From positions 50,569 through 114,568 of the forward strand of contig JAQXLA010000019.1 of the NCBI GenBank assembly GCA_029011315.1: 64,000 bases of DNA, read 5' to 3'. Source of the stretch: Desulfovibrionaceae bacterium. GTDB lineage: Bacteria > Desulfobacterota > Desulfovibrionia > Desulfovibrionales > Desulfovibrionaceae. This document shows, in pieces, positions 1 to 64,000 of the stretch (within the stretch, counting starts at the first letter, position 1; every line of letters begins with the position of its first letter). The notes beneath the pieces are model-generated. The model saw only the letters and a program-made list of their open reading frames with translations. It had not been told where the DNA came from and did not search any database. Made by a program: the position numbers and the translations under genes.

Positions 1-38
1 TTTTACAGCGCTTCTTAACCGTTAATTGTGAGGCTAAC

Positions 39-830
39 ATGAGTCTTTCCATCGTTGTCATGGGGGCCGCAGGCCGTATGGGATCGGCTATCGCCCGTCT
101 GGCTGCAGAACAGCATATCTGCATCGCCGCCGTTCTTGAACGATCCGAGCATCTGGATGCGCTGTCTTCCTTCTCCTGTCTGAAAGGCAGCGATCCCGCT
201 GAAATTCTTCCTCAGGCAAAGGGATCTGTCGTAATCGATTTTACTGCTCCGGAAGCGACCATAAATACAGCCAGAATTGCCGCGGAAAACGGCAATCCCA
301 TGGTCATTGGAACGACAGGACTGTCTGCGGAGCAGCTTGCAGAACTGGACAATCTGGCCGAAAAAACCCCCATGTTCCGATCCCCCAACATGAGCATTGG
401 CGTAAATGTTCTGCTCGATATTTTGCCGCGTCTGGTGAAGCTGCTCGGCCCCGCCTATGATCTGGAATTAACGGAAATTCACCATCACCATAAAAAAGAC
501 TCTCCCAGCGGTACGGCTCTCCGTCTCGCGGAATGTCTTGCCGAAGCCCGCAGCTGGAAGCTTGAAGACACCGCATGCTGCGGCAGAGAGGGCATCATCG
601 GAGCACGTCCTCAAAAACAGATTGGCATTCAGGCTGTACGCGGCGGCGATGTGGTCGGCGTTCATACCGTCTACTGCCTCGGTCCTGGAGAACAGATTGA
701 AGTTACGCACAGGGCGCAATCCCGTGACAATTTTGCTCAGGGAGCCCTGCATGCCGCATCCTGGCTTTACGGACAGCAGTCTGGGCGCATGTATTCCATG
801 CAGGACATTCTCAACGAACGCGAAAACTAA
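39..830 (+). CDS. dapB: 4-hydroxy-tetrahydrodipicolinate reductase
   Basis: N-terminal GAAGRMG Rossmann motif, VIDFT, GTTG, EIHHHHKKDSPSGTAL and RGGDVVGVHTV motifs. Confidence 0.96.
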   Translation: MSLSIVVMGAAGRMGSAIARLAAEQHICIAAVLERSEHLDALSSFSCLKGSDPAEILPQAKGSVVIDFTAPEATINTARIAAENGNPMVIGTTGLSAEQLAELDNLAEKTPMFRSPNMSIGVNVLLDILPRLVKLLGPAYDLELTEIHHHHKKDSPSGTALRLAECLAEARSWKLEDTACCGREGIIGARPQKQIGIQAVRGGDVVGVHTVYCLGPGEQIEVTHRAQSRDNFAQGALHAASWLYGQQSGRMYSMQDILNEREN

Positions 831-858
831 TCTCTTGCAATCAATAGGAGAAACTCAG

Positions 859-1656
859 ATGAATGAATGCTCTGACAGGCTTCGTGCACATCTGGTGCGC
901 GGCATTCGCGAATTCGCTCGGAACAACGGTTTTTCCGATGTTGTGATCGGTCTTTCCGGCGGTATTGATTCCGCGCTGGTTGCCGTCCTTGCTACGGAGG
1001 CCTTGGGTGCAGAACATGTTTTCGGAGTACTGATGCCGTCGCGTTTTTCCAGCAGGGGCAGCGTGACTGATGCGCTCTGTCTGGCGGATAATCTGCGGAT
1101 CAGGACAGTTACTGTGCCCATTGAGCCCGTTCGACTGGCCTTTGAACAGGCATTAGCACCGTCATTTGCCGGAATGGATCCGGATGTTACCGAAGAAAAT
1201 CTTCAGTCGCGCATCCGCGGCGTCATTCTGATGGCGCAATCCAATAAGTTCCACAGGCTTCTGCTCGCTACGGGAAACCGTTCGGAAATTCTGACGGGAT
1301 ACTGCACCCTGTACGGAGATACCTGCGGCGGTCTGGCTCCAATTGGAGCTTTGTACAAAACAGAAGTTTATGCCCTTTCACGGCATATCAACCAATCCTG
1401 CGGAACAGACATCATTCCGCAAGCCATTCTCTTGAAGGCTCCTTCAGCCGAACTTCGCCCGGATCAGACTGATCAGGATTCTCTTCCGCCGTATGAAATT
1501 CTTGATCCTGTCCTTCGCCATTTAACCGGCGAGGAAGATGAATCCCCCAAAGCAGAAACGCTCTTTGACAGGGAAACCATCGACCGCGTCCGCACACTGA
1601 TGGCTCGCGCCGCGTTTAAACGCCGCTATCTTCCGCCGGTTATCGAAAGAGACTGA
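859..1656 (+). CDS. nadE: NAD+ synthetase (synthetase domain only, no glutaminase domain)
   Basis: GLSGGIDSA PP-loop, ENLQSRIRG, TGNRSE, GYCTLYGD, PSAELRPDQ motifs; AGGAG at 845-849 places the start at ATG 859, not at the ORF-track start 538. Confidence 0.93.
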   Translation: MNECSDRLRAHLVRGIREFARNNGFSDVVIGLSGGIDSALVAVLATEALGAEHVFGVLMPSRFSSRGSVTDALCLADNLRIRTVTVPIEPVRLAFEQALAPSFAGMDPDVTEENLQSRIRGVILMAQSNKFHRLLLATGNRSEILTGYCTLYGDTCGGLAPIGALYKTEVYALSRHINQSCGTDIIPQAILLKAPSAELRPDQTDQDSLPPYEILDPVLRHLTGEEDESPKAETLFDRETIDRVRTLMARAAFKRRYLPPVIERD

Positions 1657-1663
1657 CGCTTCC

Positions 1664-1699
1664 AAGGCGTATGGATCTTCTGATTCCGTACGCCTTTTT
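1664..1699. terminator. Intrinsic terminator between convergent nadE and YHS gene
   Basis: AAGGCGTATGGA (1664-1675) pairs with TCCGTACGCCTT (1685-1696), with one G-U pair, followed by a T-run. Confidence 0.75.
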
Positions 1700-1948
1700 C
1701 TATTTCTTCAATCCTTTCAGGAACGCATCCCGACAGTCATAACTGCAAAAAACATACAGTTTTTCGCCATCGCGCACACGGATGGGTCCATCTGCATCCA
1801 CATATACGCCGCATACAGGATCTTTTACCAGATTTCCCGTATGCGGATCGGTCTTGACCTCAATGTTTTCAGCATCCTTTTCTTTTCTATGGCGAAAAAG
1901 TGTCCAAACGGCATAGCCGACAGCTATCAAGAGAAGAAGTCTGATCAT
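1700..1948 (-). CDS. Small membrane-anchored YHS/TRASH-domain protein
   Basis: Hydrophobic N-terminus, then KDPVCGVYVD...YVFCSYDCRDAF, the Cys pattern of YHS/TRASH domains. Confidence 0.8.
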   Translation of the reverse strand: MIRLLLLIAVGYAVWTLFRHRKEKDAENIEVKTDPHTGNLVKDPVCGVYVDADGPIRVRDGEKLYVFCSYDCRDAFLKGLKK

Positions 1949-1958
1949 AAGAATCTCC

Positions 1959-2501
1959 TTAGGGCTGACGAATCACATCATCTTCAAGAGTATACTCCAA
2001 GGCTTCCAAAGCGGACCGGACATCGGAACCATCGGGAAATCTCAACTCAGAATCCGCTTCATGAAGCGGCACAAGAACAAAGGCTCGCTCTTTGATGCGC
2101 GGATGAGGCAGAGTCAAAAAATCGCTTTCCATACAGACATCGTCAAACAACAGCAAATCCAGGTCAATAACCCGAGGACCGTAGCGCCGTCCGCTGCGAA
2201 TGCGCCCCAACCCGATTTCCAGATCCAGAAGTATACGCAAAAAACGTTCCGCTGTCATGAAGGAAGGCAGAGAAAGACAAAGCACCCGGTTGAAAAACCA
2301 CGGCTGATCCTTCACCAGCTGCGGCTCAGTACGGTATACGGACGATGATTTTTCAATACGGACATTTTTCAGACTGGCAAGAGCCTGTTCCGCTCGCTGG
2401 AGCTGAAAAGCCGGATTTTCCTGATTGGATCCCATGCAGATCCAGGCCAGATGCCGTTCACCGTTTGCGCTTCCCTGCTCCATGCTGTATGATTCGGACA
2501 T
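1959..2501 (-). CDS. folK: 2-amino-4-hydroxy-6-hydroxymethyldihydropteridine diphosphokinase
   Basis: ICMGSNQ, SSVYRTEP, QPWFFNRV, RYGPRVIDLDLLLF, LTLPHPR..ERAFVLVPL motifs; GGAGG (2513-2509) lies 7 nt upstream of ATG 2501. Confidence 0.93.
   Translation of the reverse strand: MSESYSMEQGSANGERHLAWICMGSNQENPAFQLQRAEQALASLKNVRIEKSSSVYRTEPQLVKDQPWFFNRVLCLSLPSFMTAERFLRILLDLEIGLGRIRSGRRYGPRVIDLDLLLFDDVCMESDFLTLPHPRIKERAFVLVPLHEADSELRFPDGSDVRSALEALEYTLEDDVIRQP
2465..2493 (+). promoter_or_regulatory. Putative sigma70 promoter for xerD, inside the folK 5' coding region
   Basis: TTGCGC-N17-TATGAT. Confidence 0.5.
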
Positions 2502-3432
2502 GAACAATCCTCCGAAAAACAATACCGCCATGGCACTCATTGCCGCATGGCTTGATGAACTCATAGCGGAACGAGGTCTTTCACGCAATACCGCTGAAGC
2601 CTATGGTCACGACATGACCGAACTCGTGGCCTTTCTCGAAGAATCAGAACTGCGTCTTGATGAAGCAGATGAAGACGATCTCATTCTTTTTGCGGCATGG
2701 ATGCGCATGCGCGGCTGCGGAGACCGCACGCTTGCCCGCAGGCTTTCTGCTATGCGTCAATTTTTCTCCTGGGCTGCAGAACGCCGGGCTGTCCGGCGCA
2801 ACCCCGCTCAATTTCTCGAAAATCCCAAACTGCCCATTCTTCTTCCGGATGTTCTGAGCGTTGAAGAAATCCGCAGAATCATCGAAGCTCCTTCTGAAAA
2901 AACGCTTCTCGGCAAAAGAGATCGCGCTGTTCTTGAAACGCTGTACGCCGCCGGACTGCGCGTTTCCGAATTGCTCAGCCTCACGCCTGCGGACATTGAT
3001 CCGGATCGCGGGCTGGCAAAAGTTATCGGCAAGGGCAACAAGGAACGCCTTGTTCCTCTGCATGAAAAAGCCGTTCACATTCTTGCCGCCTATATCAGGG
3101 ATGTCCGCCCTCTTTTTTCTCCAAAAGATCGCACAGTATTTCTGAACCGTTCGGGAAAGACGTTATCCCGTCAGGCCGTCTGGAAGCTTATCCGGCGCTA
3201 CGCCCTTGTCGCCGGCGTTGACAAAACCGTATCTCCTCACTCATTCCGTCATGCCTTTGCCACGCATCTGCTCGAGGGCGGCGCGGATCTCCGATCCGTT
3301 CAGATTCTGCTCGGCCATGCGGATCTGGCTGCGACAGAAATTTACACCCATGTTCAGGCTGAACGGCTCAGGGAAGCCCATCGCCGCTATCATCCCCGTT
3401 CATCCGTATCAAAGGAATATCAGTCTTCATGA
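2500..3432 (+). CDS. xerD: Site-specific tyrosine recombinase XerD
   Basis: GLSRNTAEAY..D N-terminus; catalytic R (GLRVSEL), K (GKGNKERLVP), HSFRHAFATHLLEGGADLRSVQILLGH and TEIYTHV; start 2500 (alternative 2530). Confidence 0.93.
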   Translation: MNNPPKNNTAMALIAAWLDELIAERGLSRNTAEAYGHDMTELVAFLEESELRLDEADEDDLILFAAWMRMRGCGDRTLARRLSAMRQFFSWAAERRAVRRNPAQFLENPKLPILLPDVLSVEEIRRIIEAPSEKTLLGKRDRAVLETLYAAGLRVSELLSLTPADIDPDRGLAKVIGKGNKERLVPLHEKAVHILAAYIRDVRPLFSPKDRTVFLNRSGKTLSRQAVWKLIRRYALVAGVDKTVSPHSFRHAFATHLLEGGADLRSVQILLGHADLAATEIYTHVQAERLREAHRRYHPRSSVSKEYQSS

Positions 3433-6143
3433 ATACCGATTCCGCCTCGCCCCGCACAGTCATTACCTGTCATGCCAACGCTGACTGGGATGCTCTGGCT
3501 TCTCTTATCGGAGCTTCTCTGCTGTATCCCGATGCCATTCTGTTTTTTCCCGGAAGTATGGAACGACGCATCAATGAGGCGGTGCATGGATCGCTTGGCA
3601 AGCGTTTCCAGCTTCAGACCGGCAAAGACATCGATTGCACCAACATATCACGTCTTGTCATCGTCGATACACGAAAAAAATCCAGGGTGCGTCATCTCCT
3701 TGATCGCTTTGCAGAACATCTGCCCCCCATCATCGTCTGGGATCACCATTTGGCAGAAAAGAATGAAAACACTGAATCATTCATTCAGCCAGCCGAAAGC
3801 CATATTCGCCGCACGGGCGCAACAGTCACGCTGATTTGCGAAGAGCTGTTCCGGCGCGGCATTATTCCGGATCCGGAAACAGCAACCTGGCTTGGTCTGG
3901 GGCTCTACAGCGATACAGGCCTTTTTCTCCATCCCTGCACAACACCTGAAGATTTTGCCGCTGCGGCACAACTTCGGGCATACGGCATGGATCCGGCCGA
4001 AATTGAACCTCTTGTGCGTACAGAAATCACTGATGCACAAATTCACATGCTGAGTGAACTTCTGGAATCTGCGGAAATTTATCATGTCGGAGGCAGTACG
4101 GTCTGCATTGCCTCCGCTTCAACGGATGTTTTCATTGACGATATTGCCGCACTCAGCCGACAGATCCTGGACATCAAGGGGACTGACGCGGCTTTTATTC
4201 TCGCCGATATGACAAGCAAAACGCAGGTGATCGCCCGCAGCCTTTCCAAAGATGTAGATGTCGGCTCTGTCTGCCGGGAACTTGGTGGTGGAGGGCATGC
4301 CGAAGCGGCCTCTGCCTCAATAGGCGACATTCCTTTGCCGGAGCTGAAAGATCGGCTGATTCGTCTGCTGTCCGCCCGATCCAGTCCGCAAAAAACAGCC
4401 ATGGAATTGATGACCTCACCGCCTGTGGGGCTTCACGACTCAACGACAATTGAAGAAAGCGCGGCGATCATGAACCGCTACGGGCTGAAAGCAGCTCCTG
4501 TCTTTGCCTCAGGTACACGGCACTGCATCGGGCTGATCGAAAACCGCACTGCTGCCCTTGCCGTCGCGCATGGACTGAATCAGCAGTCTGTATCCGACTA
4601 TATGCAGGCTGAAGTACGCTGCGTTCCCCCTGATGCTCCGCTGCAAAAACTTCTGGAAATCATTATCGGCGCAGGACAGCGGCTCGTCCCCGTTATCGAC
4701 AGAGGAGAAACACTGGGGGTCGTAACGCGAACAGACCTTGTCCGGCTTTTTTCCGAAGATCCGGCAGAATTGTCCGCCGCACAGAAAATTCCAGTAAGGG
4801 AACGCAATATTTCCGGCATTCTCACCACACATCTGCCGGAAAAAATTCTTTCCCTGCTTCGATCTGCCGGTTCGCTTGGAGATTCCAGAGGACAAAAAGT
4901 CTACGCTGTAGGCGGATTTGTCCGGGATATTTTACTCAATCGTCCGGCATCAGCTCTCGATGATGTGGATCTGGTCGTAGAAGGTGACGGCATCGCCTTC
5001 GCAAAGGCATTCTCTATACAGCTCGGAGGACGGGTGCATGAACACCGCACGTTCATGACGGCACGTATTTCCTACAGCAATGAAGACGGTTCCGAAGCAC
5101 ATATCGATGTGGCAACCGCCCGTCTGGAATATTATCCCTGCCCGGCTGCTCTGCCCACTGTGGAACTTTCATCCATCAAAATGGATTTGTTCCGCAGAGA
5201 TTTCACAGTCAACGCCATGGCGCTGCGTCTGAATGCCAACCGCTTCGGCGACATAGCCGATTTCTTCGGAGGCATGAGCGATCTCAGGAAACGCAATCTG
5301 CGCGTGCTTCATTCTCTCAGCTATGTGGAAGATCCGACGCGCATGCTCAGAGCCGTCCGGTTTGAACGGCGCTATCATTTCCGCGTTGGATCTCAAGGAG
5401 AAAAGCTCATCAAAAATGCTCTGAGCCTCGGCATTATGGAACGCCTTGCCGGCTGGCGCATTCTGCATGAATTGGAACTTATCTTCCGTGAAAACAATCC
5501 TGTTTCCTGTCTGGACAGACTCCATGAACTTGGCATTCTCGAAGCCGTTCATCCTGAATTGCGCCTGACTCCTGAAAGGCGATCCGTCCTTCTCTCCCTG
5601 CTCAATGTTCTCAGCTGGTATCGCAGGCTGTATCTTCCGGAAATACCCGATGAAACCATGCTGTGGCTGACAGCCCTCTGCAGCGGACTTTCAACACAAA
5701 AAGCTTCATCAGTGCTGCATCGTCTGGAATATTCCGAAGCCAATATCGGCAGGATGCTCTCACTCAGAAAAAGCGTCAGGGAAACTATTTGCCTGATTCG
5801 GGAGGAGATCGAAAAAGATCGACCCCGCATCAGCCATTTCCATGCCATACTTTCCAATCTATCTCTTGAAGCATGTCTGTATCTGACTGCCCGCAATGAA
5901 AATGAAGAGATCAGCAAAACCGTTTCCAAATATCTTTATGCCTGGAAACGAACCCGCATCGATCTCAACGGCAGGGATCTGCAGCATATGGGGCTCCCCC
6001 CAGGTCCACAATGCGGTGCTGTGCTCAGACGTCTTCTCGAAGCGAAACTTGACGGAGAAGCGGAAACTCGAGAGGAGCAAACGGCTCTGGCTCAAAAACT
6101 GATCCGTGAGGCTCAAAAAAACAAACAGAGACAAAATTTTTAA
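3429..6143 (+). CDS. tRNA nucleotidyltransferase (A-adding/CCA type) with N-terminal DHH-DHHA1 and tandem CBS domains
   Basis: HANADWDA, IVDT, WDHH, GLYSDTG and GGGGHAEAASA (DHH/DHHA1); CBS pair; VGGFVRD, DVDLVVEG, DVATAR.EYY, RRDFTVNAMA and EDPTRMLRAVRF (class II NTase); ATGA overlap with the xerD stop. Confidence 0.88.
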   Translation: MNTDSASPRTVITCHANADWDALASLIGASLLYPDAILFFPGSMERRINEAVHGSLGKRFQLQTGKDIDCTNISRLVIVDTRKKSRVRHLLDRFAEHLPPIIVWDHHLAEKNENTESFIQPAESHIRRTGATVTLICEELFRRGIIPDPETATWLGLGLYSDTGLFLHPCTTPEDFAAAAQLRAYGMDPAEIEPLVRTEITDAQIHMLSELLESAEIYHVGGSTVCIASASTDVFIDDIAALSRQILDIKGTDAAFILADMTSKTQVIARSLSKDVDVGSVCRELGGGGHAEAASASIGDIPLPELKDRLIRLLSARSSPQKTAMELMTSPPVGLHDSTTIEESAAIMNRYGLKAAPVFASGTRHCIGLIENRTAALAVAHGLNQQSVSDYMQAEVRCVPPDAPLQKLLEIIIGAGQRLVPVIDRGETLGVVTRTDLVRLFSEDPAELSAAQKIPVRERNISGILTTHLPEKILSLLRSAGSLGDSRGQKVYAVGGFVRDILLNRPASALDDVDLVVEGDGIAFAKAFSIQLGGRVHEHRTFMTARISYSNEDGSEAHIDVATARLEYYPCPAALPTVELSSIKMDLFRRDFTVNAMALRLNANRFGDIADFFGGMSDLRKRNLRVLHSLSYVEDPTRMLRAVRFERRYHFRVGSQGEKLIKNALSLGIMERLAGWRILHELELIFRENNPVSCLDRLHELGILEAVHPELRLTPERRSVLLSLLNVLSWYRRLYLPEIPDETMLWLTALCSGLSTQKASSVLHRLEYSEANIGRMLSLRKSVRETICLIREEIEKDRPRISHFHAILSNLSLEACLYLTARNENEEISKTVSKYLYAWKRTRIDLNGRDLQHMGLPPGPQCGAVLRRLLEAKLDGEAETREEQTALAQKLIREAQKNKQRQNF

Positions 6144-6183
6144 CCAGAGCGGCAAAAACAACGCTTTTTATGCGTCAAGATAC

Positions 6184-6212
6184 TTGCTCATAATGGCTCT
6201 GAAGTGTACAAG
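6184..6212 (+). promoter_or_regulatory. Possible sigma70 promoter for HIT-lapA
   Basis: TTGCTC-N17-TACAAG in the intergenic gap. Confidence 0.35.
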
Positions 6213-6248
6213 AAAATGAAGCTTTTTGAAAAAAGGACTGTTCTGCAT

Positions 6249-6749
6249 ATGTCTCAGCCGCTCTGGGCTCCATGGAGGATGGAATACATTCTGGGTGAAA
6301 AACCCGATTCCTGCGTACTCTGTCTTCCTCAACATGACACATCCCATGACGAAGAACGCCTGGTTCTGCACAGAGGAACTCACGCTTTCGTCATGATGAA
6401 CCGTTTTCCCTATAACAACGGGCACCTTATGGTGGCGCCTTTCCGGCATGTATCGGATTTGACGCTCCTTTCTCAGGACGAAATGCACGAAATTTCGGAT
6501 CTTCTGCAGATGTGCGCCGATGTTATCAAGGAATTCTCCAATCCGCAGGGGATCAATGTAGGCCTCAATCTCGGGGAAGCTGCCGGGGCCGGCATCCGCG
6601 ATCATCTGCATTTCCATCTTGTACCAAGGTGGAATGGTGATACTTCGTTTATGGCCGTGATGAGCGAAACGAGGGTCATTCCCGATCACATTCGCTCCAC
6701 GTATTCCAAACTTCAACCTCTGTTTGCCCGCCGGACAAACACCGATTGA
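6249..6749 (+). CDS. HIT-family hydrolase (Ap4A hydrolase/phosphorylase-like)
   Basis: LWAPWRMEYI, CVLC, MNRFPYNNGHLMVAP, GINVGLNLG.AAGAGI..HLHFHLVPRW histidine triad. Confidence 0.9.
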   Translation: MSQPLWAPWRMEYILGEKPDSCVLCLPQHDTSHDEERLVLHRGTHAFVMMNRFPYNNGHLMVAPFRHVSDLTLLSQDEMHEISDLLQMCADVIKEFSNPQGINVGLNLGEAAGAGIRDHLHFHLVPRWNGDTSFMAVMSETRVIPDHIRSTYSKLQPLFARRTNTD

Positions 6750-6759
6750 GGAGTCTCCT

Positions 6760-7086
6760 ATGCGTTATCTGAAAGTACTGCTCGCAGTTATCGTGTTCTT
6801 TGTGATCATTACCTTCTTCACCCAGAATCAGGAAGCCTTCTCCCAAGTCACTACGCTGAAGCTGAGCTTTCTCGATTACTGCAAGTTTGAATCTATTCCG
6901 CTTCCTTTCTATACTCTGCTGATTCTGAGTTTCGTTCTCGGCGGAATTCTTATTTTCCTGATGCTGATTGGCGATAAACTGGCTCTGGCCGGACGTCTGA
7001 GTGCGATGAAGCTGCGCGTGAGCACTCTGGAATCCCAGTTGAAGAAGTATCAGGAAGCCGCAGATTCGGTAAAAGAAAACAAGTAA
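6760..7086 (+). CDS. LapA-domain (lipopolysaccharide assembly protein A-like) membrane protein
   Basis: Two hydrophobic segments separated by F..QNQ, followed by a coiled-coil tail; GAGGAG RBS before ATG 6760. Confidence 0.7.
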   Translation: MRYLKVLLAVIVFFVIITFFTQNQEAFSQVTTLKLSFLDYCKFESIPLPFYTLLILSFVLGGILIFLMLIGDKLALAGRLSAMKLRVSTLESQLKKYQEAADSVKENK

Positions 7087-7150
7087 ATCGGCTTTTACAG
7101 CATAACGCCCGACCGCTTCTCCCCAAAGCTGCCGGGCGTTCAACATTTTT

Positions 7151-9781
7151 ATGAACGAACAAGACGCACCCAAAATTACGCCCATGCTGCGGCAGTATCA
7201 GAGCATTAAGGAAACATGCTCCGATGCGCTGCTATTCTATAGAATGGGCGACTTTTATGAACTTTTCTTTGATGATGCTGCTGTGGCTGCAAAAGAGCTT
7301 CAGCTGGTTCTGACAGCGCGAAGCCGAAATACGGAAAATGCCGTACCCATGTGCGGTGTGCCGTGGCATTCTGCTGTTTCCTATATTACCAAGCTTGTTG
7401 ATCGCGGATACAAGGTCGCCTTATGTGATCAGATAGAAGACCCCCGTGACGCGAAAGGCATCGTCAAGAGAGCTGTAACACGGGTTTTTACTTCCGGAAC
7501 CATCATTGACGAAGCCGGATTAAAGACAAGCGAACACAACTTCATCGGTGCTATTCTGTGGGATGAACGACAGTCCAGAGGCGGCTTCGCCTGGGCTGAT
7601 ATTTCTACAGGCTTCTGGACCGGCATCAGCCTCGATTCTCTGGAAGAACTCTGGTCATGGGTTCAGAAAACAGACCCCAGAGAGCTTCTTATCACCGATC
7701 GTCTCTCGGTACCGCAATATGTGCGCAATGCAGAACGCAGAATTGTTCCGCTGAACGAAAAAGTTTACTTCCGCAGCCAGAGCGGGATTTCTCTGCTTCT
7801 CAAAACTCAGGAGATTCCGGATCTTCAGGCCATCGGCCTGCATAAGCTTCCGGAGCTGACCGGTGCCTGCACGGCACTTTTGCAGTACATCAGGGACTCT
7901 CAGCCCGGATACGATTACAGACCTGCTCCATTTGAAGTTCTGAATATCGGCGATTTTCTCATCGTTGACGATGTAACAGAACGAAATCTGGAATTGTTCC
8001 GGACTCTCGATGGCAGACGCGGCAAGGGAACATTGTTTAACGTGCTTGATAAAACCTGCACGCCTATGGGGGGACGTCTGCTTGAAGAACGTCTGCACAG
8101 ACCCTGGAGACGCAAGGAACCAGCAGAAGCATCGTTAAACGCCGTTGCCTTTCTCGTTCAGGAAAGGGAATTCCGCCGCCGCCTGCGCGATGCGCTGGAA
8201 AAAGTCTATGATCTGGAACGGCTGACAACGCGCATTACGCTCAACCGAACGTCTCCCAAAGACATGGCTTCTCTGGCCGCCAGCCTCAATGCGCTGCCGG
8301 CTGTTTCCGAGCTGTTGCTCTCCCGCCCGGATCTGCCTCCAGCCATGGACAGCCTTTGCAGAAACTGGGATCCTCTTTCGGATTTGAGAGAACTTCTCTC
8401 AAATGCCATTGTTGAAGATCCGCCTCAGCTTTTGACAGAGGGAGGAATTTTCAAAACCGGCTATAATGACAGACTCGATGAGCTTCTGGATTTGACAGCT
8501 AACGGAGAAAAAAAACTCCAGAAACTGCTGGAAAAAGAACAAACTGCAGCGAATATCCCCAAAATGAAGCTCGGCTTCAACCGTGTCTTCGGCTACTATT
8601 TTGAAATTTCACGCTCAGCGTTGACAGACATTGTGATTCCCGATCATTTTCATCGCAGGCAGACCCTGGCTAATGCGGAACGATTCACGACGCCTCAACT
8701 GCAAGAGCTAGAAAATGCCCTGCTTTCAGCTTCTGAAAAGCAGAAAGAACTGGAATACCGTCTTTTTCAGGATCTCAGAGCCGCTGTTTCCCAGGCTGGA
8801 TCCCGCCTTCTTCTAACAGCAGGCATGATCGCGAATCTGGATGTCTGGCAGTCCTTCGCTCTTTCCGCAGAAGAAAATCGCTGGTCCCGTCCGGAACTGT
8901 TTGAGGATCGGCGCATTGACATTCTTGAAGGACGCCATCCTGTTGTAGAAGCCATGCTGGGGACAGCAGATTTCGTCCCAAACGATCTGCATATGGATGC
9001 TGAACGGCGTTTGCTGCTGATCACGGGACCCAATATGGCAGGAAAATCGACTGTTCTCCGCCAGACCGCACTCATCTGCCTTATGGCACAGGCGGGCTCC
9101 TTTGTACCGGCACGGGAAGCCAGAATTGGTCTGTGCGACAGGCTGTTCTCCCGCGTCGGGGCTTCCGACAATCTGGCCAAGGGGCAGAGTACGTTTATGG
9201 TCGAAATGATGGAAACTGCCCGCATTCTCCGCCAGGCAACGTCACGCAGTCTGGTTATTCTCGACGAAATTGGTCGGGGAACAAGCACCTTTGACGGACT
9301 ATCCATAGCCTGGGCTGTTGCTGAAGCACTGGCCCACAAAGCCGGTCGAACAATTCGGACGCTTTTCGCAACGCATTACCATGAATTGACAGAACTGGAC
9401 GGTCTCATTCCCGGTATCCGCACGATGAGCATCGCCGTAAAAGAATGGAATGGGAGTATTGTGTTTCTGCGCCGGCTTATCCCCGGTCCGGCAAATCGGA
9501 GCTACGGCATAGAGGTCGCGAAGCTAGCTGGCATGCCGCGCTCTGTCGTCAAACGAGCTGGGGAAATCCTCACACGTCTTGAAGGTCAAAAACCGGAAAG
9601 AACGCCCGTTCAGGCCGTTCTTCCCGATCTGTTTCCGGAACAATCCGCCGATCAGAAGAGTCCTGCAAGATCCGCGGCATCTCTGCTCACCGAATTGAAA
9701 ACCTTAAAAACAGAAACGATGACTCCAGAAGAAGCTTTGACGATCATCAAAAAATGGAAAACTCAATGGAGCCGTTTATGA
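7151..9781 (+). CDS. mutS: DNA mismatch repair protein MutS
   Basis: TPMLRQY, FYRMGDFYELFFDDA, PMCGVP, TGPNMAGKSTVLRQ, GQSTFMVEM, ILDEIGRGTSTFDG, FATHYHEL, RSYGIEVAKLAG. Confidence 0.98.
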   Translation: MNEQDAPKITPMLRQYQSIKETCSDALLFYRMGDFYELFFDDAAVAAKELQLVLTARSRNTENAVPMCGVPWHSAVSYITKLVDRGYKVALCDQIEDPRDAKGIVKRAVTRVFTSGTIIDEAGLKTSEHNFIGAILWDERQSRGGFAWADISTGFWTGISLDSLEELWSWVQKTDPRELLITDRLSVPQYVRNAERRIVPLNEKVYFRSQSGISLLLKTQEIPDLQAIGLHKLPELTGACTALLQYIRDSQPGYDYRPAPFEVLNIGDFLIVDDVTERNLELFRTLDGRRGKGTLFNVLDKTCTPMGGRLLEERLHRPWRRKEPAEASLNAVAFLVQEREFRRRLRDALEKVYDLERLTTRITLNRTSPKDMASLAASLNALPAVSELLLSRPDLPPAMDSLCRNWDPLSDLRELLSNAIVEDPPQLLTEGGIFKTGYNDRLDELLDLTANGEKKLQKLLEKEQTAANIPKMKLGFNRVFGYYFEISRSALTDIVIPDHFHRRQTLANAERFTTPQLQELENALLSASEKQKELEYRLFQDLRAAVSQAGSRLLLTAGMIANLDVWQSFALSAEENRWSRPELFEDRRIDILEGRHPVVEAMLGTADFVPNDLHMDAERRLLLITGPNMAGKSTVLRQTALICLMAQAGSFVPAREARIGLCDRLFSRVGASDNLAKGQSTFMVEMMETARILRQATSRSLVILDEIGRGTSTFDGLSIAWAVAEALAHKAGRTIRTLFATHYHELTELDGLIPGIRTMSIAVKEWNGSIVFLRRLIPGPANRSYGIEVAKLAGMPRSVVKRAGEILTRLEGQKPERTPVQAVLPDLFPEQSADQKSPARSAASLLTELKTLKTETMTPEEALTIIKKWKTQWSRL

Positions 9782-10260
9782 ACAAACTTCCGTTTCTTCT
9801 GCTGCTTGCTGCTGGAATACTGTCCATCGCTACAGGATGCGGCAAAAAAGACAATCCCGTTCCCCAAACGGAAAGCAGCCGCTTTCAATGGGCTTCTGTC
9901 GAGGCATTTCCTACAGCAAACGACTGTATTGCTCTGCAGGGAACGCTGACGGGATCCTGGAATCGAGCAGATTCCTACATGCTGGAATTGGAACGTGTTG
10001 CTTCTGAAACTGACGCATCCTTGCCTCCGGAACTGCGCACCACGCAGAACTCCTGCCTCGACTGTCCCTTTCAAGCCGATGAACACATTGAGCTGAAGCC
10101 ATCTTCCCGGCAGAATGAGGATCACAAAAGCACCATGACATTTCTAGCCTGTCCCAGACAAAAAGCTAAAGCTTATCGGTGGCGTCTCACAGCACGAAGC
10201 AATCTGAAATTTATGCCGTATGAAACGTCACCGACAGGCCTCCTGAATATGTCTCGCTAA
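9778..10260 (+). CDS. Lipoprotein of unknown function
   Basis: Signal peptide with lipobox IATG-C then GKKDNPVP; internal CLDCPF; ATGA overlap with the mutS stop. Confidence 0.7.
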   Translation: MNKLPFLLLLAAGILSIATGCGKKDNPVPQTESSRFQWASVEAFPTANDCIALQGTLTGSWNRADSYMLELERVASETDASLPPELRTTQNSCLDCPFQADEHIELKPSSRQNEDHKSTMTFLACPRQKAKAYRWRLTARSNLKFMPYETSPTGLLNMSR

Positions 10261-10288
10261 GTCTGACCCGTTATCAATCCCATGAAAC

Positions 10289-11236
10289 TCAGTCCTGCAT
10301 CTGTGCCAGAGATCCGATATTCCGGGCTTCAAACTCCGCATCGGAGTCAACAGCCCGCAGAATCGGATCGACCATGCGGGTCAAAGCTCCTTTCGGTCCG
10401 AGTTCAATCCAGCGGCGAACTCCATCCTTCCACTGATTTTCCACGATATGCATCCAGCGGACAGAAGAAGTCATCTGCACTGAAACCAGATCACGCAGGC
10501 TTTCCCCATCCATCGCGGGGCATCCGGTTACGTCGCAATAAATGGGAAAGACCGGACGGTTCCAAGTCAGACGATCCAGCACCTTCTTCAGCTCTTCGGC
10601 GGCATTCCTCAGCATGGGGCTATGAAAAGCCCCGCTCACCGGAAGCAGGACAGCGCGTCCCTTGCTCTGCTTCGCAAGGCCAAGAATCCTCTCAACGGCA
10701 GGCTTTGAACCGCTGACTACTATCTGCGTCGGCGTATTGTAATTGGCAATATTGAGACAATCATCCTCCGCAGCCTCCCGGACGATTGTCTCGACCTGCT
10801 GCAGATCAAGACGAAGCACAGCTGCCATAGCACCGATATGATCCGGATCCGCATCGGCCATCAGCTGCCCGCGAATACTTACCGCTTCCAGCGTCTGCTC
10901 CGGAGAAAGCACCCTGGCCGCAGCCAATGCTGAATATTCCCCCAGACTATGTCCCGCAGCGCAGCATACGGAATCTGATCCGAATTTCGAGGCATATTCC
11001 ATCCAAAGCGTCATATTGACGACCGTTAAGGCCGGCTGAAGAGCTCTCGTATCAGCCATGGCAACGGCATCTCCGCTATCCCAGTACAGCTCCCTCAATG
11101 GAAGACCGGATATTTTTTCGGCTTTTTTCCAAAGCTCCATGGCCTCTTTGTTGTTTTCGGCTGCATCGCGCCCCATGCCTGCTTCCTGCGATCCCTGTCC
11201 GGGAAAAATAAGCGCAGTGCGCACAGTGTCCGACAT
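10289..11236 (-). CDS. fabD: Malonyl-CoA:ACP transacylase
   Basis: LIFPGQGSQ..GMG, QPAL, AGHSLGEYSAL, IANYN...QIVVSG, LPVSGAFHS, ELGPKGAL. Confidence 0.96.
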   Translation of the reverse strand: MSDTVRTALIFPGQGSQEAGMGRDAAENNKEAMELWKKAEKISGLPLRELYWDSGDAVAMADTRALQPALTVVNMTLWMEYASKFGSDSVCCAAGHSLGEYSALAAARVLSPEQTLEAVSIRGQLMADADPDHIGAMAAVLRLDLQQVETIVREAAEDDCLNIANYNTPTQIVVSGSKPAVERILGLAKQSKGRAVLLPVSGAFHSPMLRNAAEELKKVLDRLTWNRPVFPIYCDVTGCPAMDGESLRDLVSVQMTSSVRWMHIVENQWKDGVRRWIELGPKGALTRMVDPILRAVDSDAEFEARNIGSLAQMQD

Positions 11237-11286
11237 ACATGTCTCCTGAAACAGTCCGGCATCGGCCGGAGATAAAAAAATCCGGA

Positions 11287-12285
11287 TCAGCAATCATACG
11301 GAATAGGACTGATTTTCATCAGCTTATTCCAATTATGATGCGCCTCAACATACCGTACCGTACCAGTTTTTCCGCGGATCAGCAGAGAATGTGTGACGGC
11401 TCCCTGGCCAAGGTACTTGACACCTCTGAGAAATGTCCCACCAGATATGCCGGTTGCGGCAAAAAGCACATCATCGCTGCGAACCAGCGTATTTTCATCA
11501 AGAATCTGGCGCAAATCGATTCCTGCATCAATGATCGCCCTTTTTTCCGTCTCCGACTGCGGATCCAGCCGTGCCAGCAGAACACCACCGGAACTTTTAA
11601 TGGCACAGGCCGCCAGCACGCCCTCCGGAGTGCCACCCGTTCCCATCATCACGTCAATTTCCGAATGTTCGTCAATCGCCATCAATGCGCCGGCTACGTC
11701 TCCATCTGTGTTCAGCTGTATACGAGCTCCAGCTTTACGAATATCCCGAATCAGCTGCTGATGCCTGGGCTTTTCCAAAACAAAGACAACCAAATCAGTA
11801 ACGTCCTTGCCAAGAGCCTTGGCGATATTCTGCAAATTGACCGCTACCGGAGCATCCAGATCAACCACATTGCGTGCAGCAGATCCGACGACCAGCTTCT
11901 TCATATAAAAACTCGGACCGGGATTGAACATGCTTCCCTCTGGCGCCGCTCCCACTACGGAAATGGCATTCGGACGACCGAGAGCCAGGAGATTCGTCCC
12001 CTCGACAGGATCAACGGCGATATCCAAACGGGGTCCTGTACCATTGCCGATGGTCTCGCCGTTAAACAACATAGGCGCTTTGTCTTTTTCTCCTTCCCCG
12101 ATGACGACCCGTCCCTGAATAGGGAGAGAATTAAAAGACATTCTCATCGCGTCCACCGCCGCGCCGTCTCCGGCATTTTTGTCGCCCTTTCCGAGCCACC
12201 GAGCTGAAGCAAGAGCCGCAGCCTCTGTCACCCGCACAAGATCAAAAGCCAGATTGCGATCCGGAAATTCTTTTTCAGACATCAT
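11287..12285 (-). CDS. glpX: Class II fructose-1,6-bisphosphatase
   Basis: RVTEAAALAS, VIGEGEKDKAPML, DIAVDPVEGT, DGDVAGA, GTGGTPEGV, FAATGI. Confidence 0.96.
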   Translation of the reverse strand: MMSEKEFPDRNLAFDLVRVTEAAALASARWLGKGDKNAGDGAAVDAMRMSFNSLPIQGRVVIGEGEKDKAPMLFNGETIGNGTGPRLDIAVDPVEGTNLLALGRPNAISVVGAAPEGSMFNPGPSFYMKKLVVGSAARNVVDLDAPVAVNLQNIAKALGKDVTDLVVFVLEKPRHQQLIRDIRKAGARIQLNTDGDVAGALMAIDEHSEIDVMMGTGGTPEGVLAACAIKSSGGVLLARLDPQSETEKRAIIDAGIDLRQILDENTLVRSDDVLFAATGISGGTFLRGVKYLGQGAVTHSLLIRGKTGTVRYVEAHHNWNKLMKISPIPYDC

Positions 12286-12357
12286 TTCGTTCCTTAAAGA
12301 CAGTGCAAAGTCTGTTGAATGAAGGCGAAACAGCCTTCAAATTCAAAAATATGCTGC

Positions 12358-12386
12358 AGTATAGAGCAATCAACGCGCTGCTTCAA
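12358..12386 (-). promoter_or_regulatory. Putative sigma70 promoter for glpX-fabD
   Basis: Minus strand TTGAAG-N17-TATACT. Confidence 0.6.
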
Positions 12387-12440
12387 GACGATCACGTATT
12401 GTTTCAATGAGGGAGAAAATGCTACATTCGACCTTATCCT

Positions 12441-12468
12441 TTGACTTTTCACCTGTTTTCGTTAAAAT
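12441..12468 (+). promoter_or_regulatory. Putative sigma70 promoter for argS
   Basis: TTGACT-N16-TAAAAT in the AT-rich divergent gap. Confidence 0.55.
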
Positions 12469-12510
12469 TTAATTTTCACAATACATTTCAAAATTTCTGC
12501 GAGGCTTTTC

Positions 12511-14163
12511 ATGCGCGCTGAACGGTATCTTGAACAGGCACTACGTTCCATTCTTGAAAACATGCAGGTAGCTTGGCCGGAAAAAGCTGTGATTGAACCG
12601 ACCAAGGATATTCGGCACGGCGAATTTGCTACCAATATTGCAATGACGCTGGCCAGATCTCTCAGCAGAGCTCCGCGCGAAATCGCAGCGGAAATCGCTT
12701 CAGCGCTGCATCAAAATGAAGAATTGGCATCCATAGAGGTCGCAGGCCCAGGATTTCTGAACGTCTCTTTCCGCCCTTCTTTTTGGCAGAAGACGATTTT
12801 GCAGGCCGATAAAGAGAAAAATCTCTTCGGGTCCTGCCGAGATGGAGAAGGCACCAAAATTCAGGTTGAATTCGTTTCTGCCAATCCCACAGGCCCCCTG
12901 CACATCGGTCATGGCCGCGGTGCTGCAGTCGGCGATGCCCTTGTGAGAATTCTCCGCTTTGCTGGATATGACGTGACTGCGGAATACTATATCAATGACG
13001 CCGGACGCCAGATGCGTCTGCTCGGACTTTCCATCTGGCTCAGAGCCAAGGAACTGGCCGGCAAGCCGGTGGAATGGCCTGAAGATTACTACAAGGGATC
13101 CTACATCATTGATATAGCCCGGGATTTGTCCGCTCAATGCCCTGGATTGACAGATCTGGCAGACAAAGCCGGAGAAAAAATCTGCTTTGAATACGGAATG
13201 GAAACCATTCTGAACGGCATCAAGCAGGATTTGAAGGACTTTCGCGTCGGACATGACGTCTGGTTCTCGGAACAATCTCTTGTTGATCGCGGAGCTATTG
13301 AACAGACATTCCAAAATTTGAAGGAAAAGAACCTTTCCTTTGAACAGGACGGGGCCTTGTGGTTCCGTACAACAGATTTCGGGGATGACAAAGATCGTGT
13401 TCTGCGCAAATCGAACGGACTATTGACCTATTTTGCATCCGATATTGCCTATCATGACGACAAATACAAACGGGGATTTGACCGTGTCGTCGATGTCTGG
13501 GGTGCCGATCATCATGGCTATATCCCTCGCATGCGGGCAGCAGTTCAGGCTATAGGCAGGAAACAGAAGGCCTTTGACGTCGTTCTGATTCAGCTTGTCA
13601 ATCTTCTGTCAAATGGTGAACAGATTGCCATGTCGACCCGTTCCGGACAATTTGAAACACTGGCTGACGTCGTGAAGGAAGTTGGAACAGACGCCGCGCG
13701 ATTCATGTTTCTTTCCAGAAAAAGCGACAGTCCCCTTGATTTCGATTTGGAACTGGTCAAACAGCGGACGATGGATAACCCTGTTTATTACGTGCAGTAT
13801 GCGCACGCCCGCATATGCTCTGTGCTGCGCAAGGCGAAAGAGATGGGCATGGCGCTGCCGGATCAGGCCGAAGCGTCGATGCTGAATCCTCTGACGGACA
13901 GGGATGAACTCGATCTTATGAAAACCGTAGATCGCTTCTGTGACGTTGCTTCCGATGCCGCAGCCAATTTGGCTCCGCATCATATCAGCTATTATCTTGC
14001 AGATCTTGCCGGACAGCTGCATGGTTATTACGCTAGGCATCCTGTACTTCAGGCCGGAGATACTGCTCTTTCCACAGCGCGTCTTGTCATGCTCCGTACT
14101 GTAGGCCAGGTTATCCGAAACGGACTGGATCTCCTCGGCGTTTCAGCTCCGGAATCCATGTAA
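12511..14163 (+). CDS. argS: Arginine--tRNA ligase
   Basis: [33 protein letters not shown] (HIGH), [38 protein letters not shown]. Confidence 0.98.
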
Positions 14164-14169
14164 ACCTTT

Positions 14170-14201
14170 CCGTGTCCTCCGGAATCTTTCGGCGGACACG
14201 G
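14170..14201. terminator. Hairpin after argS (possible terminator or processing site)
   Basis: CCGTGTCC...GGACACGG outer stem with an inner CCGGA/TTCGG stem; no strong U-tract. Confidence 0.45.
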
Positions 14202-14218
14202 ATTCCTTAAAAAGTCCC

Positions 14219-14887
14219 ATGTTTGGAAAAAAGAAATCCCGCATCAATAAAACGGAAGATTTTGCAGCGAATCCTGCTATCCTATCCAATCCGCAATCTG
14301 ATCTTCCTCGTCAGCCAGGCGGCATCCGAATTCATTTTTCCACTGTGCTGACCTGCGGTATCGTCGTCCTCATTACCGTCTTCTGGTCGTTTATCTTCGG
14401 CATGTATGTTGGCAGGGGCGTCCAGCCTTCTGAAATTATTCCTGCGGCACTTATGCCGGAACAGGAACAGGCAAAGTCCAAGGTGCTCGCGCCTGAAGAA
14501 CTCAGATTCATGAACAATCTGAAGCAGCGTTCTTCCGATACTGACTTGTCAGTTTCTCAGGAACAGCCCGCTGCCCTGTCCGTCGTTGAAAAGAAGCCAC
14601 TTCCGACGCAAAAGAAGCAGACGCCGGAAGAACCGCGCTACCGCTTCACGTATCAGGCCGCATCTTTTAAAAAGAAGTCGCAGGCTGATGCGCTGTCACA
14701 ACGCATTAAAGCCCTGGGATCGAGCAGCTCTGTCAAAGCCGAAAAACTCTCTGGAGGCAAAATCTGGTATCGCGTCTACGCATCAACTCAAGGAACTGAA
14801 AACGATGCTTCATCTTTGAAAAAGAGCCTTGCCAGTCTTGGCCTTCAGGACGCTAGGCTCATCAGCCGCCAGCCGCGCAAACGGTGA
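14219..14887 (+). CDS. SPOR-domain protein (FtsN/DedD-like)
   Basis: Single TM (FWSFIFGMYVGRG), low-complexity linker, C-terminal YQAASFK...WYRV SPOR signature. Confidence 0.8.
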   Translation: MFGKKKSRINKTEDFAANPAILSNPQSDLPRQPGGIRIHFSTVLTCGIVVLITVFWSFIFGMYVGRGVQPSEIIPAALMPEQEQAKSKVLAPEELRFMNNLKQRSSDTDLSVSQEQPAALSVVEKKPLPTQKKQTPEEPRYRFTYQAASFKKKSQADALSQRIKALGSSSSVKAEKLSGGKIWYRVYASTQGTENDASSLKKSLASLGLQDARLISRQPRKR

Positions 14888-15690
14888 CCCGCATGTCCTT
14901 TCTTATCCGTCTATTGACACTGCTTGGTCAGGAAACTGAAAAACGACTTGGAATTCTTGGCGAACTGTTTCTTTTTTTGCTTGAGGGATTCCGCCTGCTT
15001 TTCACGACTCCCGGCATACTCCGCAAAACTGTTCAGCAAATTTATGCCGTCGGGGCTCAGTCCTTTTTTCTTATTGCGGGCATCGGGCTGTTTACAGGCA
15101 TGGTTTTGGGACTTCAGGGCTATTACGTCCTGATCAAATTCGGTTCCGTAGGCTTTCTCGGTGCTGCGGTCTCGCTCTCGCTCATCCGGGAACTGGGACC
15201 TACGCTTGCAGCCGTCATGATCACGGGACGCGCCGGTTCTTCCATGACTGCAGAAATCGGCGTAATGCGCATCTCGGATCAAATTGACGCGCTTGAAGTC
15301 ATGGACATTCCCGGCATGGGGTATCTTGTCTCTCCTCGCTTTGCCGCTGCGCTCATTGCATTTCCTCTGCTGACGGCGATCTTTGACGTAATGGGCATCG
15401 CCGGCGGCTACCTGACAGGTGTCATGCTGCTCGGCATTAATCCCGGATCCTACTTTTACAGTATGGAATCTTCCGTTCTTATGGCGGATGTGTGCGAAGG
15501 ATTCATCAAATCTGCCGTATTTTCCGTGCTTGTGACCCTCATCTGCTGTTATTGCGGCTATACGGCACACTGCCGCAGAGACAGCAAAGGCCCGGAGGCA
15601 GTAGCCAATGCTACGACATCAGCCGTGGTTTACTCCTGCATTATCGTGCTGATTGCTGACTATGCCATCACTTCAGCGATGCTGCGCTGA
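14884..15690 (+). CDS. mlaE: Mla ABC transporter permease
   Basis: GLFTGMVLGLQG, LIRELGP...AVMITGRAGSSMTAEIGVMRISDQIDALEVM. Confidence 0.93.
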   Translation: MTRMSFLIRLLTLLGQETEKRLGILGELFLFLLEGFRLLFTTPGILRKTVQQIYAVGAQSFFLIAGIGLFTGMVLGLQGYYVLIKFGSVGFLGAAVSLSLIRELGPTLAAVMITGRAGSSMTAEIGVMRISDQIDALEVMDIPGMGYLVSPRFAAALIAFPLLTAIFDVMGIAGGYLTGVMLLGINPGSYFYSMESSVLMADVCEGFIKSAVFSVLVTLICCYCGYTAHCRRDSKGPEAVANATTSAVVYSCIIVLIADYAITSAMLR

Positions 15691-15708
15691 ACGACGGAGA
15701 AAAAAATC

Positions 15709-16530
15709 ATGTTCCGTACATCCTGGGATATCAAATTGGAAAACGTGCAGGCAGGATATGGAGAGCGTATCGTTTTGCACGATATCGATGCCGTGATCCC
15801 GGCTGGCAAAATTACGGTTGTTCTCGGCGAATCCGGATGCGGCAAATCAACTTTGCTCCGTCACATTATCGGGCTTTCAAGACCTGTAGGAGGACGAATT
15901 TTTCACGGAGGAAACGATCTCTTTGCTTTGCCAGAATCGGAGTTTCGTAAAATCCGCCGCCGTTTCGGCGTTCTCTTTCAGGATGGCGCGCTCCTTGGTT
16001 CGCTGTCGCTCGCTGAAAATGTCGGGCTTCCTCTGACCGAGCATACCAGCCTCCCAGCTCCAATCATCCGCAAGGCGGTGCTGCGCACGCTTCGCCTCGT
16101 CGGGTTAGAAAAATTTGCAGACTACTATCCTAACGAACTTTCAGGAGGCATGAAGAAACGCGGAGGATTGGCCAGAGCCATTATTACAGAACCTCCGGTT
16201 CTGTTCTGTGATGAGCCGACATCCGGACTGGATCCCATTAACGCATCTTTGATGGATCGGCTGCTGCTCAAAATGCACAGGCAATACCCGTTTATGACCA
16301 TTGTCTCCGTAAGCCATGACATGTCCAGTGTTTCCTCAATTGCGGACTGTGTCATGCTAATCCGAGACGGTAAAATCGCTTTTTCTGGAACACGAGATGC
16401 GTTTTACGCAGACTCTTCACCGTATTTGCGCAGCTTCCGCCAACGGCTCTCTGAGGAATCGCCGGCCATGGATGCTGAACCGGTTGATCCTGCAGTCCGC
16501 TGCGCCCTTGATACATGGATTACTCAATAA
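15709..16530 (+). CDS. mlaF: Mla ABC transporter ATP-binding protein
   Basis: GESGCGKS, GVLFQDGALL, ELSGGMKKR, LFCDEPTSGLDP, SVSHD. Confidence 0.92.
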   Translation: MFRTSWDIKLENVQAGYGERIVLHDIDAVIPAGKITVVLGESGCGKSTLLRHIIGLSRPVGGRIFHGGNDLFALPESEFRKIRRRFGVLFQDGALLGSLSLAENVGLPLTEHTSLPAPIIRKAVLRTLRLVGLEKFADYYPNELSGGMKKRGGLARAIITEPPVLFCDEPTSGLDPINASLMDRLLLKMHRQYPFMTIVSVSHDMSSVSSIADCVMLIRDGKIAFSGTRDAFYADSSPYLRSFRQRLSEESPAMDAEPVDPAVRCALDTWITQ

Positions 16531-16544
16531 GGAAGGAGGTTTTT

Positions 16545-16994
16545 ATGGCTTCTTCTTTTTCCCGGCAAACGGCCGTAGGCTTCTTTGTAGCCGTTGGGCT
16601 GGTATGCGTGGGATATCTTACCGTCAAGCTGGGACGCATGGAACTGAGCGCCTCAAATACCTATTCCGTATACGCGGCTTTCGATTCTGTAACCGGACTT
16701 CGAACCGGTGCGGAAGTCGTGATTTCCGGCGTGCGCGTCGGCAGAGTCGCAAAAATTTCTCTGGATTCCAACGGTCCCCGTGCCAAAGTTGAACTTCAGA
16801 TTGACAAGTCCATAGAACTAAGCGACGACACCATCGCTTCAGTCAAAACCAGCGGACTCATCGGCGATCGCTATATCAGCCTGCAGCCAGGCGGAATCGG
16901 ATCCCCTTTGAAAGCGGGAGATGAAATCACAGACACGGAATCAGCGGTGGATATCGAAACACTTATTAGCAAATATGTCTTTGGGAAGGTGTAA
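16545..16994 (+). CDS. mlaD: MCE/MlaD protein
   Basis: N-terminal TM, FDSVTGLRTGAEV.ISGVRVGRV, VKTSGLIGDRYISLQPG; AAGGAGG RBS. Confidence 0.92.
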   Translation: MASSFSRQTAVGFFVAVGLVCVGYLTVKLGRMELSASNTYSVYAAFDSVTGLRTGAEVVISGVRVGRVAKISLDSNGPRAKVELQIDKSIELSDDTIASVKTSGLIGDRYISLQPGGIGSPLKAGDEITDTESAVDIETLISKYVFGKV

Positions 16995-16996
16995 TC

Positions 16997-17629
16997 ATGC
17001 TGAAAAGATGGCTGATCTGCGCGGCTCTGTTGCTGATGCCGCTGTTTTTCTGTACGTGGACGGCTGAGGGAGGCGTTCCTTCCGATACGCTGAAACCTCA
17101 TGTTGACGCGATTTTGCATATTCTTCAAAAACCAGGATACCAAAATCCCTCCTCCCGCCCTCCTCTTCGCAGAGAGATTGAGTCCGAGCTGGAAAAAATC
17201 TTCGACTTTACAGAATTTTCTTCCAGAACTGCAGGAAGAGCCTGGCTTTCCTTTACGCCGGATCAGAAAAACCGCTTTACCAATGCCTTCCGTCAGCTGC
17301 TGCTCACGACTTATCTGGATAAAATTCAAGGATACAGCGGAGAACAGATTGAATATGTCCGGGAAATTTCTTCGCAAAAGGGCGATCGCGCAGAAATACA
17401 GACCATCGTCACGCTGTCTGACGGAAAGCAAATTCCGGTGTCCTATCGCATGTTGGAGAAGAATTCATCATGGGTTGTCTATGATGTCATCATCGAAAAT
17501 GTCAGCCTCATTAAAAATTATCGCTCACAATTTCAAAGCATTCTGGCCACAGGCGATGCCGAGCAGCTCATTGCCAGGGTTCAGGCCAGAGCTCAGGAGC
17601 TGAAAGCTGCTTCTCAGGCAAAACCATGA
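16997..17629 (+). CDS. mlaC: MlaC/Ttg2D periplasmic phospholipid-binding protein
   Basis: Signal peptide, FDFTEFSSR..G..W, WVVYDVIIENVSLIKNYRSQF. Confidence 0.9.
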   Translation: MLKRWLICAALLLMPLFFCTWTAEGGVPSDTLKPHVDAILHILQKPGYQNPSSRPPLRREIESELEKIFDFTEFSSRTAGRAWLSFTPDQKNRFTNAFRQLLLTTYLDKIQGYSGEQIEYVREISSQKGDRAEIQTIVTLSDGKQIPVSYRMLEKNSSWVVYDVIIENVSLIKNYRSQFQSILATGDAEQLIARVQARAQELKAASQAKP

Positions 17630-18423
17630 AAAAATGCTGCGTTATTCTGGCATTTGCGATGATTCTGCTGCTTTGCGGGTGCGCAAAGCAGCAGCCTGTC
17701 GAGTTATCAGCCGACCAAATTCAGAACAGTACGGATCTCACTGATTTTGAAGATTACGAAGAATTTGACACGACCCAGCCAGCAGTATCCGATCCGCTGG
17801 AAAGCTGGAATCGCTTTTGGTTCAAGACCAACGATGTTCTGCTGCTCAAGATCATAAAGCCAATACATGCAGGGTATTCGGCAGCTGTTCCCTGGGAATT
17901 TCGTGCCATGCTGAAAAATTTTTTTCACAATCTACTCACACCTCTCCGAGTCGTCAATGCTCTGCTTCAGGGATATCCAGCACAGGCTTTTGCCGAACTG
18001 CAAAAATGTATTGTCAATACAACTGCAGGATTCGGAGGCTTTGCCGATCTCACTAGAAATACGATTTTAAAAGCGTCGCAGAGTCCAAGAGAACTCGACT
18101 TCGGCAGTACGCTGGCATCATGGGGTATTGGAGAAGGCATCTATCTGGTCTGGCCACTGCTCGGCCCATCTACACTGAGAGATACGGCCGGCATGACGGT
18201 TGACTGGGCGCTGTCGCCGCTGTTCTGGTGTCAGCACTGGAGTGCATGGGGCATTGCAGGAGAATTGCGTTTCAATGAAATAGATTCCACCGTCAATACC
18301 TATGAGCAGGTGGTATCCGGAGCCGTAGAACCCTACTCAGCCATACGCGATGCCTATATTTCACATCGCCGGTATCTGCGTCCTGAACCTTCACGTTCAA
18401 CAGATTCTCCAGAAAGCTTTTAG
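17626..18423 (+). CDS. mlaA: MlaA/VacJ lipoprotein
   Basis: Lipobox LCG-C, DPLESWNR.WF..ND, NFFHNL, INTT.GFGG, DFG.TLA.WG...G.YLVWPLLGPST.RD, DAY. Confidence 0.92.
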   Translation: MKKCCVILAFAMILLLCGCAKQQPVELSADQIQNSTDLTDFEDYEEFDTTQPAVSDPLESWNRFWFKTNDVLLLKIIKPIHAGYSAAVPWEFRAMLKNFFHNLLTPLRVVNALLQGYPAQAFAELQKCIVNTTAGFGGFADLTRNTILKASQSPRELDFGSTLASWGIGEGIYLVWPLLGPSTLRDTAGMTVDWALSPLFWCQHWSAWGIAGELRFNEIDSTVNTYEQVVSGAVEPYSAIRDAYISHRRYLRPEPSRSTDSPESF

Positions 18424-18432
18424 GAGCATGCC

Positions 18433-19500
18433 GTGCGCATCATCATGTTCACTTCAGCCGACAACACAAGCGGAGGCGTACGCCAGGCCGCCTATCAGAC
18501 AGAGGGACTGCGCGACTTGGGACATGAAACTTTTTTCTGCCTTCCAGAAAAATCCGCAATGTGGCAGACTGGAATGCAACAAACCGGATGGGTTCCTCTA
18601 AAAGGATCGGCTTCATCCTGGAAAAAACAGATTGAACAGCTCTTTCCTTCAGATCCGCATTCTCCTCTCATTGTGCATGCCTTTCACAATCTCGGAGTCA
18701 AACTGACGTCCTGGTGGGGACTTTTCTGGAAAAGAGGAAGAAACCTGGCCTGCGTCGCACACCGCGGCGTTATCTATCGCCCCGGGAATCCTCTGCCGTA
18801 TCTTTCGCCAGCTATGAGAATGTTTCTTCCAAACTCTGAAGCCTGTTCTCAAAAATTACGCTTTTACTGCCCCGCTTTCCGTAGAACCGTGGTCCGAAAC
18901 GGCATTCCAGACGCCAGAATCATCCCTTCAATCCCCAAAGATACTGTCCGTTGCAGCCTCGATATTCCGCAAGATGCCTTTATCTTCGGATACGTCGGCA
19001 ACAACAATCCCGTCAAGGGCTTCTCTGATCTCCTTCAGGCTTTTGCCTTGTCTGGTCTATCGAAATCCGTGCTTGTAGCTGTAGGAGCGGATGCAATATC
19101 CTGGAAGAAACAATGTGAGAGCCTCGGGATCGCTGATCGCGTTCTTCTTCTTGGACGCAGAGAGCAGGTCTGCAACTATCTCCAGATATGCGATGCTTTC
19201 GTTTTTCCATCTTTCGGAATGGATTCCGCACCCAATACACTTATGGAGGCCACGCGCATGGGCTTGCCTGTTATTGCCTGCAATGTCGGCGGCGTGCCGG
19301 AAATTGTGTCAGGGAACGGCTTTATTGTGCCTCCGAAATCAATCGTAGATTTAGCGGAAGCCATGCGCCAAATGCACGCCGATGCGGATCTTCGCAGAAG
19401 ACAATCCGCCCAAAGTCTCCTGATCGGCAGCACCTTTTCTGTCGAATCCCGATGCAGAGAACTGGAAAGGATCTACCGCAGCGTTCTTCCTCTCAAATAG
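18433..19500 (+). CDS. GT4-family glycosyltransferase
   Basis: GTG start 6 nt after AGGAG; NG.P, KGFSDLLQAF, DAFVFPS..D.APNTLMEA..MGLPVIACNVGGVPEIV (GT-B EX7E-like motif). Confidence 0.88.
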   Translation: MRIIMFTSADNTSGGVRQAAYQTEGLRDLGHETFFCLPEKSAMWQTGMQQTGWVPLKGSASSWKKQIEQLFPSDPHSPLIVHAFHNLGVKLTSWWGLFWKRGRNLACVAHRGVIYRPGNPLPYLSPAMRMFLPNSEACSQKLRFYCPAFRRTVVRNGIPDARIIPSIPKDTVRCSLDIPQDAFIFGYVGNNNPVKGFSDLLQAFALSGLSKSVLVAVGADAISWKKQCESLGIADRVLLLGRREQVCNYLQICDAFVFPSFGMDSAPNTLMEATRMGLPVIACNVGGVPEIVSGNGFIVPPKSIVDLAEAMRQMHADADLRRRQSAQSLLIGSTFSVESRCRELERIYRSVLPLK

Positions 19501-19510
19501 CAGCGAACTA

Positions 19511-20302
19511 TCAGGAACGCTTCGGTATCTGCCTCAGCTCCCTCTTCCACCAGAAGAGTCCCAAACAAAGAACGGCCGCCGTTTCCCAACGCAGCACTCT
19601 TCTGCCAAGCGTAACAGGCTGAAAACCTGCTTGCAGCAGATGATCCACTTCATGAGGCGCATAGCCGCCTTCAGGTCCAATGACACATACTGTCGGCCGA
19701 TCTTTTGCAAGATGATCATCAGTAACGCCGGAAACGAATGAAAAGCCACTTTCCACGGGCAGAATTCTCTGCGGATCATCAGGAAGAGCATCAACGGCCC
19801 GAATTACATCCTGAACACCGCCCGGAAAGACTCTGATTTCTGGAAGATACGGATTACGGCACTGTTTGGATCCGGCGACAAGCTGCGCTCTCCACGTTTC
19901 CTTCACCTGATCCGGAACAGGAAACTGACTCCTTTCCGCTTGCCAAAACCAAATGGCTTTTGCTTCCAGCTCGACAGCTTTTTCCAATATCCAGCTGTGC
20001 CGTGCGGCTTTTGTCCAAGCTGCTGCCAGAATGACGCCGCTCTGCGGTTCCGGATGCATCCAGCTTTGTATGAGCTCAAGACGCACTCCCTTTTTTCCTA
20101 TTTCCGCCACGCGGAACCACCCTTCTCTGCCGCAGCCATCCAGAATCCGGATATCCTCCCCCTTCCTGATGCGCAACACCTTGGATAAATGCCGCGACTC
20201 CTCAGCATCAAGACAATACGGTTCCCGCCATTGATCAGATGGCAGAAAAAAAGTTCTCACATCATTCCACTGAAGCGGATCGGGAATCTGAACTTCCGAC
20301 AT
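19511..20302 (-). CDS. rsmE: 16S rRNA m3U1498 methyltransferase
   Basis: HLSKVLRIRKGE, EKAVEL, A.KQCRN, VIGPEGGY, LGRRVLRWETA SPOUT motifs. Confidence 0.92.
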   Translation of the reverse strand: MSEVQIPDPLQWNDVRTFFLPSDQWREPYCLDAEESRHLSKVLRIRKGEDIRILDGCGREGWFRVAEIGKKGVRLELIQSWMHPEPQSGVILAAAWTKAARHSWILEKAVELEAKAIWFWQAERSQFPVPDQVKETWRAQLVAGSKQCRNPYLPEIRVFPGGVQDVIRAVDALPDDPQRILPVESGFSFVSGVTDDHLAKDRPTVCVIGPEGGYAPHEVDHLLQAGFQPVTLGRRVLRWETAAVLCLGLFWWKRELRQIPKRS

Positions 20303-20325
20303 GTATTGTTCTCCTGAAAAAACTG

Positions 20326-22023
20326 TTATGATGTTCTGCGGGACCGCACAACTGAAAGGATTTCATCCCTAAGCCCCGTCAGTTTTCTGTAATATTTGCG
20401 AATTTCTTTTGCATTGGCCGTTACTGCCGGCACAGAGATATATCGTCTTCTAAGATAGGCATTGTCCAGAATACTGTCGATATTGCGCATGATGTTGCGT
20501 ACCAAATCATCAAAATAATTGCCGAGCTCGAATTTCAGATCCCGCAAAATCAGACAGGCCTCCTGCAGCATTTCGCAATAACTGAGATGCCGACCTCGAA
20601 ACATCCTGTGAGTGATGTCCTCCAAGATGCGCACAGAACGGGCCTGACGGATATAGGCATACTTCGTACTGACTTCCAAAAACAGCTCTCGTTCCCTGGA
20701 GGAAACGTCCTTTGACTGAAACTCATTCAGATATCCATCCAAAATACGGGTGACGCCAGTATAGAATTCATCGCTGTATCCGATGACCCTGCGCTGATTT
20801 TTCGTGAGCCAGGCAAAAATAAATTTCAGCCGTTTTTCATCGGTATCGGTATTCAGTACGATTTCATTGCGTTTGTACACCGTCCGGCCTATGAATTCTC
20901 CGCGTACGATATCATTCAAACGAAGCATCATGGTAACTGTATCCCTCACGACATTGACATCAGCCAGAGATTCTCCAGTCAGCGGATGCAAAACTTCCTG
21001 CCTTTCAAGCGAGAGCGCACGATCCAGACGGACGTTATCCGGATTGAACCGATGCTGCTTGTAGACGACGCGGGCAATGACGACCAGCTTCTCAGAATCA
21101 AGGAAATAGCCACCTTGATGCAGTTTTTCAATCAGATCTTTCTGCGAAGGATCGACTTTGATCAGAGCGATTTTCTCCACATGCGGATAATGACGCCGTT
21201 CTCCATTGTTCCAAAGTGTTGTGATTGTGCGATCTGACTGACCGAGAACACGCACCATAAAAGATTCGCCATTTCGATGCAGTCTTGAAGCAAAAAGAGC
21301 GGCAGAGGTTCTCCGTTCTGAAGCGATGGGAAATCCGTACAACTCCATCAGAAATCGATTGACGAATCGCCGATTCTTTTCATACAGCACATTATCATCA
21401 GGTTTGAACATGCCGATCTGCACGCCAAAGCGCTTCAATTCACCATCAAAATCTGAAGGAAATGATGCAAAGATTCCGGAAAGATACTGCTTTCCATTGC
21501 GATCGGCGGACATAACATGCGCCCGATCCATCTGAAACAGATACGGCAATATCTGCTCATATCGTCCCAAATCGGAAGAATCGACTTTATGAAAGGCTTC
21601 ACGGAACGTATCCTGAAGACGCTTCGGCATGCGCCCAAGAAACGTCATAAGATTATTGGCGATCCGCCGTTTCTTTTCCTCGGAGTTTTCCGTTTCACCG
21701 ATTCCAGCAAATGGAGCAAGTATTTCGTACTGAAAAATTTCATGAAAACTCTGCATTTCACGAAAAAAAACCGCCATGGAAAAACCCGGCAGTCCCTTAT
21801 ACTCCCAGGGATCGGATTCAAATGAAGGCAGAAGATCCTTAGCTTCAACAAACGGATAATTCGGCATTTCCTGAGATGGGCGCACAAGGCCATGCGCAAT
21901 CTGCACCGTATCAAGAAACATTTTCATATCCTGAAAATCATAGATCTCGATGTTGTTTTTTCCCAAAGGAAATTTACCCTGAGAAAAAACATCACGCCAG
22001 CTAATCTGCATGCTCTGCTCCAT
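20326..22023 (-). CDS. Hypothetical soluble protein, 565 aa, unknown function
   Basis: Long uninterrupted ORF filling the rfbB-rsmE gap, same orientation as its neighbours; no motif recognised. Confidence 0.8.
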   Translation of the reverse strand: MEQSMQISWRDVFSQGKFPLGKNNIEIYDFQDMKMFLDTVQIAHGLVRPSQEMPNYPFVEAKDLLPSFESDPWEYKGLPGFSMAVFFREMQSFHEIFQYEILAPFAGIGETENSEEKKRRIANNLMTFLGRMPKRLQDTFREAFHKVDSSDLGRYEQILPYLFQMDRAHVMSADRNGKQYLSGIFASFPSDFDGELKRFGVQIGMFKPDDNVLYEKNRRFVNRFLMELYGFPIASERRTSAALFASRLHRNGESFMVRVLGQSDRTITTLWNNGERRHYPHVEKIALIKVDPSQKDLIEKLHQGGYFLDSEKLVVIARVVYKQHRFNPDNVRLDRALSLERQEVLHPLTGESLADVNVVRDTVTMMLRLNDIVRGEFIGRTVYKRNEIVLNTDTDEKRLKFIFAWLTKNQRRVIGYSDEFYTGVTRILDGYLNEFQSKDVSSRERELFLEVSTKYAYIRQARSVRILEDITHRMFRGRHLSYCEMLQEACLILRDLKFELGNYFDDLVRNIMRNIDSILDNAYLRRRYISVPAVTANAKEIRKYYRKLTGLRDEILSVVRSRRTS

Positions 22024-22050
22024 TCAGAAGATACGATCTGTCTGTACTTC

Positions 22051-23085
22051 TTATCTTTCGCTCCGGCGCAGCACTGCATTCCTATTCAGATACCAGCGCA
22101 CAGTTTTCTCAATGCCCGTATCGAAAGTTTCTTCCGGTTTCCATCCCAATTCTGTCATAATTTTTTCCGAATTGATGGCATAGCGCTGATCATGCCCCGG
22201 TCTATCCTCCACAAATGTCATGAGCGATTCGTACTTTTTTCCATTTGCCCGTGGACGGATTGCGTCGAGAATGGAACAGACCGTATGCAGGATCTGCAGA
22301 TTGTTTCTCTCATTATATCCACCGACATTATAGCTCTCCCCTGAACGGCCCTTATGAAAAATCAAGTCGACAGCCTTGCAGTGATCGAGTACGTAAAGCC
22401 AATCGCGGATATTCGAACCGGTGCCATAGACGGGAATCGGCTCTTCCCTCAGACATTTTTCAATAATTACAGGAATAAATTTTTCCCGATGCTGCTTTGG
22501 TCCATAATTATTGGAACAGTTTGAACTCGTCACGTTCAGTCCATATGTATGGCAATAGGATCGCACGATGAAATCAGATCCGGCCTTGCTGGCTGAATAG
22601 GGGCTGTTCGGTGCATACGGCGTCATTTCTGAGAACAATCCCGTTTCTCCCAATGTTCCGTAAACCTCATCCGTCGAAATATGATGGAAACGGCATGTTT
22701 CATACCCGCTTCTTGGATGATTCGGAGCACTAAACCAATGTCTACGGGCGGACTCAAGCAGCGTAAAAGTTCCCATCAGATTGGTTTCCATAAAAATACG
22801 AGGTCCTTTTATGGAATTATCCACATGACTTTCCGCCGCAAAATGCACTACGCCACGAATATCATATTGCTCAAACAGGCGGTCTACCAGGCCTTCATCG
22901 CAGATATCTCCCCGCACAAAAATATGGTTATCCAGAGATTTGCATTCCTGAAGATTGTCAAGACTGCCCGCATAGGTCAGTTTGTCCAAAGTAATGACAC
23001 GATACTGCGGATATTTCGCACAGAAAAACGGCACGAAATTAGACCCAATGAATCCGGCACCTCCGGTTACCAAAATGGACTGCAT
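22051..23085 (-). CDS. rfbB: dTDP-glucose 4,6-dehydratase
   Basis: ILVTGGAGFIGSNF, DKLTYAG, HFAAESHVDNSI, STDEVYG, PNSPYSASKA, NCSNNYGP, DRPGHD.RY; GGAGG RBS before ATG 23085. Confidence 0.97.
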   Translation of the reverse strand: MQSILVTGGAGFIGSNFVPFFCAKYPQYRVITLDKLTYAGSLDNLQECKSLDNHIFVRGDICDEGLVDRLFEQYDIRGVVHFAAESHVDNSIKGPRIFMETNLMGTFTLLESARRHWFSAPNHPRSGYETCRFHHISTDEVYGTLGETGLFSEMTPYAPNSPYSASKAGSDFIVRSYCHTYGLNVTSSNCSNNYGPKQHREKFIPVIIEKCLREEPIPVYGTGSNIRDWLYVLDHCKAVDLIFHKGRSGESYNVGGYNERNNLQILHTVCSILDAIRPRANGKKYESLMTFVEDRPGHDQRYAINSEKIMTELGWKPEETFDTGIEKTVRWYLNRNAVLRRSER

Positions 23086-23093
23086 TTTTCCTC

Positions 23094-23924
23094 CTATTGC
23101 TCCAGCTTTCTCAGGCACCGTTTCAGGCCATCCCGCCAATGAGGGATATTGATTCCGAAATCCCGCCGAATCTTCATTTTGCTCAGGACGCCGTACGCAG
23201 GACGCTGTGCTCTGCTGGGGTATTCGGAAGTCGTCAGAGGAAGAACCTTGCATGAATAACCGGAAAGCTCCATCACGGCGACAGCAAAATCATACCAGCT
23301 GCATACGCCCTCATTAGTATAATGATATATTTCTTTTGATCCGCTCTGCATTCCGGGCAGCAGTTTCGTTATGACTGAAGCCAAATCTGCCGCATACGTC
23401 GGCGTTCCAATTTGATCTGCGACAACGCCCACAGCATCCCGTTCCGAGCCAAGACGGCGCATAGTTTTAACAAAATTCCTCCCAACATGAGAATACAGCC
23501 ATGCCGTACGCACAATCAAGGCCGTTTCCGCATACCGCAGTACCGCCCGCTCGCCGTCGAGTTTGGTGCGCCCGTAGACGGAAACAGGATTGACCGGATC
23601 CTCTTCTCTGTACGGGACATGTCCGGTGCCATCGAAAACGTAATCCGTTGAAATATGAATGATCCGCCGTCCGTATCTGGACAGGAGCTCAGCACCGAGA
23701 CGGTTGACTCTGTCTGCCGCTTCGGGACTGTCTTCGGCCTGATCGACATTGGTATAGGCAGCGCAGTTGATGACGCAGTCAACATCATGCGAAGCAAAAT
23801 AAGCCTTTACAGCCTGTTCATCAGCAATATCCAGCTTATCCTGATCTGCATACTCCGCCCGATCTCCCAAAAGCGTCTGCAACTCCGTTCCGAGCTGACC
23901 ACGACACCCTGTCACTAACAACAT
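23094..23924 (-). CDS. rfbD: dTDP-4-dehydrorhamnose reductase
   Basis: VTG..GQLG, NCAAYTNVDQAE, HISTDYVFDG, YGRTKL.GE, DQIGTPT, SWYDFA, RPAY. Confidence 0.96.
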   Translation of the reverse strand: MLLVTGCRGQLGTELQTLLGDRAEYADQDKLDIADEQAVKAYFASHDVDCVINCAAYTNVDQAEDSPEAADRVNRLGAELLSRYGRRIIHISTDYVFDGTGHVPYREEDPVNPVSVYGRTKLDGERAVLRYAETALIVRTAWLYSHVGRNFVKTMRRLGSERDAVGVVADQIGTPTYAADLASVITKLLPGMQSGSKEIYHYTNEGVCSWYDFAVAVMELSGYSCKVLPLTTSEYPSRAQRPAYGVLSKMKIRRDFGINIPHWRDGLKRCLRKLEQ

Positions 23925-24463
23925 GCCATAAACTCCTTAAAGGAAGGGTAATGCTGATCTTTCTCGGAAGTCAGAGCCTTCTTCACATCAATCCGCCAGT
24001 CAATTCCCAAATCAGGATCGTCAAAGCGAATGCCGCCTTCCGAAGCGGAACAAAACAGATTGTCAACTTTATACGCGAATACAGCGTGTTCGCTGAGTAC
24101 GGAAAAGCCATGGGCAAATCCCCGGGGAATCAGCAGCTGCCGGTTGTTTTCCCCGCTTAACTCAACAGCGATATGCCGTCCGTATGTCGCTGAGCCTCTG
24201 CGAATATCTACAGCTACATCCAGAACCTTTCCGAAAATGACCCGCACCAATTTGGCCTGGGCCTGTTCTCCTTTCTGAAAATGAAGCCCACGAATCGTCC
24301 CGTATACGGATTGAGACTGATTATCCTGCACGAATACATAGCGGAGACCGGCTTTTTCGAATTCCCTCTGATTATAGCTTTCAAAAAAATATCCCCGGCT
24401 GTCAGGAAAAATTCGAGGTTCAACAATATAAACCCCCTCAATATCCGTTTTAATAAAGTTCAT
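23915..24463 (-). CDS. rfbC: dTDP-4-dehydrorhamnose 3,5-epimerase
   Basis: D.RGYFFES, FVQDNQS, RGLHFQ, KLVRV, DVAVDIR.GS.TYG, IPRGFAHGF; start 24463 or 24475. Confidence 0.96.
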   Translation of the reverse strand: MNFIKTDIEGVYIVEPRIFPDSRGYFFESYNQREFEKAGLRYVFVQDNQSQSVYGTIRGLHFQKGEQAQAKLVRVIFGKVLDVAVDIRRGSATYGRHIAVELSGENNRQLLIPRGFAHGFSVLSEHAVFAYKVDNLFCSASEGGIRFDDPDLGIDWRIDVKKALTSEKDQHYPSFKEFMACC

Positions 24464-25340
24464 GATCTTCCTCATATACCTTTTTCAGGTATCTGCAGTA
24501 ATCAGAATTTTCCCTCATGCTGGCGATCAGACCTTCCATACCTCGATCATCAATAAAACCCTTTCGGTAGGCAATTTCTTCAATACAGGAAATTTTCAGT
24601 CCCTGCCTTTGCTCAATAATCTGCACGAATTTTCCGGCATCGCACAAGCTGTCAGGTGTTCCGGCATCCAGCCAGGCGATACCTCTGCCCATAGGAATGA
24701 CATTCAGGCGTCCTTCCTGCAAATAGAGATTGTTCAAATCAGTAATTTCCAGCTCGCCTCTCGCCGAAGGCTTCAAAGAAGCCGCCTTTTCCACGACATC
24801 TGGCGGATAAAAATACAGCCCCACAGACGCATAATTTGACTTCGGATGCTCCGGCTTTTCTTCCAGACTGACCGCACGGCGGTGTGCATCAAACTCTACG
24901 ACACCAAAACGCTTCGGATCCGCGACATGATAAGCAAAAATCGTCGCACGTTTTCCGGTGTTTTCACTTACAGTCCGGCGAAAGACATCAGCTTTATCCC
25001 CCATGTAAAAAATATTGTCGCCCAAAATCAGACAGACATCATCGCCTCTGATGAAATCGGCTCCTATCGTCAGTGCCTGGGCAATACCCCTTGGTTCTTC
25101 CTGCACCGCATACGAAAGTTTCAGACCGATTCGGCTGCCGTCTTCCAGAAGCTTTTCAATATTCGGCGTATCTTTCGGAGTGGAAATGATAAGGATCTCC
25201 CGAATGTCAAACAGCATCAGCGTCGACAGAGGATAATAAATCATCGGCTTATCGTACACGGGCAAAAGCTGCTTGGATGTAATCTGCGTCAGAGGATACA
25301 GTCGCGTACCGCTTCCGCCAGCAAGAAGTATGCCTTTCAT
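24450..25340 (-). CDS. rfbA: Glucose-1-phosphate thymidylyltransferase
   Basis: MKGILLAGGSGTRLYPLT, KQLLPVYDKPMIYYPL, LILGDNIF, EEKPEHPKSN, ARGELEITD, WLDAGT. Confidence 0.97.
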   Translation of the reverse strand: MKGILLAGGSGTRLYPLTQITSKQLLPVYDKPMIYYPLSTLMLFDIREILIISTPKDTPNIEKLLEDGSRIGLKLSYAVQEEPRGIAQALTIGADFIRGDDVCLILGDNIFYMGDKADVFRRTVSENTGKRATIFAYHVADPKRFGVVEFDAHRRAVSLEEKPEHPKSNYASVGLYFYPPDVVEKAASLKPSARGELEITDLNNLYLQEGRLNVIPMGRGIAWLDAGTPDSLCDAGKFVQIIEQRQGLKISCIEEIAYRKGFIDDRGMEGLIASMRENSDYCRYLKKVYEEDHELY

Positions 25341-25511
25341 GAGAAAACTCCTGTATGTTGGCCAGAACAATCATGCTGAAAAACATGTTTTGCCTCAGAC
25401 AACAGCCTGTCAAAAGATTCCAAGTCTTCAGTCGTTCTGCATCAAGTATCAAAACAGGGCATCATGCGTAACGTTCTGATTATAGCGCATAAATTCAAAA
25501 AATATTTATTG

Positions 25512-25545
25512 ATCTTGAAAAAAAACTCAAGATTTATCTTGAGTT
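25512..25545. promoter_or_regulatory. Operator-like inverted repeats in the rfbA/deaD divergent gap
   Basis: AACTCAAGAT-TT-ATCTTGAGTT (25524-25545), plus a third half-site ATCTTGA at 25512-25518. Confidence 0.5.
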
Positions 25546-25701
25546 CTCTATCTTCTCAGCCATGGTGGAAACTTAGCGCAACATCATCCATCCAGCTTGC
25601 ATTGCAATACAGAAACCGTTAAAAATGCAGTACGGCAGTCTGCCAGCCGTACCGCAAGAGGCAGAAAACCTGTTCCCACCTTATACCGTATCGGATTCCA
25701 T

Positions 25702-27480
25702 ATGACATCTTCTTTTGCGGATCTTGGTCTTTCTTCTGAATTGCTTGACGCTGTCAGAGATATCGGCTTTGAAGAACCCTCTCCCATTCAGGAACTGGCA
25801 ATTCCTGTGCTTCTGGACGGACATGACGCCGTCGGACAGGCGCAGACCGGCACGGGAAAGACCGCGGCTTTCGGCATTCCCATTCTGGAAAAAGTTCTTC
25901 CTGAAAAAACAATCCAGGCGCTGATTCTTTGCCCAACTCGCGAACTGACTATTCAGGTAGCCGAAGAAATCGGACGTCTTGGAAGTCATAAAAAAAATAT
26001 TTCCGTCCTTCCTGTCTATGGGGGGCAACCCATTGAACGCCAGATTCGCTCGCTCCGTGACGGAGTACAGATTGTCGTGGGCACCCCGGGACGTATGCTT
26101 GATCATCTGGAACGCGGCACTATTAGCCTCGACAGCATCCGGATTACCGTTCTTGATGAAGCTGACGAAATGCTGGACATGGGCTTCCGTGAGGATATTG
26201 AAGCCATTCTCGCCAAAACTCCAGAAGAGGGACAGAGAGTCCTTTTTTCCGCAACCATGCCACGCCCCATTCTGGAACTCAGCCGCAAATTTCTCAGAGA
26301 TCCGGCCATGCTCACCATTGTACGCAAAACAATGACGGTACCGGCTATTGAACAAATCTATTATGAAGTTAGACCGCATCAAAAGCTGGAAACCCTCTGC
26401 AGGGTGCTTGATGTGGAGCACTTTCGCAAGGCTCTTGTCTTTTGCGCTACCAAGCGCGCCGTCGATGAAATTGCTGTCAATCTTCAGCAGCGCGGCTACT
26501 CGGCCGACGGTCTGCACGGCGATTTGAATCAGACTCAGCGGGACAGAGTTATGTCGCGCTTCCGTTCTGAACACCTTGAAATTCTCATTGCGACCGACGT
26601 GGCAGCCAGGGGCATTGACGTTGACGATGTCGATGCCGTTATCAACTATGACATGCCGAACGATGTGGAAAATTATGTGCATCGTATCGGACGTACCGGG
26701 CGCGCTCAGCGTCAAGGCAAGGCTTTTACGCTTGTCACGGCTCGAGAGCACTATCGCCTGCGGGATATCATCCGCTTTACCCGCGCCAAAATCGTTCAAA
26801 AGCCCATTCCCACACTTCAGGATCTCAATACTGTACGCATGACTCGGCTTTTCAGCGAGGTCAAAGAAGTTCTCGATGCCGGTGTGCTGGAAAGCTGTAT
26901 GATCCAAATTGAAAATTTTCTTGAAGAATCCTTCCCCGATGGAGAAATGACCAGCAGGGATGTTGCTGCAGCGCTTCTCAAACTCCTCAAGCGCAAGGAA
27001 TTCGGGAATGTGGCGGGAAAATCAGATGATTCTGAAGATTTTGCTGAAGAGGCAAACGCCTTTTCCCGACGCGCCGCATCTTCTGAAGCGTACGCTTCAT
27101 CCCAGAGACGCCGCAGCACGTCCATGACATCCCTGTTGCTGAATATCGGTCATCTCTCCGGAGCAACCCCAAAAGCTATCGTAGGAGCCATCACCGGAGA
27201 ATGCGGCATTCCCGGAAATCGCATAGGAGCCATTTCCATCCGAACCAGAGCGACAATTGTCGAAGTTGCCTCATCGCTGGCAGAATCCGTTGCAGCACGG
27301 CTCAATCAGGGAGTTTTCATCGGCGGTGTGCGTATTGTGGCAAAAATTGACAGCACACCTGGCGGAAGCGTCCGCAGACCATTTCCACCGTCCGGATCCA
27401 GAGGCCGCCAGCGCTCTGCGCAGCAGGGACGCAAATACACTCCAGATCAACGACAGACGACGCCTGAATCTTGTCGGTAA
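25702..27480 (+). CDS. deaD: DEAD-box RNA helicase with C-terminal DbpA-type RNA-binding domain (DeaD/CsdA-like)
   Basis: Q motif, AQTGTGKTAAF, PTREL, TPGR, LDEADEMLDMGF, SAT, TDVAARGID, YVHRIGRTGRA; C-terminal IVGAITGECGI..IGAI. Confidence 0.93.
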   Translation: MTSSFADLGLSSELLDAVRDIGFEEPSPIQELAIPVLLDGHDAVGQAQTGTGKTAAFGIPILEKVLPEKTIQALILCPTRELTIQVAEEIGRLGSHKKNISVLPVYGGQPIERQIRSLRDGVQIVVGTPGRMLDHLERGTISLDSIRITVLDEADEMLDMGFREDIEAILAKTPEEGQRVLFSATMPRPILELSRKFLRDPAMLTIVRKTMTVPAIEQIYYEVRPHQKLETLCRVLDVEHFRKALVFCATKRAVDEIAVNLQQRGYSADGLHGDLNQTQRDRVMSRFRSEHLEILIATDVAARGIDVDDVDAVINYDMPNDVENYVHRIGRTGRAQRQGKAFTLVTAREHYRLRDIIRFTRAKIVQKPIPTLQDLNTVRMTRLFSEVKEVLDAGVLESCMIQIENFLEESFPDGEMTSRDVAAALLKLLKRKEFGNVAGKSDDSEDFAEEANAFSRRAASSEAYASSQRRRSTSMTSLLLNIGHLSGATPKAIVGAITGECGIPGNRIGAISIRTRATIVEVASSLAESVAARLNQGVFIGGVRIVAKIDSTPGGSVRRPFPPSGSRGRQRSAQQGRKYTPDQRQTTPESCR

Positions 27481-27486
27481 CCCCGT

Positions 27487-28647
27487 ATGATCGCACTTCT
27501 TCATCGTCGCATTTTTCTGGAAATCGGTTCTCTGTTCTGCCTTTCCTCCTGCGCTCTGTTGACTTTGGTTCTCATCTCCCGCGCCGTTCAGATGCGGGAA
27601 ATGCTGCTTGGACTGGATATCGGACTGACCGATATGGCCAATCTATTTGCCTGTATGACGCCGGTTTTCCTTTTGCTCGTCATTCCGGTCTCCTGCATGC
27701 TCAGCGTTTTTCTAACGTTTCTGCGCATGAGCAGCGACAGAGAGTTCATCGCATTGCGTGCCGGCGGCGTCAGCATTCTTCAGATGCTTCCCGGCCCCTT
27801 GCTGTTCAGCCTGATCTGTACAGGTCTGACTTTATGGGTATCCCTGCACTGGATTGCCGCAGGCATGAGCGAATTTCGCGAATCTCTGCTCAACATTGCC
27901 ACAACCCGAGCCCGCATTGTCGTGCAGCCTGGAGTTTTCAATACCGACTTCCCGGGATTTGTTCTCTTCTCCCGTCAGGTCAATCCCTCTACAGGACATC
28001 TTTCCCAAGTTTTGGTAGAGGATCGCACCCAGAAAGATCGCCGAATTATTATCCTCGCCAATACAGGACTCTTCGATACCGATTCGGACAGGGGAACGCT
28101 GCTTTTCAAGCTGACCGGAGGAAAAATCTATTCCTCCGGCCGCGGCGGTTCATCCGTTCTTCAATTTGAAGAATACGCCGTGCGTCTGCCTCTGGATACC
28201 CTGCTTCATCATTTCGATTTCGGCGAAATCCGACCGAGGGAGATGTCCTGGTCAAAACTCGCCTCCATTACCCGTGAAGAAGCTCTGCAGCGCGATGAAA
28301 ACTACGCCAACAAAATCGAGGTCGAAAGGCACAAACGCTGGGCCTATCCCGCCGCATGTCTGGCTTTGACAGTCTTCGTTCTGCCGCTTGCCGCCGTCTT
28401 TGAGGGTATCAAACGTCAAACCGGACTTGCCATTGCGCTCGTCATGTTTTTCGTTTACTATAGTCTGATGTCTCTCGGATTCAGCACTGGGGAATCCGGA
28501 TCTGTGCCCCCGGCAATAGGGCTTTGGTTCCCGAACATCCTTTTCCTAACGGCTGGCATCATCGGACTGCGACTCGCTGAACGGGAACGGATGCCGAAAA
28601 TCCATCTGCGCCTTCCCTTTGGCAAAAACAGGAGGCATGCCTCATGA
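27487..28647 (+). CDS. lptF: LPS export ABC permease LptF
   Basis: 3+3 TM topology, RMSSDREFIALRAGGVS, PGVFN, periplasmic beta-jellyroll region. Confidence 0.85.
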   Translation: MIALLHRRIFLEIGSLFCLSSCALLTLVLISRAVQMREMLLGLDIGLTDMANLFACMTPVFLLLVIPVSCMLSVFLTFLRMSSDREFIALRAGGVSILQMLPGPLLFSLICTGLTLWVSLHWIAAGMSEFRESLLNIATTRARIVVQPGVFNTDFPGFVLFSRQVNPSTGHLSQVLVEDRTQKDRRIIILANTGLFDTDSDRGTLLFKLTGGKIYSSGRGGSSVLQFEEYAVRLPLDTLLHHFDFGEIRPREMSWSKLASITREEALQRDENYANKIEVERHKRWAYPAACLALTVFVLPLAAVFEGIKRQTGLAIALVMFFVYYSLMSLGFSTGESGSVPPAIGLWFPNILFLTAGIIGLRLAERERMPKIHLRLPFGKNRRHAS

Positions 28648-29714
28648 GCCTGCTGTCCCGCTATTTGATCCGGAATAATTTTGCTATTTTGATACCAACG
28701 CTTCTCATCGGTATCGGCCTGTATCTGCTCACGGATCTGTTTGAAAGGCTGGATAATTTCATCGAGGCCGATCTGCCTTTAGCCACAGTTCTGATGTACT
28801 TTGCCGTCAAACTGCCTTTGGTGGTTTCACAGATTTTGCCCGTCATTTTTTTACTATCCACTGTAATTCAGCTGTGCCTTATGACCCGAAATCGAGAACT
28901 TATCGCCCTCCGATCCGGAGGCATATCGTTTTCCGTCATTGCCCGGGCACTCCTGCTCTGCGGGGCATTCTGGAGCATCTCGCAATTTTGTTTTTCCGAA
29001 TATCTTGGCGTTGCCGGAGAAAGGGAATCCGCCAGAATCTGGCAGGAAGAAGTACGCAAACGGAATCTGGCTGCTGCGGTACTGCGCAATCTCTGGTTTA
29101 CAGACGGCTCATGGATTGCTTCTCTGGATACACTGAATCCGGATTGTTCCGGAACGGGCTTTGCCGCATTCCATATCGCAGAAACAGGGGCGGATATTGA
29201 CACGGTCATTCATGCCGATTCCTTTATGGCGCAACCCGGTTCCTGGACGCTTTATGCCGTTTCGCAGTATGAGCCCCAGTCTTTTACCAGAGAACACAAA
29301 AAAACTCTTGTTCTGCCGCTTCAGTACGATCCCGAAAACTTCCGCATTATGCGCAACAATACCAAGCCACAGCATCTTCCGTTCATGCAACTCGGGCAAA
29401 TCATTAATCGACTTAAAGGCTCAGGATCCAATGTGGAGCATCTGCGTACCACCTGGCATGCAAAAATCGCCTACGCAGCTTCTCTCATGGTTATGGCATT
29501 GCTGGCCATCGCTATCGTGTCGCGTACAGAAAATATCTATTTTGCGGTCACAGCAGCTCTGATTGCCACTTTTCTATACTATGCTCTGCACACGACCGGA
29601 CTGACATTGGGGCAGAAAGGCGTGATCAGTCCTATCTGGGCGGCCTGGGCGGCTAATATTGCAGCGGCTGCTGCGGCAGCATGGCAATTGATGCCGTTTC
29701 ACAGAAAACAATAA
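28644..29714 (+). CDS. lptG: LPS export ABC permease LptG
   Basis: LSRYL, NRELIALRSGGIS, same topology as LptF; ATGA overlap with lptF. Confidence 0.85.
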   Translation: MSLLSRYLIRNNFAILIPTLLIGIGLYLLTDLFERLDNFIEADLPLATVLMYFAVKLPLVVSQILPVIFLLSTVIQLCLMTRNRELIALRSGGISFSVIARALLLCGAFWSISQFCFSEYLGVAGERESARIWQEEVRKRNLAAAVLRNLWFTDGSWIASLDTLNPDCSGTGFAAFHIAETGADIDTVIHADSFMAQPGSWTLYAVSQYEPQSFTREHKKTLVLPLQYDPENFRIMRNNTKPQHLPFMQLGQIINRLKGSGSNVEHLRTTWHAKIAYAASLMVMALLAIAIVSRTENIYFAVTAALIATFLYYALHTTGLTLGQKGVISPIWAAWAANIAAAAAAAWQLMPFHRKQ

Positions 29715-29718
29715 TGCG

Positions 29719-30048
29719 TTAAAGCGTCAGACTCTTTCGATTCGTCTTCTGATCCGTACTGTTTGATGCACTGTAATCATCACTTGCAATGTCAATGACT
29801 CCCTGATGCTGCTCATCCGGTTTCTGACGGCTTTCAGGATTTTGAAAAAACTCTCCCCCTGAAAAAATCACAACTTGAGAATGCTTCGATATTTTGCCGC
29901 CCTTAAAAAACAGCCAAAGAGAAAGCACGCCGAACAAAGCCAGAAACGCCAGAAGAAAGAAAAAGCCGACAGTTGTCAAAAGAAAAAAGCCAACACAAAT
30001 TGCCGTTCCCATTAAGAATGCGGATAAAAGGCTCCGAAACGCGTTCAT
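29719..30048 (-). CDS. Small hypothetical membrane protein
   Basis: Very hydrophobic N-terminal ~45 aa and polar tail; fills the gap downstream of priA. Confidence 0.6.
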   Translation of the reverse strand: MNAFRSLLSAFLMGTAICVGFFLLTTVGFFFLLAFLALFGVLSLWLFFKGGKISKHSQVVIFSGGEFFQNPESRQKPDEQHQGVIDIASDDYSASNSTDQKTNRKSLTL

Positions 30049-30087
30049 CCTAAAATCCCTTGCGCTGAAAGCGCGGTTATGACTATC

Positions 30088-32412
30088 CTACATCATGCTG
30101 ACAGGATCCAAATCCAGAGACATGCGCACCGGCCGCGCTTCCACTGCGCTACATACAGCTGCATAAAAACGCCGTACAGACGGCCAGTCAGGGCTTTTAA
30201 CAAGGCACTGAAATCGTTTTCTGTCGTTCAGTCTCGCCAGAGGTGCCGGAGCCGGTCCAAGCACGGAAACTCCGCACTCCGAAGCGATTTTCACAGCCTG
30301 TTCCCGAAAGGAAAACATATACGATTCAATGCCTCTCCAATCCGAAGGACAGGAAAAACGAAGAAGCGCCACATGCGAAAAAGGCGGATAAGCATATTTT
30401 CGCCGCAGTTCAAGCTCATGCGCGAAAAAACCTTCATAATCCCCATGAAGAACATAACGCCAGCAGTAATGTTCGGGATCCGCAGTCTGAATCAAAACCC
30501 GTCCAGGCCTTTCACCGCGTCCGGCTCTTCCGGATGACTGGACCAGAAGCTGAAAAGTGCGCTCTGCGGCACGGTAATCCGGCAGATTCAGACCGGAATC
30601 TCCGTCTGCTATAATGGCCAGCGTAACGTCCGGAAAATGCAATCCTTTGGAAATCATCTGGGTTCCGACTAAAATGCCCGCTTCATGGCGTCCGAATGCG
30701 CCTAAAATTTTTTCTGCGCCGTCCTTTTTGTTGGCACTATCTCGATCCAAACGCAGTATTCGCTCGCCATCCGGCAAAATGCCGCGTAACTGTTCCTCAA
30801 GTCTTTCTGTCCCCTGTCCGAGAGGCAGAAGCGTCATGCCGCCGCATGACGGGCACGGAGACGGCACCGGCAGAAAAAAGCCGCAGTAATGACAGATCAT
30901 CCTCTCAGAAGTCCGATGATAGGTCAAACCGATGTCGCAATGCGGACACCGTACCGTCTTGCCGCAATCAGGACAATACATCGCCGAGGCGTATCCCCGA
31001 CGGTTCAGCATGACAATGACCTGTTCGTCTCTTTTTCTGGCTTCCTCAATCGCCATAAGACTTTCCGGAGCCAGACAGACGCTCTTTCGCCCTGGTTTGC
31101 GCATATCCACCAGCTGCACGGAAGGAAGTTCTCCGCCTCCGGCACGATCGGCAAGAACCGACATATGAAGAAGCCCCTGACGAGCCGCATAAAATGTCTT
31201 CAAATCCGGAGTCGCCGATCCCAGCACCAGCAAAGCACGGTAGGCATGGCACAACCCCCAGGCCAGTTCCTTGGCATGATATGTCACACCCTCTACAGCA
31301 TCCTGCTTAAAGGAAGCATCATGCTCTTCATCGAGGATAATACAGCCGATTCGAGAAAGCGGAAGAAACAGAGCGGATCGAGTGCCAACAATCACACAGG
31401 GTTCCGTATGTCCTGATTCGCAAAACAGTCGCTCCCTCGCCTCCTTTGACAGAGATCCATGATAGAGCAAGACCCGTGCGTGCGGAAGGTGCAGCACAGC
31501 ATCCTTGTACAGTCTTACGGCTAAAGCAACTTCAGGAGCCAGAAGAAAAACAGAACGCTCCAAACTGAGACAGTATTCAGCCAATTGCAGATAAACTGCG
31601 GTTTTTCCGCTGCCCGTTACACCGAATAACAGATGTGTCACTGATTGTCCGGAATGAAGCGCACGTTTCATCTCCGCCAGTGATGCCTTCTGAGCCGCAT
31701 TCAAATCCGGCAGGACCTCTCCCGTTTTCAAGCTTCTTACCAGATGCTTTTTCTGCAGCGACTCCAGCACAGATCGGCAGGAAGATCCGAACCGGTGTTT
31801 CAATTCGCTCAAGCTTGCATAGCCCGATGACCGCAAATATTCCCACATTGCCCGCTGTTTCACGGCCCTTGCGGAAAGCACTGTCTCATCATCTGGTTTT
31901 ACAGCAGCCCAAAATGCTTCCTCAAAAAATATCTTTTCAGAATGCTTTCCGGAATTTTCAAAATCTGCGAAGCCATCCGCCCACAATCTGCCAACGCGAA
32001 ACAGCTGTGCTTCATCTCTTTGGCGAAGCTCTCTGAAGGGAATTTTCTCTTCGCCCTCGTCAGGACTGCAGATCTTCAGAGCTGCTTCAGTGGAACGCAA
32101 TCTCTTCGGCAGAAAGCTTTCCAAAAAACGCCCAAACGGGACAAGCTGCCGCCGGGAAAGCTGCATCAAAATCTGCAGCGTCGCTTCAGAAAAAAGCGAC
32201 TGATGTTCTAAGGGCCAGAAAATTGGACGGACTATAAATCCATCAGGCTCGTCATTGTGCAGACGCATCAAAATGCCGACGCGCAAAGGCCCTGTGCCAA
32301 CCGGAACGGCAACACGCATTCCAAGATGCCAGATGCCCTCAGGAAAATACGCAGGAAGTGCATAAGTCAGCGTTCCGTATGGCGGAGAAAGCAGTTCAAT
32401 ATCCGCAAACAC
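30088..32412 (-). CDS. priA: Primosomal protein N' (replication restart helicase)
   Basis: LTY, GMRVAVP, LFGVTGSGKTAVY, VGTRSALF, ILDEEHD.SFKQ, GSATP, two CxxC zinc modules, GTQMISKGLHFP, QSSGRAGR. Confidence 0.96.
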   Translation of the reverse strand: MFADIELLSPPYGTLTYALPAYFPEGIWHLGMRVAVPVGTGPLRVGILMRLHNDEPDGFIVRPIFWPLEHQSLFSEATLQILMQLSRRQLVPFGRFLESFLPKRLRSTEAALKICSPDEGEEKIPFRELRQRDEAQLFRVGRLWADGFADFENSGKHSEKIFFEEAFWAAVKPDDETVLSARAVKQRAMWEYLRSSGYASLSELKHRFGSSCRSVLESLQKKHLVRSLKTGEVLPDLNAAQKASLAEMKRALHSGQSVTHLLFGVTGSGKTAVYLQLAEYCLSLERSVFLLAPEVALAVRLYKDAVLHLPHARVLLYHGSLSKEARERLFCESGHTEPCVIVGTRSALFLPLSRIGCIILDEEHDASFKQDAVEGVTYHAKELAWGLCHAYRALLVLGSATPDLKTFYAARQGLLHMSVLADRAGGGELPSVQLVDMRKPGRKSVCLAPESLMAIEEARKRDEQVIVMLNRRGYASAMYCPDCGKTVRCPHCDIGLTYHRTSERMICHYCGFFLPVPSPCPSCGGMTLLPLGQGTERLEEQLRGILPDGERILRLDRDSANKKDGAEKILGAFGRHEAGILVGTQMISKGLHFPDVTLAIIADGDSGLNLPDYRAAERTFQLLVQSSGRAGRGERPGRVLIQTADPEHYCWRYVLHGDYEGFFAHELELRRKYAYPPFSHVALLRFSCPSDWRGIESYMFSFREQAVKIASECGVSVLGPAPAPLARLNDRKRFQCLVKSPDWPSVRRFYAAVCSAVEARPVRMSLDLDPVSMM

Positions 32413-32414
32413 GC

Positions 32415-33767
32415 CTACGATAAAGCCTTTTCAACGATTTTTGCCAAATCTTCAGCAAGCTTTTTGACATGCTCGGCGTTTTCTCCTTCCACCATCACAC
32501 GGCACAGAGGTTCTGTTCCGGAATAGCGCAGCAGAACACGACCCCGGCCGTCCAACTCCTTTTCCACCCTGCGCACAGCATCCATCACGCTCTGGCATTC
32601 CTCAATAGGAGGCTTCTGCGAAACACGCACATTGATCAACACCTGCGGATAGGGTTGAAGCAGCCCGGCGAGCTGAGAAAGAGGACTCTTTTTCCGGCAC
32701 ATAATCCGCAAAAGCTGAAGCGCGGCCAGCAGGCCATCTCCGGTAGTGCTGTATTCCCGAAAAACAAGATGTCCTGACTGCTCTCCGCCAAGCAGCGCAT
32801 TATGCCGGCGCATCGCCTCCACGACATGGCGATCCCCAACAGGCGTCCGGATCAAATTGCCTCCATGCTCCTTCATGAAGACTTCCAAAGCCATATTGCT
32901 CATGACAGTGGAAACCAGCAGATTCCCCGGAAGACGCCCCTGCTGCATCAAATCAAGAGCGCATATAGCCATAATCTGATCGCCATCCAGAATATTGCCT
33001 TTTTCATCAACAACGATCAGCCGATCGGCGTCACCATCCAGGGCCAAACCAATATCTGCCCGCGTTTCCCTTACTTTTGCAGCAACAGTTTCAGGAAAAA
33101 GAGAACCACACCGATAATTGATGTTTGTGCCGTTCGGTTCCGTACCGATGCGCACAACTTCGGCACCAAGTTCTTCCAGTGCCAGAGGAGCGACTTTGTA
33201 GTTGGCACCATTGGCGCAGTCAATCACAACGCGAATGCCTTCCAAAGACAAATCCAGCGGAAAAGTATTCTTCAGATAAACGATATAACGCCCCGGGGCA
33301 TCGTTGATTTTATACGCTCTTCCCGTCTCCGACGGCTGGGGATAGTCCCATTCATGCGCCATATCAACAACCATTTCGCTCATGCGCATTTCAACTTCAT
33401 CGGGGATCTTGTAGCCGTCGGCACTGAAGAACTTGATGCCATTGTCATGAAAGGGATTGTGCGAAGCGGAAATCACGACGCCGAGATCGGCACGCATGTT
33501 CCGTGTCAAAAACGAGACCGCAGGCGTCGGCAGCGGACCAACAAGAAAAACATCCATGCCAGCTGCCAGCAATCCGGCCGCCAGCGCGTTCTCAAACATG
33601 TATCCGGAAAGCCGCGTATCCTTGCCGATCACGACCCTCGCCCTGCGCTTATGAGAACGGTACAGCATCCCTGCAGCCAGTCCAAGCCGCAGCGCGACTT
33701 CCGGCGTCATGGGATACAGATTGACGCGACCTCTCATGCCGTCCGTACCGAACAGATTCTTTGACAT
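32415..33767 (-). CDS. glmM: Phosphoglucosamine mutase
   Basis: [56 protein letters not shown]. Confidence 0.98.
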
Positions 33768-33780
33768 AACCGCGCTCTCC

Positions 33781-34704
33781 CTATTTCGCCCTCGGCAGAA
33801 TCTCTGCCTTTTCGGGAATAATTTTCAAAACCTTGCATCCCAGAGGGGTAATTGTCTGCAAAGGCACTCCCTTGGCAATCTCTTCCCGGGACAGACCATC
33901 CAATGATACGGACACCTGCACCTGACTCAGATACAGACTGTCTTTTAAAGCCGTTAACGGCACGGAAACAGACAGCGTCACCTTGGAAGGCCTGACCAAT
34001 ACATCGCTTTCACTTTCCAGAATCACATCCCGCTGAAGCGTCACGATACGGCGCCGCATTTCAATTTTCCCCTTCACATGCACGAAAGGCGGTGTGATTT
34101 TGACGGACGACGGAGCCGAAACCGGCAGATTTTCATCAATATCCCGTGAGCCGAGATCAAAACCGGCAGGGACAGATACTAAAAGGGAATCGACATCCTC
34201 TATGACTCCGGAAGGACCGGAAATACGGATTTTATCCGGGATAACTGAGGTATCCTTCAACACAAAAGAAGCCATATGCGGAGATGTCTGCACAGTAGCA
34301 CGTACCGGCACTTCCTTTTCCCGAATTCTCTCAACATGCAAATCAAGACGCGCCGGAATAATTTCCAGGACTTCATAATAGCGAAGGCTGCGAAAATCCG
34401 AAAACGTCAGCGGCACGACATTGTCTCCCGGATGCAGGCCGCTCAAATTGATGGCATGCGTCAATGTCCGATTTCCCAGGCTGCGAAGGAGCTCTCTTGG
34501 AGCGCGAATACGCATTCTGACGCTGGGCATCTGACCAGATGTCACAACAAGTCCCTCAGGAATATTCTGATACGCCAGTTCAATCTCTATAATACGCTCC
34601 GTCCGCTCTCCGGCATTGACAGTATACCACAGAATCAACGCGCCAAGAAAAGCCAACAGGGGATAAATGCCATAACGTACCAGCAAATCATTTTTGACAG
34701 GCAT
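33781..34704 (-). CDS. cdaR: YbbR/CdaR-like diadenylate cyclase regulator
   Basis: N-terminal TM ([14 protein letters not shown]), repeated beta-rich YbbR-like domains (P..I.ISGP), located between cdaA and glmM. Confidence 0.8.
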
Positions 34705-35443
34705 GAATGAGAGACTCCTTCAGCTGTTTGGTAGTATCCATCACAGCCAGATGCCCTCCTCTTGCAAGACTTATCTGACCGCGCTCTTCGGAAACGACCA
34801 GCACAACGGCATCACTGACTTCTGTTGCGCCGAGGGCTGCACGATGACGCGTGCCGAAATGCTGATGTGCCATTTTTGCCAACGGCAGAATACATCCCGC
34901 TGCACAGATACGCCCATTGCGAATAATGACCGCTCCGTCATGCAGGGCTGTTTTCGGAAAGAAAATCGTCATCAGCAGCTCCCGTGAAATCTGCGCGTCC
35001 AACACAACTCCGCCCTGCATCATATCTCCGAGAGCCTGTCGCCCCTCAATCACGATAAGCAGTCCGATATGCGCTCTGGCGCAACGCCCGCAAACCCAAA
35101 CGAGATCGTCAATGATCCGATCGCTCAGAGAACTGCGACGATTCCAATGGAAGGAGAGCAAACCGAAAGAGGAAAGCCATTGCCGTATATCCTCATGAAA
35201 CAGGATAACCATTACGAGCAACAGAGAATCAAACAGATTGTCCAGCAGCCAGATCATAGTGTACAGGCCGAAATAATACGACGCGCAGTACACCGCTACC
35301 AGCAGGAGCACCCCGGCAAGAGCGGATACCACGCGGGTACCGTGAATCCAGAGGAACAGCCTATACAGCAAAAAAGTCACCAGCGCGACATCCAGTGCGT
35401 CGCGCCAGTTCACAAAAGAAAGTTCCGGAAACCATTCCGACAT
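34688..35443 (-). CDS. cdaA: Diadenylate cyclase CdaA (DAC)
   Basis: Three N-terminal TMs, F.EDIRQ.L, LHDGAVII and FGTRHRAALG catalytic motifs, VSEERG. Confidence 0.94.
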   Translation of the reverse strand: MSEWFPELSFVNWRDALDVALVTFLLYRLFLWIHGTRVVSALAGVLLLVAVYCASYYFGLYTMIWLLDNLFDSLLLVMVILFHEDIRQWLSSFGLLSFHWNRRSSLSDRIIDDLVWVCGRCARAHIGLLIVIEGRQALGDMMQGGVVLDAQISRELLMTIFFPKTALHDGAVIIRNGRICAAGCILPLAKMAHQHFGTRHRAALGATEVSDAVVLVVSEERGQISLARGGHLAVMDTTKQLKESLIHACQK

Positions 35444-35453
35444 GCGGACTCCG

Positions 35454-36296
35454 TTACATCCCCGGCGTCAGGACTTTTGCCAGGTCAAGTGCCGTTCGGC
35501 AGGCAGAGACATCATGCACTCGGTGGAACGGTACGCCACGTGCGGCCATCAGAGCCGAACAGACGGCCGTAGCCTGATCCCTGTCCGGCATTTTCAAGCC
35601 AAACATGAACTGAAAAAACGATTTTCTGGAAATGCCGACGTAAAGCGGCCTTCCCAATTCCATCAGTTTTTCAAGCCCCAGGAACAGAGCCCGCGTATGC
35701 TCGGCATTTTTGCCGAAGCCAAACCCCGGATCAAGGACAATACGATCTTCAGGCAGACCAGCCCCCACCAGATACTTCAGCATTTTCTCAAAAAAACGCA
35801 GCTCTTCGGCAACGACGTCATCATACTGAGGATTATCCTGCATGGTTTTCGCCACGCCTCCGCTGTGCATCAGCACATATCCCGGACGATACTGTGCCAG
35901 AACATCCGCCATTTCCGGATCAGAGCAGCCATACACATCGTTGATAACGGATACCCCTTCTTCAAGAGCGGCTGCAGCCGTCCCCGCACGCCAAGTATCT
36001 GCTGACAGAACGGCGTCAGGACAGCGCAGACGCATCGCCCGCAAAGCTGGAATCAGCCGTTTTTTTTCCTCCTGTTCTGTTACGGGATCGGATCCGGGAC
36101 GTGTCGATTCCGCACCGAAATCCAGCATATCCGCCCCGTCGTTCAGAAGCTTGCAGCCATGCTCAGCCGCCTGATCCGGATCAATCCATAGCCCACCATC
36201 AGAAAACGAATCAGGCGTTACGTTCACGATGCCGGCCAGCATGCAGGGTGAAGGCCGCAGAATTCTGCCATTTCTGACAATCCATTCGCCGCTCAT
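35454..36296 (-). CDS. folP: Dihydropteroate synthase
   Basis: GIVNVTPDSFSDGG, DFGAESTRPG, SADT, INDV, LDPGFGFGK, GISRK, RVHDV. Confidence 0.96.
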   Translation of the reverse strand: MSGEWIVRNGRILRPSPCMLAGIVNVTPDSFSDGGLWIDPDQAAEHGCKLLNDGADMLDFGAESTRPGSDPVTEQEEKKRLIPALRAMRLRCPDAVLSADTWRAGTAAAALEEGVSVINDVYGCSDPEMADVLAQYRPGYVLMHSGGVAKTMQDNPQYDDVVAEELRFFEKMLKYLVGAGLPEDRIVLDPGFGFGKNAEHTRALFLGLEKLMELGRPLYVGISRKSFFQFMFGLKMPDRDQATAVCSALMAARGVPFHRVHDVSACRTALDLAKVLTPGM

Positions 36297-36299
36297 GCC

Positions 36300-38207
36300 C
36301 TATTCCCCGGATTGCGGGTTATTCTGTGATCCGTCATCAAGTGAAAAGGTATCGCCATCGTTTTGCTGATTCGTCTTTTCCGATCCCGATTCGGCAGATG
36401 ATTCGGCAGAAGGCAGTTTTTTTCCCTCAACAAGAAGATCGATATCCTCGCCGCTCAGCGTTTCACGCTCCAGAAGAGCATTGGCTACAGCATGGAGTAC
36501 ATCCAGCTTTTCTTCGAGCAGCTCCCGGCATTTTGCCCGCGCCCGATCCAGAAAGCTCTTGATTTCCGCATCCACAATACGGGCTGTCTCTTCACTGAAA
36601 TTGCGGGCATGCCCCCAATCTCGTCCGATAAAGACCTCTTCTCCCTGTTCGCCTACGTTCATCGGGCCAATCACATCGCTCATGCCCCATTCACAAACCA
36701 TTTTCCGCGCCAGAGACGTGGCTCTTTCAATATCATTGCCGGCACCGGTCGTCACCGATTTAAAAATAATTTCTTCCGCAACCCGACCTGCGAGAAGCAC
36801 CATGAGCCGGTTTTTCAGATAATCTCTGCTGTATCCATGACGATCTTCTTCCGGCAGCTGCATCGTCACGCCCAAAGCTCGACCTCGCGGAATAATCGTT
36901 ACCTTATGTACTGGATCGCTTCCCGGCAGCAATTTCGCAACCAGCGCATGTCCGCCTTCATGATAAGCCGTCACGCGCTTTTCCTCTTCAGAAAGGACGA
37001 GGCTGCGGCGTTCTTTGCCCATCAGAACCTTGTCCTTGGCATACTCAAAGTCCTCTGGAAGCAGTCTTTCGCGCTCCTTGCGTGCGGCCTGGAGAGCCGC
37101 TTCATTGACAAGATTTTCCAAAGCCGCTCCGGAAAATCCCGGAGTTCCCCTGGCAATCACGGCAAGATTGACGCTGGCATCCAGAGGCGTACGCCGCGTA
37201 TGAACCTGCAAAATATGCAGACGCCCATTCAGATCCGGAGTCGGTACCGTTACCTGACGGTCAAAACGGCCAGGACGCAGAAGCGCTGGATCCAGCACAT
37301 CGGGACGGTTGGTAGCGGCGATCAGAATAACGCCTTCATTCGACTCAAAGCCATCCATTTCTACCAAAAGCTGGTTCAGAGTCTGTTCTCTTTCATCGTG
37401 TCCACCTCCCAGTCCGGCACCGCGGCGCCGACCGACAGCGTCAATTTCGTCAATAAATATCAGACAGGGCGCATTTTTCTTGCCCTGCACGAAGAGATCC
37501 CGCACGCGGGATGCTCCAACGCCGACAAACATTTCCACAAAATCCGATCCTGAAATGGAAAAGAACGGAACGCCGGCTTCTCCCGCTACAGCCTTGGCCA
37601 GAAGCGTCTTGCCTGTACCTGGAGGGCCGACGAGCAGCACCCCCTTCGGAATTCTTCCACCGAGACGGGTGAATTTCTTCGGATTTGCCAGAAAATCCAC
37701 TACTTCCGTCAGTTCTTCCTTCGCTTCATCTACGCCGGCTACATCCGCAAACGTTACCTTTTCCTTTTCCGGATCCAGCATTTTCGCACGGGAATGACCG
37801 AATGTCATGGCCTTGCCCGCGCCGCCCTGCATCTGTCTGGAAAAATAAATCCAGACAGCAATAAGCAGCAGCATGGGAAACCATGAAACCAGAAGCGTAT
37901 ACCACCAGGGACTTTCCTCCGGCGGCTTCACAGTTACTTCGACATTATGCGCTATGAGCTTGCCGATGAGCGCCGGATCGTTCGGCGCATACACCTGAAA
38001 AGTCTTGCCGTCTGATGTCGTTGCCGTAATGGAGTGTCCCTGAACGACCACACTGGCAATCGTCCCCCCGTTGGCCTGATGCACAAAATCACTGTACGAA
38101 ACGGCCGAATGATCCTGATCTTTCATTCCGTCGAACATATTGAAGACGAGCACCATGGCCAGAGAAATAACTCCCCACAGCATGAGATTTTTTGTAAACT
38201 GATTCAA
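36300..38207 (-). CDS. ftsH: ATP-dependent zinc metalloprotease FtsH
   Basis: Two TMs, [43 protein letters not shown]. Confidence 0.98.
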
Positions 38208-38266
38208 ACGACCCTCCGTATAGTGACTGCATGAGGAAAAATATGAAAATCAGGCAGTTCGCGAAT

Positions 38267-38294
38267 ATTGTAAGAACTCATTTTTGTTTGTCAA
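38267..38294 (-). promoter_or_regulatory. Putative sigma70 promoter of the ftsH-folP-cdaA-cdaR-glmM-priA operon
   Basis: Minus strand TTGACA-N16-TACAAT. Confidence 0.6.
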
Positions 38295-38310
38295 TGCGAC
38301 ATTCCGGCGC

Positions 38311-38338
38311 AAAAAAAGGCGTTCCTTCAGGAACGCCT
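38311..38338 (-). terminator. Intrinsic terminator of the RRM gene
   Basis: Minus strand AGGCGTTCC-TGAA-GGAACGCCT followed by a T-run (A-run at 38311-38317 on plus). Confidence 0.85.
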
Positions 38339-38361
38339 CAGCTTGCAAAAGCAATTCCGCT

Positions 38362-38631
38362 CTAGTAGTCGCGGGGAGGACGGGGCGCACGAGGCTTGGC
38401 TTCATTCACACGAAGCGTACGGCCGCCGAAAACAGCATTGTCGAGTGCTTCAATAGCGGCTGTCGCACCGGGATCTTCCATTTCTACAAAACCGAATCCG
38501 CGAGCACGACCTGTTTCGCGATCATTGATGAGCTTTACGGAGGTTACCTCACCGTATTCAGCAAAAAGCTCCCTGACCTGATCCTCGGTAGCAGACCAGG
38601 GAAGATTCCCGACATAAATGGACTTGGCCAT
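38362..38631 (-). CDS. RRM-domain RNA-binding protein
   Basis: RNP2 IYVGNL and RNP1 RGFGFVEM; ends with RVNEAKPR. Confidence 0.96.
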   Translation of the reverse strand: MAKSIYVGNLPWSATEDQVRELFAEYGEVTSVKLINDRETGRARGFGFVEMEDPGATAAIEALDNAVFGGRTLRVNEAKPRAPRPPRDY

Positions 38632-38806
38632 ATAAACCTCTCTGAGATAATTTCACACCATACGGATCAACAGCTTGTGAAAAACCGTACAGATTGTTTA
38701 TCTTCATTGCCTTTTCTGTCTTTTTTAGTCAATGCTTTTTTCTTTATTTTTCGAGCTCTTTCCCCAAAAAGCTTTCCTTGACACAAAGAATCCGGATCGA
38801 ATAGAT

Positions 38807-38832
38807 ATATTGCAATATGGATTATATCCATA
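38807..38832. promoter_or_regulatory. Two overlapping palindromes upstream of the 1013-aa gene
   Basis: ATATTGCAATAT (38807-38818) and TATGGAT-TAT-ATCCATA (38816-38832), about 24 nt downstream of TTGACA (38778-38783). Confidence 0.45.
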
Positions 38833-38891
38833 ATTAGATAAGCAAACCGGAACTCCGGTCTGGATTTTCAAGCAGAAAGTGCGATATACGG

Positions 38892-41800
38892 ATGAATATT
38901 TTTTTTGATCATGATGACAGAGTGCTCCTGAAAGCCATCAATGAGCGCATTGATTGCGGCCCGGCAGAACAGACAGATACCGATATCAGCAACGGCAATC
39001 TTCACCCGCATGGCATTGTTGAACTGGCAACCAGTCATGAAAGCCGCATGGCGTATGCGGTGATCAACCTGCTCGGCCGCCTTTCAGACGGCAAGGCTGA
39101 AGATCGTCTTGATGCCCTGCGCATCCTGCGCGACGAAGTCATGCACAGTGCCCGCACAACGTTCCGAATCAATACAGCCAGGGTACTTATTCAAATAATG
39201 AAGGAAGTTGTCCGAGCCAGGCAGAGCGAAAAAGTGCAGCTTCGCCTTGTTCACGATTTCCGCAGAGCAATTTCAGGCAATCCCCGACTCATCCGCTCGC
39301 TGCTGCGCCGCCATCATCTGCTGGAAATGCCCGAAGAATGGAACCAGCTCACCATGGATCACCATGTGCATGATTCCAACACCAAAGGACGCAAAACGCC
39401 CACGCATCTGATTATGGACGCCTGGATTAAAGGTATCCGTTATCTAACCGTCGTTTACTTCAACTATATTGACCCACCCGCAGCCCGGGAACTGATGCTG
39501 GCGGCGGAAATCATGGGCATAAGCGTACGCATCGGCATCGAATTTCAGGCACCGTTTCGCGGCCGCTTCATCCGCTTTACCTGGGTACCGCGCGGATTTT
39601 CCGACACGACATCCGTCATTCAGTTTTTGTCAGAACCGTCCGTACGAGATCTGATGAATCTCGGCAGGGAAATTTCCTTGTGGCTGCAAAGCCATATCCT
39701 CGATACGCTGCATCTCTGGAATCGTAAATATCGCCCTGATATTGCCGCAGATCTTGACGTCGATTTTCCGCCGCTTGATGTGAATGAATTTCTGGCCTTC
39801 GTCCATACCGGGCAGGTGTCCTATCTGCATCTGGCGGAATTTATCAACATGAAAATAGCCGCAGCTCTCAAGAGGCATCTCGAACACCAGGATGACAGCG
39901 CAAGCGTATCTAAATGTATCGATATTGATGAGGCGCTGCTCAACCGCCTTTCCGGCTTAACGCCGGAAATCATCCTCGAAAAATGGCTGAATCCCGAATG
40001 CAACCCCGAACTGGAATCGACCAACTCACCGGACGCATCCGATCTCCCGCCGCTTCTGCGGGAACAGCCTTATGATTTGCTGAATCTGCTCGTTTCCCTG
40101 CGCAGCGGCTACCGCATCAGCCTTCAGCTATCCCGCCTTTCCCAGGCGGATGTACTGGAACTTCTCTGGGACTGCCGGGGTCTGATCACGCATCTGGAGA
40201 TCTTCAATCTCAAGGAATGGCAGGAAGGACATCTCGACTGTCTTCGGGAAATCAACGAGCTGCAGATCGCCATCAATGAAGGCAATGCGCCGCACATCAA
40301 ACAGATCATCCGCTCTATTCTCCAGTCTCCTGAGATGAACTCCGAAGATGCCCGTTGCCGCAGAGCCCGCTTTACGGCAATTCTGCGCGACATTCCCCGC
40401 CTGACAGCACCTTATAAGGACAGGCCGCTCAGAGGCAGGGTCGGAACAGATTCAACCAGCCATCTCGGCACGCGCTACGGTATGGGTCTCGCCGTACCGG
40501 CTACTCTGCCCTCAAATGCCCGCAAGGAAATCCGGCGCAAGGATCAGTTCCGTCTGATTCATCTTCCCATTCATCTCGGCCTCAGCTACCGGGAAACCTA
40601 TCTGGAGCCGAAAAACGAAGGTGTCATCAGAGGATTTATCTTCCGTATGCTGCGCCATATCTGGGGATTTCAGCATCTTGGCATGCCCCGCTATTCGGAA
40701 TGGCGCACGCGCGATGCCAATACCCGTTTCTGCGAAAAAGACGGCAACCTCATCACGATGGGCGGAATGTCCAACAGCCGGGATGAAGAGCAGAACGCCA
40801 TCCGAAATCGAAGGGGACTCTGGCCGGGGTTTGAATATCTCAATACGGGTCTGGCAAATTGGGCAAAAATTTTCATTGGCTTTATTCCCGCAATGCTCAC
40901 CTTCCTGTATACGCAGGATTCCCCTCTTCTTGCCTGGTTTGGCGCAGTTATCTGGTTTGCCATCACAGGGGGGCGCAATGTTGTGCAGATGGTGCTTGCC
41001 GGAGGAGGCTTCAAAAAAGGATCGCTGCTCCGATGGCGCAATTATGTCAGCTGGGGCAGGATCTGCGATTCCCTCATGTATACGGGGCTTTCCGTTGTGT
41101 TGCTGGAATGGCTCATCCGCATTCTTCTGCTGGAGCAAGTCTGCGGACTGACAGTCGCAAATGCGCCAATTTTCGTCTTTACCGTCATTTCCATCGCCAA
41201 CAGCTTCTATATCTGCGCCCATAATATCTATCGGGGCTTTCCCCGTGCAGCTATCATCGGCAACATCTTTCGCACCATTCTCGCTATTCCCGTATCCGTG
41301 CTTTACAACGAACTGATGATTCTGCTTCTTCCTCTGATTACGGATATCGATCCGCTTGCCATTGCCGGCCCTGGAGCAGCCATCGTCTCCAAGGCGGCAT
41401 CCGATACTGTGGCAGGCATCATCGAAGGATTCGCAGATATGGCAAACAACTTCCGCCTGCGCCGCTGGGACTATCGGACAAAGCTGAATCTGATTATGGA
41501 GTGCTATGAAAAGCTGGAACTTCTCTTTCCAGATCGCGATATCCTCGATCTCCTTTCCAAACCTGGAAAAGTCGCTCCTCTTATCCGCAATACGGCGCGC
41601 CCCCTGTATCTGGCTTTGATGATCAATGCGCTGGACATGATGTATTTCTGGATGTACCAGCCCTGTTCCCAGCAAACGCTGCGCAAGATCGTCTCTTCCA
41701 TGCTCCCGGAAGAAAAGCAGGTTCTGGCCGGTTCTCAGCACATCCTCATGCAGGTTCGTGAAGTCAGCCTCGTCTTTGTCGACGGGCTGCTCGGACCCAA

Positions 41801-41933
41801 TTTTGCAAAGCCACTGGCCTTTTATCTCGGATGCCATGAAACCTACATCAGAGCTATCGATGCATTGTGCGCCGTGCCTCCGGAATCCCGCGGCACAGAA
41901 ATCCATCCTCAGGAAAAGGCAAACGAAGCATGA
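38892..41933 (+). CDS. Large hypothetical protein: degenerate PHP-like domain plus C-terminal multi-pass membrane region
   Basis: DHHVHD..TKGRKTP (PHP motif I-like), GIEF, GTDSTSH; several hydrophobic helices from about aa 655. Confidence 0.75.
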   Translation: MNIFFDHDDRVLLKAINERIDCGPAEQTDTDISNGNLHPHGIVELATSHESRMAYAVINLLGRLSDGKAEDRLDALRILRDEVMHSARTTFRINTARVLIQIMKEVVRARQSEKVQLRLVHDFRRAISGNPRLIRSLLRRHHLLEMPEEWNQLTMDHHVHDSNTKGRKTPTHLIMDAWIKGIRYLTVVYFNYIDPPAARELMLAAEIMGISVRIGIEFQAPFRGRFIRFTWVPRGFSDTTSVIQFLSEPSVRDLMNLGREISLWLQSHILDTLHLWNRKYRPDIAADLDVDFPPLDVNEFLAFVHTGQVSYLHLAEFINMKIAAALKRHLEHQDDSASVSKCIDIDEALLNRLSGLTPEIILEKWLNPECNPELESTNSPDASDLPPLLREQPYDLLNLLVSLRSGYRISLQLSRLSQADVLELLWDCRGLITHLEIFNLKEWQEGHLDCLREINELQIAINEGNAPHIKQIIRSILQSPEMNSEDARCRRARFTAILRDIPRLTAPYKDRPLRGRVGTDSTSHLGTRYGMGLAVPATLPSNARKEIRRKDQFRLIHLPIHLGLSYRETYLEPKNEGVIRGFIFRMLRHIWGFQHLGMPRYSEWRTRDANTRFCEKDGNLITMGGMSNSRDEEQNAIRNRRGLWPGFEYLNTGLANWAKIFIGFIPAMLTFLYTQDSPLLAWFGAVIWFAITGGRNVVQMVLAGGGFKKGSLLRWRNYVSWGRICDSLMYTGLSVVLLEWLIRILLLEQVCGLTVANAPIFVFTVISIANSFYICAHNIYRGFPRAAIIGNIFRTILAIPVSVLYNELMILLLPLITDIDPLAIAGPGAAIVSKAASDTVAGIIEGFADMANNFRLRRWDYRTKLNLIMECYEKLELLFPDRDILDLLSKPGKVAPLIRNTARPLYLALMINALDMMYFWMYQPCSQQTLRKIVSSMLPEEKQVLAGSQHILMQVREVSLVFVDGLLGPNFAKPLAFYLGCHETYIRAIDALCAVPPESRGTEIHPQEKANEA

Positions 41934-42823
41934 TCGAAACCGAAGCAGAATACCGTACCCCAGAAGAGGCTTCCGTATCTTTCTCCGAGGCCGTGCGTCC
42001 GGAATTCGCCCGCTACCGGACAGAACTTCTCAAGGCGGCTCCATGGCCTCCAAGAGTTCTGATTATCGACGGCGGAACCAGAAGCCAACGGCTTTCACTG
42101 GGTCTCTGGTATGCCGCGCTGCTGAACTGCGTATCTCACGGCGAAACCGAACCCTGCCTTCAATGCCGCACCTGTCTTCAGATTGCCGCCAGATCGTTTG
42201 CCGATCTCATTTTTCTGGACGGCAGCCGGGAAAACATCAAAATCGATGCCGTGCGCAGCGTACTTGGATCTCTGGGACAGAAGCCCCATGGTTCCGGGAA
42301 AAGAGTGATTCTGTTCGCTGAAGCGCAGAAAATGAGTGCCGATACCCCTCATGTGCTGCTAAAAACCATGGAAGAGCCTCGCTACGAAGCTGTTTTTCTC
42401 CTGCTTGCGCCGCTGAAAAGCCAGCTGCTTCCAACTTTCATTTCCCGAAGCTGGAGTCTGACTCTTCCCTGGAACAAGCAGGATCCCTTCCCCGGACAGG
42501 AAGAAATGGAAAAAGAGCTGATCAGTTTTCTCCGCACCGGTCAGGGCTGGTTCAGCCTGACGGGATCAAAAATCTCTGCGGGCTCCGCCTCATCACTTTT
42601 TGCATCCCTCATGTCTGCGCAATCTTCCGCACTTTCCGGACACCGCACAACGGATTTGGAAAAAATGTTCGGCGTGTTCAACGCCATAGGAAACAGGAAA
42701 GCTTACGAACTCCTTGAAGAATCCATCAGAGCACTGAGTCAAACCGGCCCCAATGTCTCACTTATTCTGAACCGGGCTGCGCTTTCCCTATATGAAATCG
42801 TTCACGCAAAAAAATCCGCATAG
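41930..42823 (+). CDS. holB: DNA polymerase III subunit delta'
   Basis: LLNC...PCLQCRTC zinc module, DLIFLDG, IKIDAVR, LLKTMEEP, LLPTFISRS; degenerate P-loop; ATGA overlap with the upstream gene. Confidence 0.8.
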   Translation: MIETEAEYRTPEEASVSFSEAVRPEFARYRTELLKAAPWPPRVLIIDGGTRSQRLSLGLWYAALLNCVSHGETEPCLQCRTCLQIAARSFADLIFLDGSRENIKIDAVRSVLGSLGQKPHGSGKRVILFAEAQKMSADTPHVLLKTMEEPRYEAVFLLLAPLKSQLLPTFISRSWSLTLPWNKQDPFPGQEEMEKELISFLRTGQGWFSLTGSKISAGSASSLFASLMSAQSSALSGHRTTDLEKMFGVFNAIGNRKAYELLEESIRALSQTGPNVSLILNRAALSLYEIVHAKKSA

Positions 42824-42837
42824 CAGAAAAAAAAAGC

Positions 42838-42866
42838 TTGACCTTTTTGGGGTTCGCGACTAAAAG
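42838..42866 (+). promoter_or_regulatory. sigma70 promoter of tRNA-Arg
   Basis: TTGACC-N17-TAAAAG, 12 nt upstream of the tRNA. Confidence 0.65.
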
Positions 42867-42878
42867 TTTCTCTTGTGT

Positions 42879-42955
42879 GCGGCTGTGGCCCAGCTGGATA
42901 GAGCAACAGGCTACGAACCTGTAGGCCGGGAGTTCGAATCTCTCCAGCCGCACCA
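42879..42955 (+). tRNA. tRNA-Arg(ACG)
   Basis: Acceptor GCGGCTG/CAGCCGC, D-arm with AGCTGGATAGAGC, anticodon stem ACAGG/CCTGT with loop CT-ACG-AA, GTTCGAAT T-loop, encoded ACCA end. Confidence 0.97.
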
Positions 42956-42964
42956 GAATGCAAT

Positions 42965-42994
42965 GAAGAGCTTCGGAGCAATCCGAAGCTCTTC
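42965..42994 (+). terminator. Hairpin downstream of tRNA-Arg
   Basis: Perfect 13-bp stem GAAGAGCTTCGGA/TCCGAAGCTCTTC with a GCAA tetraloop; weak U-tract. Confidence 0.75.
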
Positions 42995-43064
42995 TGTTAT
43001 GCGCAAAATCCATCATGATTGTTATTCCGGCATTTTCATTGCAACGACAGGTACGGAATTCAAA

Positions 43065-44270
43065 ATGAGCCGACTTGAAGAACTTATCGCCGAACTCTGC
43101 CCGAATGGGGTGGAGTCTAAAACTCTGGGAGAACTTGCGACTGATATTTTCCGAGGTTCAGGTATCACCAGAGACCAAGTCCGTGAGAGTGGAACCCCCT
43201 GTGTAAGATATGGTGAAATCTATACGACTTATGGTGTATGGTTTGAAGAGTGTGTGTCATTCACTGACGAAAGCATAATTCCCAGCAAAAAATATTTTGA
43301 ATATGGCGACATCCTTTTTGCTATCACAGGTGAAAAGGTTGAGGATATTGCCAAATCGTGCGTGTATATTGGAAAGGAAAAGTGTCTCGCTGGCGGTGAT
43401 ATCGTCGTTATGAAGCACACGCAAAACCCAAAGTATATGGGATACGCTCTTTCTACGAGTTCAGCACAGGAACAAAAAAGTAAAGGAAAAGTCAAAAGTA
43501 AGGTCGTTCATTCAAGCGTTCCTTCAATAAAAGAAATCAAAATCCCCGTTCCACCTCTTCCCGTCCAAGAAGAGATAGTGAGGATATTAGATAATTTCGC
43601 CGAACTTACCGCCGAACTTACCGCCGAACTTACCGCCGAACTTACCGCCGAACTTACCAAAAGAAAGCAACAATATCAATATTATACAGAACATCTTTTC
43701 TTAGGCGATATGAATACGATCGTTCCGCTGGGAGATATCGCAGATATTGGAACTGGAAGTAGCAATACTAATGAAGAAACAGAAGATGGAGAATATCCCT
43801 TCTTTGTTCGTTCACAAGAAGTGCGAAAAAAAGATACTTGGGAATATGATGAAACGGCAATTATTACCGCCGGTGATGGCGTTGGGGTTGGCAAGGTTTT
43901 CCACTATATAGAAGGAAAGTATGCTCTTCATCAGAGAGCCTATCGCATTCATATTACAGCCCAAAATATCCTTCCCAAATATTTCTTCTACTATATGAAA
44001 AACACTTTTTTTTCTTATATCACACGAAACGCAGTCCACGCTTCTGTGACATCAATCAGAAGGAGAATGTTAGACAATTATCCCGTTCCCGTTCCCCCGC
44101 TGGAAGAGCAGGAACGCATTGTGGCTATCCTAGACCGCTTTGACGCTCTGTGTAACGACCTCACCAGCGGTCTTCCCGCCGAGATTGAGGCACGGAAGAA
44201 GCAATACGAATACTACCGGGACAAACTTTTGACGTTCAGGCAACGTTCCGGATCTGCTTTGAGCAACTAG
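43065..44270 (+). CDS. hsdS: Type I restriction-modification specificity subunit (type IC-like), solitary
   Basis: MSRLEELIAELCPNGVE N-terminus, two TRDs, conserved IPVPPLPVQEEIVRILDNF and VPPLEEQERIVAILDRFD...GLPAEIEARKKQYEYYRDKLLTF; spot counts of 32-40% GC. Confidence 0.95.
   Translation: MSRLEELIAELCPNGVESKTLGELATDIFRGSGITRDQVRESGTPCVRYGEIYTTYGVWFEECVSFTDESIIPSKKYFEYGDILFAITGEKVEDIAKSCVYIGKEKCLAGGDIVVMKHTQNPKYMGYALSTSSAQEQKSKGKVKSKVVHSSVPSIKEIKIPVPPLPVQEEIVRILDNFAELTAELTAELTAELTAELTKRKQQYQYYTEHLFLGDMNTIVPLGDIADIGTGSSNTNEETEDGEYPFFVRSQEVRKKDTWEYDETAIITAGDGVGVGKVFHYIEGKYALHQRAYRIHITAQNILPKYFFYYMKNTFFSYITRNAVHASVTSIRRRMLDNYPVPVPPLEEQERIVAILDRFDALCNDLTSGLPAEIEARKKQYEYYRDKLLTFRQRSGSALSN
43599..43658 (+). 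repeat. Five perfect tandem copies of 12-bp GCCGAACTTACC (AELT x5) in the HsdS spacer helix
   Basis: Read directly at 43599, 43611, 43623, 43635 and 43647. Confidence 0.97.
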
Positions 44271-44303
44271 TTTCCTACTCTCTTTCTCTTCATCAGCCAC
44301 AAC

Positions 44304-44349
44304 GCAGAAGGCCGCATCATGAAAATTTCTTCACAATGCGGCCTTCTGC
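44304..44349. terminator. Long hairpin between convergent hsdS and the hydrogenase-like operon
   Basis: GCAGAAGGCCGCAT (44304-44317) / ATGCGGCCTTCTGC (44336-44349), a perfect 14-bp stem. Confidence 0.7.
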
Positions 44350-44367
44350 AATCTTGTTAGAACAGGC

Positions 44368-45144
44368 TTATTTCCTTGCCGGATCAAACCCGAACGGCTT
44401 TTTTCTTCCGGCGCAAAGCAGTCCGTCCAAAATCGTCCACGGGTTAGGAGGGCATCCCGGCACAAAAACATCGACGGGGATATGCGCTCCCACGCCCAGG
44501 CATCCGTCTCCGCCGTCGGCGAAGAGCCCGCCGGAAATAGCGCAGGCTCCCACGGCGATTACAACTTTCGGTTCCGGAACAGCCGCCCAGGTATCAATCA
44601 GGGCAAGCCGCATATTTTCTGTCACCGGACCGGTGACGACCAGACCGTCGGCATGACGCGGAGAAGCGACGAAATCAATGCCGAAATGCCCCAGATCATA
44701 GCTCAGCGTTCCCAGCACATTCGTATCCGCTTCGCAGGCATTGCAACCCCCGGCACTGACCTCGCGCAGTTTCAGAGAGCGGCGGAAGAAGCGCAGATCC
44801 CTGACGGAATCATGAATCTTTCGTTCCTGACCGGAAACGAGAATCAAATCCTCTCTGCGGTATACGGCCAGCCGATGCTCTGTTGTGAAAGTCACAGCCT
44901 TTTTTGGACAGATATGGGCACAGGCACCGCAGAACAGACATTTTCCCATATCCAGCTGAATTCCCCTGCCGTTTCTGCACACAGCCCCGGAGGGACAGTT
45001 TTCGGTGCAGAGCCGGCAGTCTCCGCAGTCGACATCTGCCAGAACAGGCAACCCTCGAAACCTCGGCGACATGGGTGGCAATTTATTCGGATAATCCAGC
45101 GTTCTGTAGCCCTGATGCAGGCGTTCAAGAAAAATATCAAACAT
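44368..45144 (-). CDS. Hydrogenase-4/Ehr small subunit (NuoB/HycG-like) fused to an N-terminal 2x[4Fe-4S] ferredoxin (EhrS-like)
   Basis: CGDCRLCTENCP and CLFCGACAHICP; GGCNACE, ASPRHADGLVVTGPVT, VGACAISGG, VPGCPP; start ATG 45144. Confidence 0.9.
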   Translation of the reverse strand: MFDIFLERLHQGYRTLDYPNKLPPMSPRFRGLPVLADVDCGDCRLCTENCPSGAVCRNGRGIQLDMGKCLFCGACAHICPKKAVTFTTEHRLAVYRREDLILVSGQERKIHDSVRDLRFFRRSLKLREVSAGGCNACEADTNVLGTLSYDLGHFGIDFVASPRHADGLVVTGPVTENMRLALIDTWAAVPEPKVVIAVGACAISGGLFADGGDGCLGVGAHIPVDVFVPGCPPNPWTILDGLLCAGRKKPFGFDPARK

Positions 45145-45154
45145 GGCGATATGC

Positions 45155-46648
45155 CTACAGATCATGTCCGCAGTAGGACAGGTTGAAGCTTTTATTGCAC
45201 AGCGGAAAATCCGAAATCTGCTCTCCACGCAAGGCCATGGCCAGCCCCATCCAGTTATGAAATGAGGGGTCTGTAATTTTGCAGTGTTCCAAACGCCCTT
45301 CCGCATCCGTTATGCCGATATAGCACACTTCGCCGCGCCAGCCTTCCGCAATACCGACGGCCAGAGCCAGCGGTTTGAGAGGCGTCACCGGCATGCGAAT
45401 TGTGCCGGAAGAACAGGCCTGAAGACGGTGCAAATCTGCTTCAGCCTGCAAAGCGGAATCGTCAAGCTCTGCGCTGCGCACCGCAGTGCGCGCCATGACA
45501 TCACCAGAGGTTTCCGTACGCATGACGATGCGGTTGTCCGTATCTTCCGGATCAGCCGGAAAGCCAAAGCGGGAATCCCGGCACAGTCCGGAAGCCCGCG
45601 CGGCCATACCGACCAGACCGAGACGTTCCGCGACGCTGCGGGACACGCGCCCAGTATGGCGCAGTCTGGCCAAAACCGTCGGAGACCGAAGCATGACATC
45701 TACCGATCCACGGACATCACGGTAGGCGGCGCGGAGACGCGCCATCATATCCTCGCACTCCGCCGGATTCAGATCCCGCAGTACGCCGCCAGGGCAGACA
45801 ATCCCCCTGCCGAAACGGTTGCCGCAGATCGATCCGGTCAGATTCAGGAAATCCCCGCGGATCCGACCATTCCACGATGCCGTGGGCAGAAATCCGGTAT
45901 CGCCCCCAATGGCTCCCAAATCTCCGGTATGGTTGGCGAGCCGCTCCAGCTCCAAAGCGATACGCCGTACAAGACGGGCTCGAATAGGAAGAGAAACCCC
46001 GCTCAGACGCTCAAGCATGGAACTGTACGCCGAAGCATGCGCCACAGAGGAATCACCCGCCGCATTTTCTGCCAGAAGCAGGCTCCGAACAGGCGATGCA
46101 GAACGCATCATTTTTTCGATGCCGCGGTGCTGGAATCCAAGCTGAATTTCCAGATGCATCACCTCTTCTCCGCAGCATTGAAAGCGGAAATGCCCGGGCT
46201 CGATGACGCCCGCATGTACCGGCCCTACCGCCACCTCATGAACTTCGCTGCCTTCAATCCGATAATAGCTCGTTTCTCCGGGACCTGGACGTGAACCGGG
46301 CTGATCAAATCTGCCGCAAAAGCGTACAGGCTTCAGCCATGGATGTCCTTCAGGCACAAGGCCCCAATTTTCATGAAGTTCCCTTTCAAACAGATGCAGC
46401 TGAGGACAGGACGGTGTCATGGACTCAAAATGCCGGAAGACAGGCTCGCTGCGCACTGCAGTGAGCTGATGGTTCGCATCGTCAGCCAGAACCGCAAAGA
46501 GCGCGACACCAGACGAAGCCGGAATGCCGAACAGAGACATCACGCGCCATCCTCTTCCGATCAGAAAAAGCAGTCGTTCGGCAAAAAGCTGAGGACGAAG
46601 CGTTTCGATATCTCGAAGAGAAACGCTCTCCGTATAGGAAAAATTCAT
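45155..46648 (-). CDS. Hydrogenase-4/Ehr large subunit (NuoC/D-like) lacking Ni-Fe ligands (EhrL-like)
   Basis: ERELHE.WG...GHPWLKP, GPVHAGVIEPGHFRF, HRGIEK, ELERLANH, EGWRGE, DPSF.NW; both CxxC motifs absent. Confidence 0.9.
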   Translation of the reverse strand: MNFSYTESVSLRDIETLRPQLFAERLLFLIGRGWRVMSLFGIPASSGVALFAVLADDANHQLTAVRSEPVFRHFESMTPSCPQLHLFERELHENWGLVPEGHPWLKPVRFCGRFDQPGSRPGPGETSYYRIEGSEVHEVAVGPVHAGVIEPGHFRFQCCGEEVMHLEIQLGFQHRGIEKMMRSASPVRSLLLAENAAGDSSVAHASAYSSMLERLSGVSLPIRARLVRRIALELERLANHTGDLGAIGGDTGFLPTASWNGRIRGDFLNLTGSICGNRFGRGIVCPGGVLRDLNPAECEDMMARLRAAYRDVRGSVDVMLRSPTVLARLRHTGRVSRSVAERLGLVGMAARASGLCRDSRFGFPADPEDTDNRIVMRTETSGDVMARTAVRSAELDDSALQAEADLHRLQACSSGTIRMPVTPLKPLALAVGIAEGWRGEVCYIGITDAEGRLEHCKITDPSFHNWMGLAMALRGEQISDFPLCNKSFNLSYCGHDL

Positions 46649-46651
46649 CAG

Positions 46652-48166
46652 TTATCCTCCCAGCAGACCTGCGCCACGGCCGAGAAAATCCGTCAGCCAT
46701 GCCGGCGTGTAGACGCCCATCATCAAACAAAGACAGCCCAAAATCAAAGGCGGCACGATGCTTGCCAGCGGTTCAGGTTCCGAAGTCATGCCCTCCGGCC
46801 GAGTCCCCTGCACCATGCGCAGTACAGGAACTGACATGCCGATAAAAATAATGGCCAGAGCCGCAGAATACAGGACGGCAATCAGAAAGCCACCCGACTC
46901 GAAAATACCTTTCAGAATAGTCAGCTCACTGAAAAAAAGACCGAACGGAGGCGAACCAACAATCGCCAGGAAACCGCCGACCCACAGAGCTGCCGTCAAG
47001 GGCATAACGCGTCGCATTCCGTAAATTTCACCGCAGCTGTAGGTTTTATACCGATCCAGAATATTTCCGGCCAGCAGAAAAAGCATGCACTTTGTCAGAG
47101 AATGACAGATTGCATGAAACAGTGCGCCAAAAACGGCTGAACCGCCAATTCCCACGCCGAGAGCCAGAATGCCCATATGCTCAATGCTCGAATAGGCCAG
47201 AAGACGCTTGTAATGGCGCTGGCCAATGATGAACGCGGCGGCAATGCCCAGCGAAACCAGACCGAAGAAGACAAGCAGACGCGCGCTAAATTCTCCCAGA
47301 CCCGCTGCGGCCATGACCTGGTAGCCTCGAAGGATGCCGAGAAAGGCACAGTTCAGCAACGCTCCGGAAAGCAGCGCCGAAACCAGTGAAGGAGCCTGAC
47401 TGTGCGCATCTGGAAGCCAGTTATGAAGCGGAGCCAGCCCCATTTTCGTGCCATATCCAACCAGAAGGAAAATAAAGGAAGCTTTCAGCCACGGCACGGC
47501 GTAATTGTCCGGACTTGCGCAGACTTCAGCGGCACGCTGCATAAACAGCGCGACCTGATTCATTCCCTCTTCGCCTCCGGATCCCGGAGCATAAAAAGCT
47601 ACGGACATTAGGATATTGCCGAGAAGAGCCAGAGCGATGCCGACGGAACAGATCATCAGATATTTCCAGGTCGCTTCCATAGAATGCCGATGTCTGTGAA
47701 AATAAATCAGCGGCGCGCTGGATAATGTCGTGACCTCAATACCGACCCAAAGGGCACCGAAATGCGGCGTCAGCGTTACCAGCGTCATGGCCGCCAGAAA
47801 GATACACAAGCAGGCTGAAAAACGACGTTCCGGAGCGTTGGTGAAAACCTGACCGCCTTGAATATCACGTCGCTTCTGCTGTCCCATCGCCTCACGACGC
47901 AGGTAATCAATGCCATACACCGTCGCAGCGGCAAACAGCAGACTTGCTATGGCCAGGAACAGAAGTCCAAGCGCATCAGGATTGAGAAGACCGCCCAGGG
48001 CTGAAAGCCTGATGCCGTACGCATCGCAGACCAGAGCCGCCGCTGTCAGTACGACATGAACACCCGCCGTAACCCCCAGACAGACTCGCGAAAAGAATAC
48101 ATTGTCAACGAGCAGGATGAGCGTTCCCGCAAAAACAGGGAAGAAAAGCAAAAGATTCAAAAGCAT
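46652..48166 (-). CDS. Antiporter-like membrane subunit (HyfF/NuoM-like)
   Basis: Multi-TM, LWVGIEVTTLSS, EATWKY, GYGTKMGLAPLHNWLPDAHSQAP, KRLLAYSSIEHMG. Confidence 0.9.
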   Translation of the reverse strand: MLLNLLLFFPVFAGTLILLVDNVFFSRVCLGVTAGVHVVLTAAALVCDAYGIRLSALGGLLNPDALGLLFLAIASLLFAAATVYGIDYLRREAMGQQKRRDIQGGQVFTNAPERRFSACLCIFLAAMTLVTLTPHFGALWVGIEVTTLSSAPLIYFHRHRHSMEATWKYLMICSVGIALALLGNILMSVAFYAPGSGGEEGMNQVALFMQRAAEVCASPDNYAVPWLKASFIFLLVGYGTKMGLAPLHNWLPDAHSQAPSLVSALLSGALLNCAFLGILRGYQVMAAAGLGEFSARLLVFFGLVSLGIAAAFIIGQRHYKRLLAYSSIEHMGILALGVGIGGSAVFGALFHAICHSLTKCMLFLLAGNILDRYKTYSCGEIYGMRRVMPLTAALWVGGFLAIVGSPPFGLFFSELTILKGIFESGGFLIAVLYSAALAIIFIGMSVPVLRMVQGTRPEGMTSEPEPLASIVPPLILGCLCLMMGVYTPAWLTDFLGRGAGLLGG

Positions 48167-48170
48167 GAGA

Positions 48171-48815
48171 CTAATCCCTGAGGCTGCAGAAACGCCCGAC
48201 ATCTGTCGATTCGAACGTACTGCTGATATGGTGGATAGCAATGCCCATGACAAAAACGGCAACAAACACATCCAGCAGGATGCTCAGTTCAAACCATGCG
48301 CCGCCTTCTGTCATCAGCGGAATACCAATCAGAAAAATGCCGTTTTCCGCAGCCATATACCCGATGACCTGCGACATGGCCTTGGTTCGGCATACGACCA
48401 TAATCAATCCGGAAAACAGCGTTGTCAGCGCGGCCGGAAGCAGAAGCGGAGGGAAAAGATCGTGATCGATGGGCAAGCGCATTTCCATCCACAGAGAAAA
48501 ACACAGCCCCGCAAGTCCCAACAAAACCATCCAGGCATAGCTCAGACGCGGAAAGCAGCTGGAACCAATCGCGACGCGCCGCAGCGTGCGCAGCAGAAGA
48601 ATCGGCAGACCGATGCCCTTGATCAACAGGACGGCTGTACCGAGAACCAGCAGATATGTTGCGTTCGATCCAATCGTCATCAGCAACCCGGCAAGCAGCA
48701 TTCCCTGAATTGCAATGAGAGCTACCAGAGAAGGCAGGCGACTGAACCAGAGCAGCCCCAGATTATTCAGCAGCAGAAGAACCAAAAAAGCCTGAAAAAA
48801 ATCTATCGTCATCAT
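48171..48815 (-). CDS. HyfE-like (NuoK-related) membrane subunit
   Basis: Multi-TM, IKG..LP.LL, QVIGYMAAENGIFL, E..ILLDVFVAVFVMGI. Confidence 0.85.
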   Translation of the reverse strand: MMTIDFFQAFLVLLLLNNLGLLWFSRLPSLVALIAIQGMLLAGLLMTIGSNATYLLVLGTAVLLIKGIGLPILLLRTLRRVAIGSSCFPRLSYAWMVLLGLAGLCFSLWMEMRLPIDHDLFPPLLLPAALTTLFSGLIMVVCRTKAMSQVIGYMAAENGIFLIGIPLMTEGGAWFELSILLDVFVAVFVMGIAIHHISSTFESTDVGRFCSLRD

Positions 48816-48830
48816 TCCTAGTTCTCCGTT

Positions 48831-49763
48831 CTATCTCGCAAGGGTCAGAACCAGAGCAAAAGCCGCAAACATCCCCGCTCCGCAAATCAGATGCGGAACA
48901 TAGATGAGGCGAAGACGAGCCATCACAGATTCCACGATGCCGACAGCCACGGCTATGCCGAATACGACGCCAAGATAAACTCCCGTTCTCGTCCAGAAAG
49001 GAACATCCGGCACAACCAGCCCTGCGAGAAGCGCGGCAAAAAACCAGAGCTTTAAGGCCGAGCCATACAGAATGAATGCCAGAGAAGGCCCGGAATGATC
49101 CAGTATCATGACTTCATGAATCATCGTCAGCTCCAGATGCGTATTGGGATCATCGGCCGGAATACGGCAGTTTTCCACAAGCAGGATAATGAACAGCACC
49201 GCCGGGATGAGAAGCAGCTCCACACGATTCAGCACCCAGGCGAAAGCCGGAGCACCATGGAACATGCCGGTCAGTGAAAGATCTGTCGCCGATCCCATAG
49301 AGGAAGCCGCTCCGAACATGGTCAGGAAGCAGAGGAACAGAACCGGTTCGCACAAAGCCGAAAAAAATGCCTCGCGGCTCGTGCCCATCCCTTCAAAAGG
49401 CGATCCCGTATCCAGAGACGAAGCCATCATGGCAAACCGTCCGACTCCAAGCAGATACGCTGCCATAATGCAGTCGCCCTGAAAAGCGACAGGAGAAGCA
49501 ACGCCGCCCAGCGGCAAAAACAGCATGGCGCACAGGACGGAAGCCAGGGAAACAGCCGGACCGATGCGAAACATCGGACCGGTGACTGTTCCGATCACTT
49601 CGCCTTTTCGCAAAAGCTTGGCAAGATCAAAATACATCTGCAAAAGCGGCCGGCCATGCCGTCCCGCCACCTTTGCCTTGACTCTGGCGATAACGCCGAT
49701 CATCAATGGTGCCAGCATGAGGGCAAGCAGCTGCTGCACACCGTACATCATCACTTCGTTCAC
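48831..49763 (-). CDS. HyfC/HycD (NuoH-like) membrane subunit
   Basis: R.GRPLLQ.YFDLAKLLRK, LDTGSPFEGMG.SRE, ENCRIPADDPNTHLELTMIHE.MILDHSGP, ES.MARLR; GTGA overlap with hyfB. Confidence 0.9.
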   Translation of the reverse strand: MNEVMMYGVQQLLALMLAPLMIGVIARVKAKVAGRHGRPLLQMYFDLAKLLRKGEVIGTVTGPMFRIGPAVSLASVLCAMLFLPLGGVASPVAFQGDCIMAAYLLGVGRFAMMASSLDTGSPFEGMGTSREAFFSALCEPVLFLCFLTMFGAASSMGSATDLSLTGMFHGAPAFAWVLNRVELLLIPAVLFIILLVENCRIPADDPNTHLELTMIHEVMILDHSGPSLAFILYGSALKLWFFAALLAGLVVPDVPFWTRTGVYLGVVFGIAVAVGIVESVMARLRLIYVPHLICGAGMFAAFALVLTLAR

Positions 49764-51781
49764 TCGTGCAACCCCCAGATTAGCAGAACGACTACCGTGG
49801 CCAGAATATAGAGAATGTACAGATGGATCCGTCCGTGCTGCAAAATTTTCAACCGTTCTGCCACATCGGCAATACGTTCAAAAAGCGGCGCGTACAACCG
49901 CATTCTCAAGCGATCTTCAGCTTCAATTTCACAGGTTTCTCCGGCAGGAAACAGAGCTTCCCTGCCCGCAAGATGCTCCTTCCTCTTCAACCCCATCAAA
50001 GGCGAAAAAACCCAGGATGCGGGATTGACAAAGGAAATATCCGTATACTGAATGCGTGATGTTCCGTACTGATATCCGCAGCCCCAAACGGCTCCGGACT
50101 GCACGCGCCCCCGCACGAGAAGCCAGCGCACGACGGAAAGCACCGCTACAACAACAATAAGCAGCACACCAAACCACGAAACATAACGCAGAGCCTCTGA
50201 TACGACAGAAAGACTGACTTCCGCTTCAGCCAGCTGAGCCGCCCCCAAAGGAATCAGCTGCATAACAGCTCCCTTCGTCAAATGAAACGGCGCTTCCGCA
50301 TACAGTCCTCCGAACACGCACAAAGCTGCGGGGATCAGAAGAGGCCAAACAGTGAGCAGTCCGCCGTGTTCTTCAAGATTCTCCGCAAAGGAGGAACGAG
50401 GCATTCCCTGAAAAACGGATCCGTAGGCTTTCACGAATGTCACAACGGCCATGCCGCCAACCAAAGCCACGCCAATCAGAGCTCCCAGCAGACCAATCTG
50501 CTGTCCTACTCCCGGAAGCTCAGAGCCCTGAACCATCGTCAATGCCAGCACCAGTTCACCGCAGAAGCCGTTAAAAGGAGGAAGACAGGCGATGGACATC
50601 GAACCAATCAGGAACAGTCCGCTCACCAGCGGCATCTGCTTCTGCAGACCGCCGAGCAGATCCATGCGAACTGTCCCTGCGGCATGCAGAACCTCTCCGG
50701 CACACAGGAAAAGAAGACCTTTGAACACCGCATGATTCAGCATATGGAACAGCGAAGCCGACATGCCGAGCACGGCAATGGAAATATTTCCAGACAAAGA
50801 GCCTATCAGGCCGCAGGCTGCACCAATCAGCATGATGCCCATATTTTCAACACTGGAATACGCCAGCATTTTCTTCAGATTCGACTGTGCCGAAGCTTTA
50901 AAGATGCCGCAGAGCGCTGTCGTCAAGCCCAGTCCGAGCAAAATCCAGCCGCTCCAGATCGGCAGCGATGCTCCCAGAAAGTCCAGGGAACGAAGCAGAC
51001 CGTACAAACCAGCATTAATCATGGCACCGGACAGAAGTGCTGAGACATGACTCGGCGCGGCGGGATGCGCTTCAGGAAGCCAGACATGCATGGGAAACAG
51101 TCCGGCTTTTGCACCGAATCCGATCAGGGAAAGTGCCGCCAGAACCATTTTTAAAACCGGTCCGGGCTCAAACTGAGACAAATCTGTAAACGATGTCGAT
51201 CCCGAAGCCTGCCACAGCAGAGCAAAGAATGCGATCAGAAACACAGCTCCAAGATGCGCAGCTGTCAGATAAATCCAGGACGCTCTGCGCACTGCGGCCT
51301 TTTCATCATCAAAATCAATAAGGAAAAACGGAGAAACCGACATGATTTCCCAGGATATCAGGAATAATATCAGATCCCGGGATGTCATCACCAATGCCAT
51401 GCCTAAAATCAGCAGAGCATAGAACATCCAATGAATGCCAAGACTGTGCTCCCTGGAATCCTCATGCCGAAAAGCGATACGGCCGGAAAACGCACAAACC
51501 AGACCGAGACCGAAAACCGGAATCAAAAAAATCCGACTCAACGGATCCAGTCCAATTCGAAAGCTGCCAAAAGGCAGACCCCATGGCATGCCGCAACTTT
51601 CCTGAGCATTCCAGCCAAAACACAATGATGCCAGGCCAAAGGCGCATCCGGCAGCTATGGCAAGTGAACCGAATTTTGGAACAAGGTGAAACGCCGGAGA
51701 TGCCGGACGCAAAAGTGCCGAAATTCCACAGGCCGCTGCCGCAAGCGTCAGAATTCCTATTGCCGCTATAAAAAAAAACAT
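49760..51781 (-). CDS. HyfB (NuoL-like) antiporter membrane subunit
   Basis: FLISWEIMSV, GFGAKAGLFPMHVWLPEAHPAAPSHVSALLSG, LKKMLAYSSVENMG, H..NHA.FKGLLFL, LPPFNGF.GE, W.CGY, RIQYT; AGGAGG 6 nt upstream. Confidence 0.9.
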   Translation of the reverse strand: MFFFIAAIGILTLAAAACGISALLRPASPAFHLVPKFGSLAIAAGCAFGLASLCFGWNAQESCGMPWGLPFGSFRIGLDPLSRIFLIPVFGLGLVCAFSGRIAFRHEDSREHSLGIHWMFYALLILGMALVMTSRDLILFLISWEIMSVSPFFLIDFDDEKAAVRRASWIYLTAAHLGAVFLIAFFALLWQASGSTSFTDLSQFEPGPVLKMVLAALSLIGFGAKAGLFPMHVWLPEAHPAAPSHVSALLSGAMINAGLYGLLRSLDFLGASLPIWSGWILLGLGLTTALCGIFKASAQSNLKKMLAYSSVENMGIMLIGAACGLIGSLSGNISIAVLGMSASLFHMLNHAVFKGLLFLCAGEVLHAAGTVRMDLLGGLQKQMPLVSGLFLIGSMSIACLPPFNGFCGELVLALTMVQGSELPGVGQQIGLLGALIGVALVGGMAVVTFVKAYGSVFQGMPRSSFAENLEEHGGLLTVWPLLIPAALCVFGGLYAEAPFHLTKGAVMQLIPLGAAQLAEAEVSLSVVSEALRYVSWFGVLLIVVVAVLSVVRWLLVRGRVQSGAVWGCGYQYGTSRIQYTDISFVNPASWVFSPLMGLKRKEHLAGREALFPAGETCEIEAEDRLRMRLYAPLFERIADVAERLKILQHGRIHLYILYILATVVVLLIWGLHE

Positions 51782-53134
51782 TCATGACCTCCTAAGAGTC
51801 TTTTTCTGCCACAGCAGGAACAGACCCAGAACCACGACAGTAGCCAAAAAATCCGAAGCCGGAAGGCTGTACCAGATTCCGTCAACCCCAAAATACCTGG
51901 GCAGAATCAGCAGACAGGGTACAAGAAAGCCCATCTGCCGCAAAACCGAAAGAAACATCGCCAAATACGCGCTGCCAACGGCTTGAAAAAAATTCGCCAG
52001 CACAATCTGGATTCCGACCAGAGGAAACATCAGCGATCCAAGACGCAGCCCATTCACCGCAGCCTCAAGCAGGACGCCGGGTTCGGTAAACATGCCAGAA
52101 ATCTGCCGTGGCAGAAATACCCCGAGGATAAAGCCGAAGGTCATAATTATCGTGCCGGCAATCAGACCCAGCTTCAGCGCATGAAACATGCGATCCAGCT
52201 TTTTTGCACCGAAATTGTATCCGATAATGGGCTGAAGGCCATAGGACAGCCCCAGAACAATCATCAAAAACAGAAAATGAATTCGATTGATGATGCCAAA
52301 CGCGCCTATTTCCAAATCTCCGCTGTAATTTTTGATAGCGGAATTGATCACGGCGACAACGGCGCATCCGCACAGATTAACAAAAAACGGTGCCATGCCG
52401 ATAGAAATAATGCCGATGAAAATATCCTGACGCAACCGGAAAATGCCCCGTTTAAAACGCACAACAGGCAGGGATCCCGCAAAATGCAGCACACAGCGAA
52501 GAACACCGCAGAATTGGGAAAGCACCGTTGCGGCGCCGGCACCCACCATACCCCATTTGAAAACAAAAATGAACAGAGGCGCCAGAACAATATTCACTGC
52601 AACAGAAAGCAGCAGGACGGACATTGCCCGATACGGATAGCCTGTAGCCCGGATAAGGTGGGACAAATTGAAAAAGGTGTATGTTACCGGAAGGCCGAAT
52701 ATCTGTATAAGAATAAAATCTCTGGCATACGGAAGCGTTTCCTCACTGGCACCGAACAGGGACAGCATGTCGTCCAGAACAAGCAGCTCCAGCAAACCGA
52801 AGATCAAACCGAATAGAATATTGAGCACAGTGACATTGCCAAGAACATTTCTGGCCTCTTCAGGACTGCCCTCGCCAAGACGAATCGAGCTGACAGACGC
52901 CCCTCCGATTCCTACCAGCGTACCGACTGCAGCCCCAAGATTCATTAGAGGAAAGGCCAGAGCGACGCCGACAATGCCCAGATCTCCGATACCGCGGCCG
53001 ATAAAAATGCTGTCAATCACATTATACAGCGACACGGCCACCATGCCGGCAATAGCAGGCAGCGAATACTTCAGCACCAGAGAACCAACGGGATCCTGCC
53101 CCAATGCAACTGTTTCATCTGAATGTTCCGCCAT
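51782..53134 (-). CDS. MATE family efflux transporter (MepA-like)
   Basis: LG..PVG.L..KYSLPAIAGM, LYNVIDSIFIG, NIVLAPLFIF.F.WGM.GAG.AT..SQ, QPIIGYNFGA; about 12 TMs. Confidence 0.93.
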   Translation of the reverse strand: MAEHSDETVALGQDPVGSLVLKYSLPAIAGMVAVSLYNVIDSIFIGRGIGDLGIVGVALAFPLMNLGAAVGTLVGIGGASVSSIRLGEGSPEEARNVLGNVTVLNILFGLIFGLLELLVLDDMLSLFGASEETLPYARDFILIQIFGLPVTYTFFNLSHLIRATGYPYRAMSVLLLSVAVNIVLAPLFIFVFKWGMVGAGAATVLSQFCGVLRCVLHFAGSLPVVRFKRGIFRLRQDIFIGIISIGMAPFFVNLCGCAVVAVINSAIKNYSGDLEIGAFGIINRIHFLFLMIVLGLSYGLQPIIGYNFGAKKLDRMFHALKLGLIAGTIIMTFGFILGVFLPRQISGMFTEPGVLLEAAVNGLRLGSLMFPLVGIQIVLANFFQAVGSAYLAMFLSVLRQMGFLVPCLLILPRYFGVDGIWYSLPASDFLATVVVLGLFLLWQKKTLRRS

Positions 53135-53169
53135 ATGGCATTCCACCCCTCAAACACATTGACATTTTC

Positions 53170-53228
53170 AAGGATGGAAAAGGCACGAAACTCCTGCTTG
53201 TGGGAGTATCCGTGCCTTTTCCATCCTT
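53170..53228. terminator. Long hairpin between ppiD and MATE
   Basis: Perfect 18-bp inverted repeat AAGGATGGAAAAGGCACG / CGTGCCTTTTCCATCCTT, plus inner ACTCC/GGAGT. Confidence 0.6.
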
Positions 53229-53273
53229 ATCAGGCGTTCCACGCCTCTTCCGGAAAAAGAGGCGTTTCCCTGA

Positions 53274-55163
53274 CTACTCTTCAAGAGCTTTGTTGTTTTT
53301 TACGCGAATATCCGCCTGAGCATGAAGCATGGACAGAAAAATGCCGAACATCTGCTCCGCCTTGTCCGATTGCACCGCCTCTCTAAGCTGAGGCGCGGCG
53401 GCGTTCCAATCTTCCTCAGACGGAACGGAAACCGAAACAGCCCGCAGCAGCAAGGCTCCGTTCGGTGTTTCCAGAGGTTTTTCAAGCCATGTGCCCACAG
53501 GAGCTGCGAAAAGCGCACGGGTTACGGCAGGAAGCACGCCGACTCCGGAAATTTCTCCGTCACGAGCCACATCCTTTGTCTGCACCACGCGTTTTTTCAG
53601 CGATGCCGGAAGTCTGTTGTCCTTAAAAGACCCCCTTGCCTTAACCGCCGCCTCGAAAGCCATTTTCAGTGCAGCCGATTCGCGCAGCTGCTCTTCAATC
53701 TGCCCTTTTACCTCGGCAAACGGCTTTACAGACTGTTCTGTACGGCTTTTAAGCCGGACAATCAGATAGCCTGTTTTGGTCAGAAACGGAGTATCCAGAA
53801 CAGTACCTGGAGTCACAGAAAGCAGCATATTCGCATTTTCAGGCTTGATTTCCAACGCGGATGCCAGGGAAGATGCCGGAATGCTCCCTGTATTCCTGAC
53901 CTGAAGATGCTGTTCAGCCCCAGCTTCTTCCAGAGAAGCTCCGCCTATCACCCGAACCTGGATCTTTTCCAAAATATCCTGAAGCGTTCCTCTGGCTTCA
54001 TCCTCCGCAATGCGTCGGCGAATGGATTCTTTCACTTCATCAAAAGGCGTAATCCCCGCTTCTGCACGTTCTTCGCATAAAATCAGATGCAGCCCGAATT
54101 GCGTCCGAACTGGGCCCGACAGCTCACCGGGTTTCAGGGCAAACGCCGCATCCGCAAAAGGCTTCACCATGCGATCTCTTGTAAACCATCCGAGGTCGCC
54201 TCCCTGTGCCGCGCTCCCGTCCTGAGACAAATCTGCGGCAACCGCAGCAAAGGCTTCCCCGGAGGAAAGACGCTTCCGCGCCTGATTCAGTACGGATTCG
54301 GCAGCAGACTCCGCCTCAGATCCGGCATCGGCATCAAGGCGAATCAGAATATGACGGGCGTGCACCCTTTCTTCTGTCCGATACCGATCCGCATTCCGTT
54401 CGTACCAGTTTTTCACTGTTTCATCAGAAACCAAATCGGGACGTGACGTTTCCGCTGCACTGATCGTCAGATAATCCACTTCAGCCATGGGCGGAACAGA
54501 AAAGTCCGCGCTGTGCTTATCGTAATACTGCTTTGCCGATTCTTCTGAAACGGCAACGCCAGATAGAAACTCATCTTTTGAAAAAAGAACTGTTTCAGCG
54601 TCGCGGCGTTCACTGTCGAACATATACAGCATCCGCAATTCCGGATCCGGCATCCCCGATCCGGCGAAAAGCGTCCGCCATAGCTTCGATATCAGCAAAC
54701 CGGAGGCCAGCTGGGCTTCAAAGCGCCCCGGATTCTCTCCCTGAGCCGACAAAATAGATCGGTAGGTTTCCGCATCAAAGCGTCCGTCCTTCTGAAAGAG
54801 CTCATAGGTCTCAATCACTTTGCGCAATTCCACAGGAGAGACGAACAATCCGATGCGCTTAGCCTCCTGTTCAACGAGTTTTGTCGTCACAATCTGCTGC
54901 ATGACCTGACGCTTCAAGCCGATGCTTTTGAAAAATTCCGCATCGGCGTTAGGATACCGCTCCCGCAGTTCCCGTTCCGCACGATCCAGGCGCATACGGA
55001 ACTCCTGCTGCGTCACAGTCTCGCCGTTGACGCTCAGCAGTTCTGACGGCGAATTTCCGCCCAGGCCGCTTACGCCCCAGAAAACGAACACTACGATAAT
55101 GATGGCAAAGGCGATTTTCACGCCCCAGGACTGTGAACCGCCGCGAATTTTGTCAAGAAGCAT
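53274..55163 (-). CDS. ppiD: Periplasmic folding chaperone PpiD (SurA N-terminal plus PpiC rotamase)
   Basis: MLDKIR, N-terminal TM, VNGETVT, HARHILI, S.D.SA.QGGDLGWF, F.DAAFAL, GPVRTQFGLHLI. Confidence 0.9.
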   Translation of the reverse strand: MLLDKIRGGSQSWGVKIAFAIIIVVFVFWGVSGLGGNSPSELLSVNGETVTQQEFRMRLDRAERELRERYPNADAEFFKSIGLKRQVMQQIVTTKLVEQEAKRIGLFVSPVELRKVIETYELFQKDGRFDAETYRSILSAQGENPGRFEAQLASGLLISKLWRTLFAGSGMPDPELRMLYMFDSERRDAETVLFSKDEFLSGVAVSEESAKQYYDKHSADFSVPPMAEVDYLTISAAETSRPDLVSDETVKNWYERNADRYRTEERVHARHILIRLDADAGSEAESAAESVLNQARKRLSSGEAFAAVAADLSQDGSAAQGGDLGWFTRDRMVKPFADAAFALKPGELSGPVRTQFGLHLILCEERAEAGITPFDEVKESIRRRIAEDEARGTLQDILEKIQVRVIGGASLEEAGAEQHLQVRNTGSIPASSLASALEIKPENANMLLSVTPGTVLDTPFLTKTGYLIVRLKSRTEQSVKPFAEVKGQIEEQLRESAALKMAFEAAVKARGSFKDNRLPASLKKRVVQTKDVARDGEISGVGVLPAVTRALFAAPVGTWLEKPLETPNGALLLRAVSVSVPSEEDWNAAAPQLREAVQSDKAEQMFGIFLSMLHAQADIRVKNNKALEE

Positions 55164-55178
55164 ACGCCGCCCTCCGCA

Positions 55179-57122
55179 CTATCGGGCAATACGGCGGCGA
55201 ACAGCGTTCAAAAGGCCACCTTCACAAATCACGTTGAATTCCGCAGAAGAGAGATCATTGCGTACTGCGACAGAGCCAACGCCCTCAACGTCCACATTCA
55301 TCGTGCCGCCGGGAACCAAATCCTTGAGTGGCACGCGGATCCTGGCCCCCTGACTGACGGATTCATAATCCTCAGTTTTGGCAAACAGCAGAGGAATAAT
55401 ACCAAAATTAATCAGGTTCGCACGATGAATGCGCGCCAGTGAACGAGCCAGAACAACGCGGATTCCCAGGTGACGGGGAGCCAATGCCGCATGTTCGCGG
55501 CTTGATCCCTGGCCATAGTTGTCAGCGGCAACAATCACACCGCAGCCGCCTCTATCTCGCACAGCCTTGGCCCGCGCGACAAACTCCGCATCAACCCGTT
55601 CAAAAACATGTTCGGAAATCGCAGGAATGTTCGAACGCAGAGCCAGGATGGCCGCACCGGCAGGCATGATATGATCGGTTGTAATATCATCTCCCAGACG
55701 GATGACGACATCAGCTTCCATCACATCACCGGCGTCCGACAGCGGCGGAAAAGTTTCCAGAGGCACGATATTCGGTCCCCGCAAAATCTCCACGCGGCTC
55801 CGATCCTCAGGCGGGAAAACAAAAAGATGACGGATGGAAGGAACGCTCTCGGGCAGTTCGGGGCGAGCCGGAGCCTCTCCCCATTCCGCAGGATCCGTAA
55901 ACGCTCCATGCAGAGCGGCCTGAGCGGCAGTCACGGGGCTGACCAGGTAAATCTGGCCATCCCGGGTTCCGCTGCGTCCTTCAAAGTTTCTGTTAAAGGT
56001 GCGCACGCTGACGCCTCTGCTCACAGGGGCTCCGCCGGAGCCGATGCAGGGACCGCAGGAACATTCCAGCAGACGGCATCCCGCTTCAATCAGGGATTCC
56101 AGGCGGCCTTCACGAGCCAGCATGGTCAAAACCTGCTTGGAACCTGGAGAAACCAGCGTATCCGTTTCAGGACAGACACGGCGTCCGGCCAGAATCTCCG
56201 ATACCAAACGCATATCACTATAAGATGAGTTTGTGCAGGAACCAATACAGACCTGCTCTACTTTCAAGCCGGCAAGCTGAGCAACAGGAACAACGCGATC
56301 CGGCATATGAGGCTGAGCAGCCATCGGCACAAGTGCAGACAAATCTATCCGCTCTTCCTCGTCGTAGGAAGCACCTTCGTCCGCTTTCAGCTCCTTCCAG
56401 TCCGCTTCACGCCCCATACTCGTCAAAAAGGCGCGGGTCACACCATCACTGGGGAAAATCGAAGCCGTTGCCCCCAGCTCCGCACCCATATTCGTAATGG
56501 TTGCACGTTCCGGAACAGAAAGCGTGGCAACGCCTGGACCAGCGTATTCAAAGACACAGCCAACGCCGCCTTTGACTGTTCTGCGGCGCAGAAGCTCCAG
56601 GATGATATCCTTTGCTGAAGCCCATCCCCGCAAACTTCCTTCAAGAAACACGCGGACTATTTTCGGCATTGGGATGAAATACGGTTCTCCGGCCATTGCC
56701 AAGGCGACGGAAAGTCCGCCAGCTCCCATGGCCAACGATCCGATGCCGCCGGCAGTAGGGGTATGGCTGTCCGCACCCACCAGCGTCGCACCGGGACGGG
56801 CAAAATTTTCAAGGTGAAGCTGATGGCAGATTCCGGTGCCTGCAGGCGAGAACACGCCTCCGAATTTCTGAGCAGCTGTGCGCAGGAAGCGGTGATCGTC
56901 CGGATTGCGGAAATTCATCTGGAGCGTATTGTGATCCACATAGCTCAAAGAGATATCTGTTTTGACGGAATCAAGCCCCAGAGCTTCAAACTGCAACCAT
57001 GCCATGGTACCCGTGGCGTCCTGGGTCAGCGTCTGATCAATATGCAGTCCGATTTCCGTACCTTTTTCCAAACAGCCGGAAACAAGATGATCCGCAAGAA
57101 TTTTCTGTGTCAGATTCTTCAT
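55179..57122 (-). CDS. Aconitate hydratase (compact bacterial type)
   Basis: QDATGTMA, YVDHN, GICHQ, GADSHT, IGSCTNSS, CSCGPCIG, RTFNRNFEGRSG, DDITTDHIMP, NYGQGSSREHA. Confidence 0.9.
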   Translation of the reverse strand: MKNLTQKILADHLVSGCLEKGTEIGLHIDQTLTQDATGTMAWLQFEALGLDSVKTDISLSYVDHNTLQMNFRNPDDHRFLRTAAQKFGGVFSPAGTGICHQLHLENFARPGATLVGADSHTPTAGGIGSLAMGAGGLSVALAMAGEPYFIPMPKIVRVFLEGSLRGWASAKDIILELLRRRTVKGGVGCVFEYAGPGVATLSVPERATITNMGAELGATASIFPSDGVTRAFLTSMGREADWKELKADEGASYDEEERIDLSALVPMAAQPHMPDRVVPVAQLAGLKVEQVCIGSCTNSSYSDMRLVSEILAGRRVCPETDTLVSPGSKQVLTMLAREGRLESLIEAGCRLLECSCGPCIGSGGAPVSRGVSVRTFNRNFEGRSGTRDGQIYLVSPVTAAQAALHGAFTDPAEWGEAPARPELPESVPSIRHLFVFPPEDRSRVEILRGPNIVPLETFPPLSDAGDVMEADVVIRLGDDITTDHIMPAGAAILALRSNIPAISEHVFERVDAEFVARAKAVRDRGGCGVIVAADNYGQGSSREHAALAPRHLGIRVVLARSLARIHRANLINFGIIPLLFAKTEDYESVSQGARIRVPLKDLVPGGTMNVDVEGVGSVAVRNDLSSAEFNVICEGGLLNAVRRRIAR

Positions 57123-57308
57123 CGATTCCACTCCGGGGAATGCGGCCGCTATCAAAAACGGGTCCCCAATCGGTAAGTTGTGAATAAATTCTGCTCATAC
57201 GGCTCCGCCGCCAGACAATCAGCGCGCAGATCGGGAAGCATTCGGAATTGTTCTTTGTACACCGTACGACGCCGTTTCGCAAGCACATCAGACCTGCATG
57301 GAATGGGT

Positions 57309-58037
57309 TCAGGCTATCCAGACAGCATTAGCCTGACGTCCGCAGGAAGGATAGCGTCGATAGGAATAAAACTCCGGAAGACTGAACGTGCACAAATCCA
57401 GCCTGAAAAGACGCTCTCGCCTCAAGCCGGCCTCAAGAAGCTGATCTTCTGTCAGACGCCATAAATCCATTGTCTGCGTTTTTGCCTGATACCAGGGACG
57501 GAACGCCTCGCCCCATTCCTCATCAAAACGTACGAATTCCGCACACGCCGGACCAAGGCTTGGCCCGCGGACAGCATACAGCTGTTTTTTCTGAAGGCCG
57601 TATCGATCGCAAAATGCACCGACAGCCTCGCCGATAAACCCGCTGCGATTGCCTCTCCATCCTACATGCAGAGCCATAATATACCGTTCTGATTCATCCG
57701 CCACAAAAATCGGCTGACAGTCTGCCGTTCTGACCAGCAGAGCCAGTCCTCTTCGATCGGATGCCAGCCCGTCACCCTTCATCAAAGCCGCAAGCGGCGT
57801 CTCAGGCGAAGAAGGCTGAGGATCAAATAGCAGGGTGTTTCCATGAACCTGATGCATTTCTGCCGCAGGAATGCCCAGCTGGCTGAACAGCATTTTCCGG
57901 GTCTCAAGCGTATGCCTTTCCTCATCACGCCCATTCCATGCGATATCCGATCCATGAGGAAAAGGCAGCGCGCCAGCCTGAAACAGACAGTGGACGCGCG
58001 TCAGACCCGGAAAGGCGAAGGGGATAAACACAGCCAT
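57309..58037 (-). CDS. pgeF: YfiH/PgeF family purine nucleoside phosphorylase (laccase domain)
   Basis: [44 protein letters not shown]. Confidence 0.9.
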
Positions 58038-58657
58038 ACAGCCTCCTTTTCCGTTACATACCCGTGCAACAGTACATCTTCCTCAGAAATGGGTATCGCA
58101 TCGATCTGACAGGAAAAAACCATCGCAATGCGTACGGCGTTTTTCCAGCCAGGCAAAGCAAGCAGTCTATCATAAAAACCCCTGCCGTAGCCAATGCGCT
58201 CTCCTCTCCGCCCAATGCCGACGGCCGGGACCACTATCAAATCCGGCAACTCAGACAAAACTGCTTCACGGGGAACAACAGGACAGGATTTTTTTGGTTC
58301 GGGTATGCCAAAATATCCGGGTTCCAAATCATCCCATCCGTAACATCTGGCCATCACCATCATTCCCTCTCCGGCAGCAGGAGGAAGACAGCGGGGGAGC
58401 AAGACGCTCTTTCCCTCCTGCCAGGCATGCTGAAGCAGGCGATCCGTTTTCAACTCTCCCCTGGCTGAACAGTACAGAGCTACGGTTCGAGCCTGCTTCC
58501 AGATGGCTGATTCCAAAACTCTGCGCTGAGCCTGTTCGGAAAAAAACGATCGATCTTCCGGAGACAGCGCAGCCCGGCGAGAGAGAAGATCCTTTCGCAG
58601 CTTGTTTTTCAGCTGTGCAACATTCCGCATTGCTTCGACATTCCATTCCGCCGTCAT
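58001..58657 (-). CDS. ygfA: 5-formyltetrahydrofolate cyclo-ligase
   Basis: [47 protein letters not shown]. Confidence 0.92.
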
Positions 58658-58794
58658 CGTCCGACCTCCGCGTCGCTTTTCACTGCGAACCTGCCAGGGA
58701 ACGCGTCTTGTCTTTTTACGCCCGACATTTTACAAAACACCGAATTCAGGCCCAAACAACACATTCTGCTTTTTACATGGGAGACACTGTTCCG

Positions 58795-59625
58795 ATGCTG
58801 CATATCGGCTGCCATCTTTCTTCGTCAAAGGGATTTCTTCACATGGTGCAGGAAGCTCTGTCTATCGGAGCCGACACCTTTCAGTTTTTCACCCGCAATC
58901 CACGGGGAAGCTCAAAAGCAAAAAAACCGTCTGCTCACGATATCGCCGCCGCTTCCGAACTTATGCAGGCGCATGCCTTCGCACCAATCATAGCGCACGC
59001 TCCGTATACACTCAACGCCTGCTCCGCAAAACCAGATCAGCTGCTGTATGCCAGAGAACTTTTCGCTGGAGATTTGGAAATCATGGAAAAGCTTCCCGGC
59101 AATCTCTATAATTTCCACCCCGGTTTTCATGTAGGTCAGGGAGCGGAAGAAGGCATACGGCTCATCGCAGAAACCCTGAATGCCGTCATCACTCCCGGAC
59201 AGTCAACGACCGTGCTGCTGGAAACCATGTCCGGAAAGGGATCGGAGATCGGATCAGGCTTTGAGGAACTGCGAGAAATCATCGATCGCACGGAATGCCA
59301 GGATTGCATCGGAGTCTGCCTGGATACCTGCCATGTCCACGATGCGGGATATCCCATCGTCGAGGATCTTGACGGAGTGCTGACTCAGTTCGACAAAGTG
59401 ATCGGGCTTGACCGCCTGCGCGCCGTACATCTCAACGACAGCAAAAATCCTCGCCAAAGCCATAAGGACAGGCATGAAAAAATAGGCAAAGGGCACATCG
59501 GCCTCGAAGCTCTGGCTCGCGTTGTTTCGCATCCGGCTCTGAGAGATCTGCCCTTCTGCCTTGAAACGCCCAATGATCTGGACGGTTACGCCGAGGAAAT
59601 TCGTCTTCTGCGGACATACGGCTAA
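58795..59625 (+). CDS. nfo: Endonuclease IV
   Basis: [67 protein letters not shown]. Confidence 0.96.
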
Positions 59626-61028
59626 TCTGTCCAGCCACCTCCCAGCGCAAGGCACAGCGCCACGACGGCAGCCAGCCGATCATTCCTGGACTGAGCCAAA
59701 TCCAGCTCTGCAGCAAAAAGCGAACGCTCCGCATCGAGCACTTCCAGATGCGAACAGGTTCCGGCTTCATAGCGATCCCTGGCCAGTTTCAAAGCCCTGC
59801 CGTATTCCCGAACCTGAACTTCTGCGGACACCACGATTTTTTCCGTCTCATATTGATTTGAAAAAGCCGAGCGAACATCCGCAAAAGCCTGCTGTACAGT
59901 CTGCTCGTAGGCCGCGGCCATTTCCATCTTTCTGGCTTCGCTGGCGCGCACTCTGGCCAGGATTCTGCCAAAATCAAAAATAGGCATCCCGACTGAGCCG
60001 CCTATCGTTCCAAAGCGGGTATGGGCATGCGCAAGGAGATTGGATAAATCTGTAAAATCTGCCAGGCCGAGTGCCGAAGAAAGAGACAGGGACGGCATCC
60101 ATGCAGCCCTGGCCACACCGATATCCGCATTCGCTGCAATCAGATTCTGTTCCGCAGCAACAATGTCAGGACGCCGTTCCAGCAAGTTGGACGGCATGTC
60201 CTTCGGCAGAACAGGAATGCCTGGCAAGGCGTCAATCGTTCCGGATCGGACAATACGGCCGCCAAAGATTTCCTTTGGTGACCGCCCCAGAAGCACAGCC
60301 AAAGCGCCTTCGCCGTTTTCACGAGCAGCTCTCAGCTGCGCCAGAGATGTTTTGGCTGTTTCAGCTAGCGTTCTGACCTGCGTCAAATCCAACTCCGACA
60401 GCAATCCCCAACGGTACTTTTCAGTAAACAGATCCAGCGTTTTCAGCCGGCTGTCGAGCGTGCGCTCAGCAATGGCTATCTGCGTATCGAGCGTCAGAAG
60501 CAGAAAATAGGCCTTCACCGTTTCTCCGGCCAAAGACAGCCTCAGCCCCTGCCAGGACGCTTCTGACGCCAGAAGATCAGCTTTGGCCGATGCTGCGGCA
60601 TTACGATACTTGCCCCATAAGTCCGGTTCCCATGATGCGCCAAGGCTCAAACGGAAATTGGTATACTCCGCGCCGCTCGGACCATAAACGCGATCACCGT
60701 TGACATAGCCGGTTTGTGCGGATCCGCTTCCCGTCACAGAAGGAGCCATATCGGAATACGCCAGTCCCAGAGCAGCCCTGGCCTGATTCACGCGGGCCAT
60801 TGCGGCTTCAAGATTCTTATTGGAGGCAAAAGCCTCTTCTACAAGGCTGTCCAGAACAGGATCCCCAAACCGTTTCCACCATTGAACCGACAGATTTTCC
60901 TCTCCATCAGTCTTCTGCCAGTTTTCCGGAAGATCCAAGCTCGGACGCTCATACGTCGGAGCCAGGGAACACCCGGCAAGCAGCAGAGCCGCCGCAAGCA
61001 CGACTCCCGCGGCAAACCGCATTCTCAT
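59622..61028 (-). CDS. RND efflux outer-membrane lipoprotein (OprM/NodT family)
   Basis: Lipobox [16 protein letters not shown]...[38 protein letters not shown]. Confidence 0.93.
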
Positions 61029-61049
61029 GCTTTCTTCCTCCCCTTACAC

Positions 61050-64000
61050 TCACTGTCGATCCTCAGTATTTCCGGGATTTTTTCTGATCATCCAGTCTCC
61101 GGAAAAAATTTTCGTCACCACGACATAAAATATCGGAATAAAGAAAATACCTAAAGCAGTAGCCGTCAGCGTACCGGAAAAAACACCTGTTCCCAAAGCA
61201 TTTTGTCCTCCGGATCCAGCGCCCTTGGTCAGCATCAAAGGCATGATGCCGAGCAGAAAAGCAAACGACGTCATCAGAATCGGCCGCAAACGCATGCGGC
61301 AGGCCAAAACAACAGCACGGCTGAGCGCGACACCTTTATCCGTCAAATCCTTGGCAAATTCCACAATCAAAATAGCATTTTTTGCTGAAAGACCGATCGT
61401 TGCCAGAAGCCCTACCTGAAAATACACATCATTGGCATGTCCTCCAAGCCAGCATCCGGCCAACGCACCAAGCACACCGATCGGCACCACTAAAATGACG
61501 GCAAATGGAACGCTCCACGACTCATACAGCGCAGCCAGGCAAAGAAAGACCACCAGAATGGAAAGCGTGTACAGAAGCAACGTCTGCGAACCGGCCTGCC
61601 GCTCCTGATAGGAAATGCCCGTCCATTCATAGCCGATGCCTGAAGGCAGATGACTGATCAGCTCCTCCATAATGGCCATAGCCTCGCCCGTACTCTTTCC
61701 CGGTGCCGGAGCCCCCAGAATTTCCATCGCAGGCAGCCCGTTATAACGATCCAGCTTTATCGGCGCTGATTCCCATGAACACGATGCAAAAGAGGCAAAA
61801 GGCACCATCTGGCCGCGGCTGTTGCGGAAATACCACTGATTCATATCTTCAGGCGTGCTGCGAAAACGGGCATCGCCCTGAATATAAACTTTTTTAACTC
61901 GGCCCCGATCGAGAAAATCATCGATGTAGCTGCTGCCCCAGGCAATGGACAGTGCGGAATTGACCTCAGCAAGAGAAAGCCCCTGAGCCATCAGCTTCTT
62001 GCGATCAATCACAACGCGCATCTGAGCCTGATCGTCCAGTCCATTCGGACGAACTGCCATCAGCCCGGGATGCTGAGACGCCATCCCCAAAAGTTTGTTT
62101 CTGGCCTGAAGCAATACGTCATGGCCGAGAGCCCCCCTGTCCTGAAGCATCAGGTCAAAGCCGGTCGCATTCCCCAATTCCATCATGGCCGGAGGCTGAA
62201 AGGCAAAAATTCTGGCTTCGTTCACAGAAGCAAAACGCTGCTGAACCCGCTGAATCAGCATGGGGAGTGACTGCTCCTTCTTTTTTCTCAAAGACCAGTC
62301 TTTTAATGTGACGAAAATCATACCGTTATTTTGACCGCGTCCGGCAAATGAAAAGCCGATAATGGCCTGAAAGACGTCAACCGTATCCTTTTCTTCCTCC
62401 AGAAGATACTTTTCAATGTGAGACATGACCTCTGATGTCTGCATCTGCGTTGCAGTTGGAGGCAGCTGAACAGAAACAAACATGCTGCCCTGATCTTCAT
62501 CTGGAAGAAATCCCGTAGGAAGAATCCTGAACAGAAATGCCGCTCCGCCTATGAGAAGCAGATATATCAGAACCATTCTGCCCAAATGGCTCAGCAATCC
62601 GGCTACACCGCGCCGATAGGCATTAGTCGCGCTGTTGAACATGCGATTAAACCAGCCGAAAAATCCGGTCTCCGTTTGTTCTTCATGAGGCTTAAGCATT
62701 GTCGCACACAGCGCAGGAGTCAAAATAATGGCCACAATGACTGACAGAGTCATGGCTGCAACAACAGTGACGGAAAACTGACGGTAGACCGTACCGACAG
62801 ATCCGGACATGAAGGACATAGGAACAAACACCGCGGCAAGGACCATGGCGATGCCAATCAGAGCCCCTGTAATCTGATCCATGGAACGGCGTGTCGCCTC
62901 CAGAGGAGGCAGATGCTCCTCCTTCATCACGCGCTCCACATTTTCAACCACGACAATGGCATCATCCACAAGCAGTCCGATGGCCAGCACCATGCCGAAC
63001 ATTGTCAGCGTGTTAATGGAATATCCGAATGCGGCCAAGACTCCGAATGTCCCCAGCAGAACAACAGGAACGGCGATGGTCGGAATCAACGTCGCCCGCC
63101 AGTTTTGCAGAAACAGAAAAACAATGGCGACGACCAGCACAATCGCTTCAATCAGCGTATGCACGACCTGTTCAATGGAAAGGCGCACAAACGGAGTGGA
63201 ATCATAGCACGGGGTACACTCAATCCCCTCAGGGAAAAAGGGGCGCTGCTTTTCGAGATAGGCATCGATGGCGGCGACTGTATCCAGAGCATTCGCTCCT
63301 GTAGCCAGCTTGACCGCCAACGCTGTGGACAGCCCTGTATTGAACCGGCTGAAGATATTGTAGCTCTCGGATCCCATTTCCACCCGGGCCACGTCCCTGA
63401 TGCGAATTTCCGATCCATCGGGCTTTGTTTTCAAAATAACGTTCCGAAAGTCTTCGGGCGTATTGAGCCGTTCCTGCAAAGCAATGGCCAAATTGTTTTT
63501 CTGCCAGTCCGCCGCAGGAGCCGCGCCGAGCTGGCCAGCTGACATCTGCGCATTCTGCGCGCTGATAGCATTCAGAATATCCGAAGGCATGAGGCCATAG
63601 GACTGAAGCTTATGGGGATCCATCCAGATGCGCATAGCATACTGGGATCCAAAAATCGTCGTCTGGCCAACACCTGAAAGACGGCCTACAGCATCCTGAA
63701 TATTGGTTGCCAGATAGTCCGCCAAATCCGCATCATTGTAGCGTCCGGTCGGAGAATGAAGAGCATAGATTTTGAGAAAGACCATGGCGGTCTTTTCCAC
63801 GGTAATGCCCATTTGCTTGACGATGTCAGGAAGCAGAGGCTCTGCCAAACTCAGCTTATTCTGCACCTGAACCTGTGCTGTATCGGGATTGGTACCGTTT
63901 GCAAACGTCAGCGTGATTTCCACATGACCCGATCCATCCGACGAGGAAGCCATATAGAGCAGATTGTCCAAGCCTGTCATTTTCTGCTCAATAATCTGAG
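61050..64000 (-). CDS. acrB: RND efflux permease, AcrB/MexB (HAE1) family, 5' end beyond the window
   Basis: IIEQKMTGLDNLLYM at the window edge, QVQVQNKL, FGSQYAMRIW, GLLVDDAIVVVENVER, FLPDEDQG, LAALYESW, GLSAKNAILIVEFA, RLRPILMTS. Confidence 0.93.
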   Translation of the reverse strand, partial: QIIEQKMTGLDNLLYMASSSDGSGHVEITLTFANGTNPDTAQVQVQNKLSLAEPLLPDIVKQMGITVEKTAMVFLKIYALHSPTGRYNDADLADYLATNIQDAVGRLSGVGQTTIFGSQYAMRIWMDPHKLQSYGLMPSDILNAISAQNAQMSAGQLGAAPAADWQKNNLAIALQERLNTPEDFRNVILKTKPDGSEIRIRDVARVEMGSESYNIFSRFNTGLSTALAVKLATGANALDTVAAIDAYLEKQRPFFPEGIECTPCYDSTPFVRLSIEQVVHTLIEAIVLVVAIVFLFLQNWRATLIPTIAVPVVLLGTFGVLAAFGYSINTLTMFGMVLAIGLLVDDAIVVVENVERVMKEEHLPPLEATRRSMDQITGALIGIAMVLAAVFVPMSFMSGSVGTVYRQFSVTVVAAMTLSVIVAIILTPALCATMLKPHEEQTETGFFGWFNRMFNSATNAYRRGVAGLLSHLGRMVLIYLLLIGGAAFLFRILPTGFLPDEDQGSMFVSVQLPPTATQMQTSEVMSHIEKYLLEEEKDTVDVFQAIIGFSFAGRGQNNGMIFVTLKDWSLRKKKEQSLPMLIQRVQQRFASVNEARIFAFQPPAMMELGNATGFDLMLQDRGALGHDVLLQARNKLLGMASQHPGLMAVRPNGLDDQAQMRVVIDRKKLMAQGLSLAEVNSALSIAWGSSYIDDFLDRGRVKKVYIQGDARFRSTPEDMNQWYFRNSRGQMVPFASFASCSWESAPIKLDRYNGLPAMEILGAPAPGKSTGEAMAIMEELISHLPSGIGYEWTGISYQERQAGSQTLLLYTLSILVVFLCLAALYESWSVPFAVILVVPIGVLGALAGCWLGGHANDVYFQVGLLATIGLSAKNAILIVEFAKDLTDKGVALSRAVVLACRMRLRPILMTSFAFLLGIMPLMLTKGAGSGGQNALGTGVFSGTLTATALGIFFIPIFYVVVTKIFSGDWMIRKNPGNTEDRQ

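Follow-up and report, generated by a model that had tools for sequence, protein, structure and literature searches.

A single hsdS gene, which encodes the specificity subunit of a type I restriction-modification system, lies directly after a tRNA-Arg gene in the stretch of DNA analysed here (the window, 64,000 nt), and raises the question of what such a gene does when the subunits that it needs are not encoded beside it. In a working type I system one HsdS subunit contacts two HsdM subunits at three conserved blocks (N-terminal, central and C-terminal); its two target-recognition domains (TRDs) each read one half of a bipartite target, whose half-sites are spaced according to the length of the central helix. 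HsdS requires HsdM (and HsdR) for action. A sequence-only reading of the window, which made that point, had proposed that the gene either reprograms a type IC system encoded elsewhere, acting in trans, or is the remnant of a tRNA-integrated island. Below we describe the gene and its surroundings, its paralogues and the remains of its partners, and weigh these proposals against others. The draft genome comprises 1.49 Mb in 26 contigs, denoted by C-numbers; the studied gene is called C19a where it must be told from other copies, and positions without a contig name are those of the window.

Identity and architecture of the gene

The listed open reading frame (42873-44270) extends through the tRNA gene. 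The real hsdS is shorter, with its true start at the ATG at 43065 (MSRLEELIAELCPNG) and a stop codon that ends at 44270 (Table 1). Pfam Methylase_S (PF01420) matches two stretches of the one polypeptide (E 1.4e-38; C19:93672-94214 and 94287-94760 in the whole-genome search), and the best match of solved structure is EcoR124 HsdS (PDB 7bst; phmmer, E 7.2e-32), covering the central and C-terminal conserved blocks. The description of a complete two-TRD type IC hsdS is borne out by these matches and by the intact frame. The closest homologues (70-84% amino acid identity) sit in hsdM(520 aa)-X-hsdS-hsdR(1040 aa, EcoR124_C) operons; loci P0001 and P0080 have an hsdM with HsdM_N and N6_Mtase domains, an accessory gene, hsdS, and an hsdR with PF12008. 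We examined 77 related loci of 80 fetched from named genomes, and in most of them hsdM and/or hsdR lie no more than 6 kb away. The final 10 codons (44241-44270) occur in the studied copy alone. The frame at 43065-44270 encodes a true, undamaged HsdS of the EcoR124 family (type IC) that was acquired horizontally.

Table 1. Features of the hsdS locus and positions of the related hsdS copies (window positions unless a contig is named)
Feature	Position	Strand	Evidence or remark
holB (DNA polymerase III delta')	41927..42823	+	Pfam DNA_pol3_delta2, E 8.5e-29; upstream housekeeping neighbour
Possible tRNA promoter, TTGACC-17 nt-TAAAAG	42838..42866	+	candidate, recognised by eye
tRNA-Arg (anticodon ACG)	42879..42955	+	ARAGORN
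Post-tRNA hairpin, 13-bp perfect stem, GCAA loop	42965..42994	+	inverted-repeat search; dG -25.4 kcal/mol, z -5.6
Spacer, 70 nt	42995..43064	+	precedes hsdS start; sequence unique in genome (blastn)
hsdS, type IC (EcoR124 family) specificity subunit, 401 aa, intact	43065..44270	+	
N-terminal conserved block (MSRLEELIAELCPNGVE...)	43065..43124	+	93% nt identity to paralogue C19b; homology begins 3 nt before ATG
TRD1, variable, 41.9% GC	43125..43530	+	unrelated to TRD1 of three paralogues; database homologues at 70-84% identity
Central conserved block (coiled-coil helix)	43531..43690	+	both flanks of the repeat 96-98% nt identical to C19b and C23
Perfect 12-bp tandem repeat, 5.1 copies, encodes (AELT)5	43598..43658	+	Tandem Repeats Finder, 100% matches
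TRD2, variable, 38.7% GC	43691..44080	+	
C-terminal conserved block (...ILDRFDALCNDLTSGLPAEIEARKKQYEYYRDKLLTF)	44081..44240	+	96.9% nt identity to C19b over 159 bp; resembles EcoR124 HsdS C-terminus
Hairpin between convergent hsdS and hydrogenase operon	44304..44349	.	inverted-repeat search; dG -32 (+ strand), -38 (- strand) kcal/mol; z -6.8, -8.3
Last gene of membrane-bound [NiFe]-hydrogenase-type operon (small-subunit-like)	44368..45306	-	Pfam Oxidored_q6; downstream housekeeping boundary
C19b, full-length hsdS paralogue	C19:134873-135985		inverted, 41 kb from studied copy, same contig
C23 full-length hsdS paralogue	C23:177-1310		
C17 full-length hsdS paralogue	C17:136963-138228		
hsdS fragments	C14 end; C16 end		3' remnant (C14); 5' leader (C16)

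Locus, neighbours and composition

As the earlier reading had it, hsdS stands between two hairpins, both much stabler than shuffled sequence. The first, with -25 kcal/mol, separates tRNA-Arg from hsdS, which starts 110 nt past the tRNA gene; it is likely a terminator or processing structure of the tRNA, and its tail, UGUUAUGCG, is only moderately U-rich. Read-through from the tRNA promoter, and the tie to growth rate that the earlier reading suggested with it, would have to get past this hairpin. The second is likely a bidirectional terminator. Beyond it, the next genes of the hydrogenase operon after the one in Table 1 match Complex1_49kDa and Proton_antipo_M (Pfam). That hsdS has no evident promoter of its own agrees with a consensus scan (a crude one), in which no sequence from the tRNA to the ATG scores as a sigma-70-like promoter; its one match lies inside hsdS (43811-43838), and this is below chance expectation. 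The candidate promoter of the tRNA went unflagged by the scan because its -10 hexamer lacks the final T. A weak GGA lies 9-11 nt 5′ of the ATG, and a strong ribosome-binding site is not evident.

The order holB, tRNA-Arg(ACG) is kept in two distant genus-level relatives (G004 and G008), where only that pair is conserved, and the gene that follows it is different in each of the three genomes. The nearest GTDB relatives share at most 51% identity; no relative of holB above 40% identity was found among 5.8 billion proteins, and no empty site or allelic locus for a cross-strain comparison was found among the relatives. Among relatives type IC hsdM turns up sporadically, and its identity within the genus does not exceed 40%, which together with base composition speaks for a foreign origin of the gene.

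The gene is AT-rich against its flanks, as had been noted from spot counts: its GC content is 43.4% versus 52-57%, its GC3 is 0.405 versus 0.55-0.60 in the neighbours, it ranks in the bottom 3.5% of the genome's 1.2-kb windows, and GC falls as low as 31% in 100-bp windows. A second compositional claim, that the gene lacks the host-abundant hexamer TCCGGA except near its end, holds in its counts only. TCCGGA is the most over-represented of the 64 six-base palindromes genome-wide (4.6x, 1.15 per kb), and the sole copy in the gene is at 44247, but about 1.4 copies are expected in 1.2 kb, and neither one copy in the gene nor none across 1.6 kb is a significant depletion; avoidance of the hexamer was dropped as evidence.

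Paralogues and their repeat tracts

Searching the whole draft for type IC genes, as had been suggested, returned three more full-length hsdS genes and two hsdS fragments, and hsdM and hsdR in truncated form only. The genome thus has at least four full-length solitary type IC hsdS genes (including the studied one) and two fragments. Contig ends are touched by two of the full-length copies and by both fragments. The three other full-length genes are equally clean single-gene inserts, none beside a tRNA gene and one beside 5S rRNA. What the paralogues share is confined to the three HsdM-docking blocks, with 93-98% nucleotide identity between the two nearest copies; their TRDs differ. The blocks common to the studied gene and C19b measure 59, 77+45 and 159 bp, at 93-98% identity. 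Block similarity is mosaic, the central block being equally near to C23 and C19b and the C-terminal block nearest to C19b.

The number of AELT units varies, being five in the studied gene, two in C23 and one in C19b, in flanks that are 96-98% identical, a comparison between paralogues of one genome. Central-helix lengths across the four full-length genes are 26, 18, 14 and 10 residues; the ILD-to-RKxQY segment, 26 residues in the studied HsdS, is 18 or 22 residues in 68 of 70 related loci. Since the 12-bp unit keeps the frame, a change in copy number would alter spacing and not expression. Three sister copies have a tract of another kind, (GGAAA)8, between an upstream ATG and the hsdS body. 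This leader is out of frame, and 6 or 9 GGAAA units would bring it into frame; the polyG tracts of the sister copies measure 10, 6 and 6. The studied gene has no frameshifting tract.

The remains of hsdM and hsdR

The window has no match to N6_Mtase (hsdM) or hsdR in six-frame whole-genome searches, and the gene is solitary there, as first described. With operon-derived queries (tblastn, 26 contigs) the only type IC hsdM found covers residues 1-230 of about 520 (72% identity, C11:4353-5042). Its breakpoint is clean and lies just before DPACGSG (motif I, AdoMet-binding), where dynamin-like genes come next, so that the 230-codon stump has none of the catalytic motifs. Of type IC hsdR the draft has a single copy, which covers residues 287-1030 (65% identity, C13:54975-57134). 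It is still open over 720 codons and has the Pfam domains SWI2_SNF2, T1R_D3 and EcoR124_C and no HSDR_N nuclease domain; HsdR residues 1-286 are absent from the whole draft genome by tblastn. No intact type IC hsdM or hsdR was found in the 26 contigs, which include small ones of 3.7-6 kb. With both genes truncated in the assembly, hsdS is without a partner as assembled.

Other candidate arrangements were considered and rejected. The C11 stump and the C13 hsdR might be the halves of one disrupted operon and are compatibly oriented, but no overlap joins the ends of their contigs. The remaining methylases carry their own recognition modules: C3 has a type IB-like system with its own hsdS and unrelated conserved regions, C7 a decayed type I system (hsdM without HsdM_N, hsdS frameshifted), C1 a type ISP enzyme and C15 an MmeI-like one. 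An open reading frame on C2 belongs to no recognisable methylase family.

Signs of selection

The dN/dS of hsdS against the operon-borne homologue P0001 is about 0.05. Synonymous divergence is saturated (dS about 1.7, or undefined against outgroups), so only dN can be divided between branches, and the selection tests mostly reflect the history before orphaning. Branch dN is about 0.04 for C19a, not above the value of about 0.05 for P0001, and there is no dN excess in the C19a lineage. The conserved blocks of C19a and C19b differ at nine synonymous and no non-synonymous positions, with four differences, all synonymous, over the 52 codons of the C-terminal block; between C19a and C23 the count is 19 synonymous to 4 non-synonymous. 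The tests can do no more than limit any neutral period to about 0.02 substitutions per site at most, and on these figures the gene looks recently functional.

Explaining the solitary gene

We lean towards the view that hsdS lost its partners recently and once belonged to a phase-variable type IC system with multiple hsdS genes. In that system a single hsdM/hsdR pair would until recently have served several alternative S subunits in trans, with specificity diversity arising from the alternative genes themselves, slippage of the 12-bp tract, recombination between shared blocks, and the pentanucleotide leaders acting as ON/OFF switches on three copies. The pair would then have been destroyed, perhaps recently, stranding the hsdS genes. 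At present the studied gene most probably neither methylates nor restricts.

The action in trans proposed at the outset would require that an intact pair escaped the draft, on a plasmid or on an unassembled or unbinned segment; the studied HsdS, like the other copies, would assemble with that pair and add one methylation and restriction specificity. We regard this as a doubtful though serious alternative. All four full-length frames are intact, the docking blocks are under purifying selection and the contingency repeats have been maintained. The assembly breaks at hsdS repeats and rRNA, and orphan HsdS subunits that act with M and R subunits encoded at a distance are on record (PMC12418389), as is the frequent location of type IC systems on plasmids or mobile elements (PMC10030836). 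What speaks against it, besides the empty search of the 26 contigs, is that both stumps sit inside their contigs and break off cleanly, so the type IC operon of the lineage is truly disrupted; moreover, an identical second hsdM would break C11 at the stump, and C11 is unbroken there. A low-GC hsdM/hsdR segment or a plasmid could nevertheless be lost from a 26-contig draft or from the bin, and four intact frames of 1.1-1.3 kb and perfect repeat tracts, kept in a reduced genome, agree with ongoing use no less well than with recent loss. A fuller version, which we consider unlikely, would make the genes a dispersed specificity library, with one type IC hsdM/hsdR pair (missing from the draft), at least five solitary hsdS genes near stable-RNA or housekeeping genes, and three independent generators of diversity. 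These would be the pentanucleotide ON/OFF leaders on three copies, the 12-bp spacer tracts, whose helix segments of 10 to 26 residues cover an uncommonly broad range, and RecA-type exchange between shared blocks, including one between the two C19 copies that would invert 41 kb of chromosome.

Two further readings place the gene outside any active set. It might be a silent donor cassette, an unexpressed reservoir of TRDs that recombines with other hsdS copies via the shared blocks. The candidate partner would be the inverted C19b, and recombination would swap TRD2 and invert the intervening segment. The three high-identity blocks shared with that copy, the mosaic similarity across C23 and C19b, and the want of an evident promoter or strong ribosome-binding site suit such a role, and TRD shuffling between hsdS genes is known from references listed in PMC12418389; yet a canonical ATG and a complete frame set the gene apart from the usual silent partial cassettes, a dedicated recombinase is absent from its vicinity, and the assembly has no hsdM-bearing expression locus, so we hold this reading to be improbable. 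Very improbable, in our judgement, is an island (hsdM-hsdS-hsdR plus integrase) that integrated at the 3′ end of tRNA-Arg and later lost everything except hsdS. The position directly after the tRNA gene, the foreign composition, and the variable gene content after holB and tRNA-Arg are what such an event might leave, but its other traces are absent. No integrase lies beside tRNA-Arg. The genome has two Phage_integrase matches, and the one within the window, its sole tyrosine recombinase, is a housekeeping XerD (2425-3432; 345 bits against a cut-off of 329.6), 40 kb off. A direct repeat of the tRNA 3′ end (attL/attR) is missing from 42600-44700, and the tRNA and both spacers find chance-level short matches only in the genome (blastn). 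No hsdM or hsdR debris adjoins hsdS, where homology with the operon-borne genes is limited to the stretch from 3 nt before the ATG through codon 391. The other three copies are clean, tRNA-free inserts, and four independent decays to exactly one gene are unlikely.

Comparison with known systems

In our view the studied gene is most likely a recently stranded piece of a familiar kind of system and not of a new one. The nearest model is the type IC prototype EcoR124I/EcoR124II, from plasmid R124. Its HsdS likewise has two TRDs and a central helix with TAEL-type units from a perfect 12-bp repeat, and its C-terminal block (...RKKQYEYYRD.LL.F) is nearly the same. Both TRDs differ, however, and the studied central helix is eight residues (two units) longer than that of the solved EcoR124 HsdS; the studied gene also lies outside an hsdM/hsdR operon, in a genome without an intact type IC partner. 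Tetra-amino-acid repeats of the TAEL, LEAT, SEAL or TSEL type occur in the central region of type IC HsdS (PMC3874165, PMC10030836), and in EcoR124 their number sets the gap in the target, two units giving N6 and three giving N7 (PMC3874165).

Single hsdS genes away from hsdM and hsdR are also found in Lactococcus lactis, where orphan hsdS genes, mostly plasmid-borne and several per cell, provide extra specificities in trans and recombine (PMC12418389, with references 48-49 therein). The copies here are instead chromosomal single-gene inserts between housekeeping genes, and with the partner genes truncated in the assembly, activity in trans is unsupported. Repeats inside type I genes alter expression or specificity in NgoAV (an hsdS polyG) and in Haemophilus influenzae (a pentanucleotide tract in hsdM) (PMC7383803). 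The three sister copies with (GGAAA)8 resemble these phase-variable genes, whereas the studied hsdS has the in-frame 12-bp repeat only. Conserved blocks shared by several hsdS genes, permitting TRD exchange, are a feature of the pneumococcal SpnD39III/ivr and Mycoplasma pulmonis hsd loci as well, but there the copies are clustered beside hsdM/hsdR and a dedicated recombinase. Those of the present genome are spread over at least four contigs with no adjacent recombinase, and inversion is hypothetical here.

Orphan specificity genes, TAEL-type spacer repeats and repeat-switched type I genes have all been described; since orphan hsdS genes and TAEL repeats are already known, the locus is ordinary to moderately interesting. 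What deserves note is that a 1.49-Mb genome keeps four intact, dispersed type IC hsdS genes while hsdM and hsdR are truncated, that their coiled coils mostly depart in length from the usual two values, and that three of the hsdS copies have frameshift leaders. A dispersed specificity library, if true, would be a chromosomal, recombinase-free counterpart, in a 1.5-Mb genome, to those type I loci that are clustered and invert. Should there be a partner pair, the genome would offer a compact natural model for combinatorial, phase-variable methylation; if there is none, it would be a dated snapshot of the decay of a multi-specificity restriction system, in which the specificity genes outlive the enzyme.

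The solitary hsdS gene and its relatives

The sequence-only reading had recognized a complete type IC-like hsdS with two target-recognition domains (TRDs), and this holds: the 401-aa product (C19a) matches Pfam Methylase_S twice (E 1.4e-38), and its best solved relative is EcoR124 HsdS (7bst, E 7.2e-32), with the central and C-terminal conserved regions aligned. Both proposed hairpins are likewise real, the upstream one being a 13-bp perfect stem (dG -25.4 kcal/mol, z -5.6) and the downstream one reaching dG -32 on the plus and -38 on the minus strand (z -6.8 and -8.3). The reported AT-richness is confirmed by a GC content of 43.4% against 52-57% in the flanks (GC3 0.405 against 0.55-0.60), within the lowest 3.5% of gene-sized genome windows. 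Scarcity of TCCGGA, offered alongside it, carries no weight because one copy in this 1.2-kb gene is within expectation; among all 64 six-base palindromes this word shows the strongest over-representation (4.6 times expected, 1701 copies genome-wide, 81 in the window). CTAG-containing palindromes are near-absent from the genome (ACTAGT, 8 copies; CCTAGG, 12; GCTAGC, 24).

The neighbors are housekeeping genes, holB upstream and a convergent membrane-bound hydrogenase-type operon downstream (Pfam Oxidored_q6, Complex1_49kDa and Proton_antipo_M). The closest database homologues, 70-84% identical across both TRDs, belong to bacteria of several phyla, from gut, rumen and termites, and the two homologue loci that we looked up are both operons of hsdM (520 aa), an accessory gene, hsdS and hsdR (1040 aa). 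Of 80 related loci fetched from named genomes, 77 were examined; most of these have type IC hsdM and/or hsdR within 6 kb, and hsdS is solitary in about five, counting those with full flanks; hsdR carries an EcoR124_C domain in the fully resolved loci of the homologue P0080. Against the nearest operon copy, DNA homology (78% identity) begins 3 nt upstream of the ATG and extends as far as codon 391 (LLTF), and no homology is shared outside the coding sequence. The hsdS of that operon overlaps, at its start, the stop of the gene before it; C19a has no such gene upstream, and its ATG follows nothing more than a weak GGA. C19a is a true type IC hsdS that is intact and was acquired horizontally.

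Coordinates of the features discussed (unprefixed positions are those of the window; C numbers are contigs of the draft genome, L numbers extracted loci with their own coordinates)
Feature	Position	Strand	Remarks
XerD	2425-3432		only integrase in the window
1013-aa protein	38892-41933	+	upstream of holB
Listed ORF	42873-44270		overlaps the whole tRNA-Arg
tRNA-Arg(ACG)	42879-42955		sole tRNA in the window (ARAGORN)
Upstream hairpin	42965-42994
hsdS C19a	43065-44270	+	full-length; starts at ATG (MSRLEELIAELCPNG...)
12-bp repeat	43598-43658		5.1 perfect copies, encoding (AELT)5
Downstream hairpin	44304-44349
hsdS C19b	C19:134873-135985	-	full-length; 41 kb from C19a, inverted, outside the window
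hsdS C23	C23:177-1310	-	full-length
5S rRNA gene	C23:1-97		80 bp from hsdS C23, convergent
hsdS C17	C17:136963-138228	+	full-length
hsdS 3' remnant	right end of C14
hsdS 5' leader	right end of C16
5' element, C17	L003:1389-1470 (C17:136881-136962)
5' element, C23	L002 ~1311-1392
5' element, C16	last ~130 bases of C16
Type IC hsdM match	C11:4353-5042		residues 1-230, 72% identity; locus C11:4302-5042
Type IC hsdR match	C13:54975-57134		residues 287-1030, 65% identity; locus from 54972
Decayed type I locus	C7:45608-48762 (L012)		hsdM without HsdM_N; single-TRD half-hsdS with frameshift and stop; serine recombinase adjacent
Type IB-like system			complete, EcoEI_R_C; own, unrelated hsdS
Type ISP enzyme			remaining methylase-bearing gene
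MmeI-like enzyme			remaining methylase-bearing gene
TLC ATP/ADP transporter	L039:2550-4148		relative G004, near holB-tRNA-Arg

Paralogues and partner genes in the genome

Within the draft genome (1.485 Mb, 26 contigs), the window occupies C19:50569-114568. All contigs were searched in six frames and by tblastn, for which the type IC HsdM and HsdR of a homologous operon served as queries. The sequence-only reading had asked for a search of the genome for hsdM, hsdR and matching hsdS copies; matching copies are there, and in this draft type IC hsdM and hsdR are present only as truncated genes. The four full-length hsdS genes have in common only three blocks, of about 20 aa at the N terminus, about 40 aa in the center and about 55 aa at the C terminus, which are 93-98% identical in nucleotides between C19a and C19b; their TRDs are unrelated. 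Each of the four is a compact insert of one gene with <200 bp of flank per side, and neither hsdM nor hsdR debris was found beside it. Contigs C17 and C14 end at a homologous hairpin 3' of hsdS, so that the C23, C17 and C14 copies probably all abut rRNA operons.

Each partner gave a single tblastn match. The hsdM stump stops cleanly after ...NKVY, exactly where motif I (DPACGSG) is expected, and is followed by unique sequence and then dynamin-like genes. The hsdR frame retains the motor and EcoR124_C domains, lacks the nuclease domain and lies downstream of phage baseplate-like genes; it is still open for 720 codons, which suggests that the type IC operon was disrupted recently. The orientations of the two fragments fit one operon with its middle replaced, on contigs that are not joinable. 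The other methylase-bearing genes of the genome use no separate type IC S subunit.

Origin of the solitary gene

We lean toward the view that C19a belonged to a type IC system with several hsdS genes and was orphaned recently by the destruction of that system's hsdM and hsdR. An intact hsdM/hsdR pair outside the draft, with C19a acting in trans like the orphan hsdS of Lactococcus (PMC12418389), is a possibility to which we give appreciably less credence; the draft itself yields the two fragments. A silent donor cassette is less likely again and in our judgment improbable; recombination between C19a and C19b, as their shared blocks and opposite orientations are arranged, would exchange their TRD2 regions and invert the 41 kb between them.

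The proposal that the gene is the remnant of a tRNA-integrated island fares slightly worse still, and we rate it very unlikely. The gene does lie next to tRNA-Arg, and the order holB-tRNA-Arg(ACG) is kept in two distant relatives at genus level (G004 and G008) with different next genes: one relative has an unknown 244-aa ORF with a TLC transporter after it, the other a gene for an M15 peptidase. The site downstream of the tRNA thus varies, but it bears no mark of an integrase-type island: XerD is the sole integrase of the window, the 3' end of the tRNA is not repeated at the locus, and both spacers flanking hsdS are unique in the genome. Transcription by read-through from the tRNA, also suggested earlier, would need passage of the -25 kcal/mol hairpin. 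The TLC transporter of G004 fits an intracellular lifestyle. The 1013-aa protein encoded upstream of holB matches no family in Pfam or NCBIfam, is hydrophobic in its C-terminal half and occupies the same position (about 1010 aa) in both relatives.

Selection and the central helix

Between C19a and its operon-borne homologue P0001, dN is 0.092, dS about 1.7 and omega about 0.05. With three outgroups, branch dN is about 0.04 for C19a and 0.05 for P0001, showing no excess amino-acid change, although with dS saturated this test can do no more than limit any neutral period to at most roughly 0.02 substitutions per site. In the conserved blocks all nine differences from C19b are synonymous, as are 19 of those from C23 (four non-synonymous); the HsdM-docking surfaces were thus constrained while the paralogues diverged.

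Within 96-98% identical flanks, the 12-bp unit of C19a occurs twice in C23 and once in C19b; the central helix of C17 is of TREL type. Measured from ILD to RKxQY, the helix has 26 (C19a), 14, 10 and 18 residues in the four paralogues, 18 in the solved EcoR124 HsdS, and 14 (1 locus), 18 (31), 22 (37) or 30 (1) in 70 related loci. C19a therefore exceeds the solved EcoR124 HsdS by two units and the common 22-residue form by one. Among the related loci, its tract is surpassed in length only by that of L080 from uncultured Oscillospiraceae MGBC163672, a 30-residue segment, ILDNFTELTAELTAELTAELTAELTAELTA; very long TAEL arrays do occur naturally, if rarely. Since two versus three TAEL units shift the target gap from N6 to N7 between EcoR124I and EcoR124II, three appearing optimal (PMC3874165), we predict that C19a with a partner would recognize a gap about 2 bp longer than that of the 18-residue P0001, or be impaired. 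Three TRDs are present in P0005, P0013 and some 60 more of the close homologues, all HsdS proteins of about 600 aa; past their second conserved block these have another tandem peptide repeat, of SRAEQ or TDRQ type and in 3-5 copies.

Repeat-bearing leaders on the sister copies

A 5' element of about 170 bp, common to the C17 and C23 hsdS genes and the end of C16, comprises a polyG tract (10, 6 and 6 G), an ATG (MNQ/KxEAKIEEFLL) and (GGAAA)8. Eight GGAAA units place the leader ATG outside the reading frame of the hsdS body, and six or nine would bring it into frame; as assembled, each of the three copies reads OFF. Judged from its sequence, the leader looks like a pentanucleotide ON/OFF switch, and a repeat in the leader is the classic architecture for repeat-driven phase variation (PMC7383803), which argues that these hsdS genes functioned as a contingency system until fairly recently.

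What the first reader, a model, noticed from the sequence alone, without database searches (positions are those of the whole stretch)
43599..43658. Five perfect 12-bp repeats in the HsdS spacer: a slippage-tunable recognition site
GCCGAACTTACC x5 encodes (AELT)5 in the helix separating the two TRDs. In EcoR124I versus EcoR124II, two versus three TAEL copies change the spacer of the bipartite site from 6 to 7 bp (established). Five copies with no synonymous divergence suggest recent expansion by slipped-strand mispairing. In-frame gain or loss would switch specificity without inactivating the gene, a candidate phasevarion or anti-phage diversification switch.
Basis: partly seen in the sequence, partly recalled or inferred. 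Interest (0 to 1): 0.65.

Follow-up and report, generated by a model that had tools for sequence, protein, structure and literature searches.

The report
Repeat tract in a stranded HsdS
Five identical 12-base repeats lengthen the helix between the two DNA-reading domains of a type I restriction specificity gene, a known way of retuning such enzymes, but here the gene stands alone and its partner genes are broken, so the switch is probably idle.

Summary
GCCGAACTTACC occurs five times without a mismatch at 43599-43658 and encodes (AELT)5 inside the long central helix of a two-TRD HsdS (43065-44270) of the EcoR124/type IC kind.

Tetra-amino-acid repeat number sets the spacer of the bipartite site, and it varies naturally in Neisseria and Xylella. 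This is therefore a new member of a known kind.

- **Register:** measured between fixed anchors, the linker is 21 aa against 13 in the solved EcoR124 HsdS. Five AELT therefore equal "four TAEL" in the literature's count, which predicts about N8.
- **Rarity:** 21 aa is rare but not unique. It occurred in 2 of 106 sampled metagenomic relatives, and 14 HsdS in 185,579 species genomes have at least 5 perfect units.
- **Perfect units:** DNA-identical units are the family norm, so they do not date the expansion.
- **Instability:** paralogs in the same genome carry the same unit once and twice.
- **Main weakness:** the gene is solitary behind tRNA-Arg. The only type IC hsdM and hsdR in the assembly are truncated remnants on other contigs, so a working switch or phasevarion is unlikely here.

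The parts
42879..42955 (+). tRNA-Arg (anticodon ACG) immediately upstream of the hsdS gene
   Evidence: ARAGORN. The long ORF listed from 42873 is read-through of this tRNA.
42965..42994 (.). Perfect 13-bp-arm hairpin with a 4-nt loop, between the tRNA and hsdS
   Evidence: the repeat finder I3. It is also listed weakly as terminator-like.
43065..44270 (+). Solitary hsdS gene, 401 aa, type IC-like. The start at ATG 43065 (MSRLEELIAELCPNG) matches the N-termini of homologues.
   Evidence: Pfam PF01420 x2. phmmer to EcoR124 HsdS 7BST_A gave E=7e-32. Homologues start MSRLDELIAELCP. Foldseek top hits are HsdS structures: 1YF2, 5YBB_D (TM 0.66) and 7BST_A.
43107..43544 (+). Target recognition domain 1 (approx. 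residues 15-160)
   Evidence: Variable between paralogues and conserved with homologues P0007-P0126. The AF2 model shows a mixed beta/alpha domain.
43557..43700 (+). Central conserved-region helix (residues 165-212), one arm of the antiparallel coiled coil
   Evidence: AF2 secondary structure H165-212. Aligns to the EcoR124 central region.
43599..43658 (+). The finding: (GCCGAACTTACC)x5 encoding (AELT)5, residues 179-198
43701..44099 (+). Target recognition domain 2 (approx. residues 213-345)
   Evidence: Pfam best stretch 283-440 of the long ORF. Alignments.
44100..44228 (+). C-terminal conserved-region helix (residues 346-388), the second arm of the coiled coil. 17 aa lie between the F and RKK anchors, as in EcoR124.
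   Evidence: AF2 H346-388. Alignment to 7BST_A residues 300-397.
44304..44349 (.). Hairpin with 20-nt arms between the convergent hsdS and hydrogenase-type genes, likely a bidirectional terminator
   Evidence: the repeat finder I1. A terminator-like site at 44337-44350.

Best explanation
The tract is the tetra-amino-acid repeat (TAEL/AELT type) that characterises the central conserved region of type IC HsdS specificity subunits. Here it has expanded to five DNA-identical units, by replication slippage or unequal exchange.

In a working enzyme this helix pairs antiparallel with the C-terminal conserved helix and sets how far apart, and at what rotation, the two TRDs sit on DNA. Each added unit lengthens the non-specific spacer of the bipartite site by about 1 bp. 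Measured between fixed anchors (LDxF ... RKxQY) the linker is 21 aa. That is two units longer than the solved EcoR124 HsdS (13 aa, N6 form) and one longer than the 17-aa form (N7). The predicted site is half-site-N8-half-site, which is an inference.

In this genome, however, the gene is a stranded piece of a dismembered, horizontally acquired type IC system:
- It sits alone behind tRNA-Arg, in a low-GC patch.
- The matching hsdM survives only as an N-terminal fragment without the catalytic domain.
- The matching hsdR survives without its nuclease domain.

The tract is therefore most likely a latent or neutral length variant rather than a live specificity switch.

Shown: the repeat, its position in the helix, family membership by sequence and fold, the length series among paralogues and relatives, and the truncation of hsdM and hsdR in the assembly. 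Inferred: slippage as the cause, the N8 prediction, and present inactivity.
For: - **Repeat and position:** repeat and frame. Two Methylase_S domains. EcoR124 HsdS alignment with the gap exactly at the repeats. Continuous helix 165-212 in the AF2 model and HsdS fold hits.
- **Linker lengths are quantised as 4n+1:** the top 120 homologues sharing the TRDs have 9, 13 or 17 aa. A sample of 106 metagenomic RILDNF-xELT HsdS gave 5:2, 9:9, 13:48, 17:45, 21:2.
- **Instability within the genome:** paralogues C19:134870-136009 and C23:174-1298 have 95-98% identical central-region DNA and the same unit x1 and x2.
- **Orphan state:** neighbours are a tRNA, a holB-like gene and hydrogenase-type genes. The type IC HsdM is found only for residues 11-240 of 530 (C11:4353-5042). 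It matches TIGR00497 positions 1-229 of 515, ends just before motif I, and is 90% identical to the HsdM beside the closest hsdS relative. The type IC HsdR is found only for residues 292-1038 (C13). Both truncation points are internal to contigs.
- **Other methyltransferase genes are unlikely partners:** by length and domain order as read from the sequences (my reading, no family search run on them) they look self-contained, or they belong to another Type I family at 25-27% identity.
- **Horizontal acquisition:** GC is 0.39-0.44 in the gene against about 0.53 in the flanks. The gene is absent from 14 same-genus genomes. The closest relative lies in an hsdM-fic-hsdS-hsdR operon.
- **Literature:** PMC3874165, PMC7383803, PMC6789123, bioRxiv 10.1101/2022.09.01.506293.
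Against: - **Intact paralogues:** four full-length hsdS paralogues with no stops persist in a 1.49-Mb genome. This is unexpected for long-dead genes. dN/dS against the nearest relative is 0.054, although dS is saturated and most of that history was probably spent in other hosts.
- **Incomplete assembly:** there are 26 contigs, and one contig (C16) ends 50 nt into yet another hsdS copy. An intact hsdM/hsdR in unassembled sequence cannot be excluded.
- **Long tracts elsewhere:** tracts of at least 5 units in other genomes usually sit beside full-length type IC hsdM, so length alone does not imply decay.
- **Not measured:** no expression, methylome or read data were available.
Confidence: 0.6

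Rival explanations
1. Live trans-acting specificity subunit. An intact type IC HsdM (with or without HsdR) exists in the real genome but not in the assembly. This hsdS, like the stacked solitary hsdS genes of Lactococcus, assembles with it in trans. Gain or loss of 12-bp units then switches the methylated and restricted motif between N6, N7, N8 and so on within the population.
For: - The ORF is intact, with strong long-term purifying selection.
- Several intact paralogues exist. Three of them carry a classical (GGAAA)8 on/off tract, which suggests a phase-variable family.
- The assembly is fragmented, and one hsdS copy is cut by a contig end.
- Solitary hsdS genes that work with hsdM/hsdR encoded elsewhere in the cell are proposed in type IC systems, supported there by a phage-resistance test (PMC3138775).
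- Natural copy-number variation with methylome change is documented (PMC6789123).
Against: - Six-frame searches with two full-length type IC HsdM and one HsdR find only truncated copies, at points internal to contigs.
- The assembly is rated 100% complete.
- No promoter-like site lies in front of the gene.
- No population data are available.
Confidence: 0.2
2. Recombination reservoir. The solitary hsdS genes are silent cassettes. Their 50-160-bp conserved segments, 93-98% identical, allow homologous exchange of TRDs and of central-region repeat blocks between paralogues. The 1/2/5 series would then arise by unequal exchange or gene conversion rather than by replication slippage at this locus.
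For: - Three conserved blocks shared with the paralogue 40 kb away on the opposite strand are 93-98% identical, while the TRDs are unrelated.
- Domain shuffling between lactococcal type IC hsdS genes is in the literature, cited in PMC3138775.
Against: - It still needs an expressed acceptor locus with hsdM, and none is seen.
- No recombinase or inverted-repeat shufflon architecture lies next to the gene.
- This explains the origin of the tract, not a current function.
Confidence: 0.12
3. Assembly or sequencing artefact. The true copy number differs, and the five units reflect mis-collapse or mis-expansion.
For: Repeats are a known source of assembly error. Reads could not be inspected.
Against: - The tract is only 60 bp with unique flanks, shorter than ordinary reads.
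- The frame is preserved.
- Tracts of 5 to at least 10 identical units occur in the same position of independent HsdS genes in 14 other genomes and 2 metagenome contigs.
Confidence: 0.03

Closest known systems
EcoR124I / EcoR124II (type IC) HsdS central-region TAEL repeats
   Same: - Same family by sequence (E=7e-32 to PDB 7BST chain A) and by fold.
- Same position of the repeat in the central conserved helix, and the same 12-bp / 4-aa unit (AELT is TAEL in another register).
- The same C-terminal conserved region, with 17 aa between anchors.
- Two versus three TAEL gives N6 versus N7 (PMC3874165).
   Different: - The linker is 21 aa against 13 (EcoR124I form) or 17 (EcoR124II), one unit beyond the characterised natural range.
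- The gene is chromosomal and solitary, not in an hsdM-hsdS-hsdR cluster.
- The cognate hsdM and hsdR are truncated in this genome.
NgoAV of Neisseria gonorrhoeae (type IC, LEAT repeats)
   Same: Natural variation of the tetra-amino-acid repeat number (0-3) between strains. PacBio data show GAC-N6-TGC with 1 repeat and GAC-N7-TGC with 2 repeats (PMC6789123).
   Different: NgoAV has its hsdM and is demonstrably active. The repeat is LEAT, with fewer copies. Here neither activity nor strain variation could be shown.
Xylella fastidiosa XfaII hsdS 12-base tract (LEAE repeats)
   Same: A 12-base repeat in the core conserved region varies from 0.75 to 3.75 units within one allele, and reaches 11.75 in one strain. 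That paper also reports hsdS retained after deletion of hsdM in subsp. morus (bioRxiv 10.1101/2022.09.01.506293).
   Different: Different repeat sequence and host. XfaII hsdS lies between hsdM and hsdR.
Stacked solitary hsdS genes of Lactococcus lactis plasmids (type IC)
   Same: Stand-alone hsdS genes without adjacent hsdM or hsdR, with several per cell (PMC3138775).
   Different: In Lactococcus an intact chromosomal hsdM/hsdR is present and phage resistance was measured. Here no intact partner is found, and the copies are chromosomal, next to tRNA and rRNA genes.
SSR-controlled phase-variable Type I hsdS genes (Atack et al., PMC7383803)
   Same: Three paralogues in this genome have a (GGAAA)8 tract between an upstream ATG and the hsdS body. 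Close homologues elsewhere have a pentanucleotide tract, read as (SRAEQ)n, leading into a third TRD. That paper describes such 'extended' HsdS.
   Different: The gene of this finding has neither of these frameshifting tracts. Its repeat is in-frame by construction, so it changes length, not on/off state.

Membership tests
Type I R-M specificity subunit (HsdS) | Two target recognition domains of the Methylase_S type separated by conserved helical regions | tested here: met
   PF01420 hit with two stretches, 132 bits against a cut-off of 22. The AF2 model has two mixed domains and two long helices. Foldseek: 1YF2 E=2e-19, 5YBB_D TM 0.66.
Type IC family (EcoR124-like) | Sequence similarity of the conserved regions to EcoR124/EcoDXXI HsdS, with the domain order N-TRD, central CR, C-TRD, C-terminal CR | tested here: met
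   phmmer to 7BST_A gave E=7e-32. The central (IVRILD.F...RK.QY.YY) and C-terminal (ILD.FD.L.N..T.GLP.EIE.R.KQYEYYRD.L) regions both align. 1035 plasmid records match, all below 60% identity; the best listed, on Escherichia, Klebsiella, Citrobacter and Enterobacter plasmids, are about 45% identical.
Type IC family (EcoR124-like) | Tandem tetra-amino-acid repeats (TAEL, LEAT, SEAL or TSEL type) in the central conserved region | tested here: met
   (AELT)5 at residues 179-198. The feature is described as characteristic in PMC10030836 and PMC3874165.
Type IC family (EcoR124-like) | Genetic complementation with type IC HsdM/HsdR (the formal definition of a Type I family) | not testable with these tools
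   Needs expression with a type IC HsdM/HsdR in a laboratory strain.
Complete Type I R-M system | Cognate intact hsdM (and hsdR) present in the genome | tested here: not met
   HsdM is present for residues 11-240 only and HsdR for residues 292-1038 only. Both are on other contigs, with truncation points inside the contigs. Caveat: the draft assembly has 26 contigs.
Phase-variable Type I system / phasevarion | Hypermutable repeat tract in hsdS or hsdM | tested here: met
   Five identical 12-bp units. The same unit occurs x1 and x2 in paralogues.
Phase-variable Type I system / phasevarion | Tract length heterogeneous within a population or between strains of the organism | not testable with these tools
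The exact protein and neighbouring proteins are not on record elsewhere. An exact DNA pattern gave 0 metagenome hits.
Phase-variable Type I system / phasevarion | Active methyltransferase whose motif changes with the tract and alters gene expression | tested here: inconclusive
   No intact cognate methyltransferase gene is in the assembly. Methylome and expression data are not available.

The most novel reading that the evidence does not exclude
A small genome that has lost the catalytic halves of its type IC hsdM and hsdR keeps four to six intact hsdS paralogues. They sit beside tRNA and rRNA genes and carry three kinds of hypermutable tract: the 12-mer x1/2/5, (GGAAA)8 and poly-G. If they are maintained by selection, solitary HsdS proteins would have a role without their own methyltransferase. 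They might serve a non-cognate methyltransferase, or act as DNA-binding proteins whose site spacing is tuned by the repeat.
Probability: 0.06. Interest if true: 0.65.

Novelty: new member of a known kind. Interest (0 to 1): 0.3.

Why it matters
Spacer tuning by repeat number in type IC HsdS is textbook knowledge. This locus adds an example rather than a principle.

Its modest value lies in two things:
- It offers a natural length series. Closely related TRD pairs (65-85% identical) occur with 13-, 17- and now 21-aa linkers, and the same central module occurs with 1, 2 and 5 units inside one genome. That series could be used to test how far the one-unit-per-base-pair rule extends, and how the antiparallel coiled coil accommodates a central helix longer than its partner. 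The field's review (PMC3874165) states that this is unresolved.
- It shows intact specificity genes outliving their broken methylase and nuclease genes in a reduced genome.

For annotation, it is a caution against calling a phasevarion from a repeat tract without checking for the partner genes.

Tried and rejected
- **Reads:** Per-read copy number is untested.
- **Conspecific variants:**
  - Exact-sequence look-ups of the HsdS with three alternative starts and of the neighbouring hydrogenase subunit found nothing on record.
  - An exact 33-nt pattern spanning the left flank and first unit gave 0 metagenome hits.
  - The best protein relative is only 84% identical.
- **Empty-site comparison:** the two same-genus genomes that share the hydrogenase operon (64% aa identity) lose synteny right after it, with tRNA-Leu in place of tRNA-Arg and no holB. 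No pre-insertion site could be shown.
- **att-like repeats:** no direct repeat of the tRNA 3' end flanks the gene.
- **Original papers:** Gubler and Bickle 1991 (PMC452739) and Gubler et al. 1992 (PMC556444) are not held. What engineered four-repeat enzymes recognise could not be verified, and nothing in this report rests on it.
- **Alternative partners:** the C3 hsdRMS is another Type I family (25-27% identity, TIGR00497 score below cut-off). The C7 hsdM looks decayed, with its N-terminal domain in another frame and an hsdS fragment carrying a stop. The 1633-, 909- and 853-aa methyltransferase-containing proteins appear self-contained by length and domain order as read from the sequences; no family search was run on them. 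All were rejected as likely partners.
- **Long tract as a sign of decay:** rejected as a general rule, because long tracts elsewhere mostly sit in apparently complete operons.

Full report
**1. Observation**

The window holds one outstanding tandem array at 43598-43658: period 12, 5.1 copies, 100% identity. Read directly, it is GCCGAACTTACC five times at 43599-43658. It lies in the only long ORF of that stretch (42873-44270, + strand), where it reads (AELT)5.

The first 90 nt of that ORF are read-through of a tRNA-Arg(ACG) gene at 42879-42955. The real start is the ATG at 43065 (MSRLEELIAELCPNG...), the same N-terminus as in the closest homologues. This gives a 401-aa protein.

**2. What the gene is**

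- The protein has two Methylase_S (PF01420) stretches.
- Its best solved relative is the EcoR124 specificity subunit, PDB 7BST chain A (E=7e-32). Both the central region (IVRILD-F ... RK-QY-YY) and the C-terminal region (ILDRFD-L-N-LTSGLPAEIE-R-KQYEYYRD-LL-F) align.
- An AlphaFold2 model built on 37 sequences has mean pLDDT 80.6. It shows two mixed alpha/beta domains and two long helices, 165-212 and 346-388. The repeat (residues 179-198) sits in the middle of the first helix.
- Foldseek returns HsdS structures first: 1YF2, 5YBB_D at TM 0.66, and 7BST_A.
- tblastn finds 1035 plasmid records, all below 60% identity; the best listed, about 45% identical, are on Escherichia, Klebsiella, Citrobacter and Enterobacter plasmids.

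The gene is therefore a type IC-like HsdS by sequence, fold and the family's hallmark repeat. Formal membership, which is defined by complementation, cannot be tested here.

**3. Register of the repeat**

In the 7BST chain the stretch between the F of ILDKF and the R of RKKQY is TALTAELTAELNM, 13 aa. This is the form the literature counts as two TAEL repeats (GAA-N6-RTCG). Here the same stretch is AELTx5 plus K, 21 aa. The C-terminal helix has 17 aa between the equivalent anchors in both proteins.

Five AELT therefore correspond to EcoR124I plus two units, or 'four TAEL'. They do not represent a jump from 2-3 to 5. By the documented rule of one unit per base pair (PMC3874165; NgoAV N6 to N7 with one more LEAT, PMC6789123), the expected spacer is one longer than for the 17-aa form. 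That is about N8 if the EcoR124 calibration holds for these TRDs. This is an extrapolation, not a result.

**4. How unusual the tract is**

- Among the 120 best homologues, most of which share both TRDs at 65-85% identity, the linker is 9 aa (2), 13 aa (50) or 17 aa (57). None has 21.
Lengths are strictly 4n+1.
- A scan of one genome for each of 185,579 species for at least 4.75 perfect AELT units found 16 places, 14 of them in HsdS central regions. They reach 7 units (a Clostridia MAG), a longer run still in Suttonella ornithocola (about 9 AELT by eye in the printed peptide; the script counted only part of it) and at least 10 (Oxalobacter sp., cut by a contig end).
- Most of these long-tract genes sit next to a full-length type IC hsdM, and often hsdR.

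So 21 aa is at the upper tail but not unique, and long tracts occur in apparently complete systems.

**5. 'No synonymous divergence'**

In the metagenome sample, 38 of 48 13-aa linkers and 31 of 45 17-aa linkers consist entirely of DNA-identical units. All long tracts in genomes are also DNA-identical. Perfect identity is the normal state of this repeat. It is consistent with continual slippage or homogenisation across the family, but it is not evidence that this particular expansion is specially recent.

**6. Direct evidence of length change**

The genome (1.49 Mb, 26 contigs; the window is C19:50569-114568) has three further full-length type IC-like hsdS paralogues and remnants of two more.

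- C19:134870-136009 has 96-98% identical DNA on both sides of the tract and the same unit once (LDNF-AELT-KRKQQYQYY).
- C23:174-1298 has similarly near-identical flanks and the same unit twice.
- A third copy, C17:136975-238231 in genome coordinates C17:136975-138231, has three degenerate units (SELTRELTRELEL).

One central module thus exists at 1, 2 and 5 units in a single genome. This is the best available substitute for the read-level test and supports slippage or unequal exchange as the source.

**7. Context: the weak point of the functional interpretation**

The neighbours are a holB-like gene, the tRNA, and, convergent on the other strand, hydrogenase/complex-I-type genes. No hsdM or hsdR is nearby. 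A perfect 13-bp hairpin follows the tRNA, and a hairpin with 20-nt arms follows hsdS. No promoter-like site precedes the gene.

Evidence for horizontal acquisition:
- GC falls to 0.39-0.44 within the gene, against about 0.53 in the flanks.
- None of 14 same-genus genomes has the gene.
- The nearest relative (84% aa, a Logan contig) sits in hsdM-fic-hsdS-hsdR.

State of the partner genes, genome-wide:
- Full-length type IC HsdM queries match only residues 11-240 of 530, at C11:4353-5042.
  - That ORF ends just before methyltransferase motif I.
  - It matches TIGR00497 positions 1-229 of 515.
  - It is 90% identical to the HsdM of the relative's operon.
- A type IC HsdR query matches only residues 292-1038, at C13:54975-57134. 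The first 288 residues of the relative's HsdR, where the nuclease domain lies (placement from prior knowledge of EcoR124I HsdR, not tested here), find nothing.
- Both truncation points are inside contigs.
- The one intact Type I system (C3:17879-23073) is of another family, 25-27% identical with a TIGR00497 score below cut-off.
- A second hsdM (C7) has its N-terminal domain in another frame and an hsdS fragment with a stop.
- The other PF02384-bearing proteins, of 1633, 909 and 853 aa, look self-contained (Type ISP- or Type IIG/IIL-like) by length and domain order as I read their sequences; no family search was run on them.

On the assembly as it stands, this hsdS has no methyltransferase to work with.

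**8. Reasons for caution about 'relic'**

- Four hsdS ORFs are intact.
- dN/dS against the closest relative is 0.054, although dS is saturated at 1.7 and mostly reflects history elsewhere.
- The assembly is a draft.
- Contig C16 ends 50 nt into yet another hsdS 5' end, so some hsdS-linked sequence is unassembled.

I put about 0.2 on a live trans-acting system and 0.6 on a stranded, currently idle gene.

**9. Comparison with what is known**

- The mechanism is that of EcoR124I/II (PMC3874165).
- The natural-variation precedent is NgoAV: 0-3 LEAT, with N6/N7 confirmed by PacBio (PMC6789123).
- XfaII of Xylella has a 12-base tract of 0.75-11.75 units. That paper also reports hsdS retained after hsdM deletion (bioRxiv 10.1101/2022.09.01.506293).
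- Solitary type IC hsdS genes are known from Lactococcus (PMC3138775).
- Atack et al. (PMC7383803) explicitly discuss the TAEL coiled-coil repeat in the phasevarion context.

Nothing here lies outside these precedents, so the locus is a new member of a known kind.

**10. Limits**

- No conspecific sequence was retrievable.
- The primary papers on engineered repeat numbers were not held.
- The AF2 tool returns no coordinates, so TRD spacing could not be measured.

Noticed in passing
Same genome, outside the window: C23:1261-1469, C17:136797-137012, C16:12862-13068 (contig end): Three hsdS paralogues share a roughly 210-nt 5' module with poly-G runs (G6-G10). It carries a (GGAAA)8 tract between an upstream ATG (MNQEEAKIEEFLL...) and the hsdS body. 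With 8 units the ATG is out of frame in all three copies. Six or nine units would restore the frame. This looks like a classical frameshifting on/off tract.
   Followed up: partly
Same genome: C19:134870-136009 (-) and C23:174-1298 (-): These hsdS paralogues have unrelated TRDs but nearly identical conserved blocks. They carry the same GCCGAACTTACC unit once and twice. The first lies 40 kb from the finding in inverted orientation and shares 93-98% identical blocks of 45-159 bp with it.
   Followed up: yes
Same genome: C23:1-97 (5S rRNA) next to hsdS at C23:174-1298; contig ends C17_R and C14_R: One hsdS copy is convergent with the 3' end of an rRNA operon. Rfam finds 5S at 63 bits, cut by the contig end. 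Two other contig ends carry the same hsdS 3' end and downstream sequence, one of them only a C-terminal remnant (C14:29262-29399). hsdS copies thus seem to border rrn operons, and the finding's copy borders a tRNA.
   Followed up: partly
Same genome: C11:4302-5042 (-) and C13:54972-57134 (-): These are truncated type IC hsdM (N-terminal 246 aa, ending before motif I) and hsdR (720 aa, without the N-terminal nuclease part). They lie on different contigs. The hsdR remnant abuts ORFs that I guessed to be phage-like; this was not checked.
   Followed up: yes
Homologues P0008-P0108 (metagenome proteins): Many close homologues carry (SRAEQ)n after the second conserved region, that is, a pentanucleotide repeat read in frame. 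Lengths vary in steps of 5 aa. In the 588-638-aa forms the tract reads through into a third TRD and a third conserved region. These are 'extended' three-TRD HsdS of the kind described by Atack et al.
   Followed up: no
window 38892-41933 (+): A 1013-aa ORF with a hydrophobic C-terminal half has no Pfam-A family at E<=0.001.
   Followed up: no
Same genome: C1:5347-10248 (-): A 1633-aa protein that, by my reading of its sequence, has an N-terminal nuclease-like region, a helicase-like region, a gamma-type methyltransferase (NPPY) and a long C-terminal part. It looks like a single-polypeptide Type ISP restriction-modification enzyme. Only a weak PF02384 match was actually computed.
   Followed up: no
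L187:4113-4652 (Logan contig holding the closest hsdS relative): A Fic-domain gene (179 aa) sits between hsdM and hsdS in the operon of the nearest relative.
   Followed up: no

Follow-up and report, generated by a model that had tools for sequence, protein, structure and literature searches.

A six-gene operon of the Ehr family in a small Desulfovibrionaceae genome probably encodes a ferredoxin-fed ion pump and not a [NiFe]-hydrogenase

The Ehr (Ech-/energy-converting-hydrogenase-related) family reportedly received its name from Coppi in 2005 and is said to have been generalised by Marreiros et al. in 2013. The Ehr of Geobacter sulfurreducens is GSU0739-0745, which encodes EhrA-1, A-2, B, C, D, L, and S (PMC7894505, PMC3569383, PMC6349859). 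Later surveys leave Ehr out of the hydrogenases (PMC10284858), whereas published in vivo evidence, biochemically unconfirmed, exists for H2 uptake and evolution by Hyq, the 'endo-hydrogenase' (hyqRBCEFGI) of Azorhizobium caulinodans and Rhizobium leguminosarum (PMC2650096, PMC3357923); nothing comparable is claimed for core Ehr. Other related systems are the E. coli Hyf/Hyc hydrogenases (hydrogenase 4/3; FHL, PDB 7z0s), the Ech/Coo hydrogenases of Desulfovibrionaceae, and complex I (NDH-1).

The window analyzed here is a stretch of 64,000 nucleotides from a Desulfovibrionaceae bacterium. Six co-directional, tightly packed ORFs occupied 44368-51781 on its minus strand, and their family matches agreed in position and subunit type with the membrane, large, and small subunits of the original prediction, with all NCBIfam scores under the equivalog cut-offs. 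The genes and their flanks were as follows:

51782..53146, minus strand: MATE efflux gene, outside the complex; PF01554 5.4e-42
49760..51781, minus strand: HyfB/NuoL-like antiporter-type membrane subunit (EhrA-like), 673 aa; PF00361 2.2e-53, NCBIfam 'hydrogenase 4 subunit B' 1.2e-154 (under cut-off)
48831..49763, minus strand: HyfC/HycD/NuoH-like membrane subunit (EhrB-like), 310 aa; PF00146 NADHdh 7.2e-25
48171..48815, minus strand: HyfE-like small membrane subunit (EhrC-like), 214 aa; NCBIfam hydrogenase 4 membrane subunit 1.4e-14 (under cut-off)
46652..48166, minus strand: HyfF/NuoM/N-like antiporter-type subunit (EhrD-like), 504 aa; PF00361 1.9e-47, HyfF 1e-101
45155..46648, minus strand: large subunit (EhrL-like), 497 aa; PF00346 3.9e-25 and a weak PF00329 match
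44368..45144, minus strand: small subunit (EhrS-like), 258 aa; PF01058 1.8e-25 and Fer4 families, FHL Fe-S subunit 1.4e-18 and NuoB 1.1e-29
44304..44349, no strand assigned: hairpin with a 14-bp stem, read from the sequence, its plus-strand half also flagged by the scan

The operon was compact, with Shine-Dalgarno sites and spacers of 3-11 nt. The HyfC-like gene started with GTG and overlapped the upstream stop by 4 nt, and the HyfE-like gene had an equivalent position in the loci of relatives. The HyfF-like ORF was open to 48271; its start is most likely ATG 48166, which comes 4 nt past the HyfE-like stop, with the same spacing in relatives. The small subunit most likely starts at ATG 45144 and not at the ORF end, 45306. 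Both starts were preferred on the basis of profile match starts, gene lengths in relatives, and junction sequences. At the other end, the HyfB-like ATG directly adjoined the MATE stop (TGA|ATG) and was preceded by an AGGAGG Shine-Dalgarno site; the MATE gene, which was not found at this place in the loci of relatives, probably shares a transcript with the operon and is coupled to it in translation, in this genome only. The promoter region of the operon was apparently lost when it became fused to the MATE gene. The hairpin, located in the gap where the small-subunit gene and hsdS converge, is likely a bidirectional terminator.

The locus is a member of the named, widespread, and already known Ehr family, as had been predicted from its subunit set and lost ligands. 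The same set of subunits, encoded in B-C-E-F-L-S order, recurred in 80 loci that together represent more than 10 phyla, and Geobacter Ehr shared with the window the subunit types, the gene order, a small subunit with a ferredoxin-type domain, and a large subunit without Ni-Fe cysteines. The Geobacterales loci had two HyfB-like genes (EhrA-1/A-2) where the window had one, and Hyp, together with several hydrogenases, occurs in Geobacter (PMC7894505) but not in the window genome. Hyq likewise had six structural genes in B-C-E-F-G-I order, but it differed in its HTH regulator gene and NifA control and in HyqI, which has 177 aa and no ferredoxin domain. Homologues of E. coli HyfB, C, E, F, G, H, and I were all present in the window and the NuoC-NuoD fusion of HycE was shared, but the HyfH and HyfI homologues were fused, unlike in E. 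coli, and HyfA/HycB, HyfD, and an FdhF partner were missing, as were the cleaved C-terminal tail, HycI, and Hyp. Complex I (NuoCD, NuoB, NuoI, NuoH, NuoL/M/N) had in common with the window its modular plan, the N2-type ligands, and the antiporter-like pump residues; the window complex, however, has six genes only, without NuoA, J, K, E, F, or G.

The large subunit was a fusion protein, with a NuoC-like domain at its N-terminus followed by a NuoD/HycE-like domain without Ni-Fe ligands. Three of its segments were as follows:

46166..46240, minus strand: beta1-beta2 loop HEVAVGPVHAGVIEPGHFRFQCCGE, hydrogenase-type EPGHFR signature kept, almost invariant in the family
46037..46069, minus strand: former L1 site ENAAGDSSVAH in place of the hydrogenase motif RxCGxCxxxH (HycE/HyfG alignments)
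45158..45190, minus strand: former L2 site and C-terminus SFNLSYCGHDL, then stop, where hydrogenases have DPCxxCxxR and a cleaved tail

ENAAGDSSVAH was found exactly at the coordinates given in the original prediction, and the protein ended in the SFNLSYCGHDL that the prediction had read. HMMER and MAFFT paired DRVCGICGFAH of HycE/HyfG with ENAAGDSSVAH, and DPCYSCTDR with NLSYCGHDL; by this pairing, all four canonical Ni-Fe cysteines were replaced (by Ala, Ser, Ser, and Gly). The predicted loss was thus confirmed, but the count of three out of four was not, as the remaining Cys493 lies one residue before the fourth canonical position, out of register. The chain stopped where HycE has its cleavage-site Arg, in agreement with the predicted lack of a cleavable C-terminal extension. 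In the family alignment E194, G198, and D199 were invariant, and CNKSFNLSYCGHDL was present in 111 of 120 close homologues. The best PDB match of the large subunit was HycE by sequence (7z0s_E, 1.6e-39; 27-30% identity to Hyf/Hyc) and by fold (Foldseek TM 0.84), the latter with an AF2 model of pLDDT 86.9 that is unreliable at the pocket itself (pLDDT <50 at 140-151 and 484-497).

Trees, which were built without the GSU0743 sequence, the M. tuberculosis Rv0082-Rv0087 'EHR', and archaeal MBS/Mbx (the latter two being group 4 derivatives that, like the window complex, lack a full Ni-Fe site), placed the large subunit in a cysteine-less clade with Geobacteraceae (support 100/100), whose proteins from Geobacter sp. 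and Geomonas limicola were 50-54% identical to it. This clade was apart from HycE/HyfG, from NuoCD, the most distant sequence in the tree, and from the Cys-bearing Ech/Coo of Desulfovibrionaceae; the large subunit thus did not group with bona fide group 4 hydrogenases, the result by which the original prediction would have fallen. Ech/Coo occur in the same host family and share the general fold, at about 30% identity over the NuoD-like part, but their large subunits of about 360 aa have no NuoC fusion, lie on the far side of the tree, and keep RICGICSCIH or RVCSLCSNSH and DPCxSCTER (one of them in the same genus), neither of which the window protein has.

Hyq was the sister clade, with 33-36% identity to the window protein, and formed one 100/100-supported, cysteine-less superclade with core Ehr. 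HyqG lacks both CxxC motifs and ends in ...FPLCNKSFNCSYSGHDL; the pocket signatures GPVHAGxIEPGHFRF, SGDS, and FPLCNKSFNxSYxGHDL, including the beta1-beta2 loop and the GDS motif, were common to both, and the conserved C-terminal Cys was shifted (NCSYSG in Hyq, NLSYCG in the window). The H2 claims for Hyq had not been weighed in the original prediction; its statement on the substrate holds for core Ehr (PMC10284858), whereas for the sister Hyq there is in vivo, biochemically unconfirmed evidence of H2 turnover (PMC2650096, PMC3357923). The Hyq claims raise the alternative that the remodelled pocket (Glu150, Asp199, Ser491, Tyr492, Cys484/Cys493, and His495) still interconverts H+ and H2 without the Hyp-made Ni-Fe cofactor, as an H2:quinone or ferredoxin:H+ oxidoreductase of the kind claimed for Hyq. 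The kept proton-path Glu (EPGHFR) and PRG-motif Arg (EGWRGE) are consistent with this, and deletion of hyq abolishes H2 recycling in A. caulinodans, while hyq+ strains without hup evolve H2 fast (PMC2650096, PMC3357923). The Hyq evidence is, however, solely in vivo, with no purified activity or metal analysis reported, and A. caulinodans has Hup and Hyp as well. We know of no biological H2 catalyst without a Ni-Fe, Fe-Fe, or Fe-GP cofactor.

The genome of the host also argues against H2 chemistry. It is a 26-contig draft, so that absences rest on its estimated 100% completeness; within it, HypA-F, HycI, HyaAB, and NuoEFG were not found by tblastn, HypD was not found genome-wide, PF00374 ([NiFe] hydrogenase) and PF02906 ([FeFe] hydrogenase) had no match, and only one PF00346 gene was present. 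The original prediction had noted the lack of a maturation gene nearby, and this lack extends to the whole genome. With neither Hyp nor another H2 enzyme, there would be no H2 economy for an Ehr hydrogenase to serve; the missing-Hyp argument was applied likewise to M. tuberculosis, where no Hyp was taken to mean no hydrogenase (PMC6728331). Of the 63 Ehr-positive genomes of Desulfovibrionaceae, 11 also lacked HypD, and all five members sampled from one genus were among them. We consider a non-canonical hydrogenase quite improbable here.

The electron path and the pump were intact, as predicted. The small subunit fused a HycF/NuoI-type 2x[4Fe-4S] domain to a HycG/NuoB-type domain, and all 12 of its Fe-S cysteines aligned with those of HycF and HycG:

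44908..45027, minus strand: eight Cys (C40, 43, 46, 50, 69, 72, 75, 79), two ferredoxin-type [4Fe-4S], each present in 63-67 of 68 relatives
44452..44745, minus strand: four Cys (C134, C137, C201, C231), proximal N2-type [4Fe-4S], each present in 64-66 of 68 relatives

In each of the two antiporter-like subunits, the Glu of TM5, the Lys of TM7, the His-His-Lys of TM8, and the Glu of TM12 were in place: E145, K225, H346, H350, K354, and E409 in the HyfB-like subunit (aligned with key residues of NuoL/M/N and HyfB), and E144, K241, H351, H355, K359, and E414 in the HyfF-like subunit. Of the positions conserved in at least 95% of the family, the window kept 368 of 381 (55/56 in the HyfC-like subunit, 44/44 in the HyfF-like subunit, and 129/132 in the large subunit), and the deviations were mostly conservative. 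No other subunit was as highly conserved as the large one (132 of 497 columns at ≥95%), although the loci for these counts were chosen by large-subunit motifs, and its conservation clustered in the four segments that, in hydrogenases, form the pocket of the active site.

These counts bear on two readings. The complex could be a Mrp-like cation/proton translocator without redox catalysis, its peripheral arm and clusters being structural or a redox sensor or gate; individual Fe-S cysteines were missing in 1-5 of 68 relatives, and no conserved partner or substrate gene was found beside the operon among the loci of relatives compared. The presence of all 12 ligands in the window and in nearly all sampled relatives, together with the conserved pocket segments, makes this reading unlikely. 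The operon could also be a functionless relic in a shrinking genome, with which its small size (1.49 Mb vs 1.7-2.9 Mb in the genus), the somewhat long large-subunit branch (0.48-0.51), and the apparent promoter loss would agree. However, all six frames were open, the highly conserved positions were present, Shine-Dalgarno sites and translational coupling were intact, and the operon was kept while hydrogenases, Hyp, Fdh, and Nuo were all absent. Decay is extremely improbable.

A ferredoxin-driven pump might instead reduce a sulfur or thiol compound, either polysulfide or sulfane sulfur, as archaeal MBS/Mbx does, or a trisulfide of the DsrC type, with Cys484 and Cys493 as redox-active thiols. 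MBS, a complex of 13 subunits with an established sulfane acceptor, is the only solved precedent known for a Cys-depleted group 4 derivative that has gained another acceptor. Sulfur metabolism of the DsrAB type is present in the host, both cysteines were about 95% conserved, and most Desulfovibrionaceae relatives have a third Cys in the L1 region. The window protein itself, however, has Asn195 at that position; among 80 relatives, Cys493 was replaced by Ala or Ser in 4 and Cys484 by Asn or Val in 3; and the match to MbsL (6u8y_L, 9.7e-13) was much weaker than that to HycE. The family is also present in many non-sulfur-respiring phyla and groups, including Planctomycetota, Verrucomicrobiota, and rhizobia. 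We assign this acceptor a low probability.

Taken together, it is fairly probable that this operon specifies a core Ehr-type complex, similar to complex I and group 4 hydrogenases but not a [NiFe]-hydrogenase, predicted to act as a redox ion pump. We infer both the donor and the pumping, and a ferredoxin-fed ion pump is the most likely reading. A soluble carrier of low potential, most likely ferredoxin reduced by PFOR, would dock on the small subunit at its exposed HycF/NuoI-like domain; three [4Fe-4S] clusters would carry electrons to the remodelled pocket, where the large, small, and HyfC-like subunits meet; and redox chemistry there would power ion translocation via the HyfC/HyfE channel and both antiporter-like subunits.

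Menaquinone as the acceptor in this organism is a best guess only, likelier to be wrong than right. PFOR, RnfCDGEAB, MenFDCBE, a UbiA-type prenyltransferase, Qrc, cytochrome bd, FrdAB, and DsrAB were present in the genome, which has no Nuo and no formate dehydrogenase, QrcB being its sole molybdopterin-family protein. Against this guess, Gly198 and Ile149 stand where complex I has Tyr87 and His38 as quinone ligands (numbered as in T. thermophilus Nqo4), Ehr showed no negative association with NuoD across 201 genomes of the family (odds ratio 1.24, p = 0.54), and Riflemargulisbacteria with Ehr are reported to have no quinone biosynthesis (PMC6349859). The Ehr described here lies in a very small genome without hydrogenase or hydrogenase-maturation genes. 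If the menaquinone guess is true, Ehr would connect the quinone pool with cytoplasmic ferredoxin in a cell without Nuo that can cycle neither H2 nor formate.

The six genes that the original prediction placed at 44368-51781 were all present as co-directional ORFs on the minus strand, and all six encoded proteins matched Pfam or NCBIfam models. The genes, in the order B-C-E-F-L-S, were as follows.

49760-51781, minus strand: HyfB-like gene (PF00361, 2.2e-53; NCBIfam 'hydrogenase 4 subunit B', 1.2e-154)
48831-49763, minus strand: HyfC/HycD/NuoH-like gene (PF00146, 7.2e-25)
48171-48815, minus strand: HyfE-like gene (HyfE match, 1.4e-14)
46652-48271, minus strand: HyfF-like gene, raw ORF (PF00361, 1.9e-47; HyfF, 1e-101)
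45155-46648, minus strand: large subunit gene, a NuoC::NuoD fusion as in HycE (PF00346, 3.9e-25; PF00329, weakly)
44368-45306, minus strand: small subunit gene, raw ORF (PF01058, 1.8e-25; Fer4 families)

Every NCBIfam score was under the equivalog cut-off, so none of the six is an orthologue of a named E. coli protein. Within the raw ORF of the small subunit, residues 55-156 matched the FHL Fe-S subunit (HycF/HyfH/NuoI type) and residues 174-298 matched NuoB. The starts of the HyfF-like gene (to ATG 48166) and the small subunit gene (to ATG 45144) were revised after inspection of the junctions and of how long these genes are in relatives. The genes are separated by gaps of 3-11 nt or joined by a 4-nt overlap, GGAG-type ribosome sites precede several of them, and a hairpin with a 14-bp stem lies 3' of the last gene. 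The stretch 42879-44270 holds a tRNA-Arg(ACG) and, after it, an hsdS-like gene that carries an (AELT)5 repeat and is convergent to the operon.

At the upstream end (51779-51800), the TGA of a MATE efflux gene (51782-53146) directly abuts the ATG of the first Ehr gene, and an AGGAGG sits within the 3' coding end of the MATE gene. The operon is thus probably co-transcribed with the MATE gene. A consensus promoter scan found 6 sites against 7.1 expected from shuffled sequence, which is no excess. Relatives have no MATE gene at this place; the genes upstream of their Ehr operon are unrelated and lie 120-550 bp away. The junction looks like an operon fusion from genome compaction, and the MATE protein was rejected as an Ehr partner because it is fused upstream in this genome only.

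The former Ni-Fe pocket of the large subunit was aligned by HMMER to HycE (7z0s_E, 1.6e-39) and MbhL (6cfw_L, 1.6e-36) and by MAFFT to E. coli HycE and HyfG, and the methods agreed. The N-terminal sequence ENAAGDSSVAH, located at 46069-46037 exactly as predicted, aligns to DRVCGICGFAH of hydrogenases, and the C-terminal NLSYCGHDL aligns to DPCYSCTDR; both group 4 [NiFe]-hydrogenase motifs, L1 (RxCGxCxxxH) and L2 (DPCxxCxx(H/R)), are therefore missing. The canonical cysteine positions are occupied by Ala196, Ser200, Ser491 and Gly494. The predicted loss of Ni-Fe cysteines thus stands, but the count of three out of four does not: all four ligands are replaced, and the remaining Cys493 is out of register, one residue ahead of the fourth canonical position. 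The last residue of the chain aligns to the HycE cleavage-site Arg, so that, as predicted, no cleavable maturation tail is present. The hydrogenase-type beta1-beta2 loop (GPVHAGVIEPGHFRF) and the PRG-motif Arg (EGWRGE) are kept and are invariant in the family. An AF2 model of the large subunit (pLDDT 86.9, pTM 0.89) matched HycE best (TM 0.84, E 1.4e-28) and was unreliable at residues 123-151 and 484-497, which are exactly the pocket.

Four conserved cysteines of the large subunit (C158, C275, C484 and C493) were considered as a possible new site for a metal or a cluster. Strict invariance of C484 and C493 fails across phyla, and Hyq, the rhizobial sister group, does not conserve C158 and C275. 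Asn195 (46064-46066), which stands where the former RxCGxC motif has its 'R', is mostly Cys in Desulfovibrionaceae orthologues (ECxAGD) and Thr in other phyla; the Asn in the window and the Thr elsewhere indicate that this lineage-specific Cys is dispensable. One rival reading is that the Ehr/Hyq pocket (Glu150, Asp199, Ser491, Tyr492, Cys484/Cys493 and His495) forms a new catalytic centre and the complex is a Ni-free hydrogenase, turning over H2 without nickel or the maturation proteins HypA-F. In-vivo data on Hyq of Azorhizobium caulinodans hint at this, since mutant physiology linked Hyq to nitrogenase H2 recycling and to H2 evolution under microaerobiosis; the same authors noted that HyqG is without both CxxC motifs and called a Ni-Fe site 'uncertain, if not unlikely' (PMC2650096, PMC3357923). 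We regard a Ni-free hydrogenase as very improbable. If true, the only H2 enzyme of a hydrogenase-free, Hyp-free genome would be a previously unrecognised kind of hydrogenase.

The rest of the complex is well preserved. In the small subunit, two CxxCxxCxxxCP motifs supply eight Cys and a further four are of the NuoB type; all 12 align to HycF/HycG ligands and are retained in 63-67 of 68 relatives, which agrees with the predicted intact Fe-S wiring. Both antiporter-like subunits, also predicted to be intact, retain the TM5 Glu, TM7 Lys, TM8 His-His-Lys and TM12 Glu of NuoL/M/N and HyfB/F. Counted over the six proteins, 381 positions are conserved at 95% or above in relatives of many phyla (relatives picked through large-subunit motifs); the window keeps 368 of them, and the deviations are mostly conservative. 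The operon is not in decay, which counts against the rival explanation of a relic.

The closest database homologues shared only 63% identity and came from Desulfovibrionaceae, e.g., Ca. Avidesulfovibrio, Mailhella, Desulfovibrio and Solidesulfovibrio. A motif scan (IEPGHFRF and CNKSFNLS; one genome per species) matched at least 600 stretches in more than 10 phyla. The best 80 of these, with 46-57% identity, came from Desulfobacterota (among them Geobacter sp., Geomonas limicola and Pelobacter), Planctomycetota, Verrucomicrobiota, Acidobacteriota, Spirochaetota, Lentisphaerota, Omnitrophota, Myxococcota, Chlamydiota, Gemmatimonadota and one Rhizobium MAG. The B-C-E-F-L-S order was found in all of these best 80 loci, with two HyfB-like genes in Geobacterales and some others, matching EhrA-1/A-2. 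No conserved partner gene emerged: three Desulfovibrionaceae neighbourhoods and those best 80 loci from other phyla had only the six genes in common. In the closest named relative (GCA_965328465.1; locus L003:619-3566), two genes for CesT-type chaperones of type III secretion flank large ORFs without annotation just upstream of the Ehr operon, which hints at a host-associated lifestyle in the lineage.

Maximum-likelihood trees placed the window large subunit within a Desulfovibrionaceae subclade of a core clade (support 100/100) that also holds Geobacter sp., Geomonas limicola and Pelobacter sp.; GSU0743 itself was left out of the tree. Rhizobial and Azospirillum HyqG formed the sister clade. 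HycE/HyfG, NuoCD and the Ech/Coo-type large subunits of Desulfovibrionaceae were separated by a long branch; the latter, one of them from the window's own genus, keep RICGICSCIH or RVCSLCSNSH together with DPCxSCTER. The outcome named in the original prediction as refuting it, a large subunit that groups with bona fide group 4 hydrogenases, was therefore not seen. A second cysteine-less Hyf-like cluster adjoins the core Ehr cluster in a Verrucomicrobia locus (L059:1226-8962) and a Geobacteraceae locus (L062:12251-18923). Its large subunit has 36-37% identity and ends in NKSFNLSYSGTDR or NKSFNASYSGHDL; the Geobacteraceae copy clusters with rhizobial HyqG, so some genomes have both subfamilies in tandem.

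Ehr is said to have been named in Geobacter by Coppi in 2005 and reportedly generalised by Marreiros et al. in 2013. The family is described as group 4 hydrogenase-related, lacking the Ni-Fe ligands and of unknown function (PMC6349859, PMC3569383, PMC10284858). The window complex has all four features of the core, Geobacter-type Ehr, namely the subunit set, the loss of Ni-Fe cysteines, the clade shared with Geobacteraceae, and the conserved gene order (A-B-C-D-L-S in core Ehr) with a ferredoxin-type small-subunit domain and its 8+4 Cys pattern; the original assignment to Ehr is thus upheld. Group 4 [NiFe]-hydrogenases (Hyc/Hyf, Ech, Coo, Mbh) have the L1 and L2 motifs and the HypA-F machinery; the window complex lacks both motifs and its genome the machinery. 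Complex I (NDH-1) is built from at least 11 core subunits, among which are NuoA, NuoJ, NuoK and a third one of the antiporter-like kind, whereas the window complex has six genes only; the quinone-head ligands of NuoD (T. thermophilus Nqo4), Tyr87 and His38, are replaced in the alignment by Gly198 and Ile149. Hyq (hyqRBCEFGI; a symbiotic-plasmid cluster in Rhizobium) shows 33-36% identity to the window large subunit, its HyqG ends in NCSYSGHDL (Rhizobium) rather than NLSYCGHDL, and its 177-aa HyqI is without a ferredoxin domain, whereas the window small subunit bears a 2x[4Fe-4S] domain. The 13-subunit, Mrp-containing archaeal sulfane reductase MBS/Mbx matched weakly (MbsL 6u8y_L, 9.7e-13), and the window operon has no Mrp module.

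The genome is a draft of 1,485,434 bp in 26 contigs, rated 100% complete; genomes of the same genus measure 1.7-2.9 Mb. The Ehr large subunit is its sole PF00346 gene. A tblastn search of the genome with E. coli HypA-F, HycI, HyaA/B and NuoA/E/F/G/J/K gave no match, and HMM searches for HypD, the PF00374 [NiFe] large subunit and [FeFe] hydrogenase were also negative, which extends the claim that no maturation gene lies nearby to the whole genome. The genome encodes PFOR, RnfCDGEAB, MenF/D/C/B/E, a UbiA-type prenyltransferase, cytochrome bd, FrdAB and DsrAB; the futalosine pathway is absent, with the classical Men pathway there instead. The sole molybdopterin-family protein is QrcB, and therefore no formate dehydrogenase is present. 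Geobacter Ehr subunits were more abundant on formate (PMC7894505), and a formate dehydrogenase-Ehr link has been put forward (PMC6349859), but formate is not the donor in this genome. The QrcABCD cluster is complete on another contig (C8:20269-24974), with QrcA, B and D above NCBIfam cut-offs. Qrc usually receives electrons from periplasmic [NiFe]/[FeFe] hydrogenases and formate dehydrogenase through cytochrome c3; these donors are missing here.

Among 201 Desulfovibrionaceae species genomes, an Ehr orthologue was found in 63, HypD in 181 and NuoD in 101. HypD was missing from 11 of the 63 Ehr-positive genomes, and one genus accounts for five of these, every genome sampled from it. A role of Ehr in replacing Nuo was rejected, as the two showed no negative association (both in 34 genomes, Ehr only in 29; p = 0.54). 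The window's own genus is patchy: the window's genome has Ehr only, one congener (G169) has Ehr, Ech and Hyp, two (G112 and G188) have Ech/Coo-type enzymes and Hyp, and two 1.7-Mb genomes (G061 and G146) have Hyp without any group-4-like large subunit. A missing Hyp set has previously been used to argue that the M. tuberculosis EHR is not a hydrogenase (PMC6728331). The data show that the window complex is an intact Ehr member unable to carry a Hyp-built Ni-Fe centre. Ehr membership and intact Fe-S and pump residues support, at the level of sequence, the earlier interpretation of a probably ion-translocating oxidoreductase with an unidentified reaction.

Ech and Mbh have no input module, and electrons enter them from a soluble low-potential carrier. 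By analogy, electrons would enter the exposed HycF/NuoI-like domain from such a carrier, PFOR-derived ferredoxin being the obvious candidate donor in this genome, and would cross three [4Fe-4S] clusters to the remodelled pocket, where the reaction would power ion translocation via the conserved pump residues. A rival reading is a redox-gated ion translocator. In this cell, low-potential cytoplasmic electrons have to get to a menaquinone pool from which Frd, cytochrome bd and presumably the Dsr route are supplied. Neither H2 nor formate is cycled, and Nuo is absent; a ferredoxin:menaquinone oxidoreductase would close this gap, and two pump modules would suit the large potential span from ferredoxin to menaquinone. 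Counting against this acceptor are the missing complex-I quinone ligands, the lack of anticorrelation with Nuo, and the report of Ehr in quinone-free Riflemargulisbacteria (PMC6349859). Menaquinone is a possible acceptor in this cell, but less likely than not; a sulfur or thiol compound is a rival acceptor. For core Ehr in general, a proton-pumping ferredoxin:menaquinone oxidoreductase that lets sulfite and sulfate reducers bypass H2 and formate cycling is, in our view, rather unlikely.

The window complex is one more Ehr, from a known and widespread family of unsolved function, and its architecture is not new. Named in 2005, Ehr has long been a blank spot between complex I and the membrane hydrogenases. 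The value of this copy lies in its genomic background, a natural knock-out: a near-complete genome of 1.49 Mb in which Ehr is the sole complex-I-type module, without Hyp, [NiFe]/[FeFe] hydrogenase, formate dehydrogenase or Nuo, and with PFOR, Rnf, menaquinone, Qrc, Frd, cytochrome bd and Dsr. This background reduces the plausible partners to ferredoxin at one end and, at the other, menaquinone or a small acceptor in the cytoplasm. It also argues that core Ehr function needs no Ni-Fe cofactor and no formate, a conclusion supported at family scale by the retention of Ehr in the 11 HypD-negative Desulfovibrionaceae genomes, a whole sampled genus among them.
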